Shown here one piece after another: positions 1 through 64,000 of a stretch of DNA of 64,000 nt; the stretch's first letter is position 1; each line of letters begins with the position of its first letter. The stretch comes from Escherichia phage LHE287, in sequence record PP761450.1; one strand, 5' to 3'. The notes beneath the pieces are model-generated. The model was not told where the DNA came from. It saw only the letters and a list, made by a program, of their open reading frames with translations, and ran no database searches. The translations under genes and the position numbers were made by a program.

Positions 1-224
1 CAGCGTTTAAGGCTGGCGGCGAGTCCATTAACGTCGGTCACGGTCTGGTCAGCGAGGACGATTACAGGCATCGACACGCGCGGCTTACCCGTCAACTGCT
101 GAAGTTCTTCCAGCCGGTAATCTTTGTCCAGCTTGAGGATCTTGTGTTCCAGCCCTTTCATTTTGCACAGATTTTCGGCTGTTACACACTGAGCGCAACC
201 TTGTTTGGAATAGATTGTAATCAT
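1..224 (-). CDS. nrdC: glutaredoxin/thioredoxin-like redoxin, C-terminal end cut by window edge
   Basis: ATG at 224-222 preceded by AGGTGA; own translation MITIYSKQGCAQCVTAENLCK... carries a CxxC redox motif; lies immediately upstream of nrdB; partial, not in ORF track. Confidence 0.55.
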   Translation of the reverse strand, partial: MITIYSKQGCAQCVTAENLCKMKGLEHKILKLDKDYRLEELQQLTGKPRVSMPVIVLADQTVTDVNGLAASLKR

Positions 225-233
225 TTCTCACCT

Positions 234-1337
234 TTAAGCGAATTTGAGGCCATCGGATACCGAACCAGTCAGTACACCCATCAGATAATCAGGAGCTTCC
301 GCTTCCTGCAACGCGTACTGCATTGCCTTATTATCTAGCCAGTCATTAATCCATGGGACTGGGTTCTCCTTGCGAGGTTCACCGGGATATGGATGCCCGA
401 TAGCGCCCATCCGGTGGGTTGCCAGCCAGTCTACCATCTGATGAAGGATCTTGGCGTTCAGCCCCAGGATGGAACCGTCTTTGAATAGGTAGTTCGCCCA
501 CTCCTTCTCTTGATGAACTACGTCCAGGAACATCTGGGTCATCTCACCACGCAGTTCCTCACGGATGATTGCAAAGTCGGGGTCCATGCCAGGCAGGCGG
601 TTTAGCAGCGTCTGGGTCAGGATCAGGTGATCCTGCTCATCACGGGCGATCTGTCGAATGATTTTGGCATTGCCTTCCATCTTCTTCTGGAACTGTGTGA
701 ATGCCCAAGAGCATGCAAAGGACACGTAGAAGCGGATGCCTTCCAGTGTGTTGGCAGCAAACAGAGCACGCCAGAATGCGCGTTTGGCATTCATCAGATC
801 TTCTCGGGTGAAGATGCGTCCGGCCATACGCATGCCACTGTACTGTACCATGTCATCGTAGTACACACTGATCTGGTGAGCACAGTCCACGATCTCCACA
901 ACATCCAGTACGTGGTCAAACACGATACCTGGATCGTTCACAGTATTGCGCAAAATGTGGGTGTACGATAAAGAGTGAATGGCTTCCTGGCGCGTCCATT
1001 CAAGGACAGCAAACTGCATTTCAGGGGTAGACGCCCATGGACCAAACGCCTCGAACGGAGCCGCACCCTGGATAGAGTCCAGCATGGTCTGGCGCTTCAG
1101 GTTGCTGAAGTAGACATGTTTCTCTGCTTCGTTCAGGGTAGCAAAGTCGGCCTTGTCCTTGGTGATGTCCACCTCTTCAGGACGCCAGAACTGGCTGAGA
1201 CCTTTCTCATACCACTTCTGTACGAATGGCCAGGCCACGACATCGTAACGCTGGATGCTCACTGGGTCACCGAAGAACGGTAGACCAGTGTTGTCCGAGC
1301 TTGGGTCGAATACGGAGAATTGTTTCTGTTCGCTCAT
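234..1337 (-). CDS. nrdB: ribonucleotide reductase small (beta) subunit
   Basis: 367 aa; ferritin-like diiron RNR motifs (EAIHSLSYTHIL, EGIRFYVSFA); AGGAAA SD; adjacent to nrdA. Confidence 0.9.
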   Translation of the reverse strand: MSEQKQFSVFDPSSDNTGLPFFGDPVSIQRYDVVAWPFVQKWYEKGLSQFWRPEEVDITKDKADFATLNEAEKHVYFSNLKRQTMLDSIQGAAPFEAFGPWASTPEMQFAVLEWTRQEAIHSLSYTHILRNTVNDPGIVFDHVLDVVEIVDCAHQISVYYDDMVQYSGMRMAGRIFTREDLMNAKRAFWRALFAANTLEGIRFYVSFACSWAFTQFQKKMEGNAKIIRQIARDEQDHLILTQTLLNRLPGMDPDFAIIREELRGEMTQMFLDVVHQEKEWANYLFKDGSILGLNAKILHQMVDWLATHRMGAIGHPYPGEPRKENPVPWINDWLDNKAMQYALQEAEAPDYLMGVLTGSVSDGLKFA

Positions 1338-1407
1338 GTTTCTTTCCTGATTAATAAGGGGTGATCTCTCACCCCTGATGATATAACGGTAGTAGGTTTA
1401 GACCAAC

Positions 1408-3690
1408 TCAGACGATACAACTCTCACAATCAGGTTCCTCAGCCTGTTTCAGCTCTTCGTCTTCCTTGGCGTCTTTGTTTGTGTTGTAATACAGAGTCTT
1501 GCCACCCCACATATAGAACGACAGGATATCCTGCATCATCTTGGCGCGAGGGATCTTGCTGTCAGGGTACTTCTCTGGGTCATACCACGTGTTGGTACTG
1601 ATGGACTGGTCAACCCAGCGCTGGATGACAGCAGCGGTCTTCAGGTACTCAATACAGTCCAGGTCCCACTTGAGGTCATACATCGGCCCAAGGGTCTCAA
1701 CTTCCGGGACGACCTGCTTATAAGTGCCGTCCTTGCTACCCTTGATGCTCACCAAGCCCTTCGGTGGCTCAATGCCGTTCGTTGCGTTGAGGACCTGTGA
1801 GGAGCTTTCGGTAGGGGCTACTGCCAGCAGGGTGGCGTTGCGGATACCATAGGTCTTCAGATTATCCTTCAACTCATCCCAATCCAGCCCATATGCCATC
1901 CCTTCTGGCTTCTTGCCATTTGGTAGGATATCAAGTGGAAGCGGCTGAAGGTCGGCGGTGACCTGCCCATTATTGTGGATGGTTCCGCGTTTACACGCCC
2001 CGAACTTCATAGCCAGACGGTTGGACGCCTTGACCAGATAGAAGTGCAGGTGTGCCATCCACGCATCCAGCATTTCAAGACCAGCTGGTGAGCCATAGCC
2101 CGTGAAGTTCTTGGCCAGGAAGTGAGCCACGTTCACGATACCAACACCCAGAGGACGATAGTCTTCAACAGCTTTACGAGCCTGAATCGCTGGATAGTCC
2201 TGATATTCCAACAGCATGTCCAGCGCAGACACCAACACGAACGCCACGTCTTCCATTTCGGTCGGGTCTTCGAATGCTGTCAGGTTGAAGGAAGCCAGGG
2301 TGCACAGAGCCACGCGCCCGTTTTCATCGTTGTACTGCTCAAACTCACGGGTCGGCAGGGCGATTTCTAAACAAAGATTTGAAGAATAAATCGTGTCTAG
2401 GTTGAATGGACTGTATTCATTCATGTGATCGACAAATGCGATGTAGATGCGGCCTGTGTCCGAACGCTGGTCTAACAGCATCTGGAACACCTCTTCTGCC
2501 TGCAACTTCTTAGCACGAACCAAACCGGCATCGGCGGCCTTGATCATGTTCTCATACAGATTACGGAACTTGTCAACGTCAGCGAAGTATGCTTCATACA
2601 TTTCGCGGTTGTCTTTCGGGTCGAACAGATACAGAGGCTGCTTGGCAACAAGGCGCTCAAACATCACGCGGTTGATCTGAATGCCATAGTCGATACGGCG
2701 TTCGCGGTTTTCTTCAGTACCACGGTTGTTCTTCAGAACAACGACGTCATCGAACTGGTAATGCCACAGAGGGATGTACGCTGTTGCTGCACCACCACGA
2801 ATGCCGCCCTGAGAGCAAGATTTGAGTGCCCCAGTGAGATACTTGATGAATGGGATCAGGCCTGTGTGAACCATCTCTCCGCCGCGAATAGGACTACCAA
2901 TCCCACGGATTGCCCCGACATCGAAGCCGATACCCGCACGTTTGGACACATAGTCAACGATGGTCTTGGCTGTTGCGTTGATAGAGTTCAGGGTGTCATC
3001 AGTCTTGATTAACACACAGGAACTGAACTGACGGGTAGGAGTACGAACACCTGCCATAATCGGGGTGGGAAGACTGAACTTGCCTGTGCTGGCATATTCA
3101 TAGAACTTTTTCACCATCTCCAGGCGGCTGTCTTTGTCCCAGTTAGAGAACAACGCCATGGCGATGCCCATGTACATGACCTGAGGGGTTTCGTAGAAGA
3201 TCTTGCTGTCTTTCTTGGAACGGTCGCACAACAGGTACTTCTCAGTCAGCTGACCCATGGCCGCCCACGTGAAGTTCTTATCGCGTTTGTGATTGATGAC
3301 ATCGTTCAGCTCGTTGAACTCTTCGGTCGTGTAGAGATCAAGGAACTCACGATCATACACGCGCTGTTTGATGTTCTTGACGAAGATGTCCAGCAGGTGA
3401 GGCGGCTTGTACTGACCGTAGACAGCCTTGCGCAGATCATACGACTTCAGACGAGCAGCCACATACTGGTAATTGGGTTTGTCTACAGAGATCAGCGAAG
3501 CCGCAGCCTGGATGAGGATATCCTGAATGCGATCTGTTCTCATGTTGTCGGTGAACTGAATCTTAGATGCAGCGATCACCTCTGACATTGACACACCAGA
3601 CAGGCCATCACATGCGCGGTCTACGACTGCGTGTAGTTTCTCAATATCAAATGGGACAGAAGATCCGTCACGTTTTATAACGTTAATCAT
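1408..3690 (-). CDS. nrdA: class Ia ribonucleotide reductase large (alpha) subunit
   Basis: 760 aa; ATP-cone N-terminus (VIKRDGSSVPFD), active-site NxCxE (SNLCLEIALP), C-terminal CESC redox tail. Confidence 0.9.
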   Translation of the reverse strand: MINVIKRDGSSVPFDIEKLHAVVDRACDGLSGVSMSEVIAASKIQFTDNMRTDRIQDILIQAAASLISVDKPNYQYVAARLKSYDLRKAVYGQYKPPHLLDIFVKNIKQRVYDREFLDLYTTEEFNELNDVINHKRDKNFTWAAMGQLTEKYLLCDRSKKDSKIFYETPQVMYMGIAMALFSNWDKDSRLEMVKKFYEYASTGKFSLPTPIMAGVRTPTRQFSSCVLIKTDDTLNSINATAKTIVDYVSKRAGIGFDVGAIRGIGSPIRGGEMVHTGLIPFIKYLTGALKSCSQGGIRGGAATAYIPLWHYQFDDVVVLKNNRGTEENRERRIDYGIQINRVMFERLVAKQPLYLFDPKDNREMYEAYFADVDKFRNLYENMIKAADAGLVRAKKLQAEEVFQMLLDQRSDTGRIYIAFVDHMNEYSPFNLDTIYSSNLCLEIALPTREFEQYNDENGRVALCTLASFNLTAFEDPTEMEDVAFVLVSALDMLLEYQDYPAIQARKAVEDYRPLGVGIVNVAHFLAKNFTGYGSPAGLEMLDAWMAHLHFYLVKASNRLAMKFGACKRGTIHNNGQVTADLQPLPLDILPNGKKPEGMAYGLDWDELKDNLKTYGIRNATLLAVAPTESSSQVLNATNGIEPPKGLVSIKGSKDGTYKQVVPEVETLGPMYDLKWDLDCIEYLKTAAVIQRWVDQSISTNTWYDPEKYPDSKIPRAKMMQDILSFYMWGGKTLYYNTNKDAKEDEELKQAEEPDCESCIV

Positions 3691-3773
3691 GGTGTTCCTC
3701 GGGTTTGTTTACGCAGGTTTTATTATACGCCGCCCTCGTAGATTGAAGGCGGCAGGGAGGGTTGGTGAGTTAC

Positions 3774-4616
3774 TTAAATGTCGTACAGATCGTTGACTTC
3801 CAGCATCAGGCGGGTGAAGTCGCCGCGCCCGTTGCGGTCAGACTTGTCGAACTCGATGATACTGAACGGCTGAACCCATTCAGGGTACTCATCACCGACG
3901 CCAACACCATCGATCTTCAGGGTTCCGGCCTCCAGCTTGGCGTTGAAGTCGCGGAAGGAACTGACGTACTTTTCAAGGGCGCTGTCGCGCAGGCGCTTGT
4001 TGGACTGTTTGATGTCACCGTTGACAAAGATGTAAGTCGAGTCAGATGCGCGGGTCAGTAGGTTCTTCAGCTGCTCCATATCACATTCCTGCGCTTCTTC
4101 AATGATCAGGAAGGTGTCGTCGAAGGTCATCCCCTTGATGGTCTCCAGATCCTGGATCTCAATAATCCGCTTCTCCCACAGATAGTTGAAGAAACCGTCG
4201 CTACCTGTGTCAGTCTTCAGCACCTTCTTCAGCGTCTGAATCAGGGGCATCAGATATGGCATCAGTTTTTCGTATGTGTCGCCAGGGCGGAAGCCTGCAG
4301 TCTGGCCTGTTGGCAGCGGAGAGCGCGTGATGACGATCTTGCTGACCACTTTATCGATCAGGAGCTTGGCGGCGGCTGAGGCACCACAATACGATTTACC
4401 TGTGCCTGCCGGACCGATTGCGATGGTGAGGTTTTCTTCAAGAGCAGATTGATACGCGAGGTTCTGATTTTCTGAGAGGCCATTGAACGGAGCGATTCTG
4501 AAGTCACCTTTAGAGAACTTCATCCAGTCATCTTCTTTCTGGATTGTCTCTTTCTTACGTGCTGACTTGGTCTTGCCCGCTGGCTTCTTACTTACAACTT
4601 TGGTGGCAGATTGCAT
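3774..4616 (-). CDS. phoH: PhoH-like ATPase
   Basis: 280 aa; Walker A AIGPAGTGKSY; GGAAGG SD. Confidence 0.8.
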   Translation of the reverse strand: MQSATKVVSKKPAGKTKSARKKETIQKEDDWMKFSKGDFRIAPFNGLSENQNLAYQSALEENLTIAIGPAGTGKSYCGASAAAKLLIDKVVSKIVITRSPLPTGQTAGFRPGDTYEKLMPYLMPLIQTLKKVLKTDTGSDGFFNYLWEKRIIEIQDLETIKGMTFDDTFLIIEEAQECDMEQLKNLLTRASDSTYIFVNGDIKQSNKRLRDSALEKYVSSFRDFNAKLEAGTLKIDGVGVGDEYPEWVQPFSIIEFDKSDRNGRGDFTRLMLEVNDLYDI

Positions 4617-4687
4617 GGGAACCTTCCTATATCTCAGGGTGTCATCACCTCTAATTAAGGTGACAACCCCAGCATACCTGAGGATTG

Positions 4688-4713
4688 GATAAAGAAAAGG
4701 CCGTTTCCGGCCT
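4688..4713 (-). terminator. rho-independent terminator after endolysin gene
   Basis: hairpin AGGCCG-TTTC-CGGCCT followed on minus strand by TTTCTTTATC. Confidence 0.65.
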
Positions 4714-4718
4714 TTGAG

Positions 4719-5513
4719 TTAACTGAAACTCTTGTATGCTGCTGCGAGCTTCTTGTCGTACTGGTTCTTGGCATACGCCGGACCATTATAGCGCCGTGCA
4801 AATTCAGACCAGTTCTTGTCCTTCAGAGCCTGCCAGAGCTTGGCGTCAGCCTTGATGAACTTCACGAATGCCATCAAATGAGCACGTTCTCCTGTCAGGA
4901 AGTCGTTGAACATCTCCTTGGCGTTGGCATATCCACAGACCTGGCAGTTGAATCCCATGATCTGGAAGAGACCGTAAGAGGCGCTCTCGTACGCACAATC
5001 CTCATCGATGTTGATGGCCGCATGAAGTCGATCCAACTCCGCGTCGCCTCCCGTGTACCCGCCTGCGGAAGGACTGACCAACGTCGGGTACATATGTCCC
5101 ATGGCATTCGCCCGAGCCTGTCCGAACTTCGCCATCAGCTTCTTATACATGATGTGGCGCTCAAATAATGTCTTGATCTTACCTGACTTGGTGAAGCCCG
5201 TACCGCGCGACTCAACCTGATTCACCGCCTTGACAGAGGCAAGGTCAACACCCAGATCATTAGCAGCATCAATCAGGTCTGACTCAGTTAGATGATCCTG
5301 ATGGGCGTCTCCGGCGTTGCGAATAGCATAGGAGGTCTTTGGACCTACGATACCATCAATGACAAGCCCCGCACCCGCCTGAACAGTCTTGACGGCGTTC
5401 TCTGTTGCCTTGCCAAAGATACCATCAGCGACGAGGGTGAAGCCGATTTTGTTGAGGCTATTCTGAAGTGCCTTCACTTCAGTGCCACGGTTGCCAAGTT
5501 TTAGAATGGCCAT
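4719..5513 (-). CDS. endolysin: peptidoglycan-binding repeats plus muramidase-like C-terminal domain
   Basis: start refined to ATG 5513 (GGAGG SD; track start 5531 is TTG); two PG-binding-like repeats then YGLFQIMGFN...NWSEFARRYNGP region. Confidence 0.7.
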   Translation of the reverse strand: MAILKLGNRGTEVKALQNSLNKIGFTLVADGIFGKATENAVKTVQAGAGLVIDGIVGPKTSYAIRNAGDAHQDHLTESDLIDAANDLGVDLASVKAVNQVESRGTGFTKSGKIKTLFERHIMYKKLMAKFGQARANAMGHMYPTLVSPSAGGYTGGDAELDRLHAAINIDEDCAYESASYGLFQIMGFNCQVCGYANAKEMFNDFLTGERAHLMAFVKFIKADAKLWQALKDKNWSEFARRYNGPAYAKNQYDKKLAAAYKSFS

Positions 5514-5661
5514 AAGAAAATACCTCCACAATGAATGCAGAGGTATTTAAAGTGAAAGTGAACTACTCGAGGAGCTGGGGGAAGACTTTGTTCGAATGTG
5601 TCGGCAACCCAGAGAGTGCCAAAGAGGATTGAATGACTGCGATCTCCTCCCAAGACCTGAT

Positions 5662-5680
5662 AGGGGGAGTTGCCTCCCCT
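5662..5680. other. hairpin sharing sequence with the prs-nampt terminator
   Basis: AGGGGGAG-TTGC-CTCCCCT. Confidence 0.4.
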
Positions 5681-5696
5681 ATGTTACACGTCTGGA

Positions 5697-6185
5697 TTAG
5701 GCCAGTTTGCTCACCAGAGCTTCAACTGCGTCGGCGCTCAGTTTACCCATTTTGACGTACTGAGCTTTTGCTTCGCCACCAACAGCTTTCACGATGTCGG
5801 TGTTGTCATACCCCTTCTTAGGGAAGACCATCACAGAGAAGGAACCGTTGTTCAGCGGGTTCAGCTGGATGCGACCTTTACCGACTACGATGGTGCCGTA
5901 AGTTTCGGTGTTGGCTTCGACAATGTGGATGTCGTGACCCAGGTTTTTCAGCATACCAACTTTGTCGGCAGTCTTAGCAACCACAGCTTTGTCAACCACA
6001 ACCTGCTCTACCAGGGTGAAGCCGTTTGTCGATTTCACTTTACCGTTCAGCAGGTTCATGAAGGAAGTTTTACCACCAGTGAATCCAGCTGCCTGAGCGA
6101 TGCGGAACATTTCAACTTTAGCAACTTCGGTGTTCAGTTCGAAAGAGATGGTGCCGTTGGTGATCAGAGTTTTGGTAGTAGCCAT
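5697..6185 (-). CDS. hypothetical protein (162 aa)
   Basis: ATG 6185 with GAGGA SD (track start is GTG 6221); downstream of an early-type promoter; no recognisable motif. Confidence 0.55.
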   Translation of the reverse strand: MATTKTLITNGTISFELNTEVAKVEMFRIAQAAGFTGGKTSFMNLLNGKVKSTNGFTLVEQVVVDKAVVAKTADKVGMLKNLGHDIHIVEANTETYGTIVVGKGRIQLNPLNNGSFSVMVFPKKGYDNTDIVKAVGGEAKAQYVKMGKLSADAVEALVSKLA

Positions 6186-6258
6186 GATGTAATTCCTCAT
6201 AATGTAGTTGGTGCGTTTCACTTTTCATTCGGCGGTGTGTTGTCGCCCTATGTGAACT

Positions 6259-6288
6259 ATAATAGTGCATCATTATTGAAGAGTAAAG
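6259..6288 (-). promoter_or_regulatory. early-type promoter (-35 CTTTAC, 18 bp, -10 TATTAT) upstream of 5697..6185
   Basis: minus strand reads CTTTACtcttcaataatgatgcacTATTAT; same architecture as repeated cassettes. Confidence 0.5.
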
Positions 6289-6296
6289 TCTTTTTC

Positions 6297-6316
6297 AATA
6301 ATTTTTAAAAATTATT
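6297..6316. repeat. perfect 20-bp A/T palindrome
   Basis: AATAATTTTTAAAAATTATT equals its own reverse complement; between terminator and early promoter. Confidence 0.85.
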
Positions 6317-6319
6317 TTT

Positions 6320-6353
6320 GAAGTATTTTAAAAGGCCTCGTCGAATGAGGCCT
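6320..6353 (-). terminator. rho-independent terminator
   Basis: hairpin AGGCCTC-GTCGAAT-GAGGCCT followed on minus strand by TTTTAAAATAC. Confidence 0.6.
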
Positions 6354-6381
6354 GGAGGGAAGTAATGTGAAGTAAAAAGTT

Positions 6382-6588
6382 TTAGTTCGGGCGAAATCTT
6401 ACAAACTCGCGAGCCAATTCGGCCTGCTCATCACTGATGGGAACCCCATGGAAGTCCGCCTGACCATTCTTCCAGCCGTGGATGAAACTCAGAGACTCTT
6501 CCCCAGATAAGACATACCCCTCACGAGATTTCAAGTACCCCCGCACGATCTCTCCGTCGTCCAGTTTGTTCAGTTCTTCTAACGTCAT
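6382..6588 (-). CDS. hypothetical small protein (68 aa)
   Basis: ATG overlaps the primase stop (ATGA), suggesting translational coupling. Confidence 0.45.
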   Translation of the reverse strand: MTLEELNKLDDGEIVRGYLKSREGYVLSGEESLSFIHGWKNGQADFHGVPISDEQAELAREFVRFRPN

Positions 6589-7643
6589 CGCACTTTCCTC
6601 AGTTCAGCAAATTGTAATGATGCGGCCATACCTTGGTAAACGTTCTTGGCGATTAGCTTCAGGAGGTCTTGTATGGACATGTTGCCCTTTGATGGCATAA
6701 CCATGTCGTTGATATCCTTCCAAGGAACGTCTGGTGGGAACAGTACAACCTTGACACCTTTATCTATCATCTTCTGAATACCGTCACACACCTGCGGGTT
6801 CCGGTACTGATTATCAGGGATATAAATGTCACCCTTCACGCTCAGTAGATCAGCGTCGGCCGATGCAAGACAGTTGGGTAGGAACAGGCTGTCAATCGGA
6901 CCTTCCACAACCAGCTTGGTCTTGTGAATGTTCACCCGGTCTTCACCATACACCTTAGTGTCTTCATCCTTGGGCTTGACTGTTGCGTAGCGCAGTGTCG
7001 CATTCTTGTCGAATGCACGCCCCTGAACGATCTTCATGCGACCATCCTGAGTCCAGAACGGAATCACCAGGCGCTCGTCATCGGGGATTTTCAGCTGCTT
7101 CTCAGGGTTCGTTTCGAACTGGAGTAGATCCTGGCGGAAGTGCTGTGTGTAATACAGGAGGGACAAAGTGCTCTCCGGCAGTCCACGCCACTGTACGTAC
7201 TGTCGAGCCTTATGGTCAGGCGGTAGCAGATCAAGCCGTAGCATATTGCCGAGGAGGCTCTCGTCGCGTTTCGCCGCCACCGAGCCAATACGGGCGGTCT
7301 GTGTCAGCTTTGGTAACGGCTTCAGGGAAGGAAGTGGTCTGCCCGACGTATCACCCAGCAGACGGAACTTCTCCATGTTGTATTCTGTTGAGAGGCGCTC
7401 ATCGAACTTCTTCAACCAGAACTCAAATGACCAGCCATTCATCTGGTTGCAGTTGTGGCACTTGAACCGGAAGCAGTCATGATCCCGATCATAGAAGAAG
7501 TATCCACGGCGCTTGTTAGCAGACTTCGTGGAGTCACCGCACAGAGGGCAACGGAAGTTCGCAACAGAACCCACGCGCTCCCACTTGAACTTGTCAAGGC
7601 GAGGTGACACGTTGTTGATAAATTGCTCGTCAAGAAATTTCAT
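6585..7643 (-). CDS. gp61: DNA primase (T4 gp61-like)
   Basis: zinc ribbon CPLCGDSTKSANKRRGYF...CHNCN resembles T4 gp61 N-terminus; TOPRIM-like VVEGPIDSL; start set to ATG 7643 (track start 7721 is TTG). Confidence 0.8.
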   Translation of the reverse strand: MKFLDEQFINNVSPRLDKFKWERVGSVANFRCPLCGDSTKSANKRRGYFFYDRDHDCFRFKCHNCNQMNGWSFEFWLKKFDERLSTEYNMEKFRLLGDTSGRPLPSLKPLPKLTQTARIGSVAAKRDESLLGNMLRLDLLPPDHKARQYVQWRGLPESTLSLLYYTQHFRQDLLQFETNPEKQLKIPDDERLVIPFWTQDGRMKIVQGRAFDKNATLRYATVKPKDEDTKVYGEDRVNIHKTKLVVEGPIDSLFLPNCLASADADLLSVKGDIYIPDNQYRNPQVCDGIQKMIDKGVKVVLFPPDVPWKDINDMVMPSKGNMSIQDLLKLIAKNVYQGMAASLQFAELRKVR

Positions 7644-7817
7644 TAGATCTTCTGCCTCTGGAACACTTCGGTCACAGTATAGTCTACACCACGACTTTGA
7701 GCTATACACAGTTGTTGCCAAGCCCTATACAAAATATTTGTTTACCAGCCGTGTAGTGTTCGAAGTGGGCGAAGCTGTCCAAGAGATTCATGTAGCTTTG
7801 TATGTGTCGGGGTAAAG

Positions 7818-7861
7818 ATTTTGCTCATTGTCCTTTCCTTTTGGTGAATAATGAGCAAAAT
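7818..7861. repeat. 12-bp inverted repeat with 20-nt spacer
   Basis: ATTTTGCTCATT ... AATGAGCAAAAT. Confidence 0.8.
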
Positions 7862-7885
7862 TATATGCCTTTATTTCGTATTGAC

Positions 7886-8239
7886 TTACGACAGCTGTTT
7901 CAGTTTGTAGATCGTCTGGTAACACAGCGTCTTGATTTCATCAAGAGTGTTCTGAAGGTGGGAGTCACACTGCTTGTAGATGCCATCGACGTCTATCACC
8001 ACACTGTTAATATAGGAGATAGGGTCTGGGTTGTACAATTTGATATTCTCGAATGATGGAACATACTGACCACCCGCACCGATGTATGCTTCGGTAAACG
8101 TGTCCAGCAAGTCCTCTAGATCCCCGTAGAACTCCCCGAGTGCCTTGTGCTTGGCATAGGATGTTGTAACGAAGTGTAAGGCATGAGAGTGGGCTATAGC
8201 AAGCAGTCCACGGTTGATGAAAATACTCGCATTGACCAT
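7886..8239 (-). CDS. hypothetical protein (117 aa)
   Basis: ATG 8239 with GAGGA SD; followed by 12-bp inverted repeat. Confidence 0.5.
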   Translation of the reverse strand: MVNASIFINRGLLAIAHSHALHFVTTSYAKHKALGEFYGDLEDLLDTFTEAYIGAGGQYVPSFENIKLYNPDPISYINSVVIDVDGIYKQCDSHLQNTLDEIKTLCYQTIYKLKQLS

Positions 8240-8250
8240 GATGTTGTCCT

Positions 8251-8285
8251 CAGAAAAAGAAATCCCCCTGTATTTAAGGGGGATT
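8251..8285 (-). terminator. rho-independent terminator after 8325..8630
   Basis: 9-bp stem AATCCCCCT/AGGGGGATT, then TCTTTTTCTG on minus strand. Confidence 0.7.
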
Positions 8286-8324
8286 GTAATCACTGCTTGA
8301 CAAGAACCATCTTGATGGTTTCAC

Positions 8325-8630
8325 TTAGTCTTTGTCGGCAGACTTGCCAAAGAAGAATTCGAAGCCGTCATGGACAGCAACGACTTCCTGACCTTGGGAG
8401 ATACCGTGAGTCTGATCCGGAGTCAGCTTCACCTTGATGGTGTTGCCGTTGGTTAACTCCAGGTTGTAGACATCCGCCTGATTGTCAGGAGTGATCTGGG
8501 TCACGGTAGCGCCGGAACACCACTGGGTGCCGTCAGCTTGCTTGGTGATGGATACGGTCTTACCCTGAACACCAGCATGGGTCTGGGGTTGAGCGGCTTG
8601 TTCTTTAAAATATTCGATAAACGGTTTCAT
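8325..8630 (-). CDS. hypothetical protein (101 aa), probable late gene
   Basis: GAGGAG SD; exact TATAAATA box 24 nt upstream; terminator hairpin downstream. Confidence 0.6.
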   Translation of the reverse strand: MKPFIEYFKEQAAQPQTHAGVQGKTVSITKQADGTQWCSGATVTQITPDNQADVYNLELTNGNTIKVKLTPDQTHGISQGQEVVAVHDGFEFFFGKSADKD

Positions 8631-8654
8631 CTTAATCTCCTCGGGGATTTAAGT

Positions 8655-8662
8655 TATTTATA
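8655..8662 (-). promoter_or_regulatory. T4-type late promoter box TATAAATA
   Basis: exact TATAAATA on minus strand 24 nt upstream of ATG 8630. Confidence 0.55.
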
Positions 8663-8678
8663 AGCCCCCGAAGGGGCT
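8663..8678 (-). terminator. hairpin after the 1124-aa gene (terminator-like)
   Basis: AGCCCC-CGAA-GGGGCT; abuts TATAAATA box. Confidence 0.4.
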
Positions 8679-8686
8679 TTTGATGA

Positions 8687-11600
8687 TCAGATCTTAATCT
8701 GCATGTTGCCACCCAGGGACTGCTCGTACTCGCTGTATGCGCCTTCCCCGTAGTCTCGTGCCCACTGGTCAGACTGCTGGGCGCTATCCAGAGTCATCAG
8801 GTTTGGTTCAGTCGGGTTGTAACCCTTGGACTTCGCATCCCGGTACAGAGTCTGCAGGTACTGGTTGGCGCGGTCAATCTGAGCTTTGAACTCGCGATAT
8901 GCCCCTTCAGTTGTGTTGCGGCGGAAGGTGATATCCCAGTCCACGTTCAGAGTCTGACCATCACGGCTTACATAGATCTGCCAATCCAGGTCGCGACCTT
9001 TTGGTGCGTTGTCGCGGATGGAGTCGGCGTATGCCGCAAGGTCGTCCTTCGGATTGTGCGACGTGCTTTTCAGAAGTAGTGCATGACCCATACCACCGTT
9101 TGGCTGAAGAGACCATTTTCCTGTTTCTCTTCCCAGGCGTTCTATGTTGTTGAGTTGGTTTATCGACAATTCAGAAGAGTCAAATAATACCACATCACGT
9201 TTTTTGGGGGTTCTCACATAATGGGTGAGATCAATGTCGATCATCCGGTTTATAAATTCTACCACTTCAGCTTGTTTCTTTGGCAATGTGGTATTGATAT
9301 CCGGCTTGTTTGCCACTTTCTCTAGGCGTTTGTTTTCTGCGCTTATCATGGACAGCATAATTTGTGTAACTTTGCCGTCAGACAAGTTGTAATCATTCCA
9401 AATCACTTCACCTTTATCCGTGATGGTTATATCGTTCAAGAACACCTGGTTTGGGTTGTATGACTGACTTTTCAACTGTTGGAGGTTTCTGGAAAGATAT
9501 TCCATTCTTGATGATATTTCATCAATCATACTCTGGACCACATCTTTGTTCAAAGTAAGTTCATATGTCTTCGGATTGTTCAGGGTACGCCCTTTCTGAG
9601 AGACAATTGGGGTGAATGCAACTTTACCTTTGTCGTAGTAATAGGTCACGTTGGTTATCATAGAAGTACCGGCGTATTTTCCCGTTTCGGGGAAATTGAC
9701 ATCCCACCGAATGGACATACCGTTGACAGTCTCACCAAACACCATGGCGTTGCGCGGTATCTTCAAATTATCCAAAACGGATTGTTCCCCAGAATCAGTG
9801 TTCGGTGGGGTGATATTTTTCTGTTTCCACCAGGCAGTCGCCGCCTTCGTAAACTCTTTAGCCACACCAGACGGAATCGGTGGGAGTTTCAAGGTTTTGG
9901 CCAGGACACCCAAGTCTGAGCCGGACACTTCTGCAAAGGATCTTAATTTTGAGGAAGCACCGTAATACACACCATATACTGGAGTGCCAGAACTTGGTAT
10001 CACATTGATACCACCACCATACATACCTGATTTCTCACGGAACTCCAATACTGGTTGTCCATCAGGTGCCGTTTTGTTATACCAACCAACGACGACGTTC
10101 TCCAAGTTCTTTTCAACGTAGTCCGTTGCTGTTTGAACAAAATCATCAATAATCTTGGGGAATCGTTTTGGATCGCTGATGTCAACATTTTCTAACACAC
10201 CCACAGATGGCGGGAATGCTACCCATTTTTCTGCTGTTGCGTTCCAGGCATTAACAGACATCTGGACTGATTGATTACGTCGCGCAATTGACAGAGTCAG
10301 TTTGTAACGGTCTTTCACAAAGTTCTTGATGTATTCATCATCACCAAATAATTTGCCGCCAGCTGCCTTACTGTAGCCAATGTAATTCAGTAAATTGAGC
10401 CACTTGGATTTGGTAAGTTCACCGCTGTTGTCATTGCCGGTGTCATTGCTGGTGTCAACGTCCACCACCAGAATTATTTGAGAACCTTTCTTGAAAGTGT
10501 ACTGATCGTACATGCCTTTCTTCTGTTTGGTCATGGACGCACCGACCAAGTCTTGGTTGGTGAAGCCGCGCTTCATATTCCAAGATACCTCAGTCCCGTC
10601 TGGATATTTGTCAAAATTATAACCATAGAATACGGCTACTTCTTTCGAACCGCTTATCAGGCGGACGTAGTTTCCACGAATCGGGTCGCGCCCGCTCTTC
10701 AACTCCAGACCAGTGTCCGAGCTGTTGTACCACTCGCGGTTGACTTCGATTTCAGAAGAACCAGCCCCGGTTCCCACACCCCGAGCACCAATAGTGGTGT
10801 TGGAGTCAGCTGGCGCGGACTTCTGCTGAGAACCTTTCCAAAATTTTGTGGACGCCATGGTGAAATCATTCAGGATACTGATAGGGACTTGCGGTAATTT
10901 CAACTGACGAGCAATGAAATCAGCACTTTGCCCACGCACAGGTTTCTCATTCATGTATGCGCCAACATACACGCCCGGCTCATTGTAGTGGGGAGCGATA
11001 TTTGCCGTGTTCATGCGGCCTCTCTCCTTACCAGCCCATAACAACATGGGCTGATCCCCGTTTGAAGTTAATTTCCATCCGTTGGAATTATCAACAGAAG
11101 ATGAAGAACCAGCCCCGGTTCCCAAGTTTGTTTTTCTGGAATCTTCTACGTTTAGATTGAACAATTGTTTCCCAGATGAGTCGGAAGCAATAAATTCATA
11201 TTTCTTGCCACTGCGGGTACTCGTGCTGTTAACTTTGATGTTTCCAGTGTATCTTCCTGGATTCGTTTTTTGCATGAAATTGGTAATTGCAGCAGAAGGG
11301 GTTTTCATCCCAGAAATGATCCTAGCTGTCTCGGGATCAGTGAAAGACACTACGAGTTTGCGCCCATCCATCACTGTGATATCATTTCCAGACACCGAAA
11401 TATCCAAGTCTTCCATTTCAGAACGGAAATCAACACCAACAACAATGGTTTGACCAGTTCCACCCACAACGCCATCAACGCTGTTCTGAACCGGAACGTC
11501 ACCGACCTTGTCTGGATCATCCCAGGTGATACCCTGCATCTTCGGACCGTCAAATACCTGAGCCGGATCTTTACCCTTGCGCACAAGCCACACATAACCA

Positions 11601-12061
11601 CGGTCAGGGACAGGCGCGTAGGTCAGGTCCATGACATTCAGTTTCTGTTTCAGGCCGGACTGGCGGATGATCTTAGGAATCAGGGTCATACCGCGATCCA
11701 GCGCTTTCTTAGAGAAGTTGACAGCAAAGCCATCGATGGTCTTGCCCAGAGGAGTCGCCATGAATTGTTTGGTCGCTTCGATCATGGAAGCGATAACGCG
11801 CATTGGGTTCTTGAAGCGAGCGATGGCGTCAGGATAGACGGAGCCGCGCTTCTGGCCGATGAAAACCTGACGAACGCTCTTACCCAGCCCCTGAGGAGTA
11901 TAGAACTGAATGCGGTATTCCTTATCATCTTCGTCGACGAAGGTAAAGAACACATCGCCTGCGTTCTTCTTACCCATGGTCAGCTCATACGGAGCGGAGT
12001 TGAACGCTTCGTCTAACTGATCTCTTTCCTGCATGAACTGGAGGAAACTTAGCTTTGACAT
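8687..12061 (-). CDS. large repeat-containing protein, possibly a fibre/adhesin-type virion protein
   Basis: 1124 aa, G/S/T/N-rich; internal duplication (...LKLPQVPISILNDFTMASTKFWKG... vs ...LKLPPIPSGVAKEFTKAATAWWKQ...; two GTGAGSS segments); CAGGAG SD; function is inference. Confidence 0.6.
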   Translation of the reverse strand: MSKLSFLQFMQERDQLDEAFNSAPYELTMGKKNAGDVFFTFVDEDDKEYRIQFYTPQGLGKSVRQVFIGQKRGSVYPDAIARFKNPMRVIASMIEATKQFMATPLGKTIDGFAVNFSKKALDRGMTLIPKIIRQSGLKQKLNVMDLTYAPVPDRGYVWLVRKGKDPAQVFDGPKMQGITWDDPDKVGDVPVQNSVDGVVGGTGQTIVVGVDFRSEMEDLDISVSGNDITVMDGRKLVVSFTDPETARIISGMKTPSAAITNFMQKTNPGRYTGNIKVNSTSTRSGKKYEFIASDSSGKQLFNLNVEDSRKTNLGTGAGSSSSVDNSNGWKLTSNGDQPMLLWAGKERGRMNTANIAPHYNEPGVYVGAYMNEKPVRGQSADFIARQLKLPQVPISILNDFTMASTKFWKGSQQKSAPADSNTTIGARGVGTGAGSSEIEVNREWYNSSDTGLELKSGRDPIRGNYVRLISGSKEVAVFYGYNFDKYPDGTEVSWNMKRGFTNQDLVGASMTKQKKGMYDQYTFKKGSQIILVVDVDTSNDTGNDNSGELTKSKWLNLLNYIGYSKAAGGKLFGDDEYIKNFVKDRYKLTLSIARRNQSVQMSVNAWNATAEKWVAFPPSVGVLENVDISDPKRFPKIIDDFVQTATDYVEKNLENVVVGWYNKTAPDGQPVLEFREKSGMYGGGINVIPSSGTPVYGVYYGASSKLRSFAEVSGSDLGVLAKTLKLPPIPSGVAKEFTKAATAWWKQKNITPPNTDSGEQSVLDNLKIPRNAMVFGETVNGMSIRWDVNFPETGKYAGTSMITNVTYYYDKGKVAFTPIVSQKGRTLNNPKTYELTLNKDVVQSMIDEISSRMEYLSRNLQQLKSQSYNPNQVFLNDITITDKGEVIWNDYNLSDGKVTQIMLSMISAENKRLEKVANKPDINTTLPKKQAEVVEFINRMIDIDLTHYVRTPKKRDVVLFDSSELSINQLNNIERLGRETGKWSLQPNGGMGHALLLKSTSHNPKDDLAAYADSIRDNAPKGRDLDWQIYVSRDGQTLNVDWDITFRRNTTEGAYREFKAQIDRANQYLQTLYRDAKSKGYNPTEPNLMTLDSAQQSDQWARDYGEGAYSEYEQSLGGNMQIKI

Positions 12062-12136
12062 TTTATATCTCCTGATTGAATTAATGGCGGTTTCTTCTAA
12101 TTAGCGAAACCAAAAGGGAGCGTCAGCCCCCTTATC

Positions 12137-12472
12137 TTATTTTTGAACTTGGGCTACAGACATCGCCCAGAGCGGGAGGGTGTGGGGGTCCAGGGCTTCC
12201 AGTAGATATTCGACGCGCTCTGACATGATACCTTCAGGGAAGTTTACTTCTTCTGGTTCGTTGTTGGCCGTCCAGCCCAGAGATAACCCTTCAGCGTGAT
12301 GAATGATATAAACGAAGTCGCCTGGTTCGTAGTCCTTTTCCATCAGGGCGAAGAAATCTTCCATTTCTTCGTCGGAGAAGTAGTAGATGCGAGGTACGGA
12401 GCCGTCAGCAAAGTGCTCAGCACCCTGGAAGGCAAACATGTCATCGGCGGTGAAGTTCTTGAGTTGTGTCAT
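12137..12472 (-). CDS. hypothetical protein (112 aa), moron-like
   Basis: ATG 12472 inside conserved leader ...AGGAACTATATCATG shared with loci at 57.2 and 47.9 kb; own promoter and terminator. Confidence 0.55.
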   Translation of the reverse strand: MTQLKNFTADDMFAFQGAEHFADGSVPRIYYFSDEEMEDFFALMEKDYEPGDFVYIIHHAEGLSLGWTANNEPEEVNFPEGIMSERVEYLLEALDPHTLPLWAMSVAQVQK

Positions 12473-12514
12473 GATATAGTTCCTGCTTTTCAAGTTGGTG
12501 TTGTACTGCTTATG
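12473..12514 (-). repeat. conserved 5' leader, cassette copy A
   Basis: minus strand ATAAGCAGTACAACACCAACTTGAAAAGCAGGAACTATATC-ATG; near-identical at 57179-57220, related at 47921-47963. Confidence 0.8.
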
Positions 12515-12520
12515 GAATGA

Positions 12521-12550
12521 AGTATAGGGAAGGATATTGAAGAAGTAAAG
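12521..12550 (-). promoter_or_regulatory. early-type promoter, cassette copy A (-35 CTTTAC, -10 TATACT)
   Basis: minus strand CTTTACttcttcaatatccttcccTATACT followed by conserved 45-nt leader to ATG 12472. Confidence 0.55.
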
Positions 12551-12564
12551 GGGCAAAAGCCCCT
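12539..12564 (-). terminator. terminator hairpin upstream of cassette A promoter
   Basis: AGGGGC-AAAA-GCCCCT flanked by T/A runs. Confidence 0.5.
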
Positions 12565-12578
12565 TTTATTGAATTATT

Positions 12579-13217
12579 TTACGGCGTCAGATTCACAACC
12601 GGAATGTGGGATCGAATACCTGCGATGATGTCCTTCAGCCGAGGATTCCATCCATCCACCAAACGGGGGAGAGCGATAGCGCCAGGCTGGACCAAAATGA
12701 TGTCGCTGCCTGTGATATTGTGCTGAGGGAACTGGGCAAGGTACTGCTCCATGGTGACACCCTCATCAATCAGAACTGCACCGACGTCAGACGATGCGTA
12801 GGTTGCACCCAGGCCGTCAACACCCCATGCCAAGATACCCCAGTCAGGGATGTTAGCTTCAGATGTGATGGTGAATCCAAACACGGTGTTCAGCGAAGTA
12901 AAGGAGTAGACATCGTGGGTGATGTCATACACCAGATACCCCTTGGCCAGCATATCGGCAAAGATCGCGTCCGTATCGCCAGCAGCCGGAGTCGGTACAG
13001 TAAACAACAGCTCGCCATCAGGAGGAGCAGGATACGTGCCGAGGGCATAGAGGCACCATGCGTCAATACACTTCTTGATAAATGCCTCTGGCGCGACATA
13101 ATCAGCAAGGCGAACCGTACCTGAGTACTCTGATACGATAATGCCTTCCTTCGCACCCTGTAGAGCAATGAAGACCAAGATATGTTCATATCCGGCCTGA
13201 GATGGAGTGATGTTCAT
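12579..13217 (-). CDS. hypothetical protein (212 aa)
   Basis: ATG 13217 overlaps upstream stop (TAATG); AAGAGGA SD. Confidence 0.55.
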   Translation of the reverse strand: MNITPSQAGYEHILVFIALQGAKEGIIVSEYSGTVRLADYVAPEAFIKKCIDAWCLYALGTYPAPPDGELLFTVPTPAAGDTDAIFADMLAKGYLVYDITHDVYSFTSLNTVFGFTITSEANIPDWGILAWGVDGLGATYASSDVGAVLIDEGVTMEQYLAQFPQHNITGSDIILVQPGAIALPRLVDGWNPRLKDIIAGIRSHIPVVNLTP

Positions 13218-13831
13218 TATCTTGTCCTCTTCAGTTTCTCTATTGTGTGCTTGTTCATGGCGATCACCTGAGGATCTACCTCGGAGATGGTCCGGCCTTC
13301 GAAAGACACACATTTCTGAAGATATTTAGCTTTCTTCACGACGTCGGCAGCATAAGCGTTCGATGCGGGATTACGGGCGAAGCCAGCATTGTAAGAGGAG
13401 AGGGATTTGCGGATATTCTGATTGTGATAGGTCAGCCAGAACTGCATCTCATCGAGGGCGGCTTGCGCGGCATATTCTTGGTCGGTCAGCAACTTTATGG
13501 CGACATTGGCATAACACTTGCGATTCTTACAACCTTCGCGATCACCAACTGTCTTCACCTTGTTCTGAAAGGCTCCCATGTTGGCCGCCTTGAGGCCGTA
13601 TCGCATTGACACTACATCTTCGCCAGCGCGGCTCTCTCGCCAAGATATGGCGGCCAGCGTGTAGCCAAGATCTTGTGTCTTGCCTACGTGATAGGCGGTT
13701 GCCATCGTATTAAGTTGTTGCTCGGAGAAATTATAAACACATTGACTTGTATTTTGGGAAGCGTGCACATTCCCGCTGGCAATGGTAAAGGTCACGGACA
13801 AGGCCATGGCCTTCAACGTTGTCATCGTCAT
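13217..13831 (-). CDS. secreted protein, possibly lytic-transglycosylase-like
   Basis: N-terminal signal-peptide-like segment MTMTTLKAMALSVTFTIASGNVHAS; ISWRESRAG...MGAFQ loosely resembles SLT ES...GxMQ pattern; AAGGAA SD. Confidence 0.45.
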   Translation of the reverse strand: MTMTTLKAMALSVTFTIASGNVHASQNTSQCVYNFSEQQLNTMATAYHVGKTQDLGYTLAAISWRESRAGEDVVSMRYGLKAANMGAFQNKVKTVGDREGCKNRKCYANVAIKLLTDQEYAAQAALDEMQFWLTYHNQNIRKSLSSYNAGFARNPASNAYAADVVKKAKYLQKCVSFEGRTISEVDPQVIAMNKHTIEKLKRTR

Positions 13832-13886
13832 GATGGCGTTCCTTATGTTTTGTCGACTTGCAGCTCGCTTGAGCCTCCTGACAGGG

Positions 13887-13923
13887 GTTAAAAGATAAAG
13901 GGCACGTGGTATTTAGTGCCCTT
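13887..13923 (-). terminator. rho-independent terminator after 13929..14213
   Basis: 8-bp stem AAGGGCAC/GTGCCCTT then TATCTTTTAAC on minus strand. Confidence 0.65.
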
Positions 13924-13928
13924 CAGCC

Positions 13929-14213
13929 TCATTCGTAGATGAGGTGGTAGGATTCCTCGATACACTCCAGCCAGCCATAGACGAACTGTAGAGGGTCATC
14001 CCATGCCGTCTTGGTCGCGACGGTAAAGTTGCCGTCCAGGATCTGCATATCTTGGTACTTGTTGAAAGCGAGTACAGCATCAACCACAATCAGGCCGCCC
14101 TGCTCAAGATAACGATTCGGAGTGACGGTCACTTGGTAATGAGGATTCCTGCGATTCCATATCTCCACAGCAATGTCACAGGATTCCTGAATTTCATCTT
14201 TGTTTTCTGACAT
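13929..14213 (-). CDS. hypothetical protein (94 aa)
   Basis: ORF followed by strong terminator hairpin. Confidence 0.45.
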   Translation of the reverse strand: MSENKDEIQESCDIAVEIWNRRNPHYQVTVTPNRYLEQGGLIVVDAVLAFNKYQDMQILDGNFTVATKTAWDDPLQFVYGWLECIEESYHLIYE

Positions 14214-14523
14214 ACGTTTGTCTCAGATGTTCAGTAAAGGATTTACCCAGCTTGCGGAATAGTTTAATACGCCCGACGACTTTGACGTAAACATCTCCGT
14301 GGCAGGGGCGCGGCTTACACCAGCACCCCAATACCTTCCCGTCAAGATCAAGGAGTTCATCCTCAGTGATATCCCCTTCAATCAGGCGCACATACAGGTC
14401 GTCCTCAAACAGTTCGATACAGACGCCTCGTCCATGGTCTTTGACCTCAAACGGGTTCCCCCATTTACCAGGCCGACCAATGTAGACGTCATATGGCTCC
14501 TTCTTGAAGTGGACGACTTTCAT
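14194..14523 (-). CDS. small conserved protein with YIGRP..WGNPF and CWCKPRPCHGDV motifs (DUF4326-like)
   Basis: 109 aa; motif pattern recalled from a widespread uncharacterised family; start ATG overlaps stop of upstream small ORF. Confidence 0.5.
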   Translation of the reverse strand: MKVVHFKKEPYDVYIGRPGKWGNPFEVKDHGRGVCIELFEDDLYVRLIEGDITEDELLDLDGKVLGCWCKPRPCHGDVYVKVVGRIKLFRKLGKSFTEHLRQTYVRKQR

Positions 14524-14684
14524 TTCAGGATTTGACCTGCAAGTAGATAACAGAACCAGACAGAGAACCCGAGATACCCCAGTGATTTCAGGTAGTTTTT
14601 CCTTTCGACTTCACGAGAAAATGCAACGATGTCAATGATGCATGCAAAGATCAGTATTGCGAGTTTAATTTGTTCGTAGTTCAT
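14520..14684 (-). CDS. small hydrophobic membrane protein (54 aa), not in ORF track
   Basis: own translation MNYEQIKLAILIFACIIDIVAFSREVERKNYLKSLGYLGFSVWFCYLLAGQILK; AAGGA SD 7 nt upstream; start 2 nt after gp46 stop, stop overlaps next start. Confidence 0.4.
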   Translation of the reverse strand: MNYEQIKLAILIFACIIDIVAFSREVERKNYLKSLGYLGFSVWFCYLLAGQILK

Positions 14685-14686
14685 GA

Positions 14687-17032
14687 TCAATCCTTCTTGA
14701 TAACTTCAGTCAGGCCGTTTCGCAGGCCGTAGCGAATATTGTGTTGGAAGTATTCCTGGAACTCCTGCTCACGCTGGCTGATGACAAACAGGTTGTTCCC
14801 ACCGAACTTATGCTTCAACATCTCAACCGATTCCTGCACCCCGCGCTCGCTCATGTTCTCAAGGATCTCGTCCAGAACGAACAGGTTACATTGTACAGAC
14901 GCCTTGAGGTTAGCCACATCGCGCAGAGCTAATGTCACCGCCAGATTCAGGCGGCTCCGCTGGCCAGTAGACAGGGAGAAGATACTCTGTCCTTTGCGGC
15001 CTGCTGCGCTCATGGTGATCTCAAAGGTATCGTCAACAACGATGTCCAAGAACATGTTGAGGGCTTCAAGATACTCGTTGATCTTGCTATTGAGGAATGG
15101 CAGATACAGGGCGATGATACGCGCCTTGGTCTGGTCATCTTTCAAGAAGAACAGCAGGTGCTGTAAGTCCTGGAGTTCCTCATCTGCATCTTCACGGAGT
15201 TCATACAGAGACTCCAGTTCACCTTCCAACGCAGCGATAGAGTTCTCTAGGTCGGTGGTAGGTGTTGGCTGTACAGCCAGTTTACGCTCCAGATCGGCAA
15301 TAGACGCCACGAGAGGAGCACGACGGGCTTTCAGCTCGGCGATCTTATCATCGACGGCTTTAATCCCGCTGACGGCGTTCTCTCGCGTCTGTTGCAGCGA
15401 CGCAGTGATGTCTTCAAAACGAACGTTCAGTGCCTTACGGATGTCAAGGATCTTCTGTTGGCATTCACGGTTCAGCGAATTACACTCAATCGTGGCGGCA
15501 TCATGAAAACCTTGAATATCACGGCGCAGCTGCTTGATGTTGTCAACGATTTCGTCGGCCTGCTTGCGCATTGCATCCAGTTCAGCATCTAACACAGCAA
15601 TGTCAGCAACCAACTTATCGTCCTGAGCCTTGTGATCATCGATCAGCACAGTGACTTCAGCGGTGACTTTGTCCAGTTGATCTAACTTCGACTGTAGTTC
15701 CTGGATCTGAGGATTGTACTCGCTTTCAATACGCGCCTTGGTATCGTCGGACACCAGTTGGGTACATGTTGGGCAAGTCCCCATATCGTGGAAGCGCTTG
15801 ATGGCCGACTGGTGGCCATCCATTTCGGTCTGGAACTTGATGCGGAAGTTCTCACCCTGTTGGCGACGCTGGATAGCAGCGTTCAGGGCGTCCAGATTTG
15901 TGTTGCGCTCGGTGAGCAGGGTGTTCTTGCGTTCGGCCACTGTAAAGGCGCGGTCACGCAAGACCTGAAGATCATGCTCCGCAGTAGACACTTCGATGCG
16001 CTCATAATCGTCAGCCTTGTCCTGCGCGGCGTCCTTCACCGCCTGGATCTTGGTATCAAAGTCTTTCTTGACAGCCTCGATCTCTACCATGGATTCATCA
16101 TGCAGGCGGCTTTCCACCGTCTTCATTTCCTGGGTGGCTTCAAACTCCACAGCCGTGAGGCGGGTGCGCTCTTCATTCTGGGCGGCGATGTCAGCGTCTA
16201 GGGAAGTCAGGGCTTCCTGTTGCTGTAGAAGGATATCGGCCGATTGCTGTCGGATCAGGGCGTTGGATTGCTCGATCTGCTGAAGCTGCGTCTTCTTGTT
16301 GGTGTGGTCAACAACCTTCAGTGCGCATTCGTTAGATATAGAGTCCAGAGTTGCATTTGTCCTTTTGATGGCGACCTTGACATCTTCGTTCATCAGGCTG
16401 AAGAAGCCCAAGTCCCAGATAGTCTCCACCATCGCGCGGCGGTCGGCTGTGTACATCTCCGTGAACGGAATGAACTTCTCTTTACCTAACACCAGAGAGT
16501 TCTCAAACATCTTCTGGTCCACGCCGATGAGGTTCACGATGTACTTGTTCATGTCGGCTTTGGCTGCTTCGTTATCGATCTGCAACCACTTGCCGTCCAC
16601 CATCTGGTAGACTTCAACAAAGTCGGGCTTGATACCCCGGCGAACCTTCCATTCGCTACCACGGCAGGCAAACTCCACCTCACCCACACATTCCTTGCGG
16701 CTCTGTGAGTTAACCAGGCCTGCCTTCTTCTCCTTCTTGCTGTATGTGTCGTTGTACAGTACGAAAAACAGCAGCCATACCAGCATCGTGGATTTACCCG
16801 CGCCGTTGTCATCAGACGTGACAAGGGTGGCCGGGTTGCGCTGATAATCAATCTCCATGAACTGATTGCCGATGGAGCGGAAGTTCTTGGCGCGGCCTTT
16901 GCGGAAGGTTAGTTTGTGTGTAACAACGTTACGCACTTCAAATGGGACTTCAACCTCGACCGGGGCGTCGGCTTCCTTCAAAAGATTACCAAATTTGGTC
17001 AAGATATCTGTGCTCTGAGTCATGTTATGCAT
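14687..17032 (-). CDS. gp46: recombination/repair ATPase, SbcC/Rad50-like (T4 gp46-like)
   Basis: 781 aa; Walker A DDNGAGKST, zinc-hook CPTC, ABC signature LSTGQRS, Walker B LFVLDE; long coiled-coil middle. Confidence 0.9.
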   Translation of the reverse strand: MHNMTQSTDILTKFGNLLKEADAPVEVEVPFEVRNVVTHKLTFRKGRAKNFRSIGNQFMEIDYQRNPATLVTSDDNGAGKSTMLVWLLFFVLYNDTYSKKEKKAGLVNSQSRKECVGEVEFACRGSEWKVRRGIKPDFVEVYQMVDGKWLQIDNEAAKADMNKYIVNLIGVDQKMFENSLVLGKEKFIPFTEMYTADRRAMVETIWDLGFFSLMNEDVKVAIKRTNATLDSISNECALKVVDHTNKKTQLQQIEQSNALIRQQSADILLQQQEALTSLDADIAAQNEERTRLTAVEFEATQEMKTVESRLHDESMVEIEAVKKDFDTKIQAVKDAAQDKADDYERIEVSTAEHDLQVLRDRAFTVAERKNTLLTERNTNLDALNAAIQRRQQGENFRIKFQTEMDGHQSAIKRFHDMGTCPTCTQLVSDDTKARIESEYNPQIQELQSKLDQLDKVTAEVTVLIDDHKAQDDKLVADIAVLDAELDAMRKQADEIVDNIKQLRRDIQGFHDAATIECNSLNRECQQKILDIRKALNVRFEDITASLQQTRENAVSGIKAVDDKIAELKARRAPLVASIADLERKLAVQPTPTTDLENSIAALEGELESLYELREDADEELQDLQHLLFFLKDDQTKARIIALYLPFLNSKINEYLEALNMFLDIVVDDTFEITMSAAGRKGQSIFSLSTGQRSRLNLAVTLALRDVANLKASVQCNLFVLDEILENMSERGVQESVEMLKHKFGGNNLFVISQREQEFQEYFQHNIRYGLRNGLTEVIKKD

Positions 17033-18140
17033 CCAGTTTGTTCAGGCGTTGTTGGGCAGCATTATAGAAGTGCTCTGCCAGTTTACAGACATTGTCGGGG
17101 CGCTGAATGTTGTTCCCGGCGCGGATATCCTTCTTCAGGACTTCCACCGCATCGGTCGCCACCATCTCTTCTGTGACCTCAACCTTCTCGGCAGCAACAG
17201 TAATCGTCCGGTCGATGAAGTTGTAGTCAATACACTTGCATCGCTTCATGGCATCACAGAACTTTTCATAATGCTTAGCATTGTCACGGTTCTGTACAAT
17301 AACCTTAACGATTTGCCCTTCAATACCCAAGCCTGTGTTCAACCATTCCGGGTCGATCCAATTACCTTCTTCATCAGAGGACAACTTGGTGTAATCATAT
17401 TCCACATAGCGGAACAGCGTCTGGTGCTCGGCGTTCGGGATAAAGATCTCACCACCACGCATGTCGTCCACATAGAAGCCACGGTTAGTGCCGTCTTTGT
17501 AGTCTTCCCAGTTCAGGTGATATGGAGTCCCAATATATTGAATGTTACCTTCCATCGAACGGGTATGGAAATGACCCGTGTCGACTCTGGTAAACTTGGA
17601 AAGCAGAGCAACGTCGATCTGACCGTGATCACAAGTAGAAGACTGGTACATTTTGAACCCCGCCAGCTCCAGATGCGCAAAACAGTACTCGGCGTCTGTA
17701 TCTTGTATCGCTTTAATAGACGCATCATAGTTCTCCTTGTTGATCCAAGGCAGCAGTAGAGTCTTGACACCCTCGATCATCACTTCGGTCGGTTCGCTGT
17801 AATAGCAGTACACATCCGGGTCGAGTTCGTTCAGGTAGGATGGCCAGTTGATGCGGTTGGACTCTTCCAGGGTGATGTCATGGTTGCCCACGATACCATT
17901 CCACTTGATACCAGCCGCTTTCAACGCAGGGGTGAGTTCATCCTTCAGCCAGTCTTTGTCACGACCGTACATGAATTTGCGGACATCAAACGTATCACCG
18001 AACTGCCAGACCTCTTTGATATCAGAGTCGGCAAGTTCAGGAATGAAATAATTGATGAGATAGTTCTTGATGAAGTCGCGAACGTATCGAGAACCATTAC
18101 GGCTCCCGATATGCAGATCACCAATTTTAGCAATCGCCAT
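17025..18140 (-). CDS. gp47: recombination nuclease, SbcD/Mre11-like (T4 gp47-like)
   Basis: 371 aa; phosphoesterase motifs IGDLHIG and GNHD; overlaps gp46 start. Confidence 0.9.
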   Translation of the reverse strand: MAIAKIGDLHIGSRNGSRYVRDFIKNYLINYFIPELADSDIKEVWQFGDTFDVRKFMYGRDKDWLKDELTPALKAAGIKWNGIVGNHDITLEESNRINWPSYLNELDPDVYCYYSEPTEVMIEGVKTLLLPWINKENYDASIKAIQDTDAEYCFAHLELAGFKMYQSSTCDHGQIDVALLSKFTRVDTGHFHTRSMEGNIQYIGTPYHLNWEDYKDGTNRGFYVDDMRGGEIFIPNAEHQTLFRYVEYDYTKLSSDEEGNWIDPEWLNTGLGIEGQIVKVIVQNRDNAKHYEKFCDAMKRCKCIDYNFIDRTITVAAEKVEVTEEMVATDAVEVLKKDIRAGNNIQRPDNVCKLAEHFYNAAQQRLNKLDA

Positions 18141-18868
18141 TATTCTGTTTCTCCTTCGGTTTCGTCTAGGCCGAATTGGGTATTGCCGAAGTCCTGATCT
18201 AAATTTTCTTCGACCTGCGCTGGTGTCGTATTCTTAGCCTGCGCCATGTATTGAAGTATGCCTTTCGCAATCTTTTTATTCGATTCTGCGAGACGAGCTG
18301 CTTCCACCTTCTCTCGTTCCTTCTGCCTTTGAGCGTCCTTTTTGTTCTCAAAGTTACCGATACGTTCACGGAAGTCCATGCCAATTCCTGTAGCATCAAC
18401 AAAGATCTCTTGTTGGAAGTCGGGATCGTCTGCCAGGCCTGAGAACCCACCCGCCTCTTCAAATGAGCGCAATTTAATGTACGTGTGCTCTTCTTCGATG
18501 TTCAGTTTACGGGCAAATGAGCGATCAGCACACATGGTCACCCAAGAGAAGAAGTTGATCTTCCCTTTCTTTCCAATGTGTTCGACGTCAAATGTGTGGA
18601 GGTAGCGCAGGATGTTGACTATTGCTTCAGAGACCATGTCTTCACGGAAGGGATAGTCGCGATAGTTGTAGCGGGTACTCATCTTGGTGATGATGCGCTG
18701 GACCTGCAGAGCAACATAGTTGGGGATCTTTGGAAGCCTGGTGCCTTCAGCCAGAGCCTTCTTACGAGCAGGGATCCAATCACGAAGGATACTGATGACA
18801 CGCTCGTTATCTTCGTCTGTGAAATATTTGACGACATTCTCCCCTCTGTCCACGAAGTTCATTCCCAT
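18140..18868 (-). CDS. gp55: late-transcription sigma factor (T4 gp55-like)
   Basis: position 5' of gp47 as in T4; segment IPNYVALQVQRIITKMSTRYNYRDYP...AIVNILRYLHTFD resembles T4 gp55 core; longer than T4 gp55. Confidence 0.6.
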   Translation of the reverse strand: MGMNFVDRGENVVKYFTDEDNERVISILRDWIPARKKALAEGTRLPKIPNYVALQVQRIITKMSTRYNYRDYPFREDMVSEAIVNILRYLHTFDVEHIGKKGKINFFSWVTMCADRSFARKLNIEEEHTYIKLRSFEEAGGFSGLADDPDFQQEIFVDATGIGMDFRERIGNFENKKDAQRQKEREKVEAARLAESNKKIAKGILQYMAQAKNTTPAQVEENLDQDFGNTQFGLDETEGETE

Positions 18869-18879
18869 TGTGATAGCCC

Positions 18880-19407
18880 TCAGATACCGATAAATTCATC
18901 AAAAGATCCAACAACCTTCTTCACCGAGATCTTGTCATTCTCAATCAGGAAGTTGCTGTCGTTTTTGGCTGCTGTAGCCCAGTCATCGGCAAGTTCGTTG
19001 CCTTCGTGTCCCGCATGACCCTTAACCCATTTTAGTTCAACATCACAAATTGAACAAACGAGATCATAGATTCTGAACAGATCTTTGATGAGTTCAACGT
19101 TCTTTTCTGGGAAACCCTGATACTCCCACTTCGTTCGCCATTCGGTGACACTCTTGATGGCATATTGGCTGTCAGACCAAATTGTTGCCTTTGGTATTCT
19201 GCGCTCACCCTTTCCTGAGAATGCCCACAGTAGCTTCAATGCGTTGGTCACACCCAACAACTCGGCGATATTGTTAGTGGAAGGGGGAGGTAGATGGCCG
19301 AAGAACACCTTCCATTGCATACCAGTTATTGGCCTGATGACAAATGCCCAGCCTGCGGCCTGGTTGGTCTTCGGGTTAGAACCCCCGTCAGAATAAATTT
19401 CTATCAT
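18880..19407 (-). CDS. rnhA: ribonuclease HI
   Basis: start set at MIEIYSDGG by analogy with E. coli RNase HI N-terminus; catalytic motifs SDGG, AELLGV, WSDSQY, GHAGHEGNELADDWA. Confidence 0.8.
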   Translation of the reverse strand: MIEIYSDGGSNPKTNQAAGWAFVIRPITGMQWKVFFGHLPPPSTNNIAELLGVTNALKLLWAFSGKGERRIPKATIWSDSQYAIKSVTEWRTKWEYQGFPEKNVELIKDLFRIYDLVCSICDVELKWVKGHAGHEGNELADDWATAAKNDSNFLIENDKISVKKVVGSFDEFIGI

Positions 19408-19409
19408 GA

Positions 19410-19417
19410 TATAAATA
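19410..19417 (+). promoter_or_regulatory. T4-type late promoter box TATAAATA (plus strand)
   Basis: exact TATAAATA 35 nt upstream of plus-strand ATG 19453; overlaps RNase H start region. Confidence 0.5.
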
Positions 19418-19452
19418 TCCCAAACTGGTTTTATAGAAAGAGGAATGAAACT

Positions 19453-20220
19453 ATGGCACCCCGCGCATATCGTTTCAGTCTCACCGCCCCGCAGATTGAG
19501 CAATTGCTCCTCTCTATCTATGATGCTATCAAGTCAGAAGATATCATCTATGATTATGCTGCAGGTGGGACTGCTGGACAAGTCGCAGCAGCGTCTGCTG
19601 TCAAGAACATGTGGTTGAAGCTCAACGAGATGGTGACAGGCCAAGGTCTCAAAGATGCCATCAACGATGCAGAAGACAGCAACGTGTTCACCGACTATTA
19701 TAAGTCTTTACTGGATCGCGAAGGTTGGAAATTTATTGGATCTCCAGCAGATGAACTTCAGCGAGGCGACATCGATACCTCGAACTTCACAGGTGGTGAG
19801 GTCATTCTACTTCAGAAGAACGCTTCAGGCAACCCGGAATTCCAATACTGGAAGCGAACCCCTGTTGCTGGGGGTGATCCTACCTTTGCATGGGCTTCGG
19901 TCTATGAAGGGAACTCCAATGATTCCAGCATAGAGATTCCCGTGGTTGGTACCAGCGTACTCAAGGACATCCCCAAGGCACTCTTCCATATGATCGAGTT
20001 CAGAGTGCATGTCTACGACGAGACACTGGGTCATTGGCAAGACACAGACGGGAAGGTAGGGTATCGTGGCGAGGATTTGATCTACAGTGTCTACAACCAT
20101 ATTCAGACCAAACCTCTCGCCACCATTGACTTCAGCCAAGATACGGACAATATGACGGTTTCTGTGACGTCGTTGGAACCGAATGTCAAGTGCCATCTGT
20201 CCTTCGTTGCGGGTTACTAA
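19453..20220 (+). CDS. hypothetical late protein (255 aa), plus strand
   Basis: ATG 19453 with GAGGAA SD; exact TATAAATA box at 19410-19417; stop abuts DinG stop. Confidence 0.55.
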   Translation: MAPRAYRFSLTAPQIEQLLLSIYDAIKSEDIIYDYAAGGTAGQVAAASAVKNMWLKLNEMVTGQGLKDAINDAEDSNVFTDYYKSLLDREGWKFIGSPADELQRGDIDTSNFTGGEVILLQKNASGNPEFQYWKRTPVAGGDPTFAWASVYEGNSNDSSIEIPVVGTSVLKDIPKALFHMIEFRVHVYDETLGHWQDTDGKVGYRGEDLIYSVYNHIQTKPLATIDFSQDTDNMTVSVTSLEPNVKCHLSFVAGY

Positions 20221-21935
20221 ACCTCAAACACGGCATCAGTGAACCAAGCGGGGAAGAACTCTGGGTTGCGCATCATCAGTGATTCAAAAGAAGAATCAAG
20301 GATGTACGTCGCAGCCCAGTCATTCACGCCCCTGACCGAACGCCCACACATCTGAACGATACGCAGTACCGCCATCCTGAAGTACGCCGATGGGTCCACA
20401 CTGTTGACGTGGGCCACCAGAGGATCACCAAGGTAATCGTATGGCACCTTGATCAAGATCTGAAATCGACTATAATCGCCTTTGAAGTCATACCCCTCTT
20501 CCATGGCCGGACTGGCGATGACACAAGGCGTCTTCGTCCTGAACGCGTGTTCCATGATGTCCATCAGAGCCTTACGAGTACGAGGAACGTGAATCATATT
20601 CCGGTACTTACTGAACTTTTGTAGAGCCAGGGCGCGGTCATAACTGACTGTGTGAATGATGCCAGACTGCCCAGGGTGGAACGCGATAATTTCATCCACG
20701 TATTCAGCCAGCTTCTTCATCTCGTAGTCGCCCATGTTCGCTGTCATCTTCATGATGGGCATGTAGTTGACTTTCCGGTTCTCAATCGGGATAGGGTTGC
20801 CGATCTGTATCTTGTGGTACTCACCCTCGCGGATACCCAGTGACCGGGCGTACGAGTCAATCCCACAAATGGTAGCCGACATGTGGACGTGGTAGTCACC
20901 CTTGCGGAACAGGCCGAACTGGGATACATCAGAGGCGATGACAGGCTTGAACTGAATCATACCCTTGTCCTTCTCCTGTACGATGAAAGTGCTGGCGTTG
21001 GTCTGCCCCATGATACCACAGTAGTCGCTGAGGTTGTGAAGATTATCAATAATATCAGACAGCTTCATCACCTGGGCTTCAGTCAGGCGCTCATCCTCTA
21101 CCAGTTCCTCAAGAGTTTCCAACAGGGCTTCAACCTTGCCGTGTAGTTCATCAAATATCGCATGCATCTCACCAGACAGGGAATACAGCTTGCCCAATTC
21201 ATAGTTCTCTGTGCGGGTGATGATATCCTTGATGGTCTCCACGATAGGCACTCCCTCGGGGATCGTAAGCAACCCTTCCACAGCCTTTATGTTGTATTCC
21301 ATGATCGTGTGCTCTAGGAGCGTAGAGGGCATTTTATGACACTCGTCAAGGATCAGCATATCGGCACGGTTTTCCGGCTTCATACAAATCGTCGTACACA
21401 TCTCCACCATCATGGCGGCGTTGGTGCAGCGCAGGGAGGAGACGTCGGTCCACTGTCGACGCGCCTGAACATATGGGCAACGATTCTTACTACAGTGGCC
21501 ATCACGGCATGCCATACGGCACTGAATGGCGTTGTAGTATAGGTCGGGACTGATGTGGCAACGGTAGTTCTTCTTGCCCTTCAGGATGTCTATCGCCACG
21601 GCTTTCTCTGCTGCATACTGATCCTGTAAACCTTTGGTCGGCGTCGTGATAGACGTGCGGAACTGACCATACGGGTTGTGCTCAAGAACCAAATGGCGAA
21701 GCACGTTATGGATGGTAGTGCCGATGAGGGATTTACCTACACCAGTCGGAGCCTCGATGATCACGTGTTTGAATTTCTTATTCACAAGGGCATCAATGGC
21801 TTCAACGATGCATTCCATCTGGCCGGGGTTGGCGGTGTCATACGGGAAGAACTCAGTGGCAAGAGACTTGATGCGGTCTATGCTGACTGGTCCGACGCCG
21901 TCAAGCGCCTTGGTATATTGGTTGAATGCTGTCAC
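20217..21935 (-). CDS. dinG: DinG/Rad3-family ATP-dependent helicase
   Basis: 572 aa; Walker A APTGVGKS, DECH box (ILDECHKM), Cys cluster CRMACRDGHCSKNRC; GTG start with AGGAGGAAG SD. Confidence 0.8.
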   Translation of the reverse strand: MTAFNQYTKALDGVGPVSIDRIKSLATEFFPYDTANPGQMECIVEAIDALVNKKFKHVIIEAPTGVGKSLIGTTIHNVLRHLVLEHNPYGQFRTSITTPTKGLQDQYAAEKAVAIDILKGKKNYRCHISPDLYYNAIQCRMACRDGHCSKNRCPYVQARRQWTDVSSLRCTNAAMMVEMCTTICMKPENRADMLILDECHKMPSTLLEHTIMEYNIKAVEGLLTIPEGVPIVETIKDIITRTENYELGKLYSLSGEMHAIFDELHGKVEALLETLEELVEDERLTEAQVMKLSDIIDNLHNLSDYCGIMGQTNASTFIVQEKDKGMIQFKPVIASDVSQFGLFRKGDYHVHMSATICGIDSYARSLGIREGEYHKIQIGNPIPIENRKVNYMPIMKMTANMGDYEMKKLAEYVDEIIAFHPGQSGIIHTVSYDRALALQKFSKYRNMIHVPRTRKALMDIMEHAFRTKTPCVIASPAMEEGYDFKGDYSRFQILIKVPYDYLGDPLVAHVNSVDPSAYFRMAVLRIVQMCGRSVRGVNDWAATYILDSSFESLMMRNPEFFPAWFTDAVFEV

Positions 21936-21981
21936 TTTCTTCCTCCTATGGGATTCGCCTATAGTTTACCCGATCCCCAAG

Positions 21982-22012
21982 AACGAAAAAGCCGGAGTAC
22001 AATGCTCCGGCT
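21982..22012 (-). terminator. rho-independent terminator after HU gene
   Basis: 8-bp stem AGCCGGAG/CTCCGGCT with T-rich flanks on both strands. Confidence 0.7.
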
Positions 22013-22063
22013 TTCTCTTTGCCATGCCCTGTAATGCAGAGCCTGGCCGCGCGTCAGATAGAA

Positions 22064-22342
22064 TTACTTGCCGTTGGCAGCGTTCTTCAGACCTTCGCCC
22101 ACTTTGAATTTCACAACGTTTTTCGCCGCGATCTGAATGGTCTGGCCGTTCAGAGGGTTGCGACCTTCACGCGCTTCTTGGTGTTTAACTTCGAACGCAC
22201 CGAAGCCAACCAGCTGTACAGATGCGCCTGCAGCAACTGCAGTTTTAACACCGTCGATAAAGGATGCCACTACTTTCTCCGCTTCGCCTTTGGTGATATT
22301 CTGGGTCGAAGCAATGTGGGCAACAAATTCAGTACGATTCAT
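22064..22342 (-). CDS. HU/IHF-family DNA-binding protein
   Basis: 92 aa; GFGAFEVKHQEAREGRNPLNGQTIQIAAKNVVKFK matches bacterial histone-like arm; GGAG SD. Confidence 0.85.
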   Translation of the reverse strand: MNRTEFVAHIASTQNITKGEAEKVVASFIDGVKTAVAAGASVQLVGFGAFEVKHQEAREGRNPLNGQTIQIAAKNVVKFKVGEGLKNAANGK

Positions 22343-22432
22343 CTGGATTTCTCCGTTGGATTAATGTTTACTTTCATGTTCACTACAAGAGGACTACATC
22401 TTACCTAACAAAACATATTGAATAAAGCGAAA

Positions 22433-22717
22433 TTATTGGGTGTTTCCTTTAGAGATGAATGATTCCATGTCTGTCCGGGAAATAATCGTTTCTACACGAT
22501 CTTCATCGATCAACATTTCGTTCAGAAGATCGTACCCCAGGACTTGTACATCACGCACACCACAAGATCGTTTGTTCAGTTCTGCCTCAACATTGAGAAC
22601 CCGCTGAACCGTCAGGCCACCAGAGGAGAACGGTACTGGATAGAAAGCAGAACACACTTGCGTGCTCCCATTTACGCTGTAACGAACCAGCAAGACATCA
22701 CACCATACACCAGCCAT
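22433..22717 (-). CDS. hypothetical protein (94 aa)
   Basis: ORF only. Confidence 0.45.
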   Translation of the reverse strand: MAGVWCDVLLVRYSVNGSTQVCSAFYPVPFSSGGLTVQRVLNVEAELNKRSCGVRDVQVLGYDLLNEMLIDEDRVETIISRTDMESFISKGNTQ

Positions 22718-22718
22718 A

Positions 22719-23381
22719 TTACACCTCCACCGCGTGAGACTTCAGGAGTTCATCAATCTCTTTCTGTCCCATGTATGAGAACGGGGTGCGCTGGTAGAAC
22801 GCCCAGAGTACTAACTGGACAACAGCACGGGAACGGGTTTCGGCCGTCATCACCAGGCCACTGAAATGAGGAGACTCAGCTGTCCATTGTATCTCTTCGC
22901 CCAGGTCTTGATTACAGGTCACCGAGATGCGGAACTTGTTGCACAGATTGTCGACTTCTTTGTACGCATCGGTAGACACACGAAGTTGTTCCGCATGCGC
23001 CCACGGAGTTGTGACGATTCTTTCACCCATCACTTTATCAGAGATAAACCAATCAATACATTCGGTAAACTCACTAAAATGGTCGATACGATAAATGCAG
23101 TCTCCCCCTTCCATAGAACGCATGGCATGATAGCGAGCGTCGATTTCGTTGTTGTGCATCGCGTTGAAGTCGATGAACACGCGACGCGCCAGCACAACAT
23201 CTTCTGGTTGAAGTGCCAAGAAATCGTTCAGGCGGCTATAATGGAGGATATTGGAACCGTCGTGGCCACGTGTGCAATATGCGTAATAGCTACCGATACG
23301 GGCGTGGGCAATATAAGACAACGGGGCGAAGAATAATCCGTCAGGATCAGGACCGACGATAATAGAATAAAGTTTTTCCAT
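22719..23381 (-). CDS. hypothetical protein (220 aa)
   Basis: ATG 23381 in ...GACTATATCATG leader-type context. Confidence 0.5.
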   Translation of the reverse strand: MEKLYSIIVGPDPDGLFFAPLSYIAHARIGSYYAYCTRGHDGSNILHYSRLNDFLALQPEDVVLARRVFIDFNAMHNNEIDARYHAMRSMEGGDCIYRIDHFSEFTECIDWFISDKVMGERIVTTPWAHAEQLRVSTDAYKEVDNLCNKFRISVTCNQDLGEEIQWTAESPHFSGLVMTAETRSRAVVQLVLWAFYQRTPFSYMGQKEIDELLKSHAVEV

Positions 23382-23437
23382 GATATAGTCACTCAAATGA
23401 AAGGGCAGCTTTATGATAAGCCGCCCGAGGTTATTGA

Positions 23438-24292
23438 TTATTGGAAATCGCCAACATACATGTTCAGCTTGTCGTCCCAGTTCAGAACGACACGGATCGT
23501 TCCGGTATCTTCTGGGAAGGTCAGTCTGTCACACATGGCGCGATTAACATAAGTCCCGCTCTGGTTGACGTTGTAGTCCTTGCCTTGCATGATACCAAAA
23601 CGCTTGAAGTCGCGAGTGACCATCATGTTCAGAGTTGTCCAAGGGATTGCATCGCGCAGGGCTTTGCACAGGATGATCTTACCATCCGACCTGAACGACA
23701 CAAACAGCTCGTTGGCGATACGACGGCGAGTAGGCGGTTCAAGTTCACGCAGGGAAATGAATTGTGAATTCTTTACCTTTTCTGCCAGCGTCTGTACTTC
23801 TGCTGGATCCGGCTTGAACGACTCCACTGAAGAGTCAGACTTCATCACAACGTCACCCTTGCGCTTCTCAACCAATTGCTCCACAGCCTTTTGACTGTAT
23901 TTGGACTTAGGAACAACCGCTGGCTTGATGACAGGGCTTGCATCTGGTTTCGCCTTTGGGGTACTCCGAGCCGCACGCAGCTTTTCCTGGGCTTCCAGAA
24001 TGCGCTCTTGACGAGAAAGCGGAGCCTTTGGGGTGATCTTCGTACTGAAGTCAGAAACGCCGACCCAGTCACCCTGGTCATTACGCTTGGCGACCAGAGT
24101 CAGTTTGTGGATGATACCCTGAAGTTTGCTCTCACGTAAGTTGTCGGCATACCAGAACTTCGCGCCCATCTCGAACTTCTCGGCGAAGATCACGCGAGCG
24201 TCTTCGTGTACCAACATAACTTTGGCTGCGTTGGGGGCAAAAGCCTTATTCTTTTCGATAATCGCCGCAGCGATTGTTTTGGTCAGGAGCAT
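23438..24292 (-). CDS. hypothetical protein (284 aa)
   Basis: ATG 24292 with GAAGGAA SD. Confidence 0.5.
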   Translation of the reverse strand: MLLTKTIAAAIIEKNKAFAPNAAKVMLVHEDARVIFAEKFEMGAKFWYADNLRESKLQGIIHKLTLVAKRNDQGDWVGVSDFSTKITPKAPLSRQERILEAQEKLRAARSTPKAKPDASPVIKPAVVPKSKYSQKAVEQLVEKRKGDVVMKSDSSVESFKPDPAEVQTLAEKVKNSQFISLRELEPPTRRRIANELFVSFRSDGKIILCKALRDAIPWTTLNMMVTRDFKRFGIMQGKDYNVNQSGTYVNRAMCDRLTFPEDTGTIRVVLNWDDKLNMYVGDFQ

Positions 24293-24332
24293 CACAGTGT
24301 ATTCCTTCAGTTCACAATGTAGGGCTAAAATT

Positions 24333-24662
24333 TTAACCCGAAACTTTATTTTGAAATCCGACAAAGTCCTGGGCAATCCCCCGGCAATACATCAGGTCTT
24401 TCTTCGTTTGTGGACTGTTATCAGCCGCAGTCAGCATCATGGGAAGATCCAGCGCATTCTCTATCTGATCAACACTGAACAGATCAAGGCGCTTCAGCTC
24501 TCCCTCGAAGTCAGACAGTAGGATAGATGTGTCTTTGTCATCTGGGTGGAACTGCTGATACGTCTCCATCCATGCCACACATGTGTTCAGTTTGGACGGT
24601 GGTGCGGCGTTTACACACCCGGCTATCAGTACCAACAAGAGCAGGATTTTACATTTCATCAC
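24333..24662 (-). CDS. putative lipoprotein (109 aa)
   Basis: signal peptide with lipobox MKCKILLLLVLIAGC; start overlaps upstream gene end. Confidence 0.55.
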   Translation of the reverse strand: MMKCKILLLLVLIAGCVNAAPPSKLNTCVAWMETYQQFHPDDKDTSILLSDFEGELKRLDLFSVDQIENALDLPMMLTAADNSPQTKKDLMYCRGIAQDFVGFQNKVSG

Positions 24663-25345
24663 TCGTTCTCCTTCATCATATTGTCACAGTCAACACGAGT
24701 CTGCTGGAGTTCGCGCGACATGCGAGGATCATCAAGGTTCACGCTCAGATTCGTGGCCAGGTCTTTCAGACCGTTCTGAACCCTGTCTTCAAAGTAATAA
24801 TCGTTCTCAACCAGCCAGGCTCTGAGACCAAGAGCGCGGGTGCGCCATTCCTTCTTCAGGATGCGATCAGAGGTCTGCGTGGCGCTGTATTCGAATACTT
24901 TGACGCACTGGTTGCCATCGTTGATGAGGTTCAGGTGACGGCGGCCTATCTGCACACCCTTCTGTAATGCCGGAGAAGGGAGCGAACGGCACTGTCTTAC
25001 GGTCATTCGGCCTTGGGTGCCCATACGCCCAGTCATGATCAAATCGCCAGCCTCCATGCCTCCACGGTTAAATTCGTCGTCATTGAGGTAGCCTTTGAGG
25101 TTATAGGCTCCCTGTTTGTAACGGTTGAACTCAATTCCGGCATTGACGACAGCGGTGGAGACGTTGCCTGTGTTCCAGAGTTCAGCGAAGTTCTCTATGG
25201 AACCAGACTTGTCGATGGCAACCGCCTGGGAGAACCCAGCACAATAGGAAAGGTCGGACCACAGTTTATCACCTGTGGAGTTCAGCTTGGCAGCGGCGGG
25301 TAATGCCAGACCAGCCAGCACAACCCCGAGGATTAAACGTTTCAT
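24659..25345 (-). CDS. secreted or membrane-anchored protein (228 aa)
   Basis: ATG 25345 with AAGGAGAA SD; N-terminal MKRLILGVVLAGLALPAAA. Confidence 0.5.
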   Translation of the reverse strand: MKRLILGVVLAGLALPAAAKLNSTGDKLWSDLSYCAGFSQAVAIDKSGSIENFAELWNTGNVSTAVVNAGIEFNRYKQGAYNLKGYLNDDEFNRGGMEAGDLIMTGRMGTQGRMTVRQCRSLPSPALQKGVQIGRRHLNLINDGNQCVKVFEYSATQTSDRILKKEWRTRALGLRAWLVENDYYFEDRVQNGLKDLATNLSVNLDDPRMSRELQQTRVDCDNMMKENE

Positions 25346-25424
25346 GGCGATTCTCCTTATTTCATTGGATGAAATGATAGGCGGCTCACCATGATGAGTA
25401 AAGGGATTCAATAAACTATCGTAT

Positions 25425-25874
25425 TCAGAAACGGGTATCGCTGACCGTTCTGTATCGCACACCCTGAAACTGTTTAGCGAGTTTAACAAATTCCATCGCT
25501 GGCAAATCAACTTTGTAGACCTTCATGCGCTGTTTGCCGTCCATGTTCAACGCAGCGACAAATCGGTGAGAACCGTCAACAACGTAATTGTCAGAAGATA
25601 CCCAAACTCGACCCATAGGTTTCTTATTTCTGATCTGCTTCATAATCTTCCAGACCTTCATTTTATTGATTTCGTTCTGGGTAAGACGAAGCGTTTTGAT
25701 GGGCACTTGCGCAGCATCTATGGACACGCCGTTGTCTTCAAGATATTTGTGAAAATCTTCTTGTTTGTCGGCATCGATTTGCGGCATAGAAGAACGAGAA
25801 AGCCCGAGGTTCCCAACAGGAATCCTCAGGCCGTTAATGATGTTCAACCAGTCAATAAAAGATGTAAGGAACAT
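25425..25874 (-). CDS. ParB/sulfiredoxin-like nuclease-domain protein
   Basis: 149 aa; DGSHRF motif resembling ParB-type DGxHR; GAGGTG SD. Confidence 0.4.
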   Translation of the reverse strand: MFLTSFIDWLNIINGLRIPVGNLGLSRSSMPQIDADKQEDFHKYLEDNGVSIDAAQVPIKTLRLTQNEINKMKVWKIMKQIRNKKPMGRVWVSSDNYVVDGSHRFVAALNMDGKQRMKVYKVDLPAMEFVKLAKQFQGVRYRTVSDTRF

Positions 25875-25906
25875 GACACACCTCGGGATATAGGGTTATC
25901 CCTTAG

Positions 25907-26107
25907 TTAGCGCATCCATCGATCCTTTCTCTCTTTCTCCTTGCGTTCGCGACGTTTCTGGTCGGATCGGAATAACCAATAGAAGAAGTTCCCACCCAAG
26001 ATGAAAACCACCGCGATTATTACTAGGACACCCTTCACAATTTCCCAAACCAATTCTTTATCCAAATTATACCTCTTCTTCTTCTTCTTCTTCAGGTCCA
26101 CCGTCAA
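25907..26107 (-). CDS. doubtful small membrane ORF (poly-Lys then TM helix)
   Basis: no ATG start (TTG/GTG only), no SD; overlaps upstream gene across (AAG)6 repeat. Confidence 0.25.
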   Translation of the reverse strand: MTVDLKKKKKKRYNLDKELVWEIVKGVLVIIAVVFILGGNFFYWLFRSDQKRRERKEKERKDRWMR

Positions 26108-26363
26108 TCAGGATACGAGCGGCGTCGAAAGTTTCCCCGCCCGTGTTCAGCAGCTTGGTCAGATCGTCAAGATATCGGACCGTGCCAAGATCAGATGACC
26201 GCGATATGAACTCCAGCATACCATACAACGCTGTTTGGAATCGGCTGTTATCGATATCGTTCTTTATTACCATCAGGCGCAAGATGTTCTCTGACTGAGT
26301 ATGGCCAACACACGCCTTGTCTCTGATCATCTCCTTGATAGAACTTCTCTCTGATGGTGTCAT
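26067..26363 (-). CDS. hypothetical protein (98 aa) with poly-Glu C-terminus
   Basis: ends ...GGPEEEEEEEV encoded by (GAA)6 repeat. Confidence 0.45.
   Translation of the reverse strand: MTPSERSSIKEMIRDKACVGHTQSENILRLMVIKNDIDNSRFQTALYGMLEFISRSSDLGTVRYLDDLTKLLNTGGETFDAARILIDGGPEEEEEEEV
26075..26092. repeat. (CTT)6 trinucleotide repeat, (AAG)6/(GAA)6 on coding strand
   Basis: reads as EEEEEE in one ORF and KKKKKK in the overlapping frame. Confidence 0.85.
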
Positions 26364-26734
26364 AACGTACCCCCGACAGAGATCAAGAACTCTTCTTGCA
26401 TGGTCTTGACCGGGTGGTGGTTGCGGGTTTCGAACATGAAGCCCCAGCCACCGTCGGCGACGTTGCCAAAGGTCTTGACGCCAAAGGACTTCGTCCCGTT
26501 GGAGCAGGAATAGATGTCCAGGACGTATGGGCTACCCTGATTGTCGATCCCACGATTCACGTCGTCTGATACGCAGCGCTCAATCATCTTCCCGTTCTTA
26601 TACAGAACGAGGTCTTGGCCATACGCCTTGAAAGCATAAACACCGTTGGTAGACACTCCGGTGATGACAGGAGGGGCGGAAACAGCAGCAAAGGAAGCGC
26701 CCAGCAGGGCAACAGCGAGGATTAACTTTTTCAT
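26360..26734 (-). CDS. secreted protein (124 aa)
   Basis: ATG 26734; signal peptide MKKLILAVALLGASFAAVSA. Confidence 0.55.
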   Translation of the reverse strand: MKKLILAVALLGASFAAVSAPPVITGVSTNGVYAFKAYGQDLVLYKNGKMIERCVSDDVNRGIDNQGSPYVLDIYSCSNGTKSFGVKTFGNVADGGWGFMFETRNHHPVKTMQEEFLISVGGTL

Positions 26735-26749
26735 GATATAGTCTCTTGG

Positions 26750-26778
26750 TTTCAAATAGACGGGGTAATCATACCCCG
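26750..26778 (-). terminator. rho-independent terminator after 26794..27033
   Basis: CGGGGTA-ATCA-TACCCCG then TCTATTTG on minus strand. Confidence 0.65.
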
Positions 26779-26793
26779 CCCAAAGTTATAGAA

Positions 26794-27033
26794 TTAACTG
26801 ATGTGCTTCAGAAGAGCGAAGAGGATCGCGGCCTTGGCCTTTACCTTTCCTACGATGCCTGTTTCGACATCAACTTCTTCAGCAACCCACTCTTTTCCCT
26901 TCTTGCTGATGATAACGTCACGACGCTGTGCGTAGACTTCTTTGGTCGCATACACACGGCGGAACCCTTTAGCGCGGAGCAATCCCCAATTGCGATCAAT
27001 TTCTACTGAGGTTTCTACCATTTTGTTCTTCAT
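26794..27033 (-). CDS. hypothetical small basic protein (79 aa)
   Basis: own promoter-terminator cassette (copy 1 of 57-bp repeat). Confidence 0.5.
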   Translation of the reverse strand: MKNKMVETSVEIDRNWGLLRAKGFRRVYATKEVYAQRRDVIISKKGKEWVAEEVDVETGIVGKVKAKAAILFALLKHIS

Positions 27034-27084
27034 GATATAATCTTACCTTTCAACCCGGTGAACCCATCGTTCGCCAGTTATTGA

Positions 27085-27114
27085 ATAATACGCATTTACC
27101 TTATAGAAGTAAAC
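27085..27114 (-). promoter_or_regulatory. early-type promoter in 57-bp repeat copy 1 (-35 GTTTAC, -10 TATTAT)
   Basis: minus strand GTTTACttctataaggtaaatgcgTATTAT upstream of 26794..27033. Confidence 0.55.
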
Positions 27115-27118
27115 CCCT

Positions 27119-27149
27119 AAAAGTAAAAATCCCCAACAAACGTTGGGGA
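27119..27149 (-). terminator. rho-independent terminator (repeat copy 1)
   Basis: CCCCAAC-AAAC-GTTGGGG then ATTTTTAC on minus strand. Confidence 0.7.
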
Positions 27150-27166
27150 TTTAATAAAAGTTATGC

Positions 27167-27391
27167 CTATTTAATTTCTCGGCTTGAATTTTCTAGTTCT
27201 AATTTTCTTATAGCGGAAATTCTGCCTTCATCAGTTGCGGGAAACTCCCAAACAGCACGACGCCCATTGTTGGTATCACAACTTGCCAGCCAGCAGAAAT
27301 TAGAGGGGTCCTTAAACAAGACCAACTTCGGATTTCCTAAATTGATGAGGTTAAACGGGGTGAGGTCAACAACACATGATATAGCAGACAT
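27167..27391 (-). CDS. hypothetical small protein (74 aa)
   Basis: flanked by both copies of 57-bp promoter/terminator repeat; GAAGG SD. Confidence 0.5.
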   Translation of the reverse strand: MSAISCVVDLTPFNLINLGNPKLVLFKDPSNFCWLASCDTNNGRRAVWEFPATDEGRISAIRKLELENSSREIK

Positions 27392-27440
27392 AACATATAC
27401 CTTCTTTCAATGAACGGGAACGCCCCGATCTATGAATTCA

Positions 27441-27470
27441 ATAATACGCATTTACCTTATAGAAGTAAAC
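27441..27470 (-). promoter_or_regulatory. early-type promoter in 57-bp repeat copy 2 (-35 GTTTAC, -10 TATTAT)
   Basis: identical to copy 1; upstream of 27167..27391. Confidence 0.55.
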
Positions 27471-27474
27471 CCCT

Positions 27475-27505
27475 AAAAGTAAAAATCCCCAACGTTTGTT
27501 GGGGA
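27475..27505 (-). terminator. rho-independent terminator after ACP-like gene (repeat copy 2)
   Basis: CCCCAAC-GTTT-GTTGGGG then ATTTTTAC on minus strand. Confidence 0.7.
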
Positions 27506-27511
27506 CTTCTG

Positions 27512-27835
27512 TTATTTGCGCAGGGCAACCACGAGTTCAGCGAGTTCACCCATGGTCGGGTCGTCGCCTTTACTACCTAGCCACCCGTCGTCGATTTCGA
27601 CCTGAAACTCTTCTTCGAGGTCCATTACAATTTCGATAGCGTCCAGTTCATCACCGCCGAGGTCTTTCTTGGTACGGAGGCCAGCCAGCTTGTCCAGGGC
27701 GTCCTCGTTCTGAGATGCCACGTCGTCCAGCAATTTGCGCTTGTCATCGTCACGCCACAGATCCATATTCAGATTGTCAGTGGCGTACTGAGCCAGATGA
27801 CGCATGACTTCAACATATGTTGGCTTACTGCTCAT
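27512..27835 (-). CDS. acyl-carrier-protein-like protein with Glu at the phosphopantetheine-site position
   Basis: 107 aa; DLGGDELDAIEIVMDLEEEFQVEID aligns with E. coli AcpP [26 protein letters not shown], with Ser replaced by Glu; GGGAGAAG SD. Confidence 0.7.
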   Translation of the reverse strand: MSSKPTYVEVMRHLAQYATDNLNMDLWRDDDKRKLLDDVASQNEDALDKLAGLRTKKDLGGDELDAIEIVMDLEEEFQVEIDDGWLGSKGDDPTMGELAELVVALRK

Positions 27836-27840
27836 GCTAC

Positions 27841-27870
27841 TTCTCCCAAAGAAAGGCGGGTTGCCCCGCC
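27841..27870 (-). terminator. hairpin between vWA gene and ACP-like gene (attenuator-like)
   Basis: GGCGGG-TTGC-CCCGCC then TTTCTTTGGG on minus strand; only about 20 nt before ACP start, so read-through must occur. Confidence 0.45.
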
Positions 27871-27877
27871 CGTTGGA

Positions 27878-30079
27878 TTAGATTTTGATTTCTTTCTCTG
27901 TCAGTTCGGCAGTGACCTTGTACTTCACGCCATCCACTTCAACTTCCATGGTGGACTCTTCCAGGTCGAGGTCGGTGAACCAGCCGTGGCCAGCAACGAT
28001 ACCATACACCACTTTAGACAGTGTCTTGTTCAGGGCACGGACTTCGGTGATGGCCGCCTTGGCAGCAGCGTCGATCCAGTTTTCGATCAGCTGTTTCTGT
28101 AAGGCTTCAGGCACGGCAGTGATCATAGGAGACTTCACGAATGCTTCGTACTCTTTCAGAGCATTGGCGATGAACAAGTCACCAGCATTGAGTTTCTTGT
28201 TCTCTGCGATCTTCTTCTGTACTGCCGCGATGCTCGGTAGTGAAGACGCCCCGGCGATCTTCACGTTCAGCTCACGGCTCATGTAGAAGTCGGTAGACTC
28301 TTTGGTCTCAGTCTTCGGTGAGAAGCCGTAATCGCGGATGCCGTAGGAGGACAGGAACTCGGCCGCCTCAGCGCCGTACTGTACTGCCAGGCCTTTGGCG
28401 TTACCCTTACCAACCAGGGCGTCTCGATAGAACTTCAGCACCTTCTGCTTGCCTTTCAGGGCTTCCAGACGGACATTATCCGCAAAGAACTGAGCAGCAC
28501 TGATGTTCTTGACCATGGCGCGGTTGACCAGCGGTACGCTTTCCAGGTTCAGGACAAACACTTCCGGGCCACCAAACACGTGGACGCCCATTTCGATCAG
28601 CTTCTGTACAACTTCGATATCAGCCTTGAACGGCAGAGTCTTCACGTTAATGATACCGTCTTTGACGATGGTGTAGTTGCGCCACTGGAAAGTATCCAGT
28701 TCTTCAGGCAGGCCAAACTTCTTCTGTGCGAATTCAGGCACAGCCACAGTACCGTGTTGAATTGTACGCACACTGATGTTCGGGCGCTCGGAGTTATAGA
28801 CCAAATCACTGATTGGCACAACACCCAGATCGTTGGTAGGTTCGAACGTCGGGTTCCACTCTTCGTGTTCTGCCAGCTTGAGAGCCAGGGCTTTACGCTC
28901 TTCTTTGGACTGAGCATTCGCGATCTGTTCTGCCAGCTTGTCTTCGGTGTCGTCGGTTTTCTGCACAGTACCGCGCCCGATACTCTTATAGGAGAACATC
29001 GGATGCTTGGTAGCAACAGGTACACCAGCTTCAGCCAGGTACGTCAGCACATCAACGACGGTGGTCGCATCTTCAGCCGGAACCAGGTCATAGTCAATAC
29101 CGTCAACGCCGCGCAGCTGGTCGTCAACAATCGCCTGAACCAGATCGTTCTTGATGTTGGAGTAGTCCTGCTTGGTGAAGCAGTTGCTGTACTGTTTGAT
29201 GAAGCGAACGTCGCCCGTCTTCTTCAGCGCAGCCCAAACCAGATCTGCGTCCATAGTGTGTACACCGTAGAACGCCAGCACGTATGCCGCCTGGATGTCC
29301 GTCAGGCTATCCATCTGGTCGATCATGTTAGGGTTTACAACCCACAGCTTGGTGACGCTCTCAGGGATGCTCACATAGCCGACCGGGTGAGAGTCATCGT
29401 CCTGCACCGCCAGTACTGTTGCCACACCGTTTTCGACGTAGATGGCATGGGTGTAGATGACTGGGACATCAACTTTCACCTTCGGCACTGATGACTTCAG
29501 CACGTTTTCCAGTTCGGTCTGGTATTCGGTCTGACCTTCGGCAAACACATGAGTCGCGCCAGAGCGCTCGGACATCAGAGCCAGCAGTTCGCGGTTACAG
29601 TGCCAGCCGTATTCGATGAAAGTAATGTTATCGAACGCAGAAGGCAAGGTTTCGGCGACGGCCAGGATTTCGTTTGAGCGCCAGCAGTTGTCATAACCAT
29701 CGGTCATGAATGCCAGGTTGTTGACGTAACCAGGTTTCTTCAGGTCACGCGCAGTATCCATCGCCAGTTTCAACGGCTCAACGAAGCCAGTACATCCGGA
29801 CGGTTGCAGGAAGCGATCGATCAGTTTGTTCAGCTCGCTCAGGTCAGACGCAGCACTAACCTGGCGGCCAGCGAACACAGTACCAAAGTCGCCTTTGGAG
29901 GAGAAATACAGAACGCTCACAGTGTCTTCCGGTTTCACCAGGGAAGGCAGGTTCTCCTTCAGATGCTTACGGACTTCAGGGAGCGCACGGTACATAGAGC
30001 CGGAAATGTCTACAACGATTACATGGTTGGACGGGGTAGCAGTCGCAACCGCATTCTTAAATTCTAATGATTCAATCAT
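27878..30079 (-). CDS. large protein with N-terminal von Willebrand factor A domain
   Basis: 733 aa from ATG 30079; MIDAS motif VVDISGSM plus downstream T and D (FMTDGYDN); rest unassigned. Confidence 0.7.
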   Translation of the reverse strand: MIESLEFKNAVATATPSNHVIVVDISGSMYRALPEVRKHLKENLPSLVKPEDTVSVLYFSSKGDFGTVFAGRQVSAASDLSELNKLIDRFLQPSGCTGFVEPLKLAMDTARDLKKPGYVNNLAFMTDGYDNCWRSNEILAVAETLPSAFDNITFIEYGWHCNRELLALMSERSGATHVFAEGQTEYQTELENVLKSSVPKVKVDVPVIYTHAIYVENGVATVLAVQDDDSHPVGYVSIPESVTKLWVVNPNMIDQMDSLTDIQAAYVLAFYGVHTMDADLVWAALKKTGDVRFIKQYSNCFTKQDYSNIKNDLVQAIVDDQLRGVDGIDYDLVPAEDATTVVDVLTYLAEAGVPVATKHPMFSYKSIGRGTVQKTDDTEDKLAEQIANAQSKEERKALALKLAEHEEWNPTFEPTNDLGVVPISDLVYNSERPNISVRTIQHGTVAVPEFAQKKFGLPEELDTFQWRNYTIVKDGIINVKTLPFKADIEVVQKLIEMGVHVFGGPEVFVLNLESVPLVNRAMVKNISAAQFFADNVRLEALKGKQKVLKFYRDALVGKGNAKGLAVQYGAEAAEFLSSYGIRDYGFSPKTETKESTDFYMSRELNVKIAGASSLPSIAAVQKKIAENKKLNAGDLFIANALKEYEAFVKSPMITAVPEALQKQLIENWIDAAAKAAITEVRALNKTLSKVVYGIVAGHGWFTDLDLEESTMEVEVDGVKYKVTAELTEKEIKI

Positions 30080-30287
30080 TGTTCTCTTCGCCTTGTGCGT
30101 AAGGGTTAAGTTCAGACTCATCAGCGGCTTCGATGCGCGTCTTTACAGAGTCCAGCATATTGTTGATAAATTCACGAGACTGCTCCAGCTGAGCCAAGAG
30201 CACATCCTTTGGAGCATAGTTCTGAATGCAAGCCGGAATACTTTCAGACGTCGCCTTCAGGTCGGTAAAACATTCTTTCAGTATCAT
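30072..30287 (-). CDS. hypothetical small acidic protein (71 aa)
   Basis: stop 5 nt before vWA ATG; weak SD. Confidence 0.4.
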   Translation of the reverse strand: MILKECFTDLKATSESIPACIQNYAPKDVLLAQLEQSREFINNMLDSVKTRIEAADESELNPYAQGEENND

Positions 30288-30354
30288 TTGATCTCACTTA
30301 ACAGAGACGACGCCCTGTTGGGATTTAATAGCGGTCTTCACAGGCATCAGGTTT

Positions 30355-30382
30355 CCCTCAAAACAGGGGAGTTGCCTCCCCT
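30355..30382 (-). terminator. rho-independent terminator after prs-nampt operon
   Basis: AGGGGAG-TTGC-CTCCCCT then TGTTTTGAGG on minus strand; same hairpin sequence recurs at 5662-5680. Confidence 0.65.
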
Positions 30383-30389
30383 TCGGTTA

Positions 30390-32054
30390 TCAGATTTGTG
30401 AGGCCAGTTCTGTCACCAGAGGAGCGGCACGAACACGCGCATCTTCCAGTGTTTGAGTATTGAAGAACTCGCCATCACGATACACCAGCTGGTGCTGGTT
30501 GTCGGCGTCTTGCACCTGATCAAAGGTGATACCGTCAACCAACACTAGTTTACCCTGAGAGTCTTTAATGACTTTAAGGAAACCACGCGCAGACTTTTTA
30601 GTCCCGCCTTTATCGGTCTTCGGCTCTTTGAAGATCTCACGGAATTCACCGTTCACTTTACCAGCCGTGGCTTTCACTGCTGTGCCAGTACTGTCACGGG
30701 TGTTCATCTGGTAGGTGTAGGAACCGATACCGAACACCACGTTGATGGAAGCGAAGTTCCGGTCAGCCAGACGGCTAAAGATCTGGTCTTCACGCGCCAG
30801 GGTGATAGAATCACCGTAGATCAGGCCGATGTGCTCATCCAACAGGAAGTGCCCAGTTTCAGTCTGGGTGCCACCAAAGATCTCCCACAGGCGCTGGATA
30901 GAGCCGACCGCTTCTGAACGGCTGATGATATTACGGTCATCTACCATCAGAGAGTTGATCGTGCCTTCGCCTGTGATCAGGTGATAGGTGTTCGTCTCTT
31001 CGATGTGGATAACTTCGGTGCTGCTAGACACGCCGCTGATGTTCAGCGTAGCGCGGTCTTTGAACCCCTCGATGCGGTAGCCGCCAACGATGTGTACAGG
31101 GTCGCCCGAGTCGGGGCGAATCACGACTTTACCATTGCGCGCCATGATAATGTCTTTCAGGCGAGGCAGATAGTCGTCGATGACCTGCCAGTAATCCCAC
31201 GCATCAGACACGATGCTGACGATGCCATCAGGATACACGTCCTGCACCAGGCGGCGGAAGGTTTCGAATTCGCCATCCTTCGTGCCCATACACATCACCG
31301 CATGTTCCGTTGCGGCAACCGACCCAGCAACGACATAGTCTTCGTCGATGTCTGCGCCATAATACTCTTCTACGAAGTCCAGGGCAGGGTTGGTATCGGT
31401 GCCTTTGAAGAACACCAGATGACCGGAACCGGAAGACGCGGCATCATGCCACCCGCTCATACCACGAAAGGAGAAGTCGTGGCCTTGGTAGTCGATGAAC
31501 CAATGGTCCGGTGATACTCCCGTAGCGAGGGCAGCTTTCACCATCAGTGCCTTGTAATGCAAAGCTATGGTGGCGTTCGTCATCGGCTTCCAGATCTCAG
31601 AGCTGAACACAGTCTCCAGATAGTTGGTCAGCCAGTAGAACTCCGGCAGGGTATTGAACATCACATACACCGGAACGCCATACGGGCACATGGTACCTTC
31701 AGGCAGCGCGCGGACTTCGATAGGCAGGTAGCCGAGGTCATGCAGGGCTTCAATATGCTCTGTGCCGACGCGGCCTGGACCCAGGACTTTGTTCATGCGA
31801 CGGGCATACTTCTTCAGCACCTTGGCCTTCGGGCGCTGGAAGAATGCTTCGTCAAACAGTTCGTGGAACCAGGTCATGAAGCCCTGGATGCCCCAGACCA
31901 CCACGCCGTTCTTCGGCAGGTGAGAGTTGAACAGTTTGTTAGAGCGCGGAGTTCCGTTGGAGAACACCAGCTCACTGCCTTCAGGGAACTGATAGATGTG
32001 CCCCGATTTGTAGAAGTCGATCGCATGGATTGGGTCTAAGTGGCGCATGCTCAT
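30390..32054 (-). CDS. nadV: nicotinamide phosphoribosyltransferase family protein (NAMPT/NadV-like; possibly Namat)
   Basis: 554 aa; start ATG overlaps Prs-like stop (ATGA); family call by recognition of length and N-terminal region typical of NAMPT-type enzymes. Confidence 0.8.
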   Translation of the reverse strand: MSMRHLDPIHAIDFYKSGHIYQFPEGSELVFSNGTPRSNKLFNSHLPKNGVVVWGIQGFMTWFHELFDEAFFQRPKAKVLKKYARRMNKVLGPGRVGTEHIEALHDLGYLPIEVRALPEGTMCPYGVPVYVMFNTLPEFYWLTNYLETVFSSEIWKPMTNATIALHYKALMVKAALATGVSPDHWFIDYQGHDFSFRGMSGWHDAASSGSGHLVFFKGTDTNPALDFVEEYYGADIDEDYVVAGSVAATEHAVMCMGTKDGEFETFRRLVQDVYPDGIVSIVSDAWDYWQVIDDYLPRLKDIIMARNGKVVIRPDSGDPVHIVGGYRIEGFKDRATLNISGVSSSTEVIHIEETNTYHLITGEGTINSLMVDDRNIISRSEAVGSIQRLWEIFGGTQTETGHFLLDEHIGLIYGDSITLAREDQIFSRLADRNFASINVVFGIGSYTYQMNTRDSTGTAVKATAGKVNGEFREIFKEPKTDKGGTKKSARGFLKVIKDSQGKLVLVDGITFDQVQDADNQHQLVYRDGEFFNTQTLEDARVRAAPLVTELASQI

Positions 32055-32905
32055 TTTACACGTCCTGTATTTTCAGTTTTGAAAGGGAGCCCGTCGGCGG
32101 TGATGTTCTCCCACCAGACGGTGTCGGCATACACAGCATCATAGATCCCGTCGAAAACAGAGAGACCTTTGCTGAAGATGCCATGGGTAACGAAGAGCGT
32201 CATGTGCTTAGGCTTGTGCTTCTGAAGCTCTTTGCCTAACTCAACGAACGTGCGCCCACCGTCGCAGATATCATCGACCACCACCAGATAGCGGTCTTTG
32301 ATCAGTTCAGGGTTTGTAACACTCACCCCAATGATCTCACCAGTCTTGGTGTCACGGTTCTTGTGACCGTAGACAACAGGAACACCGTCCAACGACAGGC
32401 TGAGGGCTTCGGTCTTCTTAGCCGCGCCGCCGTCAGGGGCTACCAACACAGCGTTGTTCCCACGGATGAACCAGCCCAGATACTGACGCACGATGTAATC
32501 TTGCGGGACAACATGGACGTTGTTGATCAGAGAAGACACAACATGGCTGTGAGGATCTTTGATCGCCACGCGGTCAAAGTTCATGCTATTGATGAACTCA
32601 GCTGCCCACTTCACAGACAGAGGCTCACCGAAGTCACAATGGCGGTCCTGGCGAGCATACGGGAAGTAAGGGATATACGCATGGAATGTCGTCAGACGGT
32701 CCACGTTACCCAGACCACGAACGGCGTTTACCAGAAGCGCCAGCTCAATGAAGTCAGCCGATGATTTGATGTGAGCATCAATCGCCACGTTCTGAACGTG
32801 GCCGATAGGGATACCAGACTTTTGAATCTTGATATGTTCCTCACCACCTGGGAAGGTGAAGTGTTTGTAGAACACATCTTGGTCGTTCAATTTCAAACGA
32901 AACAT
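32051..32905 (-). CDS. prs: ribose-phosphate pyrophosphokinase family protein (Prs-like; possibly ADPR-PP synthetase)
   Basis: 284 aa; PYFPYARQDRH, KDPHSHVV, VAPDGGAAKK and PRTase loop VVVDDICDGGRT align with E. coli Prs; GAGG SD. Confidence 0.85.
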   Translation of the reverse strand: MFRLKLNDQDVFYKHFTFPGGEEHIKIQKSGIPIGHVQNVAIDAHIKSSADFIELALLVNAVRGLGNVDRLTTFHAYIPYFPYARQDRHCDFGEPLSVKWAAEFINSMNFDRVAIKDPHSHVVSSLINNVHVVPQDYIVRQYLGWFIRGNNAVLVAPDGGAAKKTEALSLSLDGVPVVYGHKNRDTKTGEIIGVSVTNPELIKDRYLVVVDDICDGGRTFVELGKELQKHKPKHMTLFVTHGIFSKGLSVFDGIYDAVYADTVWWENITADGLPFKTENTGRVK

Positions 32906-33013
32906 AATGTAGCCTCATGGTGTATTGTACAGCCGTATTATACTGTGATGCACAAATTGAAACGCCCAGCATTTACGCTGGACGTTATTGATATTGAAAA
33001 GGTTTTGACAAAC

Positions 33014-33247
33014 TCAGGATTTGGAGGAAGCGCCCTTCCATGTCTGACGTTTGTAGTAGGAAGCCATGGCCATCGACCCGGCGTATTGCGTTTCACCCCT
33101 GACTACCACAGCCACAACCAGCTTATGTCGCAACAGGAAGTCCAGACCTGACTTAGACGGGATATCGCCAATGCTCAGTGGACCACGATTGTACAGGGCA
33201 TACATGGTGTCAAGCGCCGCCCCGGTAAAGATAATCTCTTTAGACAT
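33014..33247 (-). CDS. hypothetical small protein (78 aa)
   Basis: start at MSKEIIFTG; same MSKEI N-terminus as neighbouring gene. Confidence 0.4.
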   Translation of the reverse strand: MSKEIIFTGAALDTMYALYNRGPLSIGDIPSKSGLDFLLRHKLVVAVVVRGETQYAGSMAMASYYKRQTWKGASSKS

Positions 33248-33254
33248 GGCGGTC

Positions 33255-33560
33255 TCACTTAAACGAGTCAACGATGGATGTAAGAATTTCGGGGGTGGGT
33301 TTGGCGTCTTGTGGTTCACGGAAACCCACCTTTGCGATGCGACCCAATACATTGTACACTTCGCGCGGAAGGGTGTCTACGACCGTGTCCGACATGAACA
33401 CCACGTCTTCTTGGATGGCGTTGTATTCGGCCAGTTTAGCCAGTTCTGATTCTACCAGGGACTTCAGCTTTTGCAATGGGTCGTTGCAATAGTTGAGACG
33501 GTTACAGTTGGTGAGCGCCTGAGTTAGATTCTCAAACGCTTCTTGTATTTCCTTTGACAT
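33255..33560 (-). CDS. hypothetical small protein (101 aa)
   Basis: ATG 33560 with GAGG SD (track start 33593 is TTG). Confidence 0.4.
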   Translation of the reverse strand: MSKEIQEAFENLTQALTNCNRLNYCNDPLQKLKSLVESELAKLAEYNAIQEDVVFMSDTVVDTLPREVYNVLGRIAKVGFREPQDAKPTPEILTSIVDSFK

Positions 33561-33942
33561 TGATATGTGCCTCGTATTGTTGACAGACAACAACTACTTT
33601 ACGGCACATGTCGATATCGAACAAGCCAATATGACACTCACGCTTCTTTATCCCCAGCTTATGCGCCAGCCAACTGTAAGCGTCGCTCCTGCTCCTCTCT
33701 CCGCTTTTCCACAATGGGTCAAACGATCTATGGGCTTCCTGCTTAGCAGCACGGAGAGCGGCATTCGCCATCCTTCCCAAAGGTTGTCTGCCGTCGCCAT
33801 GGGCATGGCAACCGACACGGGCATCACATGGAGTGCACACCCAGAACTTCAGATTGCGGAGGTCAGGGCGATGAGGGTAGAGAACATCACCACCGACGAA
33901 TTCGGCTGGGAGGCCACAGTAATCACATATAACAGGTTTCAT
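33532..33942 (-). CDS. zinc-ribbon protein (CxxC...CxxC, HIGLFD motif)
   Basis: start at MKPVICDYCG; Cys pairs CDYC, CTPC. Confidence 0.45.
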   Translation of the reverse strand: MKPVICDYCGLPAEFVGGDVLYPHRPDLRNLKFWVCTPCDARVGCHAHGDGRQPLGRMANAALRAAKQEAHRSFDPLWKSGERSRSDAYSWLAHKLGIKKRECHIGLFDIDMCRKVVVVCQQYEAHINVKGNTRSV

Positions 33943-34002
33943 ATTCTTTGTCCAAAAGAAACCCCGCACATGGCGGGGTTGCTCAGGCTGAGGTCAGACA
34001 GA

Positions 34003-34374
34003 TTATTTCAGGAGTGCTTCCAGTTCTTCAACAGATTTGCTTTCCAGCTCTTGCTGTTTCTTACGCTGGATCAGCTCCAGGATAATCTGGTTGTTCGCCT
34101 TACGCTCTGCCGCGTCTCTGCTGTCGTCACGTTCTTTCAGCTTAACACCGATGATGTGCTTGACAACGTCGAAGCGCAGCTGCAGTTCGGAGTCAACGTT
34201 GCTTTTGGTGCCAATGAAATCTTCTTCATCGGTTTCTGCTGCTTTCACCTGACGGCTCAGACCTTTCGCCATTTCGTTCAGGGCAGTCAGGCTCAGGTCC
34301 CAGACCTGCTCAACAGACAGCAGACCTTTGTTAGACTCGAAGCGCAGTTTCATACGGGTTGCTTTATCAAACAT
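34003..34374 (-). CDS. hypothetical protein (123 aa), charged helical
   Basis: ORF only. Confidence 0.5.
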   Translation of the reverse strand: MFDKATRMKLRFESNKGLLSVEQVWDLSLTALNEMAKGLSRQVKAAETDEEDFIGTKSNVDSELQLRFDVVKHIIGVKLKERDDSRDAAERKANNQIILELIQRKKQQELESKSVEELEALLK

Positions 34375-34418
34375 TTTACTATCCTCAATGATGAATGGGT
34401 TACAATTTCAAATCAGGT

Positions 34419-36437
34419 TTAGAACACAACTTTCACAGTGCGGTTGAACGAACCGCTCACCTTCACGAACACGTGGTTGCGTTGGGTGGTAGAGAAGCCC
34501 AGACCGGACAGCTGCTCAGTGCTTGGCTGTACTTTAATCTTACCACCTAACATTTCAAAAACCTTGCGGTGTTTATCAAGTTCCGGCTTCAGATATTCGT
34601 TATAGAAACCACGGGTGCCGACAGGGTTAGCACAACCTTCCAGGATGAAGAACACGTGCTTGTTGCCAGTCTGCTCGCCGTCCCAATGGTTTGGTGAGTT
34701 CAGAACCAGCTGTACCTTCTGGAAGACGGAGGTCTTGATGCCCCAGATTTCCTGAGAGCGAGCGTCGTCTTTCAGGGTAGAACTGATGTCAACCACCTGA
34801 CCAGCGCGAACCTGAACCACAACAGCCAACGTGCGATCTTTGTTACCCAGGCCAGGGTGTGAGAAGCGCTTAGTCTGACCTTTGTATTCAACTTCGATTT
34901 CGAAACCAACGTCACAGGTTTCACGCTTGTTGAAGTTGGTGACATAGAACTCATAATTCCCGTCACGCAACTTGCGTTCATCGCTAAAGAAGATGTTCTC
35001 CACCGGACGGCGGTTTGGATCAATGCCGTCCATACCGTTCATGTCGATGTCCAGAGTTGCGCCAGTTGTCGAACGACGGTTGCGAAAATATACGTGGTTG
35101 TGAAGAGGATCGTTCATGCTCAGATCCAGGTCGTCGTTGTTATGCCAAGCCAGTGACACGCGGAGGAAGCTGTCGACATTGCCGCCTGCGGTCTTCACGC
35201 GCTCTTTGATGGAGTCGGCCACTTCGCCATTGTACGACCAGCTGAAGCCGTTGTTCCACTTGAACAGGTTAGGAGCGCCTGCGGTAGCCGGAGCGATCAG
35301 GGACATCAGGTTGCCAATGTGAGAGTTTTCGACCAGCACTTCCAGGGAATGCGCCTTTGGCAACACGTTGGTCAGGAAGTCGTCGATCGTGATCTCTTCA
35401 ACCTTGTCCAGGGACTTGGTCGGAGTCTTCACTTCAGACGCCAGCTGAGCAAACGGGTCCATCTTCTTCTGAGCTGCCAGATCGGCGAACAGAACGTTGT
35501 TGATGGTCAGATCGTCATACACGGCATAACGGCGACCCAGTGAATCGGTCAGACCCAGCGCTTCGACTTCTTTCTGCGCGTTTTCAATCATCGACTTCGT
35601 GACCAGCGCGGTTGGGCGCTTGTAGTTCGTCGGAGCGACTTTGGCTTCAAAGGACTTCACGGCGGTTTCCAGATCCCGGCCTTCATTGAGGTCTACCAGC
35701 AGAGAGCCAATCACGGTATTACGAATGCCGTGAGGGGTATGACCGTTTGCACGGTAGCCAGTGCGCCAAGCCCACAGAGCGCGTTTCTCTTCTGCAGTTT
35801 GTTCGTACAGGGTCTTGTTCACCACGAACGCCTGCACTGCCGCTTTGTGCTCTTCACCGCGATACAGAGAATTCTGGTCAATCAATTCCAGAACGATTTC
35901 AGCCGATTCCAGAGACAGTTCACGCAGGCCGCGCTCAAACACTTCAATCGCCTGGCGGATTTCACCCTTCTTAGAAGCGATGGTATCTGCCCGCAGAACA
36001 TAGCTGCCCAGCAGGTCGGTGTGGAAGTGGTTGTAGGTACGGACAATACCATCTTTCATTTCGTGATTCGACTCAACACCAACTTTCTTGGTGTCGTTGA
36101 AGTACACGTCGACGATTGCGTGCTGCTTAACATATGCTGACAGCGCCGCAGCGACAACGTCGTATTCGTTACCCAGCTGAATGTTATCCCAGATAGAGAT
36201 CACGTTCAGATCGGAGTCGATGGTGACTACACCGCCGATGTTACGGATGAATTGTTTGCAGCAGGTGCAGTCGTGCTCGGTACGCTCACGATAAAGCGGG
36301 TTAGTGCCAGCAGGGAAAGAAGACAGATACAGATCCCACAGAGCATCTTTATCGATGTTGGTCATGAACAGACCAGTTGCTGACATGGCCAGCACGTTAT
36401 TGTTGACAGCTACTGCGAAGGGCTTAAAATCTGACAT
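34419..36437 (-). CDS. large hypothetical protein (672 aa)
   Basis: no P-loop or polymerase motif; CTCC and His-rich segments; function unknown. Confidence 0.6.
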   Translation of the reverse strand: MSDFKPFAVAVNNNVLAMSATGLFMTNIDKDALWDLYLSSFPAGTNPLYRERTEHDCTCCKQFIRNIGGVVTIDSDLNVISIWDNIQLGNEYDVVAAALSAYVKQHAIVDVYFNDTKKVGVESNHEMKDGIVRTYNHFHTDLLGSYVLRADTIASKKGEIRQAIEVFERGLRELSLESAEIVLELIDQNSLYRGEEHKAAVQAFVVNKTLYEQTAEEKRALWAWRTGYRANGHTPHGIRNTVIGSLLVDLNEGRDLETAVKSFEAKVAPTNYKRPTALVTKSMIENAQKEVEALGLTDSLGRRYAVYDDLTINNVLFADLAAQKKMDPFAQLASEVKTPTKSLDKVEEITIDDFLTNVLPKAHSLEVLVENSHIGNLMSLIAPATAGAPNLFKWNNGFSWSYNGEVADSIKERVKTAGGNVDSFLRVSLAWHNNDDLDLSMNDPLHNHVYFRNRRSTTGATLDIDMNGMDGIDPNRRPVENIFFSDERKLRDGNYEFYVTNFNKRETCDVGFEIEVEYKGQTKRFSHPGLGNKDRTLAVVVQVRAGQVVDISSTLKDDARSQEIWGIKTSVFQKVQLVLNSPNHWDGEQTGNKHVFFILEGCANPVGTRGFYNEYLKPELDKHRKVFEMLGGKIKVQPSTEQLSGLGFSTTQRNHVFVKVSGSFNRTVKVVF

Positions 36438-36551
36438 GATGTAATCTTCCTGTTTCAGTTCAAATGTGCGCCCCGTTTGCTAGGGCGCTTCGTTTAAGTG
36501 AGGTCAATATACGCTGGATTGAGTTATTGAAGAACGAAGTAAAGGAAATCT

Positions 36552-37775
36552 TTATTCAGGTTTCTTCAAACGGTCCAGCAAATTGACGGAACCACGTTTG
36601 AGAACGACTTCATCACAGCGCTTTTTGTATTCCCCACCGCCGTCATAGCTGACCTTGCCCCGAGGTTTTTCACCGCGCCCAACCGCCTCAACACAGCGAG
36701 TGTACTTGCTCAGTTCACAGAACATGTTCTCCAGCTGCATAACGTTCATGCACTGATCTACAGGCTCTTCAGCCGACCAGAATTGCTCACGAACATACCC
36801 ATATTGGGAATACACCGCGTCCTGATTGTCCCGCAACCAGAAGATGCATTCTTCATGCGTCATGCCATCTTTGTCCTGGAACATCAGATCAATCCCTGCG
36901 CGACAGCCTGGTCCAGCAACCGTGAAGTGGTTCTCACTGAAAGGATATCCAGGAATGTACGTGAAATCAACCCAGATCTGGTAGGCCAGGAATGGACCAA
37001 GCCCTTCGATGTCGTCATACATGCGCTGGTATACTTCCAGAGGAGTACCAAGGCGCAGCAAGTCATGGAAATAGTTTGGATACTTGTTGACGAATGCCTT
37101 CAGGGAGCGGATGACACGCATTGGCATGTACGGTTCCCATCCCTCGATGGTATATTCACCAGGATTCTCTTCGACCAGCTTCTTGGCGACCTTGTAGTCC
37201 ATCTCTTCCACAATACCCTGGCCAACACGATACACTTTCACCATCATCCCACCGAAGCGCTGCTCCTTGTGGTTGACAACCATCTCAGGGAAAGCCAGGC
37301 ATTGTTTCAGGCCGCCCGTGTTGAAGGCATTGGTGAATACCTTACCACCGTCGGCCTCGAACTTCTGAAGTCGTTCGCGGGTTGCATCGAGGTTGATCTC
37401 GGCGAATTCTTTGATCGTCATCGCGCCGCCGATAGCCTGGATTGGATCCCAGAGGTTGAACATGCGGAACAACACGCAGTTGAACATCTTGTCGGCCATA
37501 CCCAGAGCATCATTCTTGGCGATGTTGTTGATCAGGTTGAGAGACTGCCTGTCGTGCTCTCTCCGGACGTTACAGAATTTAACCTGGCGTAATATGGGAT
37601 TATCAGTCCAAGGAGCAGGAAGGCGCTGGACGTCCTTCTTGACGTGGATCTGATAACGATCGCGCATCCATTCGTAAGACAGGCAGGTATGGGTCGGACT
37701 GAGAACCGGTTTGGCCGACTTTATCTTTTCTTCACGGACACCGCAGTACGGGACGTCCAGGGCTTTATCTTTCAT
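36552..37775 (-). CDS. hypothetical protein (407 aa)
   Basis: no nucleotide-binding motif recognised. Confidence 0.6.
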   Translation of the reverse strand: MKDKALDVPYCGVREEKIKSAKPVLSPTHTCLSYEWMRDRYQIHVKKDVQRLPAPWTDNPILRQVKFCNVRREHDRQSLNLINNIAKNDALGMADKMFNCVLFRMFNLWDPIQAIGGAMTIKEFAEINLDATRERLQKFEADGGKVFTNAFNTGGLKQCLAFPEMVVNHKEQRFGGMMVKVYRVGQGIVEEMDYKVAKKLVEENPGEYTIEGWEPYMPMRVIRSLKAFVNKYPNYFHDLLRLGTPLEVYQRMYDDIEGLGPFLAYQIWVDFTYIPGYPFSENHFTVAGPGCRAGIDLMFQDKDGMTHEECIFWLRDNQDAVYSQYGYVREQFWSAEEPVDQCMNVMQLENMFCELSKYTRCVEAVGRGEKPRGKVSYDGGGEYKKRCDEVVLKRGSVNLLDRLKKPE

Positions 37776-37843
37776 GGTATCCTCTTAGAATACGAAAACA
37801 GAGGCCATTATAGCCTCTGTTGTTTAGTGAATAACTGTATATC

Positions 37844-38716
37844 TTAATCGATACGGGTCAGTTGGGTGATAGATGATTGCACTGGGCTGGCCACATAGAT
37901 ACGGACGTTGGCTTTCCATTCACCCCAGATCAACGGCAGAGTTGGGAAGTTGTCTTCATTGAAAACAAACACGGGAATGTAGCTCTCGACTGTTTCGCCA
38001 GAGAACGCCTGAAAGCCCATCTTGGTGTATCCCATGATCTCGTCAATAAAATCGAACGGAGCGAAGGCAACACCAGCGTGTTCGTTGCATCCGAGCTGGC
38101 CTGGAGTGGCCGTACCTGTCAGAATGATTTCGGTGATCTGGCGCTTAGGCTCGGCGGTCAACATATCAGAGAAGTCAGGCTCTTTGAAGGTTGCCATGTT
38201 CTTCAGGAACTTGCCAGCCGGGTACTCTTTGCCGTCGACAGTGATGGTGTCTACCACTTTGATGCACGCCTGAGGGAATTCCCCTTCGATGCGCAGACTT
38301 TCGCGTGGGAAGCCTTTGTTGTAGTAGTAATCCAGTGCTGGCACAACTTCACCTTCATTACGGATGAACTTGCTCATGTTAGAGGCATACACGCGCTGTA
38401 GACATTCGTCACCGTCGAAACCAGCAATATGAGCCACACCGTCGTTGACTGTTGTGATGTCGCCCTGGGCATCCATGATCTGGCGCATAATGTCTTTGAT
38501 GTCGACAACAACGGGTTCTTTCAGGACTCGCGGAGATGCGGTGAACTCAATTTTCACCTCGTGGTCGAAATACGCCGCTTCCAGCAGTTCACGGGTTTCT
38601 TCCAGCACCAGTTTCGCCTGATTGCGGATCTTACCAAAGTCGGGCGATGTGACGTCGCCCTTTGCATTACCGAAAGCCAGATTCAGATTCACGTTCTTGG
38701 AAAATGTAGTTGTCAT
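37844..38716 (-). CDS. hypothetical protein (290 aa), possibly all-alpha NTP pyrophosphohydrolase-like
   Basis: N-terminal acidic helical pattern (KLVLEETRELLEAAYFDHE ... DIKDIMRQIMDAQGD) loosely MazG/dCTPase-like; weak. Confidence 0.5.
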   Translation of the reverse strand: MTTTFSKNVNLNLAFGNAKGDVTSPDFGKIRNQAKLVLEETRELLEAAYFDHEVKIEFTASPRVLKEPVVVDIKDIMRQIMDAQGDITTVNDGVAHIAGFDGDECLQRVYASNMSKFIRNEGEVVPALDYYYNKGFPRESLRIEGEFPQACIKVVDTITVDGKEYPAGKFLKNMATFKEPDFSDMLTAEPKRQITEIILTGTATPGQLGCNEHAGVAFAPFDFIDEIMGYTKMGFQAFSGETVESYIPVFVFNEDNFPTLPLIWGEWKANVRIYVASPVQSSITQLTRID

Positions 38717-38732
38717 GATTTAGCGACTCCAG

Positions 38733-39197
38733 TTATTCGCTTTTTGCCTTCGTAGGCCGGATGATGTATTTTGGAACCAGTTTCCATTCAGGAACCTGAT
38801 CGTGTTTAACCACTTTAATGCGAGACATATCGGCTGCTTCAGTGACCTGCTCAGGATGAATGACCTTCACCATGTTCCACTGCTCCAGCAGCTTGATGAT
38901 TCGGTTCATCCTCAGGACATCTTCGCGGTTAAATCCGTTGTAATGCCCGTCCAGCATAAATAGATGCTTAAAGTGGACGATATAATACTTGCCACACTTA
39001 TGAAGAATATGGCAAGTCTGATACAGAGTATTCGGCTCTTGGCGCGTGTTTACCCCAATTCGACTCAGTGTTTCCTTGATCCCCAGGAATATACCTGGCC
39101 GATCTTGGTTCAATTGAACTTCAACCATACAATCAACGATGCTGGCCTCATCGTTGACTGCTGAAATATTCAATATGTCTAGCGTATTACGCGCCAT
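38733..39197 (-). CDS. regA: translational repressor RegA
   Basis: YQTCHILHKCGKYYIVHFKHLF and EWKLVPKYIIRP resemble T4 RegA (YQSCHILQKKGLYYIVHFKEM, EWKLVPKYTIGN); first ATG has AAGGGGA SD, internal start at 39128 is alternative. Confidence 0.75.
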   Translation of the reverse strand: MARNTLDILNISAVNDEASIVDCMVEVQLNQDRPGIFLGIKETLSRIGVNTRQEPNTLYQTCHILHKCGKYYIVHFKHLFMLDGHYNGFNREDVLRMNRIIKLLEQWNMVKVIHPEQVTEAADMSRIKVVKHDQVPEWKLVPKYIIRPTKAKSE

Positions 39198-39226
39198 GAC
39201 TCATTCCCCTTTTACAATAGTTTGAA

Positions 39227-39649
39227 CTATTTAGCCTTGCGCGGTTTCGCTTTGGCGTTCAGCTCAGTGCGTCTCATCTTCTCGCGTATCTCGGCCAGGA
39301 CTTCCTTCGGCAAGAAACGGACGTACTCCGATGCCTTCTCCATGCTGATGTAGAAGTACTCGGAGAGTAACTTCACGTCAGGATCAATCGGACCTTTCTT
39401 AGACCATTTGTCGTAGCGTTTCCGAGCCGGAATGGTGTAAAAGGCATATGACCATTGCATCCATGGAGTGATAGCATGTAGCTTATTCATCTGTTGTGCA
39501 GCCACTAGTGTGTCTTTGCTCTGAGCTAAACCACGCCGCGTCATAAACGGGTCGAATCCTTTCAACACTTCTGGGTCATCAGACCGCAAAAGGTTTTCTT
39601 TGCTGCTGTTCAGAGCAGCCAGGTAATCGAACAATCCAAGGGCGGCCAT
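39227..39649 (-). CDS. gp62: clamp-loader small subunit (T4 gp62-like)
   Basis: AFYTIPARKRYDKWSKK vs T4 gp62 AVPRGKRYGKWAK; follows gp44 as in T4. Confidence 0.65.
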   Translation of the reverse strand: MAALGLFDYLAALNSSKENLLRSDDPEVLKGFDPFMTRRGLAQSKDTLVAAQQMNKLHAITPWMQWSYAFYTIPARKRYDKWSKKGPIDPDVKLLSEYFYISMEKASEYVRFLPKEVLAEIREKMRRTELNAKAKPRKAK

Positions 39650-39653
39650 AATA

Positions 39654-40643
39654 TCACTTCCACTTGATGTTGAGCATGACATTGGTCAGGAAAAACACAG
39701 CATGCAGCCAGACATCGCCGACTTGACGGTGTTCAATCTGAGACTGACCACACACGCATACCAGATCAGGGATAGACTCATTCTGAACCAACATTTGCTT
39801 CTCTTTATCCTGTGGTACACAGAACTGGAAGAAGCGGGAATAGAAGTCTTCAGTGATATAGTTCTGGTTGTCGGTCACCCACTGCTTCATCCCAGCCCAG
39901 TCATTATCCTTCAACATATTCACCAACATGCCCATATCGGCCGATTTTAACACAGCCAGTGCACGTTCGTCGATCTTGCCGTAAGTGGTGACGTTATCCT
40001 GTAGAACACCCATGATGCGGCGGTTATCAGGGAAATGGCGCTTGACAATAGCAGCCAACACAGGAGGGTCATACTCAACACCTTCGCAGCGAAGGATTTC
40101 AGCACAGCGGCGCATGAACTGAAGTTTTACCTCATCAGCCTCAGCCTCATTCCAGATAAAGTCGATTTCACGGCAACGAGAGCGCAGAGGTTCGTTCACA
40201 CGTTGCTTGGCGTTGGTGGTCAAGATGAATGAACAGTTCTTGGAGACCTTCTCCACAATACCCTTCAGCGACTCCTGTGCCGCCATAGACAGACGCTCTA
40301 CTTCGTCGAGGATAACGACTTTGCGGCCACCGAATACGCTCACACCAGTAGAGTACTGAATCACGCGGTCACGGATAACGTCAATGCTGTTGTCCAGGGA
40401 TGCGTTGATCATCAGTGGTTGCTTACAACCGATTTCATTACACACGGCCAGGGCAGAGGTAGTCTTGCCAGTACCAGGCTGAGGAGAGTAGAACAGCATA
40501 GACGGGATGTTGCCGTTGCCGCTGGTGATGTAGCCATGGATTTTAGCGCGGACGTCTTGAGGGATGATAATCTCGTCCAGGTTGTCAGGGCGATACTTGT
40601 TTTCCCATGCGTACTGGTCGGAAACGATAGTGATATTAGACAT
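39654..40643 (-). CDS. gp44: clamp-loader ATPase (T4 gp44-like)
   Basis: ENKYRPDNLDEIIIPQ, P-loop YSPQPGTGKTT, SRC motif; C-terminus IKWK vs T4 MQWK; start ATG 40643 with GAGG SD. Confidence 0.85.
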   Translation of the reverse strand: MSNITIVSDQYAWENKYRPDNLDEIIIPQDVRAKIHGYITSGNGNIPSMLFYSPQPGTGKTTSALAVCNEIGCKQPLMINASLDNSIDVIRDRVIQYSTGVSVFGGRKVVILDEVERLSMAAQESLKGIVEKVSKNCSFILTTNAKQRVNEPLRSRCREIDFIWNEAEADEVKLQFMRRCAEILRCEGVEYDPPVLAAIVKRHFPDNRRIMGVLQDNVTTYGKIDERALAVLKSADMGMLVNMLKDNDWAGMKQWVTDNQNYITEDFYSRFFQFCVPQDKEKQMLVQNESIPDLVCVCGQSQIEHRQVGDVWLHAVFFLTNVMLNIKWK

Positions 40644-40723
40644 TTCAGCCTCGTGTAGAAGAATCATTTCAAATAGGCGGGGAACGCCCCGCCCACACAT
40701 TATAGCATCAGGCTGGAGATTGA

Positions 40724-41392
40724 TTACTCAATCTGTGCGCCGACGAAGTAATTGATCGTCGCGTCGGATGATTGGAAGTTCACCATCTGTAGATCAGCAC
40801 AGGCACGCAGAGTGTAGTTGCCTTCGATCATTTTCAGGTTGGCAACATCCAGTGGCATTACGAAGTCCGGCAGCGCGGTTTCGCCCAGCTCAACAGTGTA
40901 GTTGTTGGAGTTGTCTAGGGTAGTGGTGGTTGCAACCAGGCGTGTTTTGCCACCCTGAGCAACCAGACGCACAGTCTTGTGTCCGAGGGTAGAGCAGGCG
41001 CGGGTCAGTTCTTTCATCTTCTCTGGAGTGATGATCGCTTCAAAGTCAACAGACGGCAGTTCAATAGTATCAGCCGGAACAACAGTGAGTTCTTTAGCAG
41101 AACGCCAGAATTGCAGCTGAGAGCTTTCGCCTTTCAACAGGATGTAGTCCTGATGAAATTCGGCTTTGGCACCTTTGAAGGAAGGTAGGCGCTGGATGGC
41201 CAGAAGTTTGGTCAGGTCCAGAATCGGGAACTCAAACGGGAAGTCTTCTTCGATCTGCGCCACGGCGATCACAGTAGAAGAATCATTAATACTGCGCAGC
41301 ATCTTGCCTGGTGTCAGAACGATAGATGGGTTGATGGTCTCAAAGTTGGCCAGCAACTGAAGTGTACGTTCGGAGAGAGTGATCTCTTGCAT
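40724..41392 (-). CDS. gp45: sliding clamp (T4 gp45-like)
   Basis: 222 aa; LQLLANFETINPSIVL vs T4 gp45 TALLKNFATINSGIML; GAGGA SD. Confidence 0.85.
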   Translation of the reverse strand: MQEITLSERTLQLLANFETINPSIVLTPGKMLRSINDSSTVIAVAQIEEDFPFEFPILDLTKLLAIQRLPSFKGAKAEFHQDYILLKGESSQLQFWRSAKELTVVPADTIELPSVDFEAIITPEKMKELTRACSTLGHKTVRLVAQGGKTRLVATTTTLDNSNNYTVELGETALPDFVMPLDVANLKMIEGNYTLRACADLQMVNFQSSDATINYFVGAQIE

Positions 41393-41502
41393 TTGTATGT
41401 ATCCTCAAAATATAGTGGGGGTTCAAGTCATGTTTGACGCAATCTAGTATCGCTGTGTTTTGCTTATAGAACAAGTGGCAAATTGCGCTACGCGTTATTA
41501 AT

Positions 41503-41519
41503 AAATGCCTTCGGCATTT
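41503..41519. other. AT-flanked hairpin AAATGCC-TTC-GGCATTT in divergent intergenic region
   Basis: 7-bp stem, A/T flanks on both sides. Confidence 0.5.
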
Positions 41520-41524
41520 ATGGA

Positions 41525-41571
41525 CTTTATTAAAGATAATAACCTTTATTAAAGATAATAACCTTTATTAA
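41525..41571. repeat. 19-bp tandem repeat, 2.5 copies
   Basis: CTTTATTAAAGATAATAAC x2 plus CTTTATTAA. Confidence 0.85.
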
Positions 41572-41753
41572 TCCTATTCGCTTCGCTCATAAAACAAATA
41601 CTCGTTGTTCGCTAACGCTCACAACTCGTATAATACCACGCCATTGTTCAACAAGAAAGCAGTTTTTATTCAACAGCAAAAATAATTTATTTGGTCTAAA
41701 CATGCACGCGAAATAATATGTATGTCATGTTAACCAACACACGAGAGTAATAT

Positions 41754-42125
41754 ATGAAACAGTTCGTAGGATTATACGCAGTCGGGTGTAGTAAGCCAGA
41801 CGCCAACCTCACCACAGGTCAATTTATCACAGGCACCCCAGTTTATCTGACACAGCTGGCGTCAGACAAGAACTTACCATCGGAGCCGCGATTTGTCCCT
41901 CTGGGTTTGATGACAGGCCTGAAAGTTGGTCTGTATGTCGGTGCGGTGACGTTTGAAAACGGCATCGAAGCGAAGGTTCTGCCATTCAAATTGGGTAGCG
42001 AACAAATGCTGAAGGATACGATCAGTGAACACCTGAACTCACAATGTCTGGCTTCTCTGGACAAATTGTTCGGTGTAGTAACTGATGAAGGCGAGGCCAC
42101 CCCCGCCTATGTGAATCAAGATTAA
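41754..42125 (+). CDS. hypothetical protein (123 aa), plus strand
   Basis: ATG 41754; follows 360-bp divergent intergenic region containing TATAAT. Confidence 0.5.
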   Translation: MKQFVGLYAVGCSKPDANLTTGQFITGTPVYLTQLASDKNLPSEPRFVPLGLMTGLKVGLYVGAVTFENGIEAKVLPFKLGSEQMLKDTISEHLNSQCLASLDKLFGVVTDEGEATPAYVNQD

Positions 42126-43630
42126 TCGTGATTACCCAGCGCCACCTTCATGAATTCCACAGGGTGGCGCTCTGCCAGGTAAAACTTGTAACGCTCGTGA
42201 GAGTGCCTAAGAGCGTGGTTCGTGCTGGCGTTGTACGATGCATCATCCACTAAGTCCCATATCCACGCGACGTCCTTAGAGGAGTGCTGACGCATCAGAC
42301 GACCCAATGTCTGTATGACGCGGATATATGACTTGCTCGGGTGTGCAAGTACAAGGTGGTGTAGTTTCTTGATCGACACACCCTGCTGCATTGTCCCGTA
42401 TGATGCCAACAGGGTGATGTCCTCTCCATCCTCCATCGCTTTCTGTATGCGGCGGCGGTCTTCGATCTTCACTTCCCCGTTGATGACAAACACGTTGGGC
42501 TTGACTGCGCTCAGCATATCATACACGACCATCATGTGACCATCAATACGCTCGAACATGATGGCCACGTTTCCTTTCAGATTCAGTGCCATCTTGGCGA
42601 TCAGTTCGTTGCGGGACTGGTGTGTGATAAGGTATTCTATTTCCTTGGAATAATCCCCGTCCAGACCAACAGCATCCGCCGGAGTGTGCTTCAGCTGAAT
42701 CATCTTCACTTTGATGTCAGTGGCGTACCCGAGATTGATAAGATCGCGAGCTGTGATGATCTTATGGTACGCCCCGAAGTGAGCCACCACCTGAAGCCCG
42801 GCAACTTTGGTGTTCGCCAGCGTACCTGTAACCCCCAGGCGCTGGTCGGCATAGATGCAGTTGTTTAGGATGTAAGACAGTTTCTCAGACTTGGAGGTGT
42901 GCACTTCATCCACCACGATATCACCGAACTGGTGGAACCATTCCTTCGGTTGATCTTGAATGCCTTGCCATGTACTGATGACGATTGGTTTGCTGATCTC
43001 CTTTGTCGCGCCCTCAAAAATCAGCTGGGTGTTAACAACGGGCTTCCAATCACTGCCATGCGCATACTCTTCGAAGTTGTCGTACAGCTGAGTGACTAAG
43101 TGGATTGACGGCACCACGATAAGCGTCTTCAGAGGACTTTCGAGAGCTTCTCTGCGTCGCCTGTAGTACCGCGCCATGACATACAGAATAAAGGACTTAC
43201 CGGCACTCGTAGCCAGTTCACAGACGCATCTGGTTTGACGCATAGCCTTGGCGATGGTGTCGTACTGGTAGTCACGAGTCTCGGCATCGATATATTCGTG
43301 ATTTTCGGTACGGATCTTTGGATGCAGACTGTCGATGAATTCACGGATTTCTTCATCTGGGATGTCCTGAATGTACTTCAGCGCCGGATCCAGTTCAATG
43401 GTGTATCCGTTGTTCTTACAGAACTTAAATACCTCAAACAGCAGACCGATATCGATTAGACCAGATGACTTGGTAAATAGGCGGACAACCCCGTCCCATT
43501 TAGAGAAGGGGTTGGGAACGAAGTTCGGGTCTTCGAATTTGAAGTAGTCATTAAGTTCTTCCCTGATAGAAAGATCTGCGATGCAACGCATGCGGACTTC
43601 GTTAACCTTAACAATCTGAATGTCTGCCAT
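42122..43630 (-). CDS. uvsW: UvsW-like SF2 DNA helicase
   Basis: start ATG 43630 (GGGAG SD); FKFCKNNGY and ELATSAGKSFILYVMARYY match T4 UvsW; DEVH box, QTLGRLMR motif VI. Confidence 0.85.
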   Translation of the reverse strand: MADIQIVKVNEVRMRCIADLSIREELNDYFKFEDPNFVPNPFSKWDGVVRLFTKSSGLIDIGLLFEVFKFCKNNGYTIELDPALKYIQDIPDEEIREFIDSLHPKIRTENHEYIDAETRDYQYDTIAKAMRQTRCVCELATSAGKSFILYVMARYYRRRREALESPLKTLIVVPSIHLVTQLYDNFEEYAHGSDWKPVVNTQLIFEGATKEISKPIVISTWQGIQDQPKEWFHQFGDIVVDEVHTSKSEKLSYILNNCIYADQRLGVTGTLANTKVAGLQVVAHFGAYHKIITARDLINLGYATDIKVKMIQLKHTPADAVGLDGDYSKEIEYLITHQSRNELIAKMALNLKGNVAIMFERIDGHMMVVYDMLSAVKPNVFVINGEVKIEDRRRIQKAMEDGEDITLLASYGTMQQGVSIKKLHHLVLAHPSKSYIRVIQTLGRLMRQHSSKDVAWIWDLVDDASYNASTNHALRHSHERYKFYLAERHPVEFMKVALGNHD

Positions 43631-43658
43631 ACAAAATCTCCCAAGGATTATGGGGTAT

Positions 43659-44405
43659 TTAGTGATCCGGCCAGACTCCGTTTTGTTCTTTATCCATGCG
43701 ATGATACAGACGAACACGCTCAAACATCTTTGTCAGAATGTCATCACGGTTGAACTCAATGACGGTTGGTAGAGGGGAAGACTCGTTGGCAATCACGTTG
43801 ATGAGGCGGGTGATCTTGACGCCGAACATCTGCTGGAACATGACCGAATATAAGCACAGCTGGATACTGTAATCCTCGATCATGCCCCGCGTCTTCATGG
43901 TGTTCGATGTCTTGAAGTCGATGACAGCAGGTTTACCCTCATAAACCCCGATAAGGTCTACACGGCCTGCAAGACCAAGCACCTCGCTATATAATGGGAT
44001 CTCCTGAGCATAGATCTTTGTCATCTTGTTCAGGTAAGGGAACAGCTGCTTGAACATGAACATGTATTCACCAGCCGCTTCCAACACTTCTTTCATTGGG
44101 CGGTTCTTTAGATACAGTTCACAAGCAAGGTGCAGCTTCTCCCCTCGGTCAGCACAGCGCATGGTCTCAAGATCAGCGGCCTCTGCGCCCAGCTTCTTCC
44201 TCCAAGACTCAAGCCATTCATGATCTCCAGTGCGTCCCAGCATAGTCGTGACGGATGTCAGTTTAACACCAGACGGTGAAACGTAATGACGACCATTCTC
44301 CGTCGTAACACACTCCAGTTCCTTATGAGGAAGTTCGTATTGCTGGAATGTGTAATGACGGTTTTCGAAGTCATTCAGCTTGCGTAGATCCTGGAGAGAT
44401 GCCAT
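43659..44405 (-). CDS. PD-(D/E)XK family nuclease (Cas4/RecB-like)
   Basis: 248 aa; GRVDLIGVY...AVIDFKTS and YSIQLCLY (QxxxY) motifs. Confidence 0.55.
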   Translation of the reverse strand: MASLQDLRKLNDFENRHYTFQQYELPHKELECVTTENGRHYVSPSGVKLTSVTTMLGRTGDHEWLESWRKKLGAEAADLETMRCADRGEKLHLACELYLKNRPMKEVLEAAGEYMFMFKQLFPYLNKMTKIYAQEIPLYSEVLGLAGRVDLIGVYEGKPAVIDFKTSNTMKTRGMIEDYSIQLCLYSVMFQQMFGVKITRLINVIANESSPLPTVIEFNRDDILTKMFERVRLYHRMDKEQNGVWPDH

Positions 44406-44420
44406 TATGTGTGATCCTCG

Positions 44421-44873
44421 TTATACACCATCAATATATTTTCTCCACTCAATAGCATTTTTCACTTCGTATCCCAGTTTGTTCAGGCGATCCAAACAAG
44501 TCTCTATGAACTTGACTTTTGCTTTTTGTTCTTGTAACAGAACAGACAACTCCACATAGTCATCGTCTGCTTTGACCCATGTATCTAGGTCAGACTTCAG
44601 GGGGCGAACCTTCAGGGGGCGATCTGCGTAGATGTTAGGGGGTAACTCCCCTGCATAGTAGCGGCGCAGATAGAGATCGATTTGGCGGAAGCGCCCGTTG
44701 AGAAATTCAAGATAACGTCCCTCGCGCAGATAATGCCGCTGTACAGCCATCCAAGAGCGCCCGATTTTCAGTGAGATCTGGTCAAGGTTCATGTCTTCTG
44801 GGTCCACTGTGATCAGCGGCTCCAGTTCGTTCATGATGTCCTCGGTAGCCATTGTCTGTAGTTGTTCTTTCAT
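44421..44873 (-). CDS. uvsY: UvsY-like recombination mediator
   Basis: 150 aa; weak but consistent similarity to T4 UvsY (YYAGE..., C-terminal LDRLNKLGYEVKNAIEWR vs LDAIKSRGFAIKHIQDMR); sits next to uvsW. Confidence 0.55.
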   Translation of the reverse strand: MKEQLQTMATEDIMNELEPLITVDPEDMNLDQISLKIGRSWMAVQRHYLREGRYLEFLNGRFRQIDLYLRRYYAGELPPNIYADRPLKVRPLKSDLDTWVKADDDYVELSVLLQEQKAKVKFIETCLDRLNKLGYEVKNAIEWRKYIDGV

Positions 44874-44915
44874 AAAATATCCCAGCTTGTCAATGTCATA
44901 GAATTATACCGCATT

Positions 44916-45719
44916 TCATGGATTAGAATCAATCGCCTTCCCACCAGATAGTGGAACCAGCTGTTGGAACTTGAAGGTCACTGTTGTCACCAGCTGAGGT
45001 ACAGCCGCGTCTACGTCCACCAGTACGTTGTCCAAAGCAGTCGGGCGGGCTTCCTCCAGCACGAGAGTGAGGCCAATCGGTCGGTTGAGGTTATCCAGCA
45101 ATTCAATGGTAATGTCCTTGCTGACAGGCAAATCCTTGCCGACGTTGCTGGTAATCCATTGGTGGATCTGTAACCATGATTTCCAGTCCTCGTCTATAAC
45201 GAAAGTAAATACGACGGGATCATAGGTTAAACGCTCTGAAGGTATAGAAACCAACACGTCACCAGGAGACGGACCATCGATGCCTTCGGAGTACACCCCT
45301 GGTATACTGAAGTCGTGGATGTTACGGGTTAGGAGTACAAGGTCTCCGATAGTCAGACGCCACTTATCGGACGCCGCGAAATTAGGGTTTTCGTTCTTGA
45401 ATTGTACGTTGGACATAATAGCACCTTTGCTGTGGAGATATTTTGTGACCCTGATGCGCGGGATCAGTAGATTGTTGTTGGCATGCTCGATGCTCTTGTT
45501 TACGAGCTGTCGCATCTTTGTCACGCCAATAATTTCTGTTTCCGAACTCTGGAACCCAGAAGTGCGCACTGTACCTGTGACGTTGTCGGCCAGCGTTCCC
45601 ACTTGTAACAAGGGTATGCTGGACATCATCGTGCAAGAGTTCCAGCCCTTCCAGAAGCTCGTACCTTTAGGTTGCTTTGATGAGAACATGAGCACCCTCA
45701 AGCCATACTGGAAGACCAC
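44916..45719 (-). CDS. hypothetical protein (267 aa)
   Basis: GTG start 45719 with strong AGGAGAGGAA SD; internal ATG 45417 alternative. Confidence 0.5.
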   Translation of the reverse strand: MVFQYGLRVLMFSSKQPKGTSFWKGWNSCTMMSSIPLLQVGTLADNVTGTVRTSGFQSSETEIIGVTKMRQLVNKSIEHANNNLLIPRIRVTKYLHSKGAIMSNVQFKNENPNFAASDKWRLTIGDLVLLTRNIHDFSIPGVYSEGIDGPSPGDVLVSIPSERLTYDPVVFTFVIDEDWKSWLQIHQWITSNVGKDLPVSKDITIELLDNLNRPIGLTLVLEEARPTALDNVLVDVDAAVPQLVTTVTFKFQQLVPLSGGKAIDSNP

Positions 45720-46095
45720 AATTCCTCTCCTGCGGCATGGCGATGAAGGGAAGATTCCATACCTATCAGCAAGTATTTATTACTCTCAGAACAACAGCAT
45801 CATTATCACCTTTAATCCATCATTCTACGCCAAGCTGAAGCAACAAATGGTTGGACGACTGGGTACAACATCAGATATAATCGTGACGTTCAAGATCATG
45901 AATGACTCAGATAAACCAGTACGAATCGCAACTCAGGGTGTGTTCGTTAACAACGAAGCGGTTGGAAATGGGATGAGTATCTTTGAAGTTAACCCAGGGG
46001 GAACGATCTTGATCAGACTGAGTAATGTGGGTGTGAACTCCCTGCTGTTGGATGGCATCGAACCAGTGGGAGTTCTTCCGGCGCGGGAGCACTGA
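45688..46095 (+). CDS. hypothetical protein (about 135 aa), plus strand
   Basis: C-terminal half of track ORF 45280..46095 looks protein-like and ends abutting next minus-strand stop; start uncertain. Confidence 0.35.
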   Translation: MSTLKPYWKTTIPLLRHGDEGKIPYLSASIYYSQNNSIIITFNPSFYAKLKQQMVGRLGTTSDIIVTFKIMNDSDKPVRIATQGVFVNNEAVGNGMSIFEVNPGGTILIRLSNVGVNSLLLDGIEPVGVLPAREH

Positions 46096-46824
46096 TTACT
46101 TCAGCGCGTTCTTCAGATTATCGGAACCGATGCTGTTGATGACACCTCCGGCGCAGATATCTTTCGCCCACTCTGATATCACGTTGGCAAAAGAGAAGTT
46201 AAGACACTTACCAACCATGTCTTGGATATGGGCTAACTCTGCTGCAATACCGTTCGTGATGTCTTGAGCAATAGAGGCTACTGATGCGACAGCAGTGTCG
46301 ATGGCTTGAGTAACTTCAGCAGCCAGTGCCCGAATAGCATCAAGACCAGCACTGACACCCTGAGCTACCAACTCAGCCAGCTCATTCATCTTGTTTGTGA
46401 TAGTTGTGAGAACACTTTGCATGGTGTTGATCCACTGTTTGCCGAGGTTCTGAATAACCCCAAATGCATTATTGATCAGATCACAGTTGTTCGGTTCTCG
46501 ACCTATAGACTTCAGGGCGGACTTATACGACACAGATGTACCGATGCGGGAATATGCCTCGTTCACTGACTGGTCGCCATAGTTGTTCAAAGTAGTGATG
46601 CTGTTGTTGGCTGAGTTGAACATTGCTGTAGATTCGTTGAGTTTGGCTGTAGTCAACCCACCTGCCGTCAGCGCTTCCTGAATCTGCGCATTTCCGGTGT
46701 TAGCCAGTGACGCTGCAGTCGCCTTACCACTGGTGATTAACCCCTGTGAGGCGCTGCTGAGGGACGGGAGAGGATTGGTAAAGGCGTTGCCCTGTGATAG
46801 GGCGTCATAGATCTGTGCGTTCAT
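46096..46824 (-). CDS. hypothetical A/S/T/N-rich protein (243 aa), possibly structural
   Basis: ATG 46824 immediately after 10-bp-stem terminator hairpin. Confidence 0.55.
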   Translation of the reverse strand: MNAQIYDALSQGNAFTNPLPSLSSASQGLITSGKATAASLANTGNAQIQEALTAGGLTTAKLNESTAMFNSANNSITTLNNYGDQSVNEAYSRIGTSVSYKSALKSIGREPNNCDLINNAFGVIQNLGKQWINTMQSVLTTITNKMNELAELVAQGVSAGLDAIRALAAEVTQAIDTAVASVASIAQDITNGIAAELAHIQDMVGKCLNFSFANVISEWAKDICAGGVINSIGSDNLKNALK

Positions 46825-46856
46825 AAGAAAATACCCCCATGGATGATGGGGGTATT
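46821..46856 (-). terminator. rho-independent terminator
   Basis: 10-bp stem AATACCCCCA/TGGGGGTATT then TTTTCTT on minus strand. Confidence 0.6.
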
Positions 46857-46862
46857 TAGGGA

Positions 46863-47033
46863 TCATGGTAGTTTGTAAACGAAGTTGGACCAGAACTTAC
46901 GAACAAACTTCTTGACATAAACCATTCGGTTGGCGTATTCCCCATCCTTCAGGTCATTGTAGGTCTCGATCCCTACCGCGCCCAAGAAGTACGCCGTGAA
47001 GATATAGCAGAACAGATTGATGACGACAAACAT
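46863..47033 (-). CDS. small membrane protein (57 aa)
   Basis: ATG 47033 with GGAG SD; hydrophobic helix FVVINLFCYIFTAYFLGAVGI. Confidence 0.4.
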   Translation of the reverse strand: MFVVINLFCYIFTAYFLGAVGIETYNDLKDGEYANRMVYVKKFVRKFWSNFVYKLP

Positions 47034-47072
47034 GATGTATCTCCGCTGTGTGCTCAAATTATTTATGATATG

Positions 47073-47495
47073 TTACAAAAGGCGCTTGGTCTTCGGCTTA
47101 CCCATTAGAGTGATATCCACAGGGAGGCCAGCTTTCTTGCAACGGTTGATCATGTCCAGGGTGCCAGTGGACGAACCATCCCACATCGCAATCGGATACA
47201 CTTCCAGCTTGGTCTGTCTGACGAGATCCAATGCCTTGTCTAACATGTCCTGATTGCGTTTGTTGCCCATCCCTTTCCCATACTTTTCATAATAGCTCGG
47301 AGGTATTGGCATAGGAGTGATATGAACATAATTGATTTCAGCCCAATCACGGCAAATCTTGTCCACACCAGAGGCTTCACCCTCAATCAGTGTATAGACC
47401 TCACGAGGATCCAAGAGTTCGTCCAGCTTGGCGAATACCTTATCCCGCTCGGTGATTGAGCGGGAACCCGTAATGAGAACGATATACTTCTTCAT
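47073..47495 (-). CDS. Rossmann-like SLOG/YpsA-family protein
   Basis: start at MKKYIVLITGSRS; motifs IVLITGSRS ... LIEGEASGVDK. Confidence 0.45.
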   Translation of the reverse strand: MKKYIVLITGSRSITERDKVFAKLDELLDPREVYTLIEGEASGVDKICRDWAEINYVHITPMPIPPSYYEKYGKGMGNKRNQDMLDKALDLVRQTKLEVYPIAMWDGSSTGTLDMINRCKKAGLPVDITLMGKPKTKRLL

Positions 47496-47500
47496 AGAAC

Positions 47501-47821
47501 TCACAGCGCCCCAAGATTGCCGATTACGTACAGGGAGCACAGAGGAGTGCCTGACGAACGCGGTTCGATCGTCATCCCGCTCAGGCGGATCAGTTCCAGT
47601 AAGCCGTCAGTGGTCTGATACGCGCGTGTCGAACCGTTCGGTCGATATAGCTCCAGCTCAGTTCGCCCTTCCTTTATTGCATTTCGAATGCGAGTGAACA
47701 CGCTGTGGTCGCCGAACTTCTGTTTCAGAAGATCCAGCTTGGTGGTCAGGCGGCGACGTGGTTTGCGCGCACGAGGGTTCTCTTTTACGACCGCTTCTAA
47801 AATCGGGATGCTGTTAGCCAT
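47501..47821 (-). CDS. hypothetical basic protein (106 aa)
   Basis: GAGGA SD; downstream of cassette copy C and 8-bp-stem leader hairpin. Confidence 0.5.
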   Translation of the reverse strand: MANSIPILEAVVKENPRARKPRRRLTTKLDLLKQKFGDHSVFTRIRNAIKEGRTELELYRPNGSTRAYQTTDGLLELIRLSGMTIEPRSSGTPLCSLYVIGNLGAL

Positions 47822-47920
47822 GATAAAGTCCTCTATTTGTAGGGGATAGGGTATGCGGTTAACATACCCTGTTCAAAGGTTTAGAACAAATTGCTGCAAT
47901 GTTACTTTGTAACGAGAGTG

Positions 47921-47963
47921 GTGATAGTTCCTTCATTTCAGAGTCAGTGTTGTGCTGCTTATG
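47921..47963 (-). repeat. conserved 5' leader, cassette copy C (start codon lost)
   Basis: ATAAGCAGCACAACACTGACTCTGAAATGAAGGAACTATCACC, no ATG at the homologous position. Confidence 0.7.
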
Positions 47964-47969
47964 GAATGA

Positions 47970-47998
47970 AGTATACGGGGTTTATTGAAGAATTAAAC
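47970..47998 (-). promoter_or_regulatory. early-type promoter, cassette copy C (-35 GTTTAA, -10 TATACT)
   Basis: minus strand GTTTAAttcttcaataaaccccgTATACT; -35 sits inside a 10-bp-stem hairpin (47975-48003). Confidence 0.5.
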
Positions 47999-48023
47999 CC
48001 CGTATATTGAATAAATTTAAAAT

Positions 48024-48260
48024 TTATTTGAAGCGATCAGGAAGGGTGTCGTGAACCTCGGCGCTCAGCACCAGAAACTTACCATCCGTCGTTGGGAAGC
48101 AATAGTCTTTCTTGATGTGACGCAAGTGTTCAGCTACAGCTGCTACGCAGTCATCTGTCACGTCGGTCTTCTCACCAACCCACATGCTGGTTTTGGTGTT
48201 CAACCTGCCCTGGAATATAGTACCAGTGAGAGGACTTGCGCCGATCTTTTTGATAATCAT
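48024..48260 (-). CDS. hypothetical protein (78 aa)
   Basis: ORF only. Confidence 0.45.
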   Translation of the reverse strand: MIIKKIGASPLTGTIFQGRLNTKTSMWVGEKTDVTDDCVAAVAEHLRHIKKDYCFPTTDGKFLVLSAEVHDTLPDRFK

Positions 48261-48268
48261 GTTTAACC

Positions 48269-48712
48269 TCAGTTGTTAACGCGGAATGCCGCCGGATACC
48301 CACCTGGATGCCCTTCTCCGGTCACGAAGACCTCGTACCGGGCACCTTTAACCAAACCAGGCAAATTGCCTGAGTCAAGCAGATAGCGGATTTTATCCAT
48401 AGTCTCCATCCAGGACTTAGCAGGTTCGGCCTCGGCCTCCCCACGGTTGATTTTGATCACACCCTCTGAATAATACTTCCCATTGTCCTTCATGTAGTAC
48501 AGCTTGACATCGATAAACTGTGGGGATGGAACTTCTGTCCAACCCTCATCGTTCAAATCCTGGCGATCATTGTCGAAACTCTGAAAATCAACATCACCGC
48601 ATGCCAGGCGATAATCTTTGAATTTACGGAAACCTTCCACCTTGTCCCCAACGGAGCTACGGAAGAACTGTTTCTTGGCGGGACTAATGAAAATGAAATT
48701 CTTGTTACACAT
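48269..48712 (-). CDS. hypothetical protein (147 aa)
   Basis: ATG 48712 with AGGAAGGA SD and ...CTATATCATG context. Confidence 0.5.
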   Translation of the reverse strand: MCNKNFIFISPAKKQFFRSSVGDKVEGFRKFKDYRLACGDVDFQSFDNDRQDLNDEGWTEVPSPQFIDVKLYYMKDNGKYYSEGVIKINRGEAEAEPAKSWMETMDKIRYLLDSGNLPGLVKGARYEVFVTGEGHPGGYPAAFRVNN

Positions 48713-48812
48713 GATATAGATCCTTCCTTTCAAAGAATGTTGTGTTCGTCGATATCGGACTGCGTTGCAATCTCCCAGCGGACGATGTTCTCGGTTGTGA
48801 CGAAATCACGGT

Positions 48813-48956
48813 TCAGGTGAGAGGCTGGCACATACACCATCGTGTCTCGACCATGAAGTAACACTGCTCATTGTTACAAGAATCAACGTAAACCTCGATG
48901 AGGCACACCTCGGCAACACCGGCTTTCGGCTTCTTCACAGTCTTTTTCAAGTACAT
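48813..48956 (-). CDS. small Cys-rich ORF (47 aa), not in ORF track
   Basis: own translation MYLKKTVKKPKAGVAEVCLIEVYVDSCNNEQCYFMVETRWCMCQPLT; GAGGG SD. Confidence 0.3.
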   Translation of the reverse strand: MYLKKTVKKPKAGVAEVCLIEVYVDSCNNEQCYFMVETRWCMCQPLT

Positions 48957-49019
48957 GGTACAACCCTCGGATAGTAGACGGGGCAATAATACCTCTCACC
49001 CCGTTATTGAAATGTTCTT

Positions 49020-50492
49020 TTAGTTCAAGACATATTTGATCAGTCCACAATTCCAAATCCTGACCAGCCCGGCTTCGGTTGCTAACTGGCTTTCTGTTTT
49101 GCCTTCTACGTCATACCCCATGCGAGCAAATGAACCTTTTCTGAAACCGAATTTGTGCTCACGCATAAATGTGCCAGGCTTGTGGTATTTGTAGTCTGGC
49201 TTCTGTACTTCCTCTTCTACGAATCCGTGGGATAGGTAAATGTTGGACAACCTGCTTACAACACACCTATCCCCAAAGGAATAGATTTTGGTGTCGGTAA
49301 ATTTTCTTCTGAAGTGTGAAAGAAGTTTACTGAATGCCCCGTGGCAATCATTAGAGGCAAATCTGACTAATTCCAGGCCATCTTTCCTTTTAGTGAATAG
49401 CATCACGGCTTGTATGACCCCACTCTTGTCAATTAACGACAAATGGTGGGTGGAAGAAACGGAACCTTGTATGTGGTGGTTGTCTAAAAACTCCCTCAAG
49501 CCGCTTATATTCCCCCAAACGACTTTGTGTTGGCGAGCATATGACGCGGGTGTTTTAATGCCAAGTTTAGCTTTCAGAAGAGATTTGACCACTTCCTGTT
49601 TCTCAACCCATTCATCTTCCCAGATGTGGATCAACTGGATACCCTGAGTTTCACATATTTCAGTCTTTTCCAGGTGATAATGTTTCTCTTTAAAAACTTC
49701 TGAATGCCAGTACAGGCCATTAAATTCGATCGCCAATTTGTGTTCAGGGCAATAGATATCCAGTTGTTTACCGGATAATATACTGTAATCAGAAACAGTG
49801 TTTACAACTCCCATTGAGGTGAGAAACTCGGATATTTCCTTTTCATAAGAAGATTTCTTGTTCCTGATAGAACCATTGCTGAACAACGCACGTTTTAGTA
49901 TGTTCGAGTTTTTCATAGGGTTGTCAACACCATAACGTTCTTGTAACGTTGCCAACGCCTTCTCCCTCACACCAGGTAATTGTAGTGTGGAGCAGCTTCC
50001 GTATTTGGATATATTCGAATTCTCTATGGCTTTCCGACCAATCCCACCTTTACACATAGAAACCTGATAACATTCTTCAGAACAATATGTTCTGTAATCT
50101 TTATTATTGATATAAAAGTTGGTTTCCTTGGAACACACCGGGCATATTTTCACGGTTCTATTGTACAGCCAAGCTGTGACTTTACAAGCCAAATCTTGTA
50201 GGGTGTTGTGGGTATTGGCGAACACTAAAAGGTCTACATTGATGTGCTTCATAAGCAGTTCAGATTTGCATTTTTGGATATCCAATTTGTTGTTCTTGGT
50301 AAACATATATTTGTAGAAAAATTGGCGATATGATTCCTCGTCAGACAATTCATTCACTGCTTCAAGGAAACCTTCCGGGAGGTTCTTTAGGGTGTTCGAT
50401 GCGAAGGTCTTGCAAGCATCTGAACAAAATTTCTTATCTTTCCTGGATGCTTTGAACTGTTCATGGCAGACACTACAGATTACCTGATACAT
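49020..50492 (-). CDS. nuclease-like protein with N-terminal zinc ribbons; candidate free-standing homing endonuclease
   Basis: ATG 50492 with GGAGGA SD; CxxC pairs (CSVCHEQ, CSDAC, CPVCSKE, CSEEC); IEFNGLYWHSE block; AT-rich codon usage versus neighbours. Confidence 0.55.
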   Translation of the reverse strand: MYQVICSVCHEQFKASRKDKKFCSDACKTFASNTLKNLPEGFLEAVNELSDEESYRQFFYKYMFTKNNKLDIQKCKSELLMKHINVDLLVFANTHNTLQDLACKVTAWLYNRTVKICPVCSKETNFYINNKDYRTYCSEECYQVSMCKGGIGRKAIENSNISKYGSCSTLQLPGVREKALATLQERYGVDNPMKNSNILKRALFSNGSIRNKKSSYEKEISEFLTSMGVVNTVSDYSILSGKQLDIYCPEHKLAIEFNGLYWHSEVFKEKHYHLEKTEICETQGIQLIHIWEDEWVEKQEVVKSLLKAKLGIKTPASYARQHKVVWGNISGLREFLDNHHIQGSVSSTHHLSLIDKSGVIQAVMLFTKRKDGLELVRFASNDCHGAFSKLLSHFRRKFTDTKIYSFGDRCVVSRLSNIYLSHGFVEEEVQKPDYKYHKPGTFMREHKFGFRKGSFARMGYDVEGKTESQLATEAGLVRIWNCGLIKYVLN

Positions 50493-50540
50493 AATTATTC
50501 TCCTCCATATGGTATCTAGTATAACCTGTTCGATAATATG

Positions 50541-50568
50541 AACAAATAAAAACCCCGCCGAAGCGGGG
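50541..50568 (-). terminator. strong rho-independent terminator after major capsid gene
   Basis: CCCCGC-CGAA-GCGGGG then TTTTTATTTGTT on minus strand. Confidence 0.8.
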
Positions 50569-50596
50569 TTTGTCAGGGTTAAGGACAACTATTCGA

Positions 50597-51919
50597 TTAG
50601 AAAAGTCCCTTAATTAACCCTTTGCGGAAATACACGTTGGTGTCCTTGGCGATACCATCCGCAGTCACATAGACCTGTGGATCCTGGTTCGCTGGGATCT
50701 GAACGAATGGGTTAGCACAAATCCCGTAGCGGGTCTTGAACGCCATACGTGGTGCGAAGGTGGTTTCACCCTGGGTGCGGTACATTTCCAGCGGTACATA
50801 CGGTGCGAAGAAGATACCAGCGTCCAGCGCAGTTGCGCCTTTGTATGCCAGGGTGATGTATTCTGCTACTGCATACGGGTCGATGTAGACACGCATACCG
50901 TTAGACAGCACACCAGCGAAGGTCTGACCAGTCGGATCAATCGCCAGCTTGGTGTTTTCCTGCAGCGCCGGAGCATAATCCAGCATACCGGACATCGCCA
51001 GGGCAGACGCTACGTTCGGGGAGCACAGAACACGGTTGCCTTTACCACGACGGGTGTCAACACCGATGCCGTTCGCTTCAACTTCCAGCATGAAAGTCAT
51101 GTACTTCCATTTTTCCAGCGCCCAACGACCGGAGATGTCAGTGGAGATGTCTACGATACCGTTGGTGCCGAATTTTTTGAAGCGTACTGCGCTGAAGTTC
51201 ATGGTGCGGATAAACTCACGGTTCATCTCTGCCTGAATTTCAGTTACCATCACGTCGGACAGGATGCTGTCAACGTCTTCGCCGTGGATCGCCATCATGT
51301 CCTGGCGCAGTTCATGGCTGTAGTCAGCGTACAGGCCGCGAGACTTCGCAGTCACGGTTGCTTTCTGAACGGTGATACCGACACGTGCCCATGGGTTGGT
51401 GGTGGTGCCCAGCAGTTCAGCGTCGGAAGTTGACATACCTTTACCGATGGTGGTGGTAGCAGCGCCGGAACCTTCGATCTCAGTCTGGGAGAAGCCAGAT
51501 GGGTCGCCAGCCTGTGCAGTGTCGTCACCAGAGTAGCCAGAATCAGCTTCCTGCATGAACAGTTCTTTACGGGACTGTGCGGTGTTGGAACCGTCTGCAA
51601 CACCTTGGCGAGCACGCAGTGCGAAGATCTGACCGTCAGGACCAGACAGCGGTTGAACACCGAAGAAGTCCATCGCGATGTTGACCGGAGCCAGACGTTT
51701 GGCCATGTCGATCAGGACTGGCTGCCATTTACCCACAGAGGTGTTCACGGAGCCAGGAGCGTCGGATTCGCCCAGGTTTTTGGCGTTCCACTCAGCCTGG
51801 TTTTGCAGCAGACGGACGGCAACGTTTTCGGCAGAAAGCGGCTGGATGCTTTCAGATTCTTTCTGAAGAACTGGCAGCCACTGCTCGCGCATTTGTTCAG
51901 TAACAAGTTTCTTAGCCAT
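50597..51919 (-). CDS. gp23: major capsid protein (T4 gp23-like)
   Basis: AQPLSGPDGQIFALRA and C-terminal MAFKTRYGICANPF...YFRKGLIKG match T4 gp23; start at second ATG (AAGGA SD). Confidence 0.9.
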   Translation of the reverse strand: MAKKLVTEQMREQWLPVLQKESESIQPLSAENVAVRLLQNQAEWNAKNLGESDAPGSVNTSVGKWQPVLIDMAKRLAPVNIAMDFFGVQPLSGPDGQIFALRARQGVADGSNTAQSRKELFMQEADSGYSGDDTAQAGDPSGFSQTEIEGSGAATTTIGKGMSTSDAELLGTTTNPWARVGITVQKATVTAKSRGLYADYSHELRQDMMAIHGEDVDSILSDVMVTEIQAEMNREFIRTMNFSAVRFKKFGTNGIVDISTDISGRWALEKWKYMTFMLEVEANGIGVDTRRGKGNRVLCSPNVASALAMSGMLDYAPALQENTKLAIDPTGQTFAGVLSNGMRVYIDPYAVAEYITLAYKGATALDAGIFFAPYVPLEMYRTQGETTFAPRMAFKTRYGICANPFVQIPANQDPQVYVTADGIAKDTNVYFRKGLIKGLF

Positions 51920-52011
51920 GATGGTCATTCCTTACATTGATATTCAGTTAAGTTGAAATTACTTAGTAGTTCAAAATCAAGCCCCCTTTTCGAGGGCTGT
52001 GGCTGCTAAAA

Positions 52012-52863
52012 TTAGCCGTTGATGCCGAAGCGACGATTATAGTCGGCCAACTGACGCTTGATAGATTCTTTCAGCTCTTTGTCTGTTTCATCTTCATCGT
52101 CATCTTCATCGCCTTCTTTCTTAGGCTTTTTGCCTTCGGCTTTAACATCTTTGTTGTCGTCATCGCCGTCTTTACCGCCGACTTTGTCCTGGAAGTCATC
52201 GTCATCGTCATCGCCTTCTTTCTTCACGGACTTACCTTCTACCAGGTTGCGGAAGGTGTGTACGCGGGAAGCGAATTCGCTTTCGGTGGTGAACTGCACA
52301 GCTTCCAGCAGATTGACAACCGTTGCTTTCTTGGTGTCGACCATACCTTCACAGATACGGGCGATCACAGAGTCACGCAGAGTCGCATTCGCGGCTTCTT
52401 TGATTTGACGGTTTTCGCTTTCGGCAATCGCAGCACGTCGTTCTGCTTCGGTCAGGCGGGCAGTCAGCGCAGCGATCTGGCCGTTTTCGTCGGTGGCAAA
52501 GTTGATACCAGCTTCTTTCAGAACACCAGTCAGGCCAGTCAGCAGATTTTCAGCCGCTTCACGTTTGATCTGAGCATCGATTGCAGGAGCGTTCTTGTTA
52601 GCCCACTCTTCTACAACAGCATTCAGGAAGCCATCGACTTTGGTCGCGATTTCCATCAAGTGAGACTCTTTCAGCTGAGCAATCTCAGCCTGATGAGCTT
52701 CAACCAGACGCAGGCGCTCAATATTGGCAGCGTTTTCGGTTTCTTGAATAGCGGTCAGGCGAGCGGCTTCTACTTTAGATTCCAGCAGACCAGACACTTT
52801 ATCCAGGAAGTCGGTGCTGAGGCCGTTAACACCCTCAAACAGTTTTTGCAATTCAGGTTTCAT
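52012..52863 (-). CDS. gp22: prohead core scaffold protein (T4 gp22-like)
   Basis: 283 aa, coiled-coil with acidic D/E/K-rich C-terminus; position between gp21 and gp23. Confidence 0.8.
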   Translation of the reverse strand: MKPELQKLFEGVNGLSTDFLDKVSGLLESKVEAARLTAIQETENAANIERLRLVEAHQAEIAQLKESHLMEIATKVDGFLNAVVEEWANKNAPAIDAQIKREAAENLLTGLTGVLKEAGINFATDENGQIAALTARLTEAERRAAIAESENRQIKEAANATLRDSVIARICEGMVDTKKATVVNLLEAVQFTTESEFASRVHTFRNLVEGKSVKKEGDDDDDDFQDKVGGKDGDDDNKDVKAEGKKPKKEGDEDDDEDETDKELKESIKRQLADYNRRFGING

Positions 52864-52908
52864 GATTGTTTCCTTCTGAACGATTTTCAGTATTTAGTGA
52901 GGCTGAAT

Positions 52909-53577
52909 TCAGCCCAGATGTTTCAATGCGATATCGAGGCGGCGCAGGAAGTCGTCTTCTAACTGAATATTGGTTTTTACCAATGAATCGACCACATGCC
53001 CCTTAATGTCCTTAGGAACCCAAATTCCTGAAGATTCATCAAGCTGCCATTCCACAGATTCGCTCACAGCCTTTACATAACAAACTTGTCCAGAAGGACG
53101 GTCGACTGCATCAACAGCAGTGAGCATAAAGCCGGGTTGAACGTCATCATAGCCGTTCACTGACTTGGTCTCACCAAGGCCACGTGTAGACACTGCCAGG
53201 TTGAAGTCTGCTTCAGCCAGAGCACGAATGATCTGACCTTTCGGTGTATTCAGGATCCGCGCTCGACCGATAGCGTTGGTGCCTTCCCAGCGCAAAGATT
53301 CGGTTTTGAGTGCAGCGTGTTCGATATCGGGGAAAGGATAATCCGGATGCTTGAGTTCACCGATTGCACGACGATCCTGGATATACTCTTTGTCGTATGC
53401 TTCGACAGCAGGGATACCCACTTTTTGGAGATCGTAGTTGCGACCATTACGGTTCACCTGGTTACACATCACGAATGGACCTTCGATGTACATGGCTTTG
53501 CCGCCAGTAGCCGTGGCCGCTTCACCAATCTGAAGGTCTTTCCCTATCGCAGTGATCTCACGCAACAGTTTCATCAT
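52909..53577 (-). CDS. gp21: prohead protease (T4 gp21-like)
   Basis: MYIEGPF..NRNGRNY, AIGELKHP, IGRARI, STRGLG match T4 gp21. Confidence 0.85.
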   Translation of the reverse strand: MMKLLREITAIGKDLQIGEAATATGGKAMYIEGPFVMCNQVNRNGRNYDLQKVGIPAVEAYDKEYIQDRRAIGELKHPDYPFPDIEHAALKTESLRWEGTNAIGRARILNTPKGQIIRALAEADFNLAVSTRGLGETKSVNGYDDVQPGFMLTAVDAVDRPSGQVCYVKAVSESVEWQLDESSGIWVPKDIKGHVVDSLVKTNIQLEDDFLRRLDIALKHLG

Positions 53578-53584
53578 TCGCTCC

Positions 53585-53890
53585 TTAACTCAGTCCCATC
53601 ATACGACGGAACTTCATTGCTTTTTTCTTACGACGCTCGATTTTGCGTTGGTATCCCATACCCATGCGTTTCTTGGCTCGGATCGCCTTGCGGTTGCCCA
53701 GCTTGCGGGTACGGCGCTCACTGGCGACCATCACCTCACAACGGGAACCATCCGCAGACAGTTTGAAACCAGGAGCACACTGCAGACGGCGACGGCGTTT
53801 GCCTTTTGCGTTCACCTTGTCAATGACTTTCTGCTCATCCATGCGGGAAGCCAGGAAATCAGCGAACGTTGCAACTTCTTCGATTTCCAT
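53585..53890 (-). CDS. gp68: prohead core protein (gp68-like)
   Basis: 101 aa, highly basic; position between gp67 and gp21. Confidence 0.6.
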   Translation of the reverse strand: MEIEEVATFADFLASRMDEQKVIDKVNAKGKRRRRLQCAPGFKLSADGSRCEVMVASERRTRKLGNRKAIRAKKRMGMGYQRKIERRKKKAMKFRRMMGLS

Positions 53891-53902
53891 GATACATTCC
53901 TC

Positions 53903-54124
53903 TTACTGGTCGTCGCCGAAAGGACCCATGTCTTGGCTCAGGGAGTTCAAGACATATTCAGTACCCTGCTGGACCAGTTCTTGGGCGCGAGCGGATAGCT
54001 CCATTTCGCATTCAGCAGCAGCGGCATCAGTATCACCGGCGATGATTGCTTTTACCAGATCGATAGCAGCCATGTTCATATCCTCTAAATGTTTTCTATA
54101 CTTAGTCGAATTATTCTTCACCAC
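53903..54124 (-). CDS. gp67: prohead core protein (gp67-like)
   Basis: small acidic ORF between portal and gp68; start uncertain. Confidence 0.5.
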   Translation of the reverse strand: MVKNNSTKYRKHLEDMNMAAIDLVKAIIAGDTDAAAAECEMELSARAQELVQQGTEYVLNSLSQDMGPFGDDQ

Positions 54125-55805
54125 CAGGAGGGTTAGTCGCTGGGATGACGTTAGGTCTGAATTTCAGTGGACTGACTTCCCCGCTGCCGAAGCCGCCGGA
54201 CTCATCTGCCTGCACTTCAGGGTATTTGCCTTCTTTCTTCTCTTTCGCGATCTTCTCTTGCTGGTCTTTGATGTCTTCATCGGACATACGCAGCAAATTT
54301 CGTTGAGCAAAATCGATAGAGAAGAGAGTGCCGATATATGGTTCGATCTGACCGAGAGCCGCCATACGCTGTGACAAGATTTCGTTCTCTTGTTGTTCAC
54401 GGATGAAGCTGTCAGAAGTGAATTCGAACTTGACGAACGGCTTGATCTTCTCATTCCAGTCAGCCTGATCTGTAATGCCTTTCAATATCAGTTGACGGCG
54501 CAGAAGTTCCAGGAAGATACCAGAAGAATAACGACGGCGCAGGCTCGCACAGAACTTGTTGAAGCGCAGTTCTTCCTGTGTGATTTCAGCAAGATTGGAA
54601 CCACCGATGTTGATGGAACCTTCCTCTTGCAGGCGGCTCTTAGGGATCATCAGAGCCTCGTAGAGCTTCTCGCGGAAGTATACCACATGATCCATTTGAC
54701 CCAGTTGATCGCCACCGCCTACGTTGGAGATCTCGGTTGCGTTCTGCCCTTCGCGACGTGGTAGCCAGTAGTCCTCAGCGATACCCATCAAATGAGTGTT
54801 ACCAGCCACCTTACCAGTGGTGCGATCATACGCCAGACGGTTCTTGAATTTGCCCATCATGGCTTGCATGTATTCTTCGGCCGACTTCTTACCCAGCGTA
54901 CCCACGTCGAGATAGAACGCTCGCTTCTCAGGAGCACGTGTGATCGCATAGATCACCGTTGCATCTTCAGTTGTAACAAGGTTGTTCAGGGGACGGATAG
55001 CTGGGTTCAGCAGGCTTGGTACAACCCCATTTGCCAGAGGCTCTTCACCACTGTCCAGATACACTATGCTCTCATCATCAAACACCAGCTCTTGCTGTGA
55101 CGGTTGGAAGTTCTGAGACGTACCGGACTGGCCAGTGAATTGGTTGCGGTTGTAGTTCGGGTTGTAGTAGTATTGAAGTTTTACGTCATTGATGACTTCG
55201 ATACCGTCGCGCATCGCCTTTTGAACGATGTACACTGGGCGGATACAGCGTGAGTCCATCATGATGAGTTTGGCGATACCCGCTTTCTTGTTCTTCGGGT
55301 CCACCACAACGTGGAATGCCTGACGGCCTTCAATATACCATTTGCGGATCTTCTGATACGCTGTGTTGTCAAAGTCAAGGAGATGCATGATCTCTTTGAA
55401 TGCGTCAGTGATCTTCTCTTTGACTTCGTCTGTGATGCCATCTACCTTTTCCAGGTTGATGGTTACAGGAGTCTCTTCCTCTTCACAAGTGACGACGTCG
55501 TTGACAATGATATCCACAGCCTTACGAATCTCAGGCTGCTGAGCCATAGACTGGTACTCTTCGACCAGCTGTTTGACGTTGAGCAACTCATTCTCAACAC
55601 CAACGAAATTGAATGTGTTCGCGCCGCCCTGGAGGATGATGGAACCATCCTGAGAATCGTCCAGCGCAACAACAGTCGCTTTTGAAAGCAACTTCTCTTC
55701 TTGGTTCGTGACCATCTTGTCGGTATCAATCGGCGCTTCTACTTTGCCGCCTCTGCCGAACAAGCCGAAGAACCCATTTCCGAATGCACCATTACCGAAT
55801 GCCAT
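54111..55805 (-). CDS. gp20: portal vertex protein (T4 gp20-like)
   Basis: PEKRAFYLDVGTLGKKSAEEYMQAMMGKFKNRLAYDRTTGKV ... EDYWLPRREGQNATE matches T4 gp20. Confidence 0.9.
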   Translation of the reverse strand: MAFGNGAFGNGFFGLFGRGGKVEAPIDTDKMVTNQEEKLLSKATVVALDDSQDGSIILQGGANTFNFVGVENELLNVKQLVEEYQSMAQQPEIRKAVDIIVNDVVTCEEEETPVTINLEKVDGITDEVKEKITDAFKEIMHLLDFDNTAYQKIRKWYIEGRQAFHVVVDPKNKKAGIAKLIMMDSRCIRPVYIVQKAMRDGIEVINDVKLQYYYNPNYNRNQFTGQSGTSQNFQPSQQELVFDDESIVYLDSGEEPLANGVVPSLLNPAIRPLNNLVTTEDATVIYAITRAPEKRAFYLDVGTLGKKSAEEYMQAMMGKFKNRLAYDRTTGKVAGNTHLMGIAEDYWLPRREGQNATEISNVGGGDQLGQMDHVVYFREKLYEALMIPKSRLQEEGSINIGGSNLAEITQEELRFNKFCASLRRRYSSGIFLELLRRQLILKGITDQADWNEKIKPFVKFEFTSDSFIREQQENEILSQRMAALGQIEPYIGTLFSIDFAQRNLLRMSDEDIKDQQEKIAKEKKEGKYPEVQADESGGFGSGEVSPLKFRPNVIPATNPPGGEE

Positions 55806-55871
55806 GATTAAGTCCTCAACATTTTCTTGTAATTAGTGAGGGGGAATAAAGATCCCCCAGCACTGAGGACA

Positions 55872-56405
55872 TTAGAGAGACTTGTCTGAAATGGCCTGGA
55901 AGTAACGCAGGTCAACAGTGAACTGAGTATAAGAGTCCATTGCAGACATGTCCAGTTCCAGCTGACCGAGGTTCTGAGGCCAGGTGCCCTGAAGGGTCCA
56001 GGTCTTGGTGACGTTGTCATTCGCATCCAGCAGTTCCATGATTACATCACGGAAATAATCATCTGGGTTAGCAGACGCACGGTTGTTGTTGCTGCCGTTG
56101 ATATACTGCTGCCAGACTTCGAATGCGTTGTACGGGGCGTTGTCCACGACGTTGATGAACGTCACAGGCAGAGCCTCGAAACGACGGTCGCCTGGGAATG
56201 GAAGTTCACGACCACCCCATGGGACGAGTATTTCCCCGAGCTGGCCTGTTGGGGTATTTGTGGTCACCGCTAACAGCGAAACATCACGGATGGTATCGCT
56301 TCCAGCCACGAAGGAAGGGAAGTTAACAGTCACACGCCAACGGTGTTGGCGCTGAACGCCGCCCCCGCGTGACATAGCTGCTCTGAATTCATTAACTGTA
56401 GCCAT
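55872..56405 (-). CDS. gp19: tail tube protein (T4 gp19-like)
   Basis: C-terminal TWPQNLGQLELDMSAMDSYTQFTVDLRYF vs T4 gp19 LWPTNVGELQLDWDSNNEIQTFEVTLALDYWE. Confidence 0.85.
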   Translation of the reverse strand: MATVNEFRAAMSRGGGVQRQHRWRVTVNFPSFVAGSDTIRDVSLLAVTTNTPTGQLGEILVPWGGRELPFPGDRRFEALPVTFINVVDNAPYNAFEVWQQYINGSNNNRASANPDDYFRDVIMELLDANDNVTKTWTLQGTWPQNLGQLELDMSAMDSYTQFTVDLRYFQAISDKSL

Positions 56406-56430
56406 GGTCGTTCTCCTCTGAATAGTGTAA

Positions 56431-56438
56431 ATATTTAG
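56431..56438 (-). promoter_or_regulatory. candidate late promoter variant CTAAATAT upstream of tail tube gene
   Basis: minus strand aaCTAAATATt 25 nt upstream of gp19 ATG. Confidence 0.35.
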
Positions 56439-56821
56439 TTTTGAAATAAATGGGGGTTAAAATACCCCAAAGTGAGGATATTTATTATGTCATTCCCCCG
56501 ATAAAATTGTTCATGCTACCACAAACCGTTCACCCCAACCAGGAAGGCTGCGTTGTATTGTAGTGACGAATGTAAATCATTCATGCTGGGAACGATGAAA
56601 CGCAACTCAGATTTATTGGTCAATCTTCCGGCGACCGAAACTGAATGCCGCTCTTGGGTTGATAGTAAACTCAGGAAGAAAGATGGTTCGTTGAACTTGG
56701 ATACGATACAGAAGGAAAACAGAGGATATGCTGGCGATAGAAGCCGGGTTGGGTGTATCTGGGGTGTGGTCTTATCCGGTATGAACTGGAAACTAAAACC
56801 CCGCCTCAGCGGGGTAAACTA

Positions 56822-57178
56822 CTATTTGCGAATGCTAACCTGAGCATAATACACATGATAATCACCATGGGCACGGAAGCTGGTGAGGTGGAATGTGACG
56901 AGGTGGCTCCCGAAAGCTACAACTTTGGTATCTGGGGAGCATAAATCATTAGCCAGTTCACCCAGAACCTTACCACAAAACTCCTCAACGATAGCGTTAA
57001 ATCTGTCAATGTGTGGACTGGTCACCGTCATTGGACCAACATCTGCACAGTAGATCCCTTTTATCATCTTTCCCTGGCTGTCGCGTACTGGCTTTGCAGG
57101 CTGGTAAGGATTGATGCGGCGTTTCAGGTTACAGAGGCCGATTTCTTTCAGGATAGCGTTAATTTCAGTCTTGGTCAT
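56822..57178 (-). CDS. hypothetical protein (118 aa), moron between tube and sheath genes
   Basis: ATG 57178 inside conserved leader ...GAAGGAACTATATCATG (cassette copy B). Confidence 0.5.
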   Translation of the reverse strand: MTKTEINAILKEIGLCNLKRRINPYQPAKPVRDSQGKMIKGIYCADVGPMTVTSPHIDRFNAIVEEFCGKVLGELANDLCSPDTKVVAFGSHLVTFHLTSFRAHGDYHVYYAQVSIRK

Positions 57179-57220
57179 GATATAGTTCCTTCGTTTCAAG
57201 TTGGTGTCGTACTGCTTATG
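57179..57220 (-). repeat. conserved 5' leader, cassette copy B
   Basis: ATAAGCAGTACGACACCAACTTGAAACGAAGGAACTATATC-ATG. Confidence 0.8.
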
Positions 57221-57226
57221 TTTAGA

Positions 57227-57255
57227 ATTATACGTGAGTTATTGAAGAAGTAAAG
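57227..57255 (-). promoter_or_regulatory. early-type promoter, cassette copy B (-35 CTTTAC, 17 bp, -10 TATAAT)
   Basis: minus strand CTTTACttcttcaataactcacgTATAAT followed by conserved leader to ATG 57178. Confidence 0.6.
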
Positions 57256-57278
57256 TAATTCAATAAAATAATCTGGGA

Positions 57279-57305
57279 AAAATTTAAAACCCCGCCGAAG
57301 CGGGG
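57279..57305 (-). terminator. rho-independent terminator, same hairpin as after gp23
   Basis: CCCCGC-CGAA-GCGGGG then TTTTAAATTTTT on minus strand. Confidence 0.8.
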
Positions 57306-57310
57306 TCTTG

Positions 57311-57613
57311 TTACACTTTGCTGTATTTCTTAAACAATTTACCGAGTTCACCTGGGGCTTCTCGAGTTCCAGCAGCTTTGCTAACAACCTGTTTATCTTT
57401 CTTCAGGTCGAATACTTTGATCTCTTTGCCATTATATGTATATTCAAAATCATCAATGGTTATGCGGAAGAAATCTCCAAATACTCCATTTTCGATATCA
57501 CCCTTTTTGAGCCTTACATCTTGGTCTTCCAACCATTCAATCACGGAGTCTTTAACTTTCTGAAGGTCACCTTTTAGGCCTGCTTCTGCTAAAAATTGAG
57601 AAAAACTTTTCAT
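57311..57613 (-). CDS. hypothetical protein (100 aa), moron between tube and sheath genes
   Basis: GAGGT SD; followed by terminator identical to the one after gp23. Confidence 0.5.
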   Translation of the reverse strand: MKSFSQFLAEAGLKGDLQKVKDSVIEWLEDQDVRLKKGDIENGVFGDFFRITIDDFEYTYNGKEIKVFDLKKDKQVVSKAAGTREAPGELGKLFKKYSKV

Positions 57614-57628
57614 AACAATACCTCAATG

Positions 57629-57646
57629 TGCCCTCCGAAGAGGGCA
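57629..57646 (-). terminator. hairpin after tail sheath gene
   Basis: TGCCCTC-CGAA-GAGGGCA; weak U-tract. Confidence 0.45.
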
Positions 57647-57655
57647 TGGAGTAAA

Positions 57656-59551
57656 TTAAGAAACGGCTACGATACCACCACCAGTTTCGATCTCGCTGAA
57701 CTCCATGTCCGGACGTACCGCAGCAAAGTCCAGATACACCCAGTTGATGGAGTATTCTGGTTTCAGCCAGATACCCGCGACCATCTGGTTCGCAGCGATA
57801 ACATCAGCGGTGTTGTTGTCCTCGTCACACTTCACCATCCCGTCATAGATCGCGCCCATGTTGGCCAACTGGCGGATATATGGGCGGACAGCGTTGCTGA
57901 ACAACCCACGAGTGAATGCATCGTTGTTCTCACCAAGGTAGTATTTGGCGATGGCTGCGATGTTCTGCTCTGCCATAATGAACAGACCACGAACGTTGAT
58001 GCGGTCGAACGCAGATGGGCGGGTCAGGCCAGTCTTGTCGCCGTACAACACGATGCCTTCGTTGGAGAAGGTGACGATGCTGTTGATCTGGTTGCGATAC
58101 AGCACAGCACGCTCATCAGAAGACGCAGACCACGCCATTCGATTATAGTTGTTGTATTTACCACGGTTGTGGAACGCTGGAGACTTGTAGATACCCGCGA
58201 TTTCAATGCTTCGCGCCCAAACACCTGCGGTGCCGCCACAAGCCGGAATCCAACGCATTTTGTCGTTGTACTTGTCGTACACATACGCCCAGTTGTCATC
58301 CATGAAGAAGTAGGAGGAGTCGCGAACAAGGCTTTCACGCCAGGCCACAACATCATCCATCTCACGGCCACGGTTTCCGACGACCGTATCGCGAAGAGGA
58401 GACACGAAGGACACTGTGTCTTTACGCTCAGTGGACAGGTCGATCAGCGCCTGCTGCTCAATCAGTTCTTCACAGAAACCGAACACTGGCTTGGCATCAT
58501 ACGCTTCGGCGTTGTTCAGTGCCTGGATAGCCGCAACACGGTTCCCAGTGTAATCGTCTACACCACCTTCGAGTTCAATGACACCAGCAGCCAGGGTATT
58601 GGCGAAGGCGTACACCCAATTTGAGGTGCCGTTGATCACGTCTTTGAAGTACGCATTGGATCCATCAGATTTCTTAGAACCCTGAGCGGTCTGCACCAGT
58701 TCATACTTCTCGATGATCGTACCGGAAGCACCAACAGTGGTGACGGCAGCGGTAGCAGTCAGACCATTCGCGTCTGGAACAATCGCAGTCGCAGCCTGAG
58801 GACCGATTGCTTTGTGAGTGACGGTGACGGTGTTGGACTTCACGACAACAGAAGAATACACTTCAGACAGGGACGTCAGCGCAGTTCCGATCTTTGTCGC
58901 CAAGGTCGCCGGGGTGTCAGCGTCAGTGTACGCCACGGCTTCACCAGCAACAGAGATGGAACCAGCAGCGGTGGCAGTACCGGATACAGAGATACGATCA
59001 ACCTGACTAACAGCGCCAGAAGAGTCGGTGATGCGACCTACTTTGTCAACGATGGCGATATGGTACTCGCCATCCTGCGGAGCATATGCGAAGTTGTTAC
59101 GGAATTCCCAGGTCGGGAACAGCGCAGCGTCACAGATGTTCACAGCAATGTCGTTACCCAGAGAGCCAGCATAGCGGCCTGTCCAGGTAATAGACGCAGA
59201 TGGAGACGCAGTTTCGAAGTCTAGTTTGTTGCGGATAAGGATTGCAGTCTGACCTTTGGTTACAGCGTTGCGTGCCGCCGGACCGACCACACGGGTCACC
59301 CATGCAACAGAGCTGTAAGACAGGAAGTCAGCAATCACCAAGAAGTCGGTGGCAGTTGCATCGTTTGGCTTGAAGAATTTCTTCACCAGACCAGTTTCGC
59401 CACCAGTGACCAACACAGGGAGTTCTGCTTCACCCCATTGGAATTTGCCGACAGTCGCACCCTGAACAACAACGGATGGAGACGTCTGAAGCGTGGCATC
59501 ACGCTCAGTCCACTGTACGGACGGCGCAACGCTGAAGCTTTGAGTTGCCAT
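57656..59551 (-). CDS. gp18: tail sheath protein (T4 gp18-like)
   Basis: start ATG 59551 (AAGGA SD); YDKYNDKMRWIPACGGTAGVWAR, DRINVRGLF match T4 gp18. Confidence 0.9.
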   Translation of the reverse strand: MATQSFSVAPSVQWTERDATLQTSPSVVVQGATVGKFQWGEAELPVLVTGGETGLVKKFFKPNDATATDFLVIADFLSYSSVAWVTRVVGPAARNAVTKGQTAILIRNKLDFETASPSASITWTGRYAGSLGNDIAVNICDAALFPTWEFRNNFAYAPQDGEYHIAIVDKVGRITDSSGAVSQVDRISVSGTATAAGSISVAGEAVAYTDADTPATLATKIGTALTSLSEVYSSVVVKSNTVTVTHKAIGPQAATAIVPDANGLTATAAVTTVGASGTIIEKYELVQTAQGSKKSDGSNAYFKDVINGTSNWVYAFANTLAAGVIELEGGVDDYTGNRVAAIQALNNAEAYDAKPVFGFCEELIEQQALIDLSTERKDTVSFVSPLRDTVVGNRGREMDDVVAWRESLVRDSSYFFMDDNWAYVYDKYNDKMRWIPACGGTAGVWARSIEIAGIYKSPAFHNRGKYNNYNRMAWSASSDERAVLYRNQINSIVTFSNEGIVLYGDKTGLTRPSAFDRINVRGLFIMAEQNIAAIAKYYLGENNDAFTRGLFSNAVRPYIRQLANMGAIYDGMVKCDEDNNTADVIAANQMVAGIWLKPEYSINWVYLDFAAVRPDMEFSEIETGGGIVAVS

Positions 59552-59592
59552 AATCTTATTCCTTCTCTGTAGAGTTTCGCTCAATTTGAAAG

Positions 59593-59600
59593 ATATTTAG
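59593..59600 (-). promoter_or_regulatory. candidate late promoter variant CTAAATAT upstream of tail sheath gene
   Basis: minus strand CTAAATAT about 42 nt upstream of gp18 ATG. Confidence 0.35.
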
Positions 59601-59603
59601 TGA

Positions 59604-61814
59604 TCACCGTCTCAGCCATTCTTCCATAGACACACCAGAGCGTTCATCATAAACCTGAATTCCACCGAACCCTGGGATGTTCTCCACAGAGTGAGGATCT
59701 GGTGTCGACATCATACCCCCAAATGGTAGCATCTGAGATTCTTCCATCGCAGACAACCGTCCTCTCATGTCCACAGAGATATTTGAATTGGTGAGATCAC
59801 TAAACCATTCTTGTTTCACCGCCCATGCATACAACACGAGGGGCATTACACAGTCATCATGACAACCATCATCGGCTTCATACCTTGTTCCAGTCCATAC
59901 GAATGTACTGAGTTCATCTATCGTGTCCTGGTCATCTATCACCAGCATTTCACGTTCAATCAGGGCTTTCAGGTTGGCACAGCCGTTTGTGCGCACCTTC
60001 TTGTTGGTATTGATACCAGGCTCAGGGCGGCGACCACCGATTCTCTTGCCTGTACCCTTGGTATCTGTTGTAGTGAAGATGATCTCGGGATATTCAATTT
60101 CCTGGTATAGAATTGTGATTACCTGACCACCCACGTCGTTGTTGGTCTCGACTAGCATCGGGCACGTTCCATACTTCTCACCCATATCGGCGATTGTGTA
60201 CGCGTACATCATTGGAGGTATCGTGTTATTTCGATACTTGGCTGCGATCTTGTGAGGATAGTCTGTGATGTCGATAATGGTCAGCACAGAATAATCCCCT
60301 TCGACACCCTTGCCTGTATCTGCGATACCCATATAGATGCGCTTAGGATCGTAGTCGTGATAAATCTTGGTGAACTCGTTCGGCTCCTGATACAGCTTCG
60401 AGGTCATCTTGTCCAGACACTTGGCAGGTATCAGTGATCCCACAGAACCACGGAACTTAATGCCAAATTCTTGATCGAAACGTGCATCACCCAGCTTCGC
60501 CCTTTGTTTGGATTCCCAGTCTGGATCTTTGGTGTACGTTGGAACACGATACCATGGGACCTCTGTGAGTTTGAAGTCGTTGTATTGTGGATGTTCTGGG
60601 TTCGCCTTGGTGACGATGTCGTAGAACAACCCGCGCTGACCTTTCGGCGTACTGGTCAGAATACAACGTGAAGTCTCTGCAGATGCAATCGCCGGGAATG
60701 TAGACTCCCAGAATTCAAAGTCGTTTTCAATGAACGCCACTTCGTCCACATACAGGAGCGATACAGATCGACCACGGATGGAGTCGGAAGATGTCGCATA
60801 GGCGTAGATCTTTGATCCGTTTTCGAACTCTATCAGCGTGGAACCGAACTTCTCACAACCCTGTTGGAGGAAGAATGGCAAATCTTGATATGCTTTGCGA
60901 ATACGATCTAGGATTTCAATCGCCTGCTTCTCTTTGTTCGCCAGTACTGCGATCTCTTTGTCGGAGTGGAACATCGCATACCAGAGCAGGAACGCTGCCA
61001 CGACAGTCGTGTTGTGGCTGAGGAAGCCGTTGGTGTAGTAGCGCTGATCACTAGATTTCACCTGTAGGTCATACATGTGATGCGTCTCACCAGTCTGCCA
61101 AACCTCACGGATTTCTTCTGGACCTTCTGACGTCATGATGTATGACCCAGCATTCAGGTCTTTGGCAAATATCTCCTTCATTTCCGGAGTGAAGAATATA
61201 TGTTCGTCGGCCACGTTAATTCGCCGCCCAGTAACAGTCACAATAACGAATTCCGCATATTTCTTCGTCTTATGCGCTGCGATAACCGGAACCCAGCCAC
61301 TATCGGATTGCACAAAGTAACGCTTGCCGAAGCGGCTGTCCACGAACTTGTCATGGTTGCCAATGGTATTCAGCGGCACAGCGTGGTTGACGTCCTCGAA
61401 GCGGCTGTGAAGCTCCCCTATGGTCAGGAGCAACTGCTCTTGGCTGAGAGTATCGTAAACTGTGACAAGCGTGTCACCTTTTACACATTTCCCAGACTGA
61501 CGAGCCTGGACGACCGCATTGAATCGATAGTCCTGGAAGTCATGGAACAACTGCTTCTGGTAATCGTGCATGTCAAAGAGGATGAAGCCTTTATCGATGG
61601 TCGTGATCTTGTAGTAGTTGGCGGCGAAGTAATGGGCGTCCATCGCACACTCGACGAACTCCGATTCTTGTTCGTCGGTTAGCATCAACTCCACACGAGG
61701 TGCACGCACAGACGGCTTGCGCATGAACGTTTGGTCCATACGCAGTCTGACGTCTTCTGTCTTAAACCCCGTCTTGAGCGGGGCGTATTCTACATCACGC
61801 TTCTGATACGCCAT
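59604..61814 (-). CDS. gp17: terminase large subunit (T4 gp17-like) interrupted by an in-frame mini-intein
   Basis: YYKITTIDKGFILFDMHDYQ and RQSGK/TTVVAAFLLW match T4 gp17 Walker A SRQLGKTTVVAIFLAH once residues 116-274 (track numbering) are removed; start at ATG 61814 (GGAGAAGGTG SD). Confidence 0.9.
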   Translation of the reverse strand: MAYQKRDVEYAPLKTGFKTEDVRLRMDQTFMRKPSVRAPRVELMLTDEQESEFVECAMDAHYFAANYYKITTIDKGFILFDMHDYQKQLFHDFQDYRFNAVVQARQSGKCVKGDTLVTVYDTLSQEQLLLTIGELHSRFEDVNHAVPLNTIGNHDKFVDSRFGKRYFVQSDSGWVPVIAAHKTKKYAEFVIVTVTGRRINVADEHIFFTPEMKEIFAKDLNAGSYIMTSEGPEEIREVWQTGETHHMYDLQVKSSDQRYYTNGFLSHNTTVVAAFLLWYAMFHSDKEIAVLANKEKQAIEILDRIRKAYQDLPFFLQQGCEKFGSTLIEFENGSKIYAYATSSDSIRGRSVSLLYVDEVAFIENDFEFWESTFPAIASAETSRCILTSTPKGQRGLFYDIVTKANPEHPQYNDFKLTEVPWYRVPTYTKDPDWESKQRAKLGDARFDQEFGIKFRGSVGSLIPAKCLDKMTSKLYQEPNEFTKIYHDYDPKRIYMGIADTGKGVEGDYSVLTIIDITDYPHKIAAKYRNNTIPPMMYAYTIADMGEKYGTCPMLVETNNDVGGQVITILYQEIEYPEIIFTTTDTKGTGKRIGGRRPEPGINTNKKVRTNGCANLKALIEREMLVIDDQDTIDELSTFVWTGTRYEADDGCHDDCVMPLVLYAWAVKQEWFSDLTNSNISVDMRGRLSAMEESQMLPFGGMMSTPDPHSVENIPGFGGIQVYDERSGVSMEEWLRR
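61011..61487 (-). mobile_element. mini-intein (159 aa) within terminase large-subunit P-loop
   Basis: begins CVKGDTLVTV, ends YTNGFLSHN followed by Thr +1; excision restores RQSGKTTVVAAF; length implies no homing-endonuclease domain. Confidence 0.7.
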
Positions 61815-62496
61815 TGTCTTCACCTTCTCCATTCGGCTCTGCCTGAACGTCGATTACATCTTCTTCGGGATCAGGTCCTTTGGACGCAGCTTTCGCTGCA
61901 GCACGTTCTTCAGCACGTTTACGGGCGTCTTCGATGGTCTTCAGTAGATCACGGGAAGACCTGGCCTGTTTACCGACGTTGACCGTGGTTGTGCCATCAG
62001 GGGACGTGGTGACCTCGACGGTTGTTTCGTCTCCAGGAGGTGGCTCTCTGTCGCCCGTGACCGCCTTGATAGTTTTCTGGTTCTCCATCAGGTCTTTGTT
62101 CAGACCGCGCATGAGTTCACCCAACTCTTTGAAGACTGTGAAAGCACGGGGTGCTTCAGTCGTCGTCGCAAGTTTGGCTGCCTGTCCCATCATGAACATC
62201 GTGGCTTCCTGCATGGCATAAGTCGTGTCACGGATGCGTTTGTAGTCGGTGGTGGCATCAGTATCTTCGAAGTCTGGAACCTTAGACTCCTTGGGCTTCA
62301 GCTCTTCTGGGTCCAATGAAGGAGGAAACACCACAGGCTCATACCCCGCAGGCTTTTCACCCAACCATTCGCCTGTATCCGGATCGTAATCTTTTCCGGC
62401 CATAGGCGAGGTCTTCTCCATGACTTCTTGAGCGACCTCATCCCGCGCTTGGATAGCACTGAGGGTGGATAATAGGCGTTCTGACATAGCACTCAT
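61795..62496 (-). CDS. gp16: terminase small subunit (T4 gp16-like)
   Basis: TTDYKRIRDTTYAMQEATMFMMGQAAK...FTVFKELGELMRG resembles T4 gp16; ATG 62496 with GGAG SD. Confidence 0.7.
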   Translation of the reverse strand: MSAMSERLLSTLSAIQARDEVAQEVMEKTSPMAGKDYDPDTGEWLGEKPAGYEPVVFPPSLDPEELKPKESKVPDFEDTDATTDYKRIRDTTYAMQEATMFMMGQAAKLATTTEAPRAFTVFKELGELMRGLNKDLMENQKTIKAVTGDREPPPGDETTVEVTTSPDGTTTVNVGKQARSSRDLLKTIEDARKRAEERAAAKAASKGPDPEEDVIDVQAEPNGEGEDNGVSEA

Positions 62497-62498
62497 AA

Positions 62499-63194
62499 TC
62501 AATCTCCAGGATGATGTACACCGTCTTTATCAACACGGAACCACTCCGGCAGTTCCGTCCACGGTGTTTTCAAATCATTAGACATTTCGATAATTATCTC
62601 TTTGATCCCGTTAGGATCCCCGCCTCCCTCGTTGTCCACCCAATAGTCATACCCGTAGATGAAGCCGCTCAGCTGGAACATGAAGGAGCAGTCGACGTGT
62701 GGTGAATCAGAAGCATCCCCTTCCCAGTTATCGGACATCTGGTGGCTGATCAGTTGGATCTTGATCTTCTGGTCTTGCTGTAGTGTATCGTTGTCCTTGA
62801 TACCACAGTCTAGAGAGGGAGTGAATACCGAATAAACCTGCTCTAGCACCTGTAACATCTCAACCAATTTCTTGGTTCGGATATTGTACTCAAAATCGAT
62901 AATCAGGGGGATTCGCTGCTTCGCCCCTGCTGTTGGTGTCGATTGTCGATTGTGGTACGTCTTCGTCACCTGTTTGTTGATCTCAAACTGACCAAAAGAG
63001 AAGGTCGCAAATGGAAGCATGTTGGACGGCACGTTCCTGTTGAGGTCATTGCGTCTCCCGATGGCCATGTGTAATGGGACTTCCATAAGACCACGCTCTG
63101 TGTTCACCTTCAGATCAGACATAATGGTGGCAAACAGATTGATGTATTTCATCAATGAATCATGGTAGAAGTAATTTTCAAATGGTCTGGCCAT
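62499..63194 (-). CDS. gp15: tail sheath stabiliser/terminator (T4 gp15-like)
   Basis: N-terminus MARPFENYFYHDSLMKYINLFATIMSDLKVNTERGLMEVPL vs T4 gp15 MFGYFYNSSFRRYATLMGDLFSNIQIKRQLESGDKFIRVPI. Confidence 0.75.
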   Translation of the reverse strand: MARPFENYFYHDSLMKYINLFATIMSDLKVNTERGLMEVPLHMAIGRRNDLNRNVPSNMLPFATFSFGQFEINKQVTKTYHNRQSTPTAGAKQRIPLIIDFEYNIRTKKLVEMLQVLEQVYSVFTPSLDCGIKDNDTLQQDQKIKIQLISHQMSDNWEGDASDSPHVDCSFMFQLSGFIYGYDYWVDNEGGGDPNGIKEIIIEMSNDLKTPWTELPEWFRVDKDGVHHPGD

Positions 63195-63196
63195 GA

Positions 63197-63847
63197 TTAT
63201 TCTCCAAAGTCGATCTTCATCTTGTCTGTTGCAAGCCCCTTCTCAAGATCATCTGCTAAAGCATTGTCGGTCTGCAGAGAAGAATCCTTGTACACGTCCG
63301 GTTCGTTCTCTTCGTCCAAGATGGACAGACGTTTGTCGATATCGTCGATCTCCGGAACGCCCGTATCGAAGTTTTCGTTGCCGTACTGGAACAACGTACA
63401 CGGCAGAGAGAACGTATACCATTTGCCAAATTGCATGAAGTCTTCATCGTTGTTCGGGTTGTTGACCTTGAAGATCTTGTTCGCCAGTGGTAGATAGATC
63501 AGGTCACCTTCCTGAGGTTGTTGTTCAAACCCAACACCGTTGCCTATCACCTCGGCAAATCGGCGGCGCGAGATAGAGAACGTCACTTCGTCTTGCAATT
63601 GGATACCCCCAAACTTCTCCCACATCTGGGTGTTGAAGCCCTGATAATCCTGCATGTATGCTTCGATGTCGAACGCCTGATCGAATCTGTGGTTAGCATC
63701 GTTGGTGATAGGAAATTTTTCAACGATGGAACGGGGTATATACTTGATGTCTATCCCGCGCAACTCAATCATTTCCTGTACCAAATCTTCAATCAGCTTC
63801 TGTGTGCCTTGGTGATTGGTGGCGTTGAAATATTTAGAAGTGGCCAT
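63197..63847 (-). CDS. gp14: neck protein (gp14-like, by position)
   Basis: 216 aa directly 5' of gp15; GAGGG SD; CTAAATA-type box 23 nt upstream. Confidence 0.55.
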   Translation of the reverse strand: MATSKYFNATNHQGTQKLIEDLVQEMIELRGIDIKYIPRSIVEKFPITNDANHRFDQAFDIEAYMQDYQGFNTQMWEKFGGIQLQDEVTFSISRRRFAEVIGNGVGFEQQPQEGDLIYLPLANKIFKVNNPNNDEDFMQFGKWYTFSLPCTLFQYGNENFDTGVPEIDDIDKRLSILDEENEPDVYKDSSLQTDNALADDLEKGLATDKMKIDFGE

Positions 63848-63869
63848 ATCGATACCCTCAATTTTGAAG

Positions 63870-63877
63870 GTATTTAG
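63870..63877 (-). promoter_or_regulatory. candidate late promoter variant CTAAATAC upstream of gp14
   Basis: minus strand CTAAATAC 23 nt upstream of ATG 63847. Confidence 0.35.
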
Positions 63878-63906
63878 TCGAAGTTTATTCTTTTGAGGAA
63901 TAGCTC

Positions 63907-64000
63907 ATGCAAGTGGAAGACATCAAAGAAGTTCGCAGCGGTCGTCGCGTCCGAATCATCTGTGTGGACGCCAAGATTGGAGGTGGTGATTACGACATCG
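63907..64000 (+). CDS. hypothetical protein, 5' part only (continues past window end)
   Basis: ATG 63907 with GAGGAA SD; translation MQVEDIKEVRSGRRVRIICVDAKIGGGDYDI... Confidence 0.4.
   Translation, partial: MQVEDIKEVRSGRRVRIICVDAKIGGGDYDI

What the first reader, a model, noticed from the sequence alone, without database searches (positions are those of the whole stretch)
41393..41753. 360-bp divergent intergenic region with a 19-bp tandem repeat and an AT-flanked hairpin
This is the longest non-coding stretch in the window, between the gp45 start and a plus-strand gene. It contains CTTTATTAAAGATAATAAC repeated 2.5 times, a hairpin AAATGCC-TTC-GGCATTT, a TATAAT at 41625-41630 and extended A/T-rich sequence. 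That combination resembles iteron-like protein-binding sites next to a DNA-unwinding element, so a replication origin or regulatory hub is plausible.
Basis: partly seen in the sequence, partly recalled or inferred. Interest (0 to 1): 0.5.

Follow-up and report, generated by a model that had tools for sequence, protein, structure and literature searches.

The report
Conserved regulatory spacer beside phage clamp gene
The flagged 361-bp gap upstream of the sliding-clamp gene of a ViI-like (Ackermannviridae) phage is a real non-coding control region that is strongly conserved across the family. The eye-catching 19-bp tandem repeat inside it is only a recent, strain-variable duplication and not a set of origin "iterons".

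Summary
The window comes from an Ackermannviridae phage (Aglimvirinae), 98% identical to Escherichia phage RPN242.

The 19-bp repeat is a copy-number polymorphism. There are 3.5 copies in phage A221, 2.5 here and 1.5 in all other Aglimvirinae. It is diverged in Kuttervirus and deleted in Taipeivirus. It sits in the least conserved part of the gap.

The rest of the gap is 71-82% identical between genera, against about 50% at gp45 third-codon positions. It shows no coding potential and no conserved RNA fold. It holds three promoter-like modules:
- one leftward, for gp45;
- a rightward TATAAT;
- a rightward CTAAAC, a variant of the family's CTAAATA motif.

It also holds a hairpin shared by two subfamilies, and an AT tract that is conserved in position but not in sequence. 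In RPN242 that tract is the least stable DNA in the genome.

A rare box, TCGCT(N0-2)CGCTC, occurs twice in the gap and once more in a second conserved gap upstream of gene 5.

Best reading: a compound divergent regulatory region. A T4-like, transcription-primed replication origin is not excluded (about 0.2) but has no direct support.

The parts
41393..41753 (.). The whole non-coding region between gp45 (leftward) and ORF123 (rightward)
   Evidence: No ORF is conserved, and indels between genera break all frames. It is 70-80% identical over nearly its full length across 273 Ackermannviridae records.
41400..41442 (-). Conserved gp45 leader and translation-initiation region. It holds the Shine-Dalgarno GAGGA (41402-41406), the block ACTATATTTTGAGGATA, and a small hairpin GTCA-N4-6-TGAC (41427-41438) whose loop varies between genera.
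   Evidence: The block is invariant or nearly so in all genera except Kevin and phiEa2809. The role is inferred: translation control, possibly by the RegA repressor encoded 2 kb downstream.
41463..41477 (-). Block CACTTGTTCTATAAG (minus strand), the putative -10 region of a gp45 promoter (TATAAG, 41468 to 41463)
   Evidence: The block is conserved in all genera. It is followed, in the direction of gp45, by about 12 variable bases and then conserved leader, the same pattern as the other two promoter modules. TATAAG serves as the -10 of two early-type promoters elsewhere in the window. No -35 match was found, so the assignment is tentative.
41501..41521 (.). 9-bp palindromic hairpin ATAAATGCC-TTC-GGCATTTAT, terminator-like on either strand
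   Evidence: It is kept in Aglimvirinae and Kuttervirus, with the loop changed from TTC to TGAC. In Taipeivirus it is replaced by an AT-only sequence with no significant fold (z -0.1 and 0.7).
41525..41571 (.). 19-bp tandem repeat CTTTATTAAAGATAATAAC x2.5: a copy-number-variable slippage product between 9-bp direct repeats CTTTATTAA
   Evidence: There are 3.5 copies in A221, 2.5 in the window and RPN242, and 1.5 in AV101, Ag3, LIMEstone1 and a metagenomic lineage. It is absent or unalignable in other genera.
41577..41589 (+). D1 box TTCGCTTCGCTCA
   Evidence: Its core TCGCT(T/A)CGCTC is kept in all 13 lineages aligned, including Erwinia phage phiEa2809 and Serratia phage Kevin; one metagenomic lineage has a 1-nt insertion in it. 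The motif TCGCT-N0-2-CGCTC occurs 4 times in the 155-kb genome against 0.65 expected.
41597..41621 (+). E block AATACTCGTTG plus D2 box TTCGCTAACGCTCA, which overlaps the weak -35 (TTGTTC here, TTGCTC in most other genera)
   Evidence: The LIMEstone1 GenBank record marks the stretch spanning the 3' part of D1 and the start of E as a 'putative middle promoter', by in-silico prediction only.
41618..41634 (+). F block CTCACAACTCGTATAAT, with the -10 hexamer TATAAT at 41629-41634
   Evidence: CACAACTCG(T/A)ATA is invariant in all 13 lineages. It is unique in the genome. The -35 matches only 3 of 6, so the consensus scanner did not call it.
41644..41672 (+). G block TTGTTCAACAAGAAAGC..TTTTTAT, a conserved sequence just downstream of the predicted rightward start; function unknown
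   Evidence: No consensus RNA structure was found. The stretch 41641-41702 has GC 0.27 and contains the second least stable 40-mer of the gap.
41690..41702 (+). H block TTTGGTCTAAACA, a late-type promoter-like element (CTAAAC at 41696-41701) 53 nt upstream of the ORF123 start
   Evidence: Invariant in 11 of 13 lineages aligned and absent from phiEa2809. The related CTAAATA lies 10-80 nt upstream of a same-strand start in 15 of 20 genome occurrences (P 5e-17). TCTAAAC does so in 3 of 7, always at 53-58 nt.
41754..42125 (+). ORF123, the only plus-strand gene in this part of the genome; its stop overlaps the stop of uvsW
   Evidence: PHROG 4255, function unknown; no Pfam hit. It is 37-40% identical between genera. 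The AlphaFold model has pLDDT 78.5 and finds no PDB fold match.
40724..41392 (-). gp45 sliding clamp gene, first gene of the clamp / clamp-loader / regA block

Best explanation
The gap is a compound, family-conserved divergent control region, not a repeat-based origin.

Reading leftward, it supplies a promoter for the essential clamp / clamp-loader / regA block. The -10 lies around 41468-41463. A conserved leader of about 60 nt follows, carrying the ribosome-binding site and probably a translational operator.

Reading rightward, it supplies two stacked promoters for the lone reversed gene ORF123. One is host-sigma70-like, with TATAAT at 41629-41634, and is flanked by the conserved D and E boxes. 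Those boxes most likely bind a phage or host factor. The other is a CTAAAC element related to the family's CTAAATA motif (probable late-type promoter, inferred).

The two halves are separated by a palindromic hairpin and an AT-rich spacer. These act as a terminator or insulator against read-through, for example from the uvsW transcript that runs antisense through ORF123. They may also act as an upstream AT element.

The 19-bp tandem repeat arose by replication slippage between two 9-bp direct repeats inside that spacer. It lengthens the AT tract and has no conserved role of its own.

Shown here: the conservation pattern, the copy-number polymorphism, motif enrichment, and the absence of coding potential or a conserved RNA fold. 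Inferred: which elements fire, when they fire, and what binds the boxes.
For: Identity and context: the window is an Aglimvirinae phage, and the gap is flanked by gp45 and a reversed ORF next to uvsW.

Selection: between genera the core 41573-41702 is 76-82% identical and the left block 71-81%. gp45 third-codon positions are 48-52% and the hairpin+repeat segment 25-50%. Conserved blocks persist in 13 lineages, including three metagenomic ones.

Promoter logic: three modules each show a conserved -10-like block, about 10 variable bases, then conserved sequence. CTAAATA is strongly tied to gene starts (15 of 20, P 5e-17). TCTAAAC lies 53-58 nt from three starts, one of them ORF123. A sigma70-like early class, TTTACT-N17-TAxxxT, follows terminators elsewhere in the window, so terminator-then-promoter is the local grammar.

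[quoted passage not shown] LIMEstone1 annotators placed putative promoters on both strands of this gap.

Repeat: copy number is 3.5, 2.5 or 1.5 among phages that are 94-98% identical, and the repeat is missing in other genera.

Not RNA and not coding: no Rfam match. RNAalifold consensus energies are -3.0 and -10.6 kcal/mol with almost no covariation. Frame-breaking indels are present.
Against: - No transcription start or end has been mapped in any Ackermannviridae phage in the literature I could search.
- Neither sigma70-like promoter has a good -35: 3 of 6 for the rightward one and none for the leftward one.
- About 130 bp of near-invariant sequence is far more than promoters normally need.
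- The core is better conserved than the gene it would drive. ORF123 is 37-40% identical between genera and unrecognisable in phiEa2809 and Kevin.
- The D box recurs in a second conserved gap where no TATAAT follows it.
- The hairpin is missing in Taipeivirus, so termination there cannot be essential.
Confidence: 0.6

Rival explanations
1. The gap is, or contains, a replication origin of the T4 kind. A transcript from the TATAAT promoter, or from a leftward counterpart, invades an adjacent easily melted AT tract. It forms a persistent R-loop that primes leading-strand synthesis. The D and E boxes position a factor or shape the promoter. UvsW, encoded next door, later removes the R-loop. This does not exclude promoter function, because T4 origins are promoters.
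For: - In RPN242 the AT tract between hairpin and D1 is the least stable 40-mer of the genome. Its position is conserved in every genus while its sequence is not, as expected of an unwinding element.
- A second low-stability stretch (GC 0.27) lies directly downstream of the TATAAT promoter.
- The conserved core outlasts its neighbouring gene in evolution.
- A rare box is shared with a second conserved AT-rich gap upstream of gene 5, and genus-specific variants of the box co-vary at both loci.
- T4 oriF and oriG consist of a promoter plus an A+T-rich unwinding element of non-specific sequence. T4 oriE depends on an early promoter. T4 oriE, oriF and oriG sit where transcription changes strand (PMC3016281).
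- The locus lies among replication and recombination genes.
Against: - There is no direct evidence of initiation.
- Cumulative GC skew turns only at about 23.6 and 132 kb, where gene orientation flips, not here.
- The family lacks MotA and AsiA, so the defining middle promoter of oriF and oriG cannot exist (PMC3184105).
- The strongest AT tract lies upstream of the TATAAT promoter, not downstream.
- The downstream AT stretch is sequence-conserved, which an unwinding element does not require.
- ORF123 shows no DNA-binding fold.
- Vibrio relatives have a gap of similar size here but none of the boxes.
Confidence: 0.2
2. The conserved core encodes a small non-coding RNA or a structured leader. 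One candidate is a roughly 120-nt leftward RNA that starts near 41623 and ends at the hairpin. Another is a rightward regulatory leader of ORF123.
For: - The palindromic -10 (TATAATA / TATTATA) could fire both ways, and the hairpin plus a U-rich tail could end a leftward RNA.
- In the second gap, the D box pairs with a downstream GCGAG to close a small three-helix fold, and one hairpin of that fold carries compensatory changes.
Against: - No Rfam family matches.
- The consensus fold is weak on either strand, with almost no compensatory changes across 10 lineages.
- No partner for the D boxes exists in this gap.
- The hairpin is absent in Taipeivirus.
- Conservation is at the level of primary sequence.
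Confidence: 0.08
3. One reading: the 19-bp tandem repeats are iterons bound by an initiator or regulator, and the adjacent AT sequence is their unwinding element.
For: The repeat is perfect and is the strongest tandem array in the window. It sits in very AT-rich DNA. The short word TTTATT also recurs upstream of the D box in the second gap.
Against: - Copy number differs among near-identical phages, and most relatives have 1.5 copies, that is, one unit plus a 9-bp direct repeat.
- The sequence is unalignable in Kuttervirus and deleted in Taipeivirus, although the rest of the gap is conserved.
- Even in T4 oriE, no link between the iterons and origin activity has been established (PMC3016281).
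Confidence: 0.03

Closest known systems
Divergent promoter regions of T4-like phages (early sigma70-type plus late gp55-type promoters upstream of replication genes such as gene 45)
   Same: The gap sits upstream of the clamp gene in a T4-related replication module. It has a sigma70-like -10 and an element similar to the family's probable late motif. The phage encodes gp55, gp33 and gp45 homologues, and a regA translational repressor lies downstream.
   Different: The probable late motif here is CTAAATA or CTAAAC, not the TATAAATA of T4. The family has no MotA or AsiA. About 130 bp of extra, deeply conserved sequence with repeated CTCG/GCTC boxes has no T4 counterpart that I know of.
T4 oriF (uvsY) and oriG (gene 34) R-loop origins
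   Same: A promoter lies next to an A+T-rich, easily melted tract, at a local switch of transcription direction, beside uvsW and uvsY.
   Different: There is no MotA-dependent promoter. The main AT tract is upstream of the promoter. Nothing functional has been tested.
T4 oriE with its 12-nt iterons and the small early genes repEA and repEB
   Same: Short direct repeats lie near a small gene transcribed against its neighbours, and oriE depends on an early promoter. From memory only, not checked here: oriE lies near gene 5, as does the second D-box locus in this family.
   Different: The conspicuous 19-bp repeats are not conserved. The conserved boxes are few and unevenly spaced: the recurring word ACTCG sits 21-32 bp apart across genera. 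ORF123 shows no similarity to any known family.
Variable-number tandem repeats produced by replication slippage
   Same: The copies are perfect. The array is bounded by 9-bp direct repeats. Copy number is 1.5, 2.5 or 3.5 among phages that are 94-98% identical.
   Different: None for the repeat itself. It simply lies inside a functional region.

Membership tests
Iteron-type origin (plasmid-like; T4 oriE-like) | Several evenly spaced direct repeats that are conserved among relatives | tested here: not met
   The 19-bp repeat has 1.5-3.5 copies in close relatives, is unalignable in Kuttervirus and is deleted in Taipeivirus. The conserved D/E boxes are only 2-3 copies with variable spacing.
Iteron-type origin (plasmid-like; T4 oriE-like) | An adjacent gene for a repeat-binding initiator | tested here: inconclusive
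   ORF123 is adjacent, but it has no Pfam hit, belongs to a PHROG of unknown function, and its model (pLDDT 78.5) finds no PDB fold match at E<0.1.
Iteron-type origin (plasmid-like; T4 oriE-like) | Replication initiates there | not testable with these tools
   This needs marker-frequency analysis, 2D gels or a plasmid replication assay.
T4 oriF/oriG-type R-loop origin | A MotA-dependent middle-mode promoter | tested here: not met
   ViI-like phages have no MotA or AsiA (PMC3184105). Only a sigma70-like -10 with a weak -35 is present.
T4 oriF/oriG-type R-loop origin | An A+T-rich unwinding element downstream of the promoter, of non-specific sequence | tested here: inconclusive
   41641-41702 has GC 0.27 and contains the second least stable 40-mer of the gap, but it is sequence-conserved. 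The least stable tract lies upstream of the promoter.
T4 oriF/oriG-type R-loop origin | A persistent R-loop and autonomous replication of a fragment of about 100 bp | not testable with these tools
   Requires experiments.
Sigma70-type promoter | A -10 close to TATAAT and a -35 close to TTGACA, 16-18 bp apart | tested here: inconclusive
   The -10 is a perfect TATAAT at 41629-41634. The best -35 is TTGTTC (3 of 6) at an 18-bp spacing. The scanner did not call it.
Family-specific CTAAATA promoter-like motif (probable late promoter of Ackermannviridae) | CTAAATA 10-80 nt upstream of a same-strand start codon | tested here: inconclusive
   The gap has the variant TCTAAACA 53 nt upstream of ORF123. 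The variant is itself enriched upstream of starts (3 of 7, P 0.003), but the sample is small. That the motif is a promoter is inferred from position, not shown.
Intrinsic (Rho-independent) terminator | A G+C-rich stem followed directly by a U tract | tested here: inconclusive
   The scanner calls it on the + strand. The stem has 9 bp with only 3 G-C pairs, and the tails are AUUUAU-type and interrupted on both strands. It is absent in Taipeivirus.
Structured non-coding RNA or riboswitch | A match to a known family, or a conserved fold with compensatory changes | tested here: not met
   No Rfam match better than E=4.8. There is no meaningful consensus structure on either strand.
Slippage-generated variable-number tandem repeat | Perfect tandem copies whose number differs among otherwise near-identical genomes | tested here: met

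The most novel reading that the evidence does not exclude
This gap and the second D-box gap upstream of gene 5 are the replication origins of enterobacterial Ackermannviridae. The box TCGCT(N0-2)CGCTC would be a family-specific recognition element that marks where a primer transcript or an initiation factor acts, next to the most easily melted DNA of the genome. Because genus-specific variants of the box co-vary at both loci, one trans-acting factor would read both.
Probability: 0.18. Interest if true: 0.65.

Novelty: new member of a known kind. Interest (0 to 1): 0.4.

Why it matters
Ackermannviridae (ViI, CBA120, LIMEstone-like phages) are widely used as biocontrol and therapy candidates. 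Yet their early and middle promoters, late promoter and replication origins have never been mapped. The literature says explicitly that the signals at points of divergent transcription are unknown (PMC3184105).

This analysis gives concrete, testable elements in one such point:
- three putative start sites;
- a rare conserved box shared by two gaps;
- the least stable DNA of the genome.

It also shows that the conspicuous tandem repeat can be ignored, or used as a strain marker. If the origin reading were right, it would extend the T4 promoter-plus-unwinding-element origin design to a family without MotA.

Tried and rejected
- Rfam scan of the gap at a permissive threshold: only chance-level hits.
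- RNAalifold on both strands of the core with 10 lineages: no supported structure.
- Small ORFs in the gap: none conserved, and indels break frames.
- GC skew as an origin signal: turning points follow gene orientation at about 23.6 and 132 kb, not this locus.
- IMG/VR search with gp45: it returned the same phages plus very distant clamps and added no diversity.
- Vibrio relatives: a gap of similar size between uvsW and gp45, but none of the conserved blocks, so they did not help.
- Treating ORF123 as an initiator or regulator: no family match and no fold match.
- Fitting the D box to sigma70, MotA-box or late-promoter geometry: no consistent spacing across genera (reasoned).
- Literature searches for promoter, transcriptome or origin mapping in this family: only in-silico predictions were found.
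- The Vaiskunaite 1999 oriE paper could not be read. The statement that T4 oriE lies near gene 5 therefore rests on memory.

Full report
**What the window is.** The 1.5 kb around the finding is 98% identical to Escherichia phage vB_EcoM-RPN242. It is 91-97% identical to other Aglimvirinae (Ag3, SKML-39 and the Dickeya LIMEstone-like phages) and 60-80% identical to Kuttervirus and Taipeivirus. Almost all genes in the window lie on the minus strand. The finding lies between the start of the gp45 sliding-clamp gene (minus strand, 40724-41392) and a lone plus-strand ORF of 123 aa (41754-42125). The stop of that ORF overlaps the stop of uvsW (minus strand). Downstream of gp45 lie gp44, gp62 and regA. 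Upstream of uvsW lie a nuclease gene and uvsY.

The gap is 361 bp with GC 0.338, against 0.495 for the window. The 19-bp unit CTTTATTAAAGATAATAAC is repeated 2.5 times without mismatch at 41525-41571. This is the best-scoring tandem array of the window. The hairpin AAATGCC-TTC-GGCATTT is at 41503-41519. It extends to 9 bp and folds at about -9 kcal/mol on either strand, z about -3.

**The tandem repeat is a polymorphism, not a conserved site.** Aligning the gap from 15 and then 13 lineages gives these copy numbers:
- 3.5 copies in phage A221;
- 2.5 in the window and RPN242;
- 1.5 in AV101, Ag3, LIMEstone1 and one metagenomic lineage.

The match lengths fit this: 1521, 1501 and 1480-1484 bases for a 1501-base query. 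The 1.5-copy state is one unit flanked by the 9-bp direct repeat CTTTATTAA, the substrate for slippage. In Kuttervirus the segment is unalignable and in Taipeivirus it is deleted. The hairpin+repeat segment is 25-50% identical between genera. That is no better than gp45 third-codon positions, at 48-52%. Iterons would be expected to be conserved; these are not.

**The rest of the gap is strongly constrained.** The 361-bp query finds 273 Ackermannviridae records, and 270 of them match over at least 80% of its length. Between genera the core 41573-41702 is 76-82% identical and the gp45-proximal block 41393-41500 is 71-81%. Both are close to the first-codon-position identity of gp45, 83-86%. The blocks TCGCT(T/A)CGCTC and CACAACTCG(T/A)ATA persist in all 13 lineages aligned, including Erwinia phage phiEa2809 and Serratia phage Kevin. 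By contrast, ORF123 is only 37-40% identical in protein sequence between genera and is not detectable in phiEa2809. The non-coding core is therefore older and more constrained than the gene beside it.

**It is not coding and not a recognisable structured RNA.** One-base indels between genera break every reading frame. Rfam gives nothing better than E=4.8. RNAalifold gives consensus energies of -3.0 kcal/mol (plus strand) and -10.6 kcal/mol (minus strand) over about 190 nt, with almost no compensatory changes. Conservation is at the level of primary sequence, which points to DNA-level or single-strand recognition.

**Promoter-like content.** I defined the local promoter grammar from the window and from the complete RPN242 genome.
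- CTAAATA lies 10-80 nt upstream of a same-strand start codon in 15 of 20 occurrences (P 5e-17). In the window all 10 copies are on the gene-sense strand. It is probably the family's late promoter, which Kutter et al. reported as unidentified.
- The variant TCTAAAC lies 53-58 nt upstream of three starts, one of them ORF123.
- A sigma70-like early class, TTTACT-N17-TAxxxT, follows terminators elsewhere in the window.

Within the gap, three modules share one conservation signature: a conserved -10-like block, about 10 variable bases, then conserved sequence. They are CTTATA/TATAAG at 41463-41468 (leftward, towards gp45), TATAAT at 41629-41634 (rightward) and CTAAAC at 41696-41701 (rightward). 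The -35 regions are poor, so these assignments are inferences. The LIMEstone1 GenBank record also places putative promoters on both strands of this gap, by in-silico prediction.

**The hairpin.** It is kept in Aglimvirinae and Kuttervirus with a changed loop, and lost in Taipeivirus. It is the only terminator-like site between uvsW and gp44. Its likeliest role is to stop leftward read-through that would run antisense through ORF123, or to insulate the two divergent units. That role is dispensable in some genera.

**The AT tract.** In every genus, the least stable 40-mer of the gap lies at the same place, between the hairpin position and the D1 box, although its sequence differs. In RPN242 it is the least stable 40-mer of the 155-kb genome, at -37.7 kcal/mol against a mean of -54.5 (sd 3.7). 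With only 1.5 repeat copies it would still rank near the top of the genome list (-39.3). This could be a DNA-unwinding element. It could equally be an upstream AT element or simply a terminator tail.

**The D box.** TCGCT-N0-2-CGCTC occurs four times in RPN242, against 0.65 expected. Two copies are in this gap (41577-41589 and 41608-41621). One is in coding sequence. One is in another gap of about 360 bp that is AT-rich and family-conserved, upstream of gene 5 (RPN242 44898-45260, about 2.2 kb left of the window). In Aglimvirinae the two loci share 33 nt, TTTATT..ATCCTATTCGCTTCGCTCAT.AAAC, and in both the box follows a hairpin and a T-rich tract. Genus-specific variants co-occur at both loci: TATTCGC..GCTCAT in Aglimvirinae, TACTCGC..GCTCGT in Kuttervirus and AACTCGC..GCTCGT in Taipeivirus. 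This suggests one trans-acting reader or gene conversion. I could not fit the box to sigma70, MotA-box or late-promoter geometry, and what reads it is unknown.

**The origin hypothesis.** T4 oriF and oriG are a middle-mode promoter plus a downstream A+T-rich unwinding element of non-specific sequence. T4 oriE depends on an early promoter and has iterons of unproven role. T4 oriE, oriF and oriG sit where transcription changes strand (PMC3016281).

This gap resembles that design in four ways: a promoter beside very unstable DNA, a local strand switch, a position among replication and recombination genes, and conservation beyond the needs of the adjacent gene.

Against it:
- there is no MotA in the family;
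- the main AT tract lies upstream of the promoter;
- there is no skew signal;
- ORF123 has no DNA-binding fold;
- no experimental data exist.

I put this reading at about 0.2. It is compatible with the promoter reading, not opposed to it.

**Verdict.** The finding is a new member of a known kind, a conserved divergent phage control region. It has two unexplained extras worth an experiment: the D box shared by two gaps, and the position-conserved, least stable DNA of the genome.

Noticed in passing
Outside the window: RPN242 (OL656110) 44898-45260, locus L030; about 2.2 kb left of window position 1: This is a second family-conserved, AT-rich non-coding gap of about 360 bp, between gp26 plus a small ORF and gp5. 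It carries a 33-nt near-copy of window 41563-41596, including the D box. Downstream of the box is a GC-rich segment that folds into a small three-helix structure. One hairpin has compensatory changes (GCCC/GGGC, GCCU/AGGC, GUCU/AGAC). There is no Rfam match. It is possibly an undescribed phage non-coding RNA.
   Followed up: partly
window, minus strand: 63877, 59600, 56438, 52897, 46859, 43662, 39234, 13916 and others: CTAAATA, often followed by CC, lies 20-45 nt upstream of start codons, always on the gene-sense strand. Genome-wide 15 of 20 copies are 10-80 nt upstream of a start (P 5e-17). It is probably the late promoter of ViI-like phages, which the CBA120 paper reported as unidentified. 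A variant, TTG(G/T)TCTAAAC, lies 53-58 nt upstream of three starts.
   Followed up: partly
window, minus strand: 57254, 27469, 27113, 25402, 12549, 6287: A sigma70-like early promoter class, TTTACT-N17-TA(T/A)xxT, usually follows a GC-rich terminator and an AT-rich tract. Two nearly identical copies of one such module, about 70 nt each, lie 356 bp apart at about 27483 and 27127, each upstream of a small ORF.
   Followed up: no
window, minus strand: 57186, 12480, 26742, 23389; a partial copy at 41416 upstream of gp45: A recurrent translation-initiation context, (C)TTGAAA-N3-6-(A)GGA/GAG-ACTATATC-ATG, is shared by several unrelated genes. The gp45 leader has the ACTTGAAC...ACTATAT part 20 nt further upstream. 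The meaning is unknown; it could be a translational operator or a processing site.
   Followed up: no
window 41754-42125 (+): The ORF123 family (PHROG 4255) has an invariant N-terminus MKQFVGLYA.G and an invariant disordered C-terminal tail GEATPAYVNQ around a fast-evolving middle. The helix before the tail ends in SLDKLFG. From memory, this resembles the clamp-binding tails of T4 gp43, gp33 and gp55. Some records call this ORF a 'clamp loader subunit'. It might be a clamp-interacting protein.
   Followed up: partly
locus L011 (Salmonella phage Se-I, MN871497, flagged UNVERIFIED_ORG), aligned to window about 41618-41640: The left half of the gap is Kuttervirus-like and the right half plus ORF123 is Aglimvirinae-like. 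The switch falls at the invariant block CTCACAACTCGTATA. This is either a natural recombinant or a chimeric assembly.
   Followed up: no
window 42122-43723 (-): The mechanical ORF for uvsW starts at a TTG at 43723. CTAAATA at 43662 and the annotation of relatives instead point to the ATG at about 43642. In LIMEstone1 the uvsW gene is split by the HNH endonuclease I-LimI.
   Followed up: no
window 40701-40723 (between gp45 and gp44), minus strand: CTATAAT is followed at once by the hairpin GGGCGGGGCG-TT-CCCCGCC and TATTTG, a terminator-like site between the clamp and clamp-loader genes. It is annotated as a terminator in Klebsiella phages Menlow and May.
   Followed up: no

What the first reader, a model, noticed from the sequence alone, without database searches (positions are those of the whole stretch)
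56822..57613. Two small genes with their own promoter and terminator inserted between tail tube and tail sheath genes
In T4, genes 18 and 19 are adjacent. Here a 100-aa and a 118-aa ORF lie between them, the latter driven by cassette copy B, and the former ending in a terminator hairpin identical to the one after gp23. This places an early-type transcription unit inside the late structural block.
Basis: partly seen in the sequence, partly recalled or inferred. Interest (0 to 1): 0.45.

Follow-up and report, generated by a model that had tools for sequence, protein, structure and literature searches.

The report
Swappable accessory genes between tail genes
The gap between the tail-sheath and tail-tube genes of this ViI-like (Ackermannviridae) phage is a fast-changing insertion site that here holds two small accessory genes of unknown function and a dead homing-endonuclease gene; one small gene is driven by a repeated promoter cassette, a known kind of phage mosaicism found here in a family where I found no description of it.

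Summary
Both ORFs (100 aa, 57311-57613; 118 aa, 56822-57178; minus strand) are real genes under purifying selection, lying between gp18 and gp19. The hairpin after the 100-aa ORF is identical over 21 nt to the one after gp23. The promoter cassette before the 118-aa ORF has two more copies in the window.

The phage is an Ackermannviridae member, not T4. In this family the gp18-gp19 spacer varies from 77 bp to about 2.4 kb in the 22-locus survey (about 2.7 kb in ZQ1) and mostly holds homing endonucleases. Only the 118-aa ORF has a sigma-70-type promoter. The 100-aa ORF has none and is probably co-transcribed late with gp18.

Homology breakpoints with relatives fall exactly on the terminator hairpins and on the cassette's ATG. 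The same cassette heads at least 12 unrelated ORF families at four locus types across the family. This matches the PeSL (promoter-early stem-loop) modular-shuffling elements of T4-type phages.

Neither protein has a known fold or function, and neither is conserved: ORF100 occurs in 6 of about 271 related records.

Verdict: new member of a known kind, modest interest.

The parts
57656..59584 (-). gp18 tail sheath gene. It is the upstream neighbour. A late-promoter-like CTAAATA lies at 59594-59600.
57620..57637 (-). Hairpin H1 (UGCCCUC-UUCG-GAGGGCA) just after the gp18 stop. It has no U tract. It is shared with phages whose site is empty, and it is the left boundary of the swappable spacer.
57311..57613 (-). 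ORF100, a rare ORFan. It has an SD sequence (GAGGT) but no promoter of its own, and is probably co-transcribed with gp18.
57286..57309 (-). Intrinsic terminator T2 (10-bp stem, UUCG loop, U tract), 21 nt identical to the post-gp23 terminator. It is the crossover point between Magnus-like and PC3-like sequence.
57179..57279 (-). Promoter/leader cassette, copy B. It has an AT-rich upstream stretch, -35 TTTACT (57254-57249), -10 TATAAT (57232-57227), and an unstructured conserved leader with SD GAAGGA.
56822..57178 (-). ORF118, member of phrog_13016 (unknown function). It is a small alpha/beta protein. Homologues sit at other loci in other phages.
56798..56815 (-). Terminator T3 (ACCCCGC-UGAG-GCGGGGU plus U tract). 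It has the same stem family as T2 and abuts the 3' end of the endonuclease remnant on the other strand.
56487..56800 (+). Pseudogene of a Hef-like homing endonuclease (DUF7487 plus Vsr/DUF559-like). It keeps the N-terminal 70 codons, with a stop at codon 6, and about 36 C-terminal codons. About 1460 bp including the catalytic region are deleted between imperfect direct repeats.
56432..56438 (-). CTAAATA late-promoter-like motif 27 nt upstream of the gp19 ATG. It would restart late transcription after the terminators.
55872..56405 (-). gp19 tail tube gene. Its ATG is the right boundary of the swappable spacer.
50550..50571 (-). Terminator after the major capsid gene (gp23), identical in stem-loop to T2. 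The post-gp23 site is the alternative home of both small ORFs in other phages.
12470..12580 (-). Cassette copy A. Its stem-loop overlaps the -35 box. It heads an unrelated 111-aa ORF (12137-12472).
47921..48022 (-). Cassette copy C. [quoted passage not shown] It is followed by a deleted remnant of a 93-aa ORF that is intact in ZQ1.

Best explanation
The 1250-bp gp18-gp19 spacer is a hypervariable insertion site of an Ackermannviridae phage. Here it is assembled from three independent non-core modules.

(1) ORF100 rides on the late gp18 transcript. It is translated from its own SD sequence and stopped by terminator T2.

(2) ORF118 sits behind a PeSL-like regulatory cassette: terminator hairpin, AT-rich stretch, sigma-70-type promoter and a conserved unstructured leader. 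Host RNA polymerase probably transcribes it early. Terminator T3 insulates it from gp19.

(3) A decayed Hef-like homing-endonuclease gene lies on the opposite strand.

gp19 keeps its late expression through its own CTAAATA promoter.

The modules were brought together by homologous recombination in the short shared regulatory sequences, namely the ACCCCGC...GCGGGGT hairpins and the cassette. Homing-endonuclease-stimulated repair at this site probably helped.

Shown:
- the anatomy;
- the mosaic breakpoints;
- the multi-copy cassette heading unrelated ORFs;
- the patchy distribution;
- purifying selection on both ORFs.

Inferred:
- promoter and terminator activity and timing;
- the recombination mechanism;
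- that the two proteins are dispensable accessory (host-interaction type) proteins rather than virion parts.
For: Family and site:
- The closest relatives are Ackermannviridae; ZQ1 is 97.7% identical.
- In 22 IMG/VR loci the spacer is 77-78 bp (2 loci), 545-1372 bp with one or two GIY-YIG-type ORFs (16), about 2.1-2.4 kb with a 603-608-aa Hef-like endonuclease (3), or the window's layout (1).
- RPN242 is 99.2% identical up to the gp19 ATG and 98.2% identical from inside hairpin H1. Between those points it carries a GIY-YIG gene instead.

Breakpoints:
- Magnus shares 57285-57700 (gp18 end, ORF100, T2).
- PC3 shares 56687-57306 (T2, cassette, ORF118).
- The overlap between the two is the T2 hairpin itself.

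Alternative sites:
- ORF100 homologues lie right after gp23 in SKML-39 and CAU_YEP3, between two identical hairpins.
- The ORF118 homologue in Magnus lies right after gp23, with the same cassette and flanking terminators.

Cassette:
- There are 3 copies in the window and 3-5 per genome in IMG/VR.
- ORFs behind it fall into 13 BLASTP-unrelated families.
- Exact gene replacement occurs from the cassette ATG at locus A. Insertion and deletion occur at locus C.
- The promoter fits the published T4/PST PeSL consensus TTTACW-N17-TAYWAT (PMC4122927).
- The stem-loop takes three positions relative to the promoter, as in PeSL subclasses (PMC2839356).

Late motif: all 10 CTAAATA occurrences are on the coding strand (10 against 3.7 expected).
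Against: - There is no transcription data for any Ackermannviridae phage in the searched library, so early timing and terminator efficiency are sequence-based guesses.
- The upstream boundary of the ORF100 module is hairpin H1, not a cassette, so not every joint fits the cassette model.
- ORF118 at this site is always next to the Hef-like endonuclease (ZQ1, PC3, A221, Mutine, maane, L009). Endonuclease-driven co-conversion could therefore explain its presence without cassette recombination.
- Short shared hairpins could be convergent, as good terminators look alike, rather than recombination scars.
- Protein functions remain unknown.
Confidence: 0.65

Rival explanations
1. Homing-endonuclease hitch-hiking. 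The Hef-like endonuclease cut the gp18-gp19 region of a naive phage during co-infection, and repair copied the endonuclease gene together with flanking ORF118 (co-conversion). The endonuclease gene later decayed. On this view the hairpins and cassette are only regulatory, not recombination sites.
For: - At this site ORF118 (88% identity or more) is always adjacent and convergent to the 594-603-aa endonuclease gene or its remnant.
- The site is occupied by some endonuclease gene in 19 of 22 surveyed loci.
- The upstream region of gp19 comes in two forms linked to the insert type.
- LIMEstone1 carries the endonuclease at the same place.
Against: - ORF118 homologues sit behind the same cassette at the post-gp23 site and at locus A, with no adjacent endonuclease gene in the Magnus or aagejoakim annotations.
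- LIMEstone1 has the endonuclease without ORF118.
- ORF100 came with a different partner: a GIY-YIG gene in Magnus.
- The Magnus/PC3 breakpoint is at the hairpin.
- The two mechanisms are not exclusive.
Confidence: 0.3
2. The two small proteins are tail-related components or assembly factors, and their position between sheath and tube reflects function.
For: Both sit in the late structural block. ORF100 is probably expressed late with gp18, and in other phages it follows the capsid gene.
Against: - They are absent from most relatives, including phages 98-99% identical in gp18 and gp19.
- Homologues sit in non-structural contexts.
- There is no fold similarity to known virion proteins.
Confidence: 0.06
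3. The ORFs are chance open frames in a non-coding spacer.
For: There is no Pfam match for either, and no PHROG match for ORF100.
Against: - Full-length homologues exist with synonymous sites saturated and pN of 0.10-0.30.
- SD sequences sit at the correct spacing, and terminators lie immediately after the stops.
- The ORF118 model is confident (pLDDT 92) and matches other phage proteins.
Confidence: 0.02

Closest known systems
PeSL (promoter-early stem-loop) cassettes with ORFans in T4-type phages (Arbiol et al. 2010, PMC2839356; Comeau et al. 2014, PMC4122927)
   Same: - A composite motif of about 100 bp: AT-rich stretch, sigma-70-like promoter, stem-loop and SD/ATG.
- Several conserved copies per genome.
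- The stem-loop lies upstream of, overlapping, or between the promoter boxes.
- It sits directly in front of ORFans that differ between close relatives.
- Crossovers map to the stem-loop or to the region between the -10 box and the ATG.
- The promoter resembles the T4/PST PeSL consensus TTTACW-N17-TAYWAT.
   Different: - Found here in Ackermannviridae, where no held paper mentions PeSLs.
- One copy lies inside the conserved late structural block rather than in a hyperplastic region.
- The cassette includes a conserved leader of about 45 nt.
- No promoter, terminator or mini-circle experiments exist for this family.
Morons of lambdoid phages (Juhala/Hendrix concept, as discussed in PMC2839356)
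   Same: A single gene with its own promoter and terminator inserted between genes of a late operon, transcriptionally insulated from its neighbours.
   Different: Morons are not flanked by conserved repeated sequences, and are typically expressed from a prophage. This is a virulent phage, and the flanks are a repeated cassette and a hairpin family.
Free-standing homing endonucleases of T4-like and ViI-like phages (Hef-like F-LimVIII of LIMEstone1, PMC3296691; seg/mob genes of T4)
   Same: Same intergenic site next to the tail tube gene. The remnant is 84% identical over the N-terminal 74 residues to the intact ZQ1 protein.
   Different: In the window the gene is dead: it has a stop at codon 6 and the catalytic region is deleted. 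The two small ORFs are not endonucleases.
[quoted passage not shown]
   Same: The same family of phages and the same kind of small autonomous unit inside the structural block.
   Different: A different site. Homology of those genes to ORF100 or ORF118 was not tested.

Membership tests
PeSL-type mobile regulatory cassette | Sigma-70-like -35/-10 promoter with an AT-rich upstream region | tested here: met
   TTTACT-16 nt-TATAAT scores 10/12, the best site in the region. The boxes are conserved across copies while the spacer varies. This is a sequence match only.
PeSL-type mobile regulatory cassette | Stable stem-loop within or next to the promoter | tested here: met
   Copy B has T2 about 25 nt upstream (-17.3 kcal/mol). 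In copy A the hairpin overlaps the -35 box. In copy C the hairpin lies between -35 and -10.
PeSL-type mobile regulatory cassette | Multiple conserved copies per genome | tested here: met
   There are 3 copies in 64 kb and 3-5 exact core matches per Ackermannviridae genome in IMG/VR.
PeSL-type mobile regulatory cassette | Placed in front of ORFans that differ between close relatives, with breakpoints in the cassette | tested here: met
   13 unrelated ORF families sit behind the core. There are swaps at locus A, locus C and at T2.
PeSL-type mobile regulatory cassette | Demonstrated promoter and terminator activity; formation of mini-circles | not testable with these tools
   Needs reporter fusions, RNA end mapping and inverse PCR.
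Moron | Gene with its own promoter and terminator inserted in a late operon | tested here: met
   ORF118 meets it at sequence level. ORF100 does not, as it has no promoter.
Moron | No conserved flanking sequences; expression from a prophage | tested here: not met
   The flanks are a repeated cassette and a hairpin family. The relatives are virulent Ackermannviridae.
Hef-like free-standing homing endonuclease | Intact ORF with nuclease domain (DUF7487 plus Vsr/DUF559-like region in the ZQ1 homologue) | tested here: not met
   The window keeps only the two ends, with stop codons. There is no Pfam hit on the 96-aa chimeric ORF. It is a pseudogene.
Conserved virion/tail protein | Present in all relatives with conserved position | tested here: not met
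   ORF100 is in 6 records and close ORF118 homologues in 9 of about 271. Two phages have an empty site.
Known anti-phage defence or solved-structure families | Profile or fold match | tested here: not met

The most novel reading that the evidence does not exclude
Ackermannviridae possess their own PeSL-equivalent: a terminator / promoter / leader cassette of about 105 nt, present at four or more loci per genome. It acts as a portable recombination linker that shuttles at least a dozen ORFan families between sites, including into the otherwise conserved late tail operon, and it cooperates with homing endonucleases at the same hot spots. If so, the conserved leader may also carry a shared post-transcriptional control signal.
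Probability: 0.5. Interest if true: 0.45.

Novelty: new member of a known kind. Interest (0 to 1): 0.3.

Why it matters
It extends cassette-mediated modular shuffling, described only for T4-type phages, to the Ackermannviridae. These phages are widely proposed for biocontrol and therapy.

It also pinpoints sites where accessory genes turn over between isolates that are 98-99% identical elsewhere: the gp18-gp19 spacer, the post-gp23 site, and the two other cassette loci seen in the window.

These sites and the cassette could be used as natural landing pads and expression signals for phage engineering.

The ORFans they carry are candidates for host-interaction or anti-defence functions. The biology itself is not surprising to a phage genomicist.

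Tried and rejected
Protein searches that gave nothing useful:
- Pfam, PHROGs and PADLOC gave no informative match. ORF118 hit only phrog_13016, of unknown function.
- The 5.8-billion-protein word-index search found only 5 (ORF118) and 4 (ORF100) close relatives.
- The exhaustive HMMER search with the ORF100 profile found one real cluster. It also found weak multi-stretch hits to giant cadherin/VCBS-like repeat proteins. I read these as a shared beta-hairpin motif (G-x-F/Y-G-x-F-x-I-x-x-D-x-x-Y-T-Y), not homology.
- The afdb50 structure library was unavailable.

RNA and DNA searches:
- Rfam on the spacer gave only sub-threshold hits caused by the hairpins.
- The leader RNA is unstructured (z = +1.06), so a riboswitch-like element was rejected.
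- A first IMG/VR pattern with a fixed 9-nt gap found nothing because the spacing was wrong. It was repeated with a variable gap.

Hypotheses rejected:
- T4 late promoter TATAAATA upstream of the small ORFs: absent.
- MotA-type middle promoter: no TGCTT box in the cassette.
- ORF118 as a paralogue of the window's 111-aa cassette-A gene: rejected, with no BLASTP similarity.

Full report
**1. Observation**

All genes in this part of the window read on the minus strand. The order is gp17 terminase (59604-61832), gp18 sheath (57656-59584), a 100-aa ORF (57311-57613), a 118-aa ORF (56822-57178), gp19 tube (55872-56405), gp20 portal, gp21, gp22 and gp23 (50597-51928).

The hairpin ACCCCGC-TTCG-GCGGGGT lies 1 nt after the ORF100 stop. 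It recurs after gp23 with 21 identical bases, and a loop variant follows ORF118. The pattern gives 3 matches against 0 in shuffles. All three fold stably, at -13 to -17 kcal/mol, and are followed by U tracts.

Upstream of ORF118 is the best sigma-70-like site in the region: TTTACT, 16 nt, TATAAT, scoring 10/12. It is embedded in a cassette of about 105 nt. The cassette recurs at 12470-12580 and 47921-48022 (nhmmer E 1e-24 to 1e-26).

Both ORFs are under purifying selection.

**2. Context**

The window is an Ackermannviridae (ViI-like) phage. Escherichia phage ZQ1 is 97.7% identical over this region. In total 271 records match, nearly all infecting enterobacteria; every one I opened was classified in Ackermannviridae.

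**3. Anatomy of the 1250-bp spacer**

Reading from gp18 towards gp19:
- Hairpin H1 (57620-57637). It has no U tract and is also present in phages with an empty site.
- ORF100, with SD GAGGT but no promoter-like site and no CTAAATA in front of it.
- Terminator T2.
- Cassette B.
- ORF118.
- Terminator T3.
- On the plus strand, the two ends of a homing-endonuclease gene (56487-56800).
- A further small hairpin, then a CTAAATA motif 27 nt before the gp19 ATG.

The endonuclease is intact in ZQ1, PC3 and A221, where it is 594 aa with DUF7487 plus Vsr/DUF559-like domains. In LIMEstone1 it is the 'Hef-like' F-LimVIII. The window lacks about 1460 bp of it and has a stop at codon 6.

The deletion lies between two imperfect direct repeats of about 25 bp. 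The metagenomic twin L009 has a different junction in the same repeats.

**4. Comparative genomics of the junction**

In 22 IMG/VR loci the spacer has the following contents:
- 77-78 bp, empty: 2 loci.
- 545-1372 bp, with one or two GIY-YIG-type ORFs: 16 loci. Three representatives were checked by Pfam.
- About 2.1-2.4 kb, with the Hef-like gene: 3 loci, two of them also carrying ORF118.
- The window's layout: 1 locus (L009).

Magnus has gp18-H1-ORF100-T followed by a GIY-YIG gene. PC3 and A221 have gp18-T-cassette-ORF118-T-endonuclease without ORF100.

RPN242 is 99.2% identical up to the gp19 ATG and 98.2% identical from inside H1. In between it carries only a GIY-YIG gene. The whole spacer, including the gp19 upstream region, is therefore a recently exchanged segment.

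ORF100 occurs in only 6 phage records and forms a single 50% cluster among 1.84 billion representatives. Close ORF118 homologues occur in 9 records and more distant ones in about 50.

**5. Mobility of the modules**

Both small genes occupy other sites elsewhere:
- ORF100 homologues (76% identity) lie directly after gp23 in SKML-39 and CAU_YEP3, between two identical ACCCCGCTTCGGCGGGGT hairpins.
- The ORF118 homologue of Magnus (55% identity) lies directly after gp23, with the same cassette and flanking hairpins.
- A 30% paralogue sits behind cassette A in Kuttervirus aagejoakim.
- Remote homologues are found in Straboviridae, either in clusters of small genes or as a lone gene beside gp54.

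The window is a mosaic. Magnus-type sequence runs to the T2 hairpin and PC3-type sequence runs from it. The only shared stretch is the hairpin itself.

At locus A the flanks are 77-88% identical between the window and aagejoakim, but the gene from the cassette ATG to just past the stop is replaced by an unrelated one. At locus C the cassette heads different genes in different phages. ZQ1 has a 93-aa ORF there, MK-13 has an additional 88-aa ORF with a duplicated leader end, and the window keeps only a 44-bp remnant.

A scan of IMG/VR for the promoter core found 3-5 copies per Ackermannviridae genome at four locus types. The ORFs behind them fall into 13 BLASTP-unrelated families. Four of 19 terminator-like hairpins on the coding strand share the ACCCCGC stem.

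**6. Expression model (inferred)**

- Late transcripts from CTAAATA motifs run through gp18, H1 and ORF100 and stop at T2. All 10 CTAAATA occurrences are on the coding strand, and the same motif is the published late promoter of T4-like phage Aeh1.
- Host sigma-70 polymerase starts at cassette B. The leader is unstructured. ORF118 is made, and T3 stops the transcript.
- gp19 restarts from its own CTAAATA.

No transcription data for this family were found.

**7. The proteins**

ORF100 is modelled with pLDDT 73 and gives no informative match.

There are no PADLOC, Pfam or PDB sequence hits.

My commitment is that both are dispensable cytoplasmic accessory proteins of the host-interaction type. 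This rests on their distribution and regulation, not on homology.

**8. Comparison with known systems**

The arrangement matches the PeSL-plus-ORFan cassettes of T4-type phages in every sequence-level defining feature. It also matches in the location of crossovers. Activity and mini-circles could not be tested.

The arrangement differs in three ways: the phage family, a conserved leader, and one copy sitting inside the late tail operon. No held paper mentions PeSLs together with Ackermannviridae. The LIMEstone paper had noted the endonuclease at this site and a similar two-gene insertion between the neck genes.

**9. Verdict**

This is a new member of a known kind, of modest interest.

Noticed in passing
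window 61011-61487 (-), inside gp17 (59604-61832): The large terminase carries a 159-aa mini-intein (Cys116 to Asn274, followed by Thr). It is inserted in the Walker A loop ARQSGK|T. The Pfam Intein_splicing hit scores 28.8 bits, below the cut-off of 35.8 bits.
   Followed up: partly
window 49020-50492 (-): A second, apparently intact Hef-like homing-endonuclease gene (490 aa; weak Vsr/DUF559/DUF7487 hits) sits directly after the gp23 terminator. This is the site where other phages carry the ORF100 or ORF118 homologues.
   Followed up: partly
window 12137-12580 (-) vs L007 2385-2860: Behind cassette copy A the window has a 111-aa ORF unrelated to the 119-aa ORF118 paralogue at the same place in Kuttervirus aagejoakim. 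The replacement starts exactly at the ATG. Across IMG/VR at least five different gene families occupy this slot.
   Followed up: yes
window 47885-48022 (-): Cassette copy C is followed not by an ATG but by a 44-bp remnant of a 93-aa ORF that is intact in ZQ1. MK-13 has an extra 88-aa ORF inserted here with a duplicated leader end.
   Followed up: yes
window 56660-56730 vs L009 5640-5760 and L001 2361-2431 / 3832-3902: The endonuclease gene was deleted between two imperfect ~25-bp direct repeats. The window and its metagenomic twin L009 have different junctions within the repeat. This suggests either independent deletions or later conversion.
   Followed up: partly
window, 10 sites, e.g. 52891-52897, 56432-56438, 59594-59600, 63871-63877 (-): All 10 occurrences of CTAAATA are on the coding strand (3.7 expected). 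Most of them lie roughly 10-45 nt upstream of gene starts, e.g. gp22, gp19, gp18 and the 63847 gene. It is probably the late promoter of this phage, as in T4-like phage Aeh1.
   Followed up: partly
window 56406-56470 vs L023/L011/L037 upstream of gp19: The gp19 upstream region, including the late-promoter motif and SD, exists in two unrelated forms. CTAAATA...gaggagaacgacc accompanies the Hef-like insert. CTAATTA...ggagaatctata accompanies GIY-YIG inserts or empty sites. The gp19 expression signals therefore travel with the insert.
   Followed up: partly
ORF100 residues ~35-65; P0010, P0012, P0013: The ORF100 profile gives weak multi-stretch hits to giant repeat proteins, including bacterial cadherin-like/Big_9 proteins. 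The hits run through a G-x-F/Y-G-x-F-x-I-x-x-D-x-x-Y-T-Y beta-hairpin motif. I read this as motif resemblance rather than homology.
   Followed up: partly
cassette leaders: window 57179-57226, 12473-12520, 47925-47975: The ~45-nt leader CATAAGCAGYACRACAC..TGAAAYGAAGGAACTATATCATG is conserved in front of unrelated genes and across genera. It is predicted to be unstructured. I could not decide whether it is only a recombination scar and good ribosome-binding site or also a shared translational operator.
   Followed up: no

Follow-up and report, generated by a model that had tools for sequence, protein, structure and literature searches.

The large terminase gene and its interrupted Walker A motif

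The stretch of DNA analysed here (64,000 nt; hereafter the window) belongs to a phage of the Ackermannviridae (Aglimvirinae) that shows 99.5% identity to Escherichia phage YX22. An open reading frame on its minus strand, at 59604-61832, encodes the precursor of a T4 gp17-like large terminase subunit, with 742 aa when counted from the first ATG. The true start is likely the ATG at 61814, which would give a precursor of 736 aa and 84.5 kDa. Records of relatives place the start at this second ATG (MAYQKRD...), and a Shine-Dalgarno-like stretch, GGAGAAGGTGA, lies immediately 5' of it. T4 gp17 has 610 aa, so that the preliminary description of this DNA was right to call the 742-aa frame about 130 aa longer.

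In a phmmer search of the PDB, the terminase matches the T4 gp17 structures (E=2.4e-64), and matches to Pfam Terminase_6N and Terminase_6C lie on either side of an in-frame insert of 477 nt at 61011-61487 (minus strand). Query residues 34-115 pair with gp17 85-166 (...SRQLGK166), and residues 274/275-682 pair with gp17 166/167-564 (TTVVAIFL...). Since the aligned blocks break at gp17 K166|T167, the insert sits exactly between the Lys and the Thr of the Walker A motif. Upstream of it, the N-extein (61488-61814, minus strand; 109 aa) aligns to gp17 85-166 and ends in ...VVQARQSGK, that is, the first half of Walker A; this segment is almost invariant among relatives. The C-extein (59607-61010, minus strand; 468 aa) aligns to gp17 167-564 and comprises the remaining ATPase domain and the RNase H-like nuclease domain. 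Excising the insert, which spans residues 110-268 when counted from the 61814 start, yields ARQSGK-TTVVAAF. A 159-aa insert splitting the terminase P-loop at precisely these coordinates had been proposed in the preliminary description, and reading the Cys, Asn and Thr+1 codons by hand showed the boundaries to be exact. The ends quoted there, CVKGDTLVTV... and ...NGFLSHN|T, are likewise correct.

Pfam scans of ten other large open reading frames of the window revealed no second intein, and no tRNA or Rfam element was found in scans of the whole 64,000 nt.

Intein signatures, catalytic residues and the empty site

Several lines of evidence identify the insert as an intein, as had been suggested. 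A search with intein profiles, proposed in the preliminary description, detected intein blocks. The excised block matches Pfam Intein_splicing (PF14890) with E=1.6e-8 and 35.0 bits, just under the gathering score of 35.8, and NCBIfam intein_Nterm (TIGR01445) with 25.1 bits, over the cut-off of 24.5. A weak match to intein_Cterm (TIGR01443) at residues 139-159 is below its cut-off (11.9 versus 15.6 bits). The best PDB sequence matches are the inteins CatC, PabCDC21-1, VidaL and gp41-1. The AlphaFold2 model of the intein (pLDDT 94.6, pTM 0.87) has a HINT fold, and the best 50 Foldseek matches in the PDB are without exception structures of inteins or of intein-like (HINT/BIL) domains. VidaL (6vgv) ranks at the top (E=6e-11, TM 0.76-0.83), and gp41-1 (6qaz) matches with E=3.3e-8. 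These two inteins share the HINT fold with that of the window, but only about 19% sequence identity; they reside in other host proteins and both are naturally split.

The intein contains no Pfam match to an endonuclease domain (LAGLIDADG/HNH), and its model consists of the HINT strands plus two short helices. In the absence of such a match, and with only 159 aa (18.2 kDa) leaving no room for an endonuclease, the element qualifies as a mini-intein; a large homing-endonuclease intein is ruled out on the same grounds. The model places helices at residues 23-29 and 36-43. Residues ~30-46 (61350-61400, minus strand) form a variable helical loop with lower pLDDT (84).

The residues needed for the splicing steps are in place (codons on the minus strand). 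The N-terminal nucleophile of block A, Cys1 (TGT, 61485-61487), is the sole Cys of the intein and is kept in every contiguous, full-length relative. Block B reads A93-D94-E95-H96 (GCC GAC GAA CAT, 61200-61211), and its A93, D94 and H96 are invariant in an alignment of 34 sequences. His96 is the conserved His of the T-x-x-H motif and the residue that matters for catalysis; the usual Thr is replaced by Ala93 throughout the family (A-D-x-H), which makes this a variant of the motif. The substitution is unlikely to be a defect, as it is invariant family-wide, also in members that are naturally split and have to be active. In block F (MYDLQV), M138 and Asp140 (61068-61070) are invariant in the same 34 sequences, as are His158 and Asn159 of block G (61011-61016), the terminal Asn being encoded by AAC at 61011-61013. 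The C-extein nucleophile, Thr+1 (ACG, 61008-61010), doubles as the Walker A Thr, equivalent to T167 of T4 gp17, and is invariant in our alignment A1 (T269/T270). Every one of the seven intein-bearing Ackermannviridae genera sampled retains Cys1 and Thr+1. A class 3 intein (WCT triad) is ruled out, given that Cys1 is present and block F has Asp140 and no Cys.

Comparison with intein-free homologs, also proposed in the preliminary description, revealed a precise empty site, and none of these homologs carried the block as an ordinary loop. The terminase of Erwinia phage phiEa2809, another member of the Ackermannviridae, lacks the insert (...ARQSGKTTVVAAF...), and so do the metagenomic proteins P0015-P0019 (74-85% identical), which show the same clean K|T junction (...ARQSGKTTVVAAF...). 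The precise ARQSGK|TTVVAAF junction of these homologs matches the expected product of excision, in which ...VQARQSGK is rejoined to TTVVAAFLLW.

When the intein alone was used as the query, a word-indexed protein search returned only two matches; its distribution was therefore taken from a full phmmer scan and from tblastn against phages. The full scan retrieved 707 relatives at E<=1e-3, and the intein occurs in seven out of eight sampled genera of the Ackermannviridae. Its dN/dS values (0.06 versus PhiSH19 and 0.21 versus Ag3) indicate purifying selection. The profile matches down to E=1.6e-8, the 707 relatives and the clean empty site in close homologs together rule out a chance resemblance.

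Known relatives and allele history

This intein is already known, since it has been annotated in close relatives and in genome announcements. In the GenBank record of Salmonella phage Mooltan, a mat_peptide named 'intein' spans the homologous 477 nt; that of Salmonella phage Maynard labels the terminase as intein-containing and bears an 'intein' feature; and an nr entry of 159 aa is named 'intein [Salmonella phage Maynard/Marshall]'. Four genome announcements, for Marshall, Maynard, Mooltan and Magnus, mention the intein (PMC3853055, PMC3868846, PMC6486243, PMC6763660). Salmonella phages Marshall, Maynard and Mooltan and Klebsiella phage Magnus, which are Vi1-like Ackermannviridae, carry the same element: its host gene, its K|T position in Walker A and its length (159 aa) all agree with those in the window. 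The window differs from these four at the allele level only. Its intein is 74-76% identical to the Marshall, Mooltan and Taipeivirus alleles, and 95-97% identical to the PhiSH19/GG32-type allele of Kuttervirus. The YX22/AV101-like clade of Aglimvirinae, to which the window's phage belongs, has a PhiSH19-type allele in an Ag3-like gene. In the majority of this clade's records, the gene bears no more than the name 'terminase large subunit' or 'hypothetical protein'. What the present analysis contributes is evidence of a gene-conversion patch and the finding of a natural split near residue 45 in many relatives.

The patch, as delimited by sliding identity and informative sites, covers approximately 61101-61530 (minus strand), comprising the last ~45 nt of the N-extein and the first ~385 nt of the intein. 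According to segment identities, this patch resembles Kuttervirus PhiSH19, whereas the remainder of the gene, like the flanking DNA, resembles Agtrevirus Ag3. Most of the window's intein is ~93% identical to the Kuttervirus allele, set within Ag3-like exteins. Inside the intein, 94 informative sites are of the PhiSH19 type and 24 of the Ag3 type; outside it, the counts are 99 and 795, respectively (Fisher p=9e-55 for the contrast). Moreover, dS is 0.33 in the intein versus 1.5 or saturated in the exteins. A Kuttervirus-like intein within Ag3-like exteins indicates, as judged from these sequence comparisons, a patch of gene conversion. The three allele types of the intein are about equidistant (72-79% aa identity), and the transfer may have gone either way between Kuttervirus and the YX22/AV101 clade. 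Ackermannviridae that infect the same cell could exchange alleles by homologous recombination within the extein sequence on either side of the intein, which is nearly invariant. As to a free-standing homing endonuclease that might drive such swaps, the open reading frame list of the window contains none between the small and large terminase genes. Dickeya phage Ds25CZ has an extra open reading frame of 879 nt between these two genes.

The window's intein lies in a single continuous reading frame, so that a naturally split arrangement is ruled out for it. Many of its relatives, in contrast, are naturally split at about residue 45 into a short N piece and a C piece of 110-120 aa. Among them are PhiW-14 and the proteins P0123, P0124, P0132 and P0133, in which the two pieces are separate genes. 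The loop at residues ~30-46 also accommodates insertions, of 19 aa in Vibrio phage VAP7 and of 270-370 aa in some metagenomic relatives. A further family member, P0138, bears a P-loop insertion of the form GVGK|C...SHN|T in a host protein that, judged by eye only, looks like a DnaB/gp41-type helicase.

Other phage terminases provide close parallels. In mycobacteriophages, the Lys|Thr P-loop site of TerL1-a has been termed a 'classic' insertion (Kelley et al., 2016, PMC5050341). TerL1-a occupies the same Walker A position in a phage large terminase and follows the same logic of rebuilding an ATPase site by splicing, but its host belongs to the Terminase_1 family and that of the window to the Terminase_6, T4 gp17-like family. 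Mycobacteriophage terminase inteins at five other sites (TerL1-b, -c, -e, TerL6-f and Pham3880-g), a set that does not include TerL1-a, spliced efficiently in a reporter assay (PMC5050341). TerL1-b and TerL1-c carry active endonuclease domains, unlike the intein of the window.

Another comparison is with GOS-TerL, an atypically split terminase intein from metagenomes (Dassa et al., 2009, PMC2677866), together with AceL-TerL and the engineered consensus Cat (PDB 6dsl). These inteins, too, reside in gp17-like terminases of myoviruses. Of the PDB sequences, that of CatC matches the window's intein best (E=0.007), with ...YDL...YYTNG..SHN in common, and the split point of many relatives of the window's intein coincides with the unusual early one of GOS-TerL, AceL-TerL and Cat. 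These three are atypically split, whereas the intein of the window forms one piece that would splice in cis. Cat carries Cys-Glu in its +1/+2 positions, and the window's intein has Thr+1. This points to a terminase site other than the K|T P-loop for Cat, probably the motif QE(Y/F)x|C(E/T)F, where the protein P0086 carries another intein. We considered whether the window's intein belongs to the AceL-TerL/GOS-TerL/Cat group and rejected this assignment, given that the Cys-Glu of CatC at +1/+2 indicates another site and that the window's intein is unsplit; the two are related only.

Proposed splicing, rival readings and implications

We conclude, with a probability of about 0.93, that the block is a class-1-type mini-intein in the P-loop of terL of an Ackermannviridae phage, and that canonical splicing would rebuild the terminase. 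Translation would give the 84.5-kDa precursor, in which the ATP-binding loop is broken. Once the HINT domain has folded, Cys1 would undergo an N-S acyl shift, helped by His96 of block B, and the resulting thioester would be attacked by Thr+1 to form a branched intermediate. Cyclisation of Asn159, helped by His158 and by Asp140 of block F, would then free the 18.2-kDa intein, and a final O-N shift would leave a terminase of 66.3 kDa with the ARQSGK-TTVVAAF motif restored. We infer from sequence that splicing takes place, and also that the unspliced precursor would be unable to package DNA. The literature searched contained no experimental work on this or any other Ackermannviridae terminase intein. 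The intein would be retained because every mutation abolishing its splicing would leave an essential packaging enzyme inactive.

The same block could in principle be a degenerate HINT-derived insertion that has lost splicing and is tolerated as a permanent extra domain of the P-loop. Splicing is predicted here from sequence only, the block B Thr has become Ala, the Pfam score falls marginally under the gathering threshold, and the occurrence in seven of eight genera sampled is what a domesticated domain might show. However, Cys1, His96, Asp140, His158, Asn159 and Thr+1 are all conserved in relatives down to ~30% identity. In addition, the Walker A Lys and Thr adjoin in the gp17 structures, and a domain of 159 aa between them is hard to square with nucleotide binding. 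Relatives at the same site that are split into two genes, in PhiW-14 and in many metagenomic proteins, would be viable only with trans-splicing. Loss of splicing is thus very unlikely. Even less credible, to the point of being negligible, is a different type of HINT domain, either bacterial intein-like (BIL) or pretoxin-HINT, that does not splice but has some other function, for instance auto-cleavage. There is a weak Pfam match to PT-HINT (E=0.013), BIL2 structures appear among the lower Foldseek matches, and the GenBank record of Dickeya phage RC-2014 labels the gene 'pretoxin HINT domain protein'. Yet the PT-HINT score of 16.2 bits is far under the cut-off of 27.7 and weaker than the intein match, and the block ends in His-Asn and is followed by a +1 nucleophile. 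No motif of this essential enzyme is more conserved than the one that holds the block, and precise empty-site alleles exist. Neither Pfam nor the PDB search detected a toxin module 3' of the intein, where the remainder of the terminase follows.

A different proposal accepts a functional intein but makes its splicing conditional, in the role of a post-translational timer, or checkpoint, that controls when packaging begins. The triggers proposed are the redox state of the lone Cys1, the temperature, or an assembly step that involves the small terminase or the portal. The circumstantial arguments for it are that the intein is kept in seven of eight genera sampled and is under purifying selection, although it has no homing endonuclease, and that regulatory roles for P-loop inteins have been proposed in the literature (PMC5050341). 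However, the lethality of imprecise loss fully explains retention, and the need to splice explains purifying selection. The intein-free phiEa2809 and related metagenomic phages imply that the intein is dispensable for this terminase lineage, and the mycobacteriophage TerL inteins tested spliced constitutively and fast (PMC5050341). Overall, we regard conditional splicing as very unlikely. A packaging timer of this sort would further imply that the exchange of alleles between subfamilies reflects selection on regulation and not neutral recombination, which seems improbable as well.

A functional mini-intein at this site, as we favour, bears on the annotation of the family, because most Ackermannviridae records, including those of the closest relatives of the window, leave the intein unmarked. 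Trees based on terL are also distorted by the separate history of the intein, as exemplified here by an Ag3-like gene with a Kuttervirus-like intein. The case adds a further example to the well-described preference of inteins for the P-loops of phage ATPases. The family may be of interest to protein engineers, an idea that is itself already known. It represents a pool of compact mini-inteins of the Cys1/Thr+1 type, in which natural cis versions and atypically split trans versions would occur at one and the same site.

The insert and its place in the terminase gene

The large terminase subunit is encoded by an ORF of 742 aa (59604..61832, minus strand in the ORF list), whose product contains the Pfam domains Terminase_6N and Terminase_6C and matches crystal structures of T4 gp17 (E=2.4e-64, phmmer against the PDB). 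The alignment is split in two halves: gp17 residues 85-166 (...SRQLGK166) correspond to ORF residues 34-115, and gp17 residues 166/167-564 (from TTVVA) to ORF residues 274/275-682. Hence, 159 residues (ORF 116-274) sit exactly between the Lys and the Thr of Walker A, bearing out the claim of the preliminary description that an insert splits the P-loop. The coordinates that it gave, 61011-61487, are correct to the base: in the DNA, we read the Cys codon of the insert at 61485-61487, the codon of its terminal Asn at 61011-61013 and the Thr+1 codon at 61008-61010, all on the minus strand, for a total of 477 nt. The mechanical ORF start is the first ATG (61832). In the annotation of relatives, translation starts at the second ATG (61814 in the window), which has a Shine-Dalgarno-like GGAGAAGGTGA immediately 5' of it, and the codons between both ATGs (GGAGAAGGTGA) resemble its ribosome-binding site. 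Thus, the terminase probably has 736 aa and a 20-nt overlap with the small-terminase ORF (61795..62502).

The terminase gene shares 99.5% identity with that of Escherichia phage YX22 (Ackermannviridae, Aglimvirinae) and 98% with that of phage AV101, an Agtrevirus in the literature. An intein occupies the same site in seven sampled genera of the Ackermannviridae: Kuttervirus, Agtrevirus, Limestonevirus, Taipeivirus, Miltonvirus, Vapseptimavirus and the window's own clade. The record of phage Mooltan names an 'intein-containing terminase large subunit precursor' and marks the homologous 477 nt as a mat_peptide 'intein'; the Maynard record is annotated in the same way, and a 159-aa nr entry reads 'intein [Salmonella phage Maynard/Marshall]'. 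The announcements of Marshall and Maynard in 2013 stated that an intein interrupts the large terminase, unlike in T4 (PMC3853055, PMC3868846), and those of Mooltan and Magnus repeated this statement in 2019 (PMC6486243, PMC6763660). Given these annotations and announcements, the finding is correct but not new: the element is the known mini-intein of Ackermannviridae terminases at what Kelley et al. (2016; PMC5050341) call the 'classic' P-loop insertion position. The same authors report terminase inteins splicing at five other sites, the Lys|Thr-site intein TerL1-a being outside those assayed.

Identity and proposed splicing of the intein

The interpretation of the insert as an intein is supported by profiles, fold, catalytic residues, empty-site homologs and selection. 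In the profile search proposed in the preliminary description, the excised block matched Pfam Intein_splicing (E=1.6e-8; 35.0 bits, gathering score 35.8) and NCBIfam intein_Nterm, whose cut-off of 24.5 bits it passed with 25.1; its C-terminal splicing block gave a weak match. The closest PDB sequences are the inteins CatC, PabCDC21-1, VidaL and gp41-1. AlphaFold2, given 34 family members, predicts the fold with confidence (pLDDT 94.6, pTM 0.87). In a Foldseek search of the PDB with this model, the 50 top-ranking matches were without exception intein or intein-like (HINT/BIL) structures, headed by VidaL (E=6e-11). We found no endonuclease domain in the insert, and 159 aa leave no room for one, which makes it a mini-intein.

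Residues K47, F48, G64, T74, A93, D94, H96, M138, D140, L156, H158 and N159 are invariant in the family alignment; among them are the His of block B, the Asp of block F and the His-Asn of block G. Every contiguous member also keeps Cys1 and Thr+1. The sole departure from the textbook pattern, Ala for Thr in block B, is itself invariant, also in the split members, which must be active. Of the explanations considered, a canonical class 1 pathway has the best support, and we infer that the intein splices. Cys1 would undergo an N-S acyl shift assisted by His96, Thr+1 would carry out the trans-esterification, Asn159 would cyclise with His158 and Asp140, and an O-N shift would finish the ligation. 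By calculated mass, the 84.5-kDa precursor would thus yield a 66.3-kDa terminase and an 18.2-kDa intein. A class 3 mechanism is excluded because Cys1 is the only cysteine. The Walker A motif is essential for the gp17 ATPase, and its Lys and Thr are adjacent in gp17; the precursor would therefore be inactive.

The conservation of all catalytic residues, together with the split relatives at the same site, makes a dead HINT insertion tolerated in the terminase very unlikely. One GenBank label and a sub-threshold profile match would suit a BIL or pretoxin-HINT domain; we give this reading almost no weight, as it accounts neither for the +1 nucleophile nor for the host context. An intein is also what empty sites indicate. 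Comparison with intein-free homologs, likewise proposed beforehand, revealed a 580-aa terminase without insert in Erwinia phage phiEa2809 (Ackermannviridae, Nezavisimistyvirus), reading ...ARQSGKTTVVAAF... at this site. Five metagenomic proteins, P0015-P0019 (575-581 aa, 74-85% identical), likewise lack the insert, and one of them has a gp15, small-terminase, terL, sheath neighbourhood. Since such relatives exist, the terminase lineage does not need the intein, and a regulatory role through conditional splicing is improbable. Purifying selection on the intein is clear, with a dN/dS of 0.06 (against PhiSH19) or 0.21 (against Ag3), although it changes faster than the exteins, whose dN/dS is 0.02-0.03.

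Split and neighbouring-site relatives

Scanning 1.8 billion representatives in full with phmmer gave 707 relatives at E<=1e-3. Among the best 150 of these 707, the majority start at intein residue ~46, corresponding to residue 2-20 of their own protein. The sequences inspected begin M...RKF(V/I)... and run through ...SHN|(T/S), after which they continue as the C-extein of the terminase. In Delftia phage PhiW-14 (GQ357915), the large subunit is encoded by two ORFs (1925..2392 and 2441..4198). The first ends ...ARQMGK|CVQGDTEIKL... plus about 33 further residues; the second, 48 nt downstream, starts MDKPSRKFVGS... and continues through ...SHN|TTTVAAFLLW. This terminase is thus split inside the homologous intein, which likewise sits at the K|T site of the P-loop; the N and C pieces of the intein have about 43 and 120 aa. 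The GenBank record labels only the second ORF as gp17, and we found no mention of the split in the searched literature. This unusual early split point, first seen in a gp17-like terminase (Dassa et al., 2009; PMC2677866) and put to use in AceL-TerL, GOS-TerL and Cat, is shared by the split relatives described here. Judging from consensus Cat, which has Cys-Glu directly after the intein, these inteins probably lie at another terminase site.

The split point falls in the loop of lowest pLDDT (residues ~30-46). Vibrio phage VAP7 has 19 extra aa in this loop, and some metagenomic members have inserts of 270-370 aa there. Campylobacter phage CP20 (MK408758, 78..2273) has a related intein (about 34% identity, Ser+1) in the same Walker A loop, displaced upstream by three codons (..MQPRQ|CIEANT...VLSHN|SSKSTTT), so that one P-loop has two neighbouring sites with homologous inteins. 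Another family member, P0138, lies in the P-loop of a putative DnaB/gp41-type helicase, identified by eye only.

Four metagenomic gp17-like terminases contain a second intein besides that of the P-loop: at the Walker B region in P0050 and P0123 (..RG(K/Q)S|C...SHN|C(A/L)LYLDE), near the Walker B position in P0125 (LYLDE|C...SHN|CAFIG) and at a QE(M/Y)E|C...HN|C(T/E)F motif in P0086. The terminase ORFs P0052, P0056 and P0059 (Vibrio phage VP-1) keep the P-loop intein but change to GIY-YIG endonuclease sequence (Pfam PF01541) after a QE(Y/F)x motif, a pattern suggestive of a second interruption of terL, by a homing-endonuclease gene.

Elsewhere, the window holds a typical Ackermannviridae/T4-like gene set, including ribonucleotide reductase large subunit, SMC-type ATPase, UvsW-like helicase, NAPRTase, portal, sheath and terminase. 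A 522-aa ORF (49020..50588, minus strand) with weak sub-threshold Pfam matches (REase_MTES_1575, a restriction-endonuclease-like domain, 24.9 bits where the cut-off is 38.2; also DUF7487) lies among the structural genes and may encode a nuclease or a homing-endonuclease-like protein. ORFs 8687..12061 (1124 aa) and 34419..36437 (672 aa), both on the minus strand, had no Pfam match at E<=1e-3, and tRNA and Rfam scans of the whole window found nothing.

Exchange of intein alleles

The window resembles Ag3 (Agtrevirus) in the N-extein (88.1% nt identity) and C-extein (90.5%), compared with 78.2% in the intein, whereas against PhiSH19 (Kuttervirus) identity is 92.9% in the intein and 75.5% in the C-extein. 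Informative sites of Ag3 and PhiSH19 type number 795:99 outside the intein and 24:94 inside (Fisher p=9e-55). Their switches delimit a gene-conversion patch (~61101..61530, minus strand) that starts ~45 nt upstream of the intein and stops ~90 nt short of the intein end. Covering ~80% of the intein and the final ~45 nt of the N-extein, this patch shares 93-99% identity with the PhiSH19-type allele of Kuttervirus; outside it, the gene is Ag3-like. Against PhiSH19, synonymous sites have diverged by 0.33 in the intein and by 1.5 in the N-extein, and they are saturated in the C-extein.

In Dickeya phage Ds25CZ (Limestonevirus; MN813053), the genes for the two terminase subunits are separated by an extra 879-nt 'hypothetical protein' ORF (809..1687), which the window and other genera do not have; this ORF may encode a free-standing homing endonuclease beside the intein-bearing gene.

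As the breakpoints of the patch differ from the ends of the intein, ordinary homologous recombination via the near-invariant flanks is indicated rather than precise homing. Kuttervirus itself has two intein alleles, Mooltan-type and PhiSH19-type, of about 79% aa identity in exteins whose proteins are 99-100% identical. Together with the mosaic of the window, this indicates that intein alleles have been exchanged among Ackermannviridae lineages without an intein endonuclease. This mosaic, and the picture of a family with cis and split members, are modest additions to knowledge.
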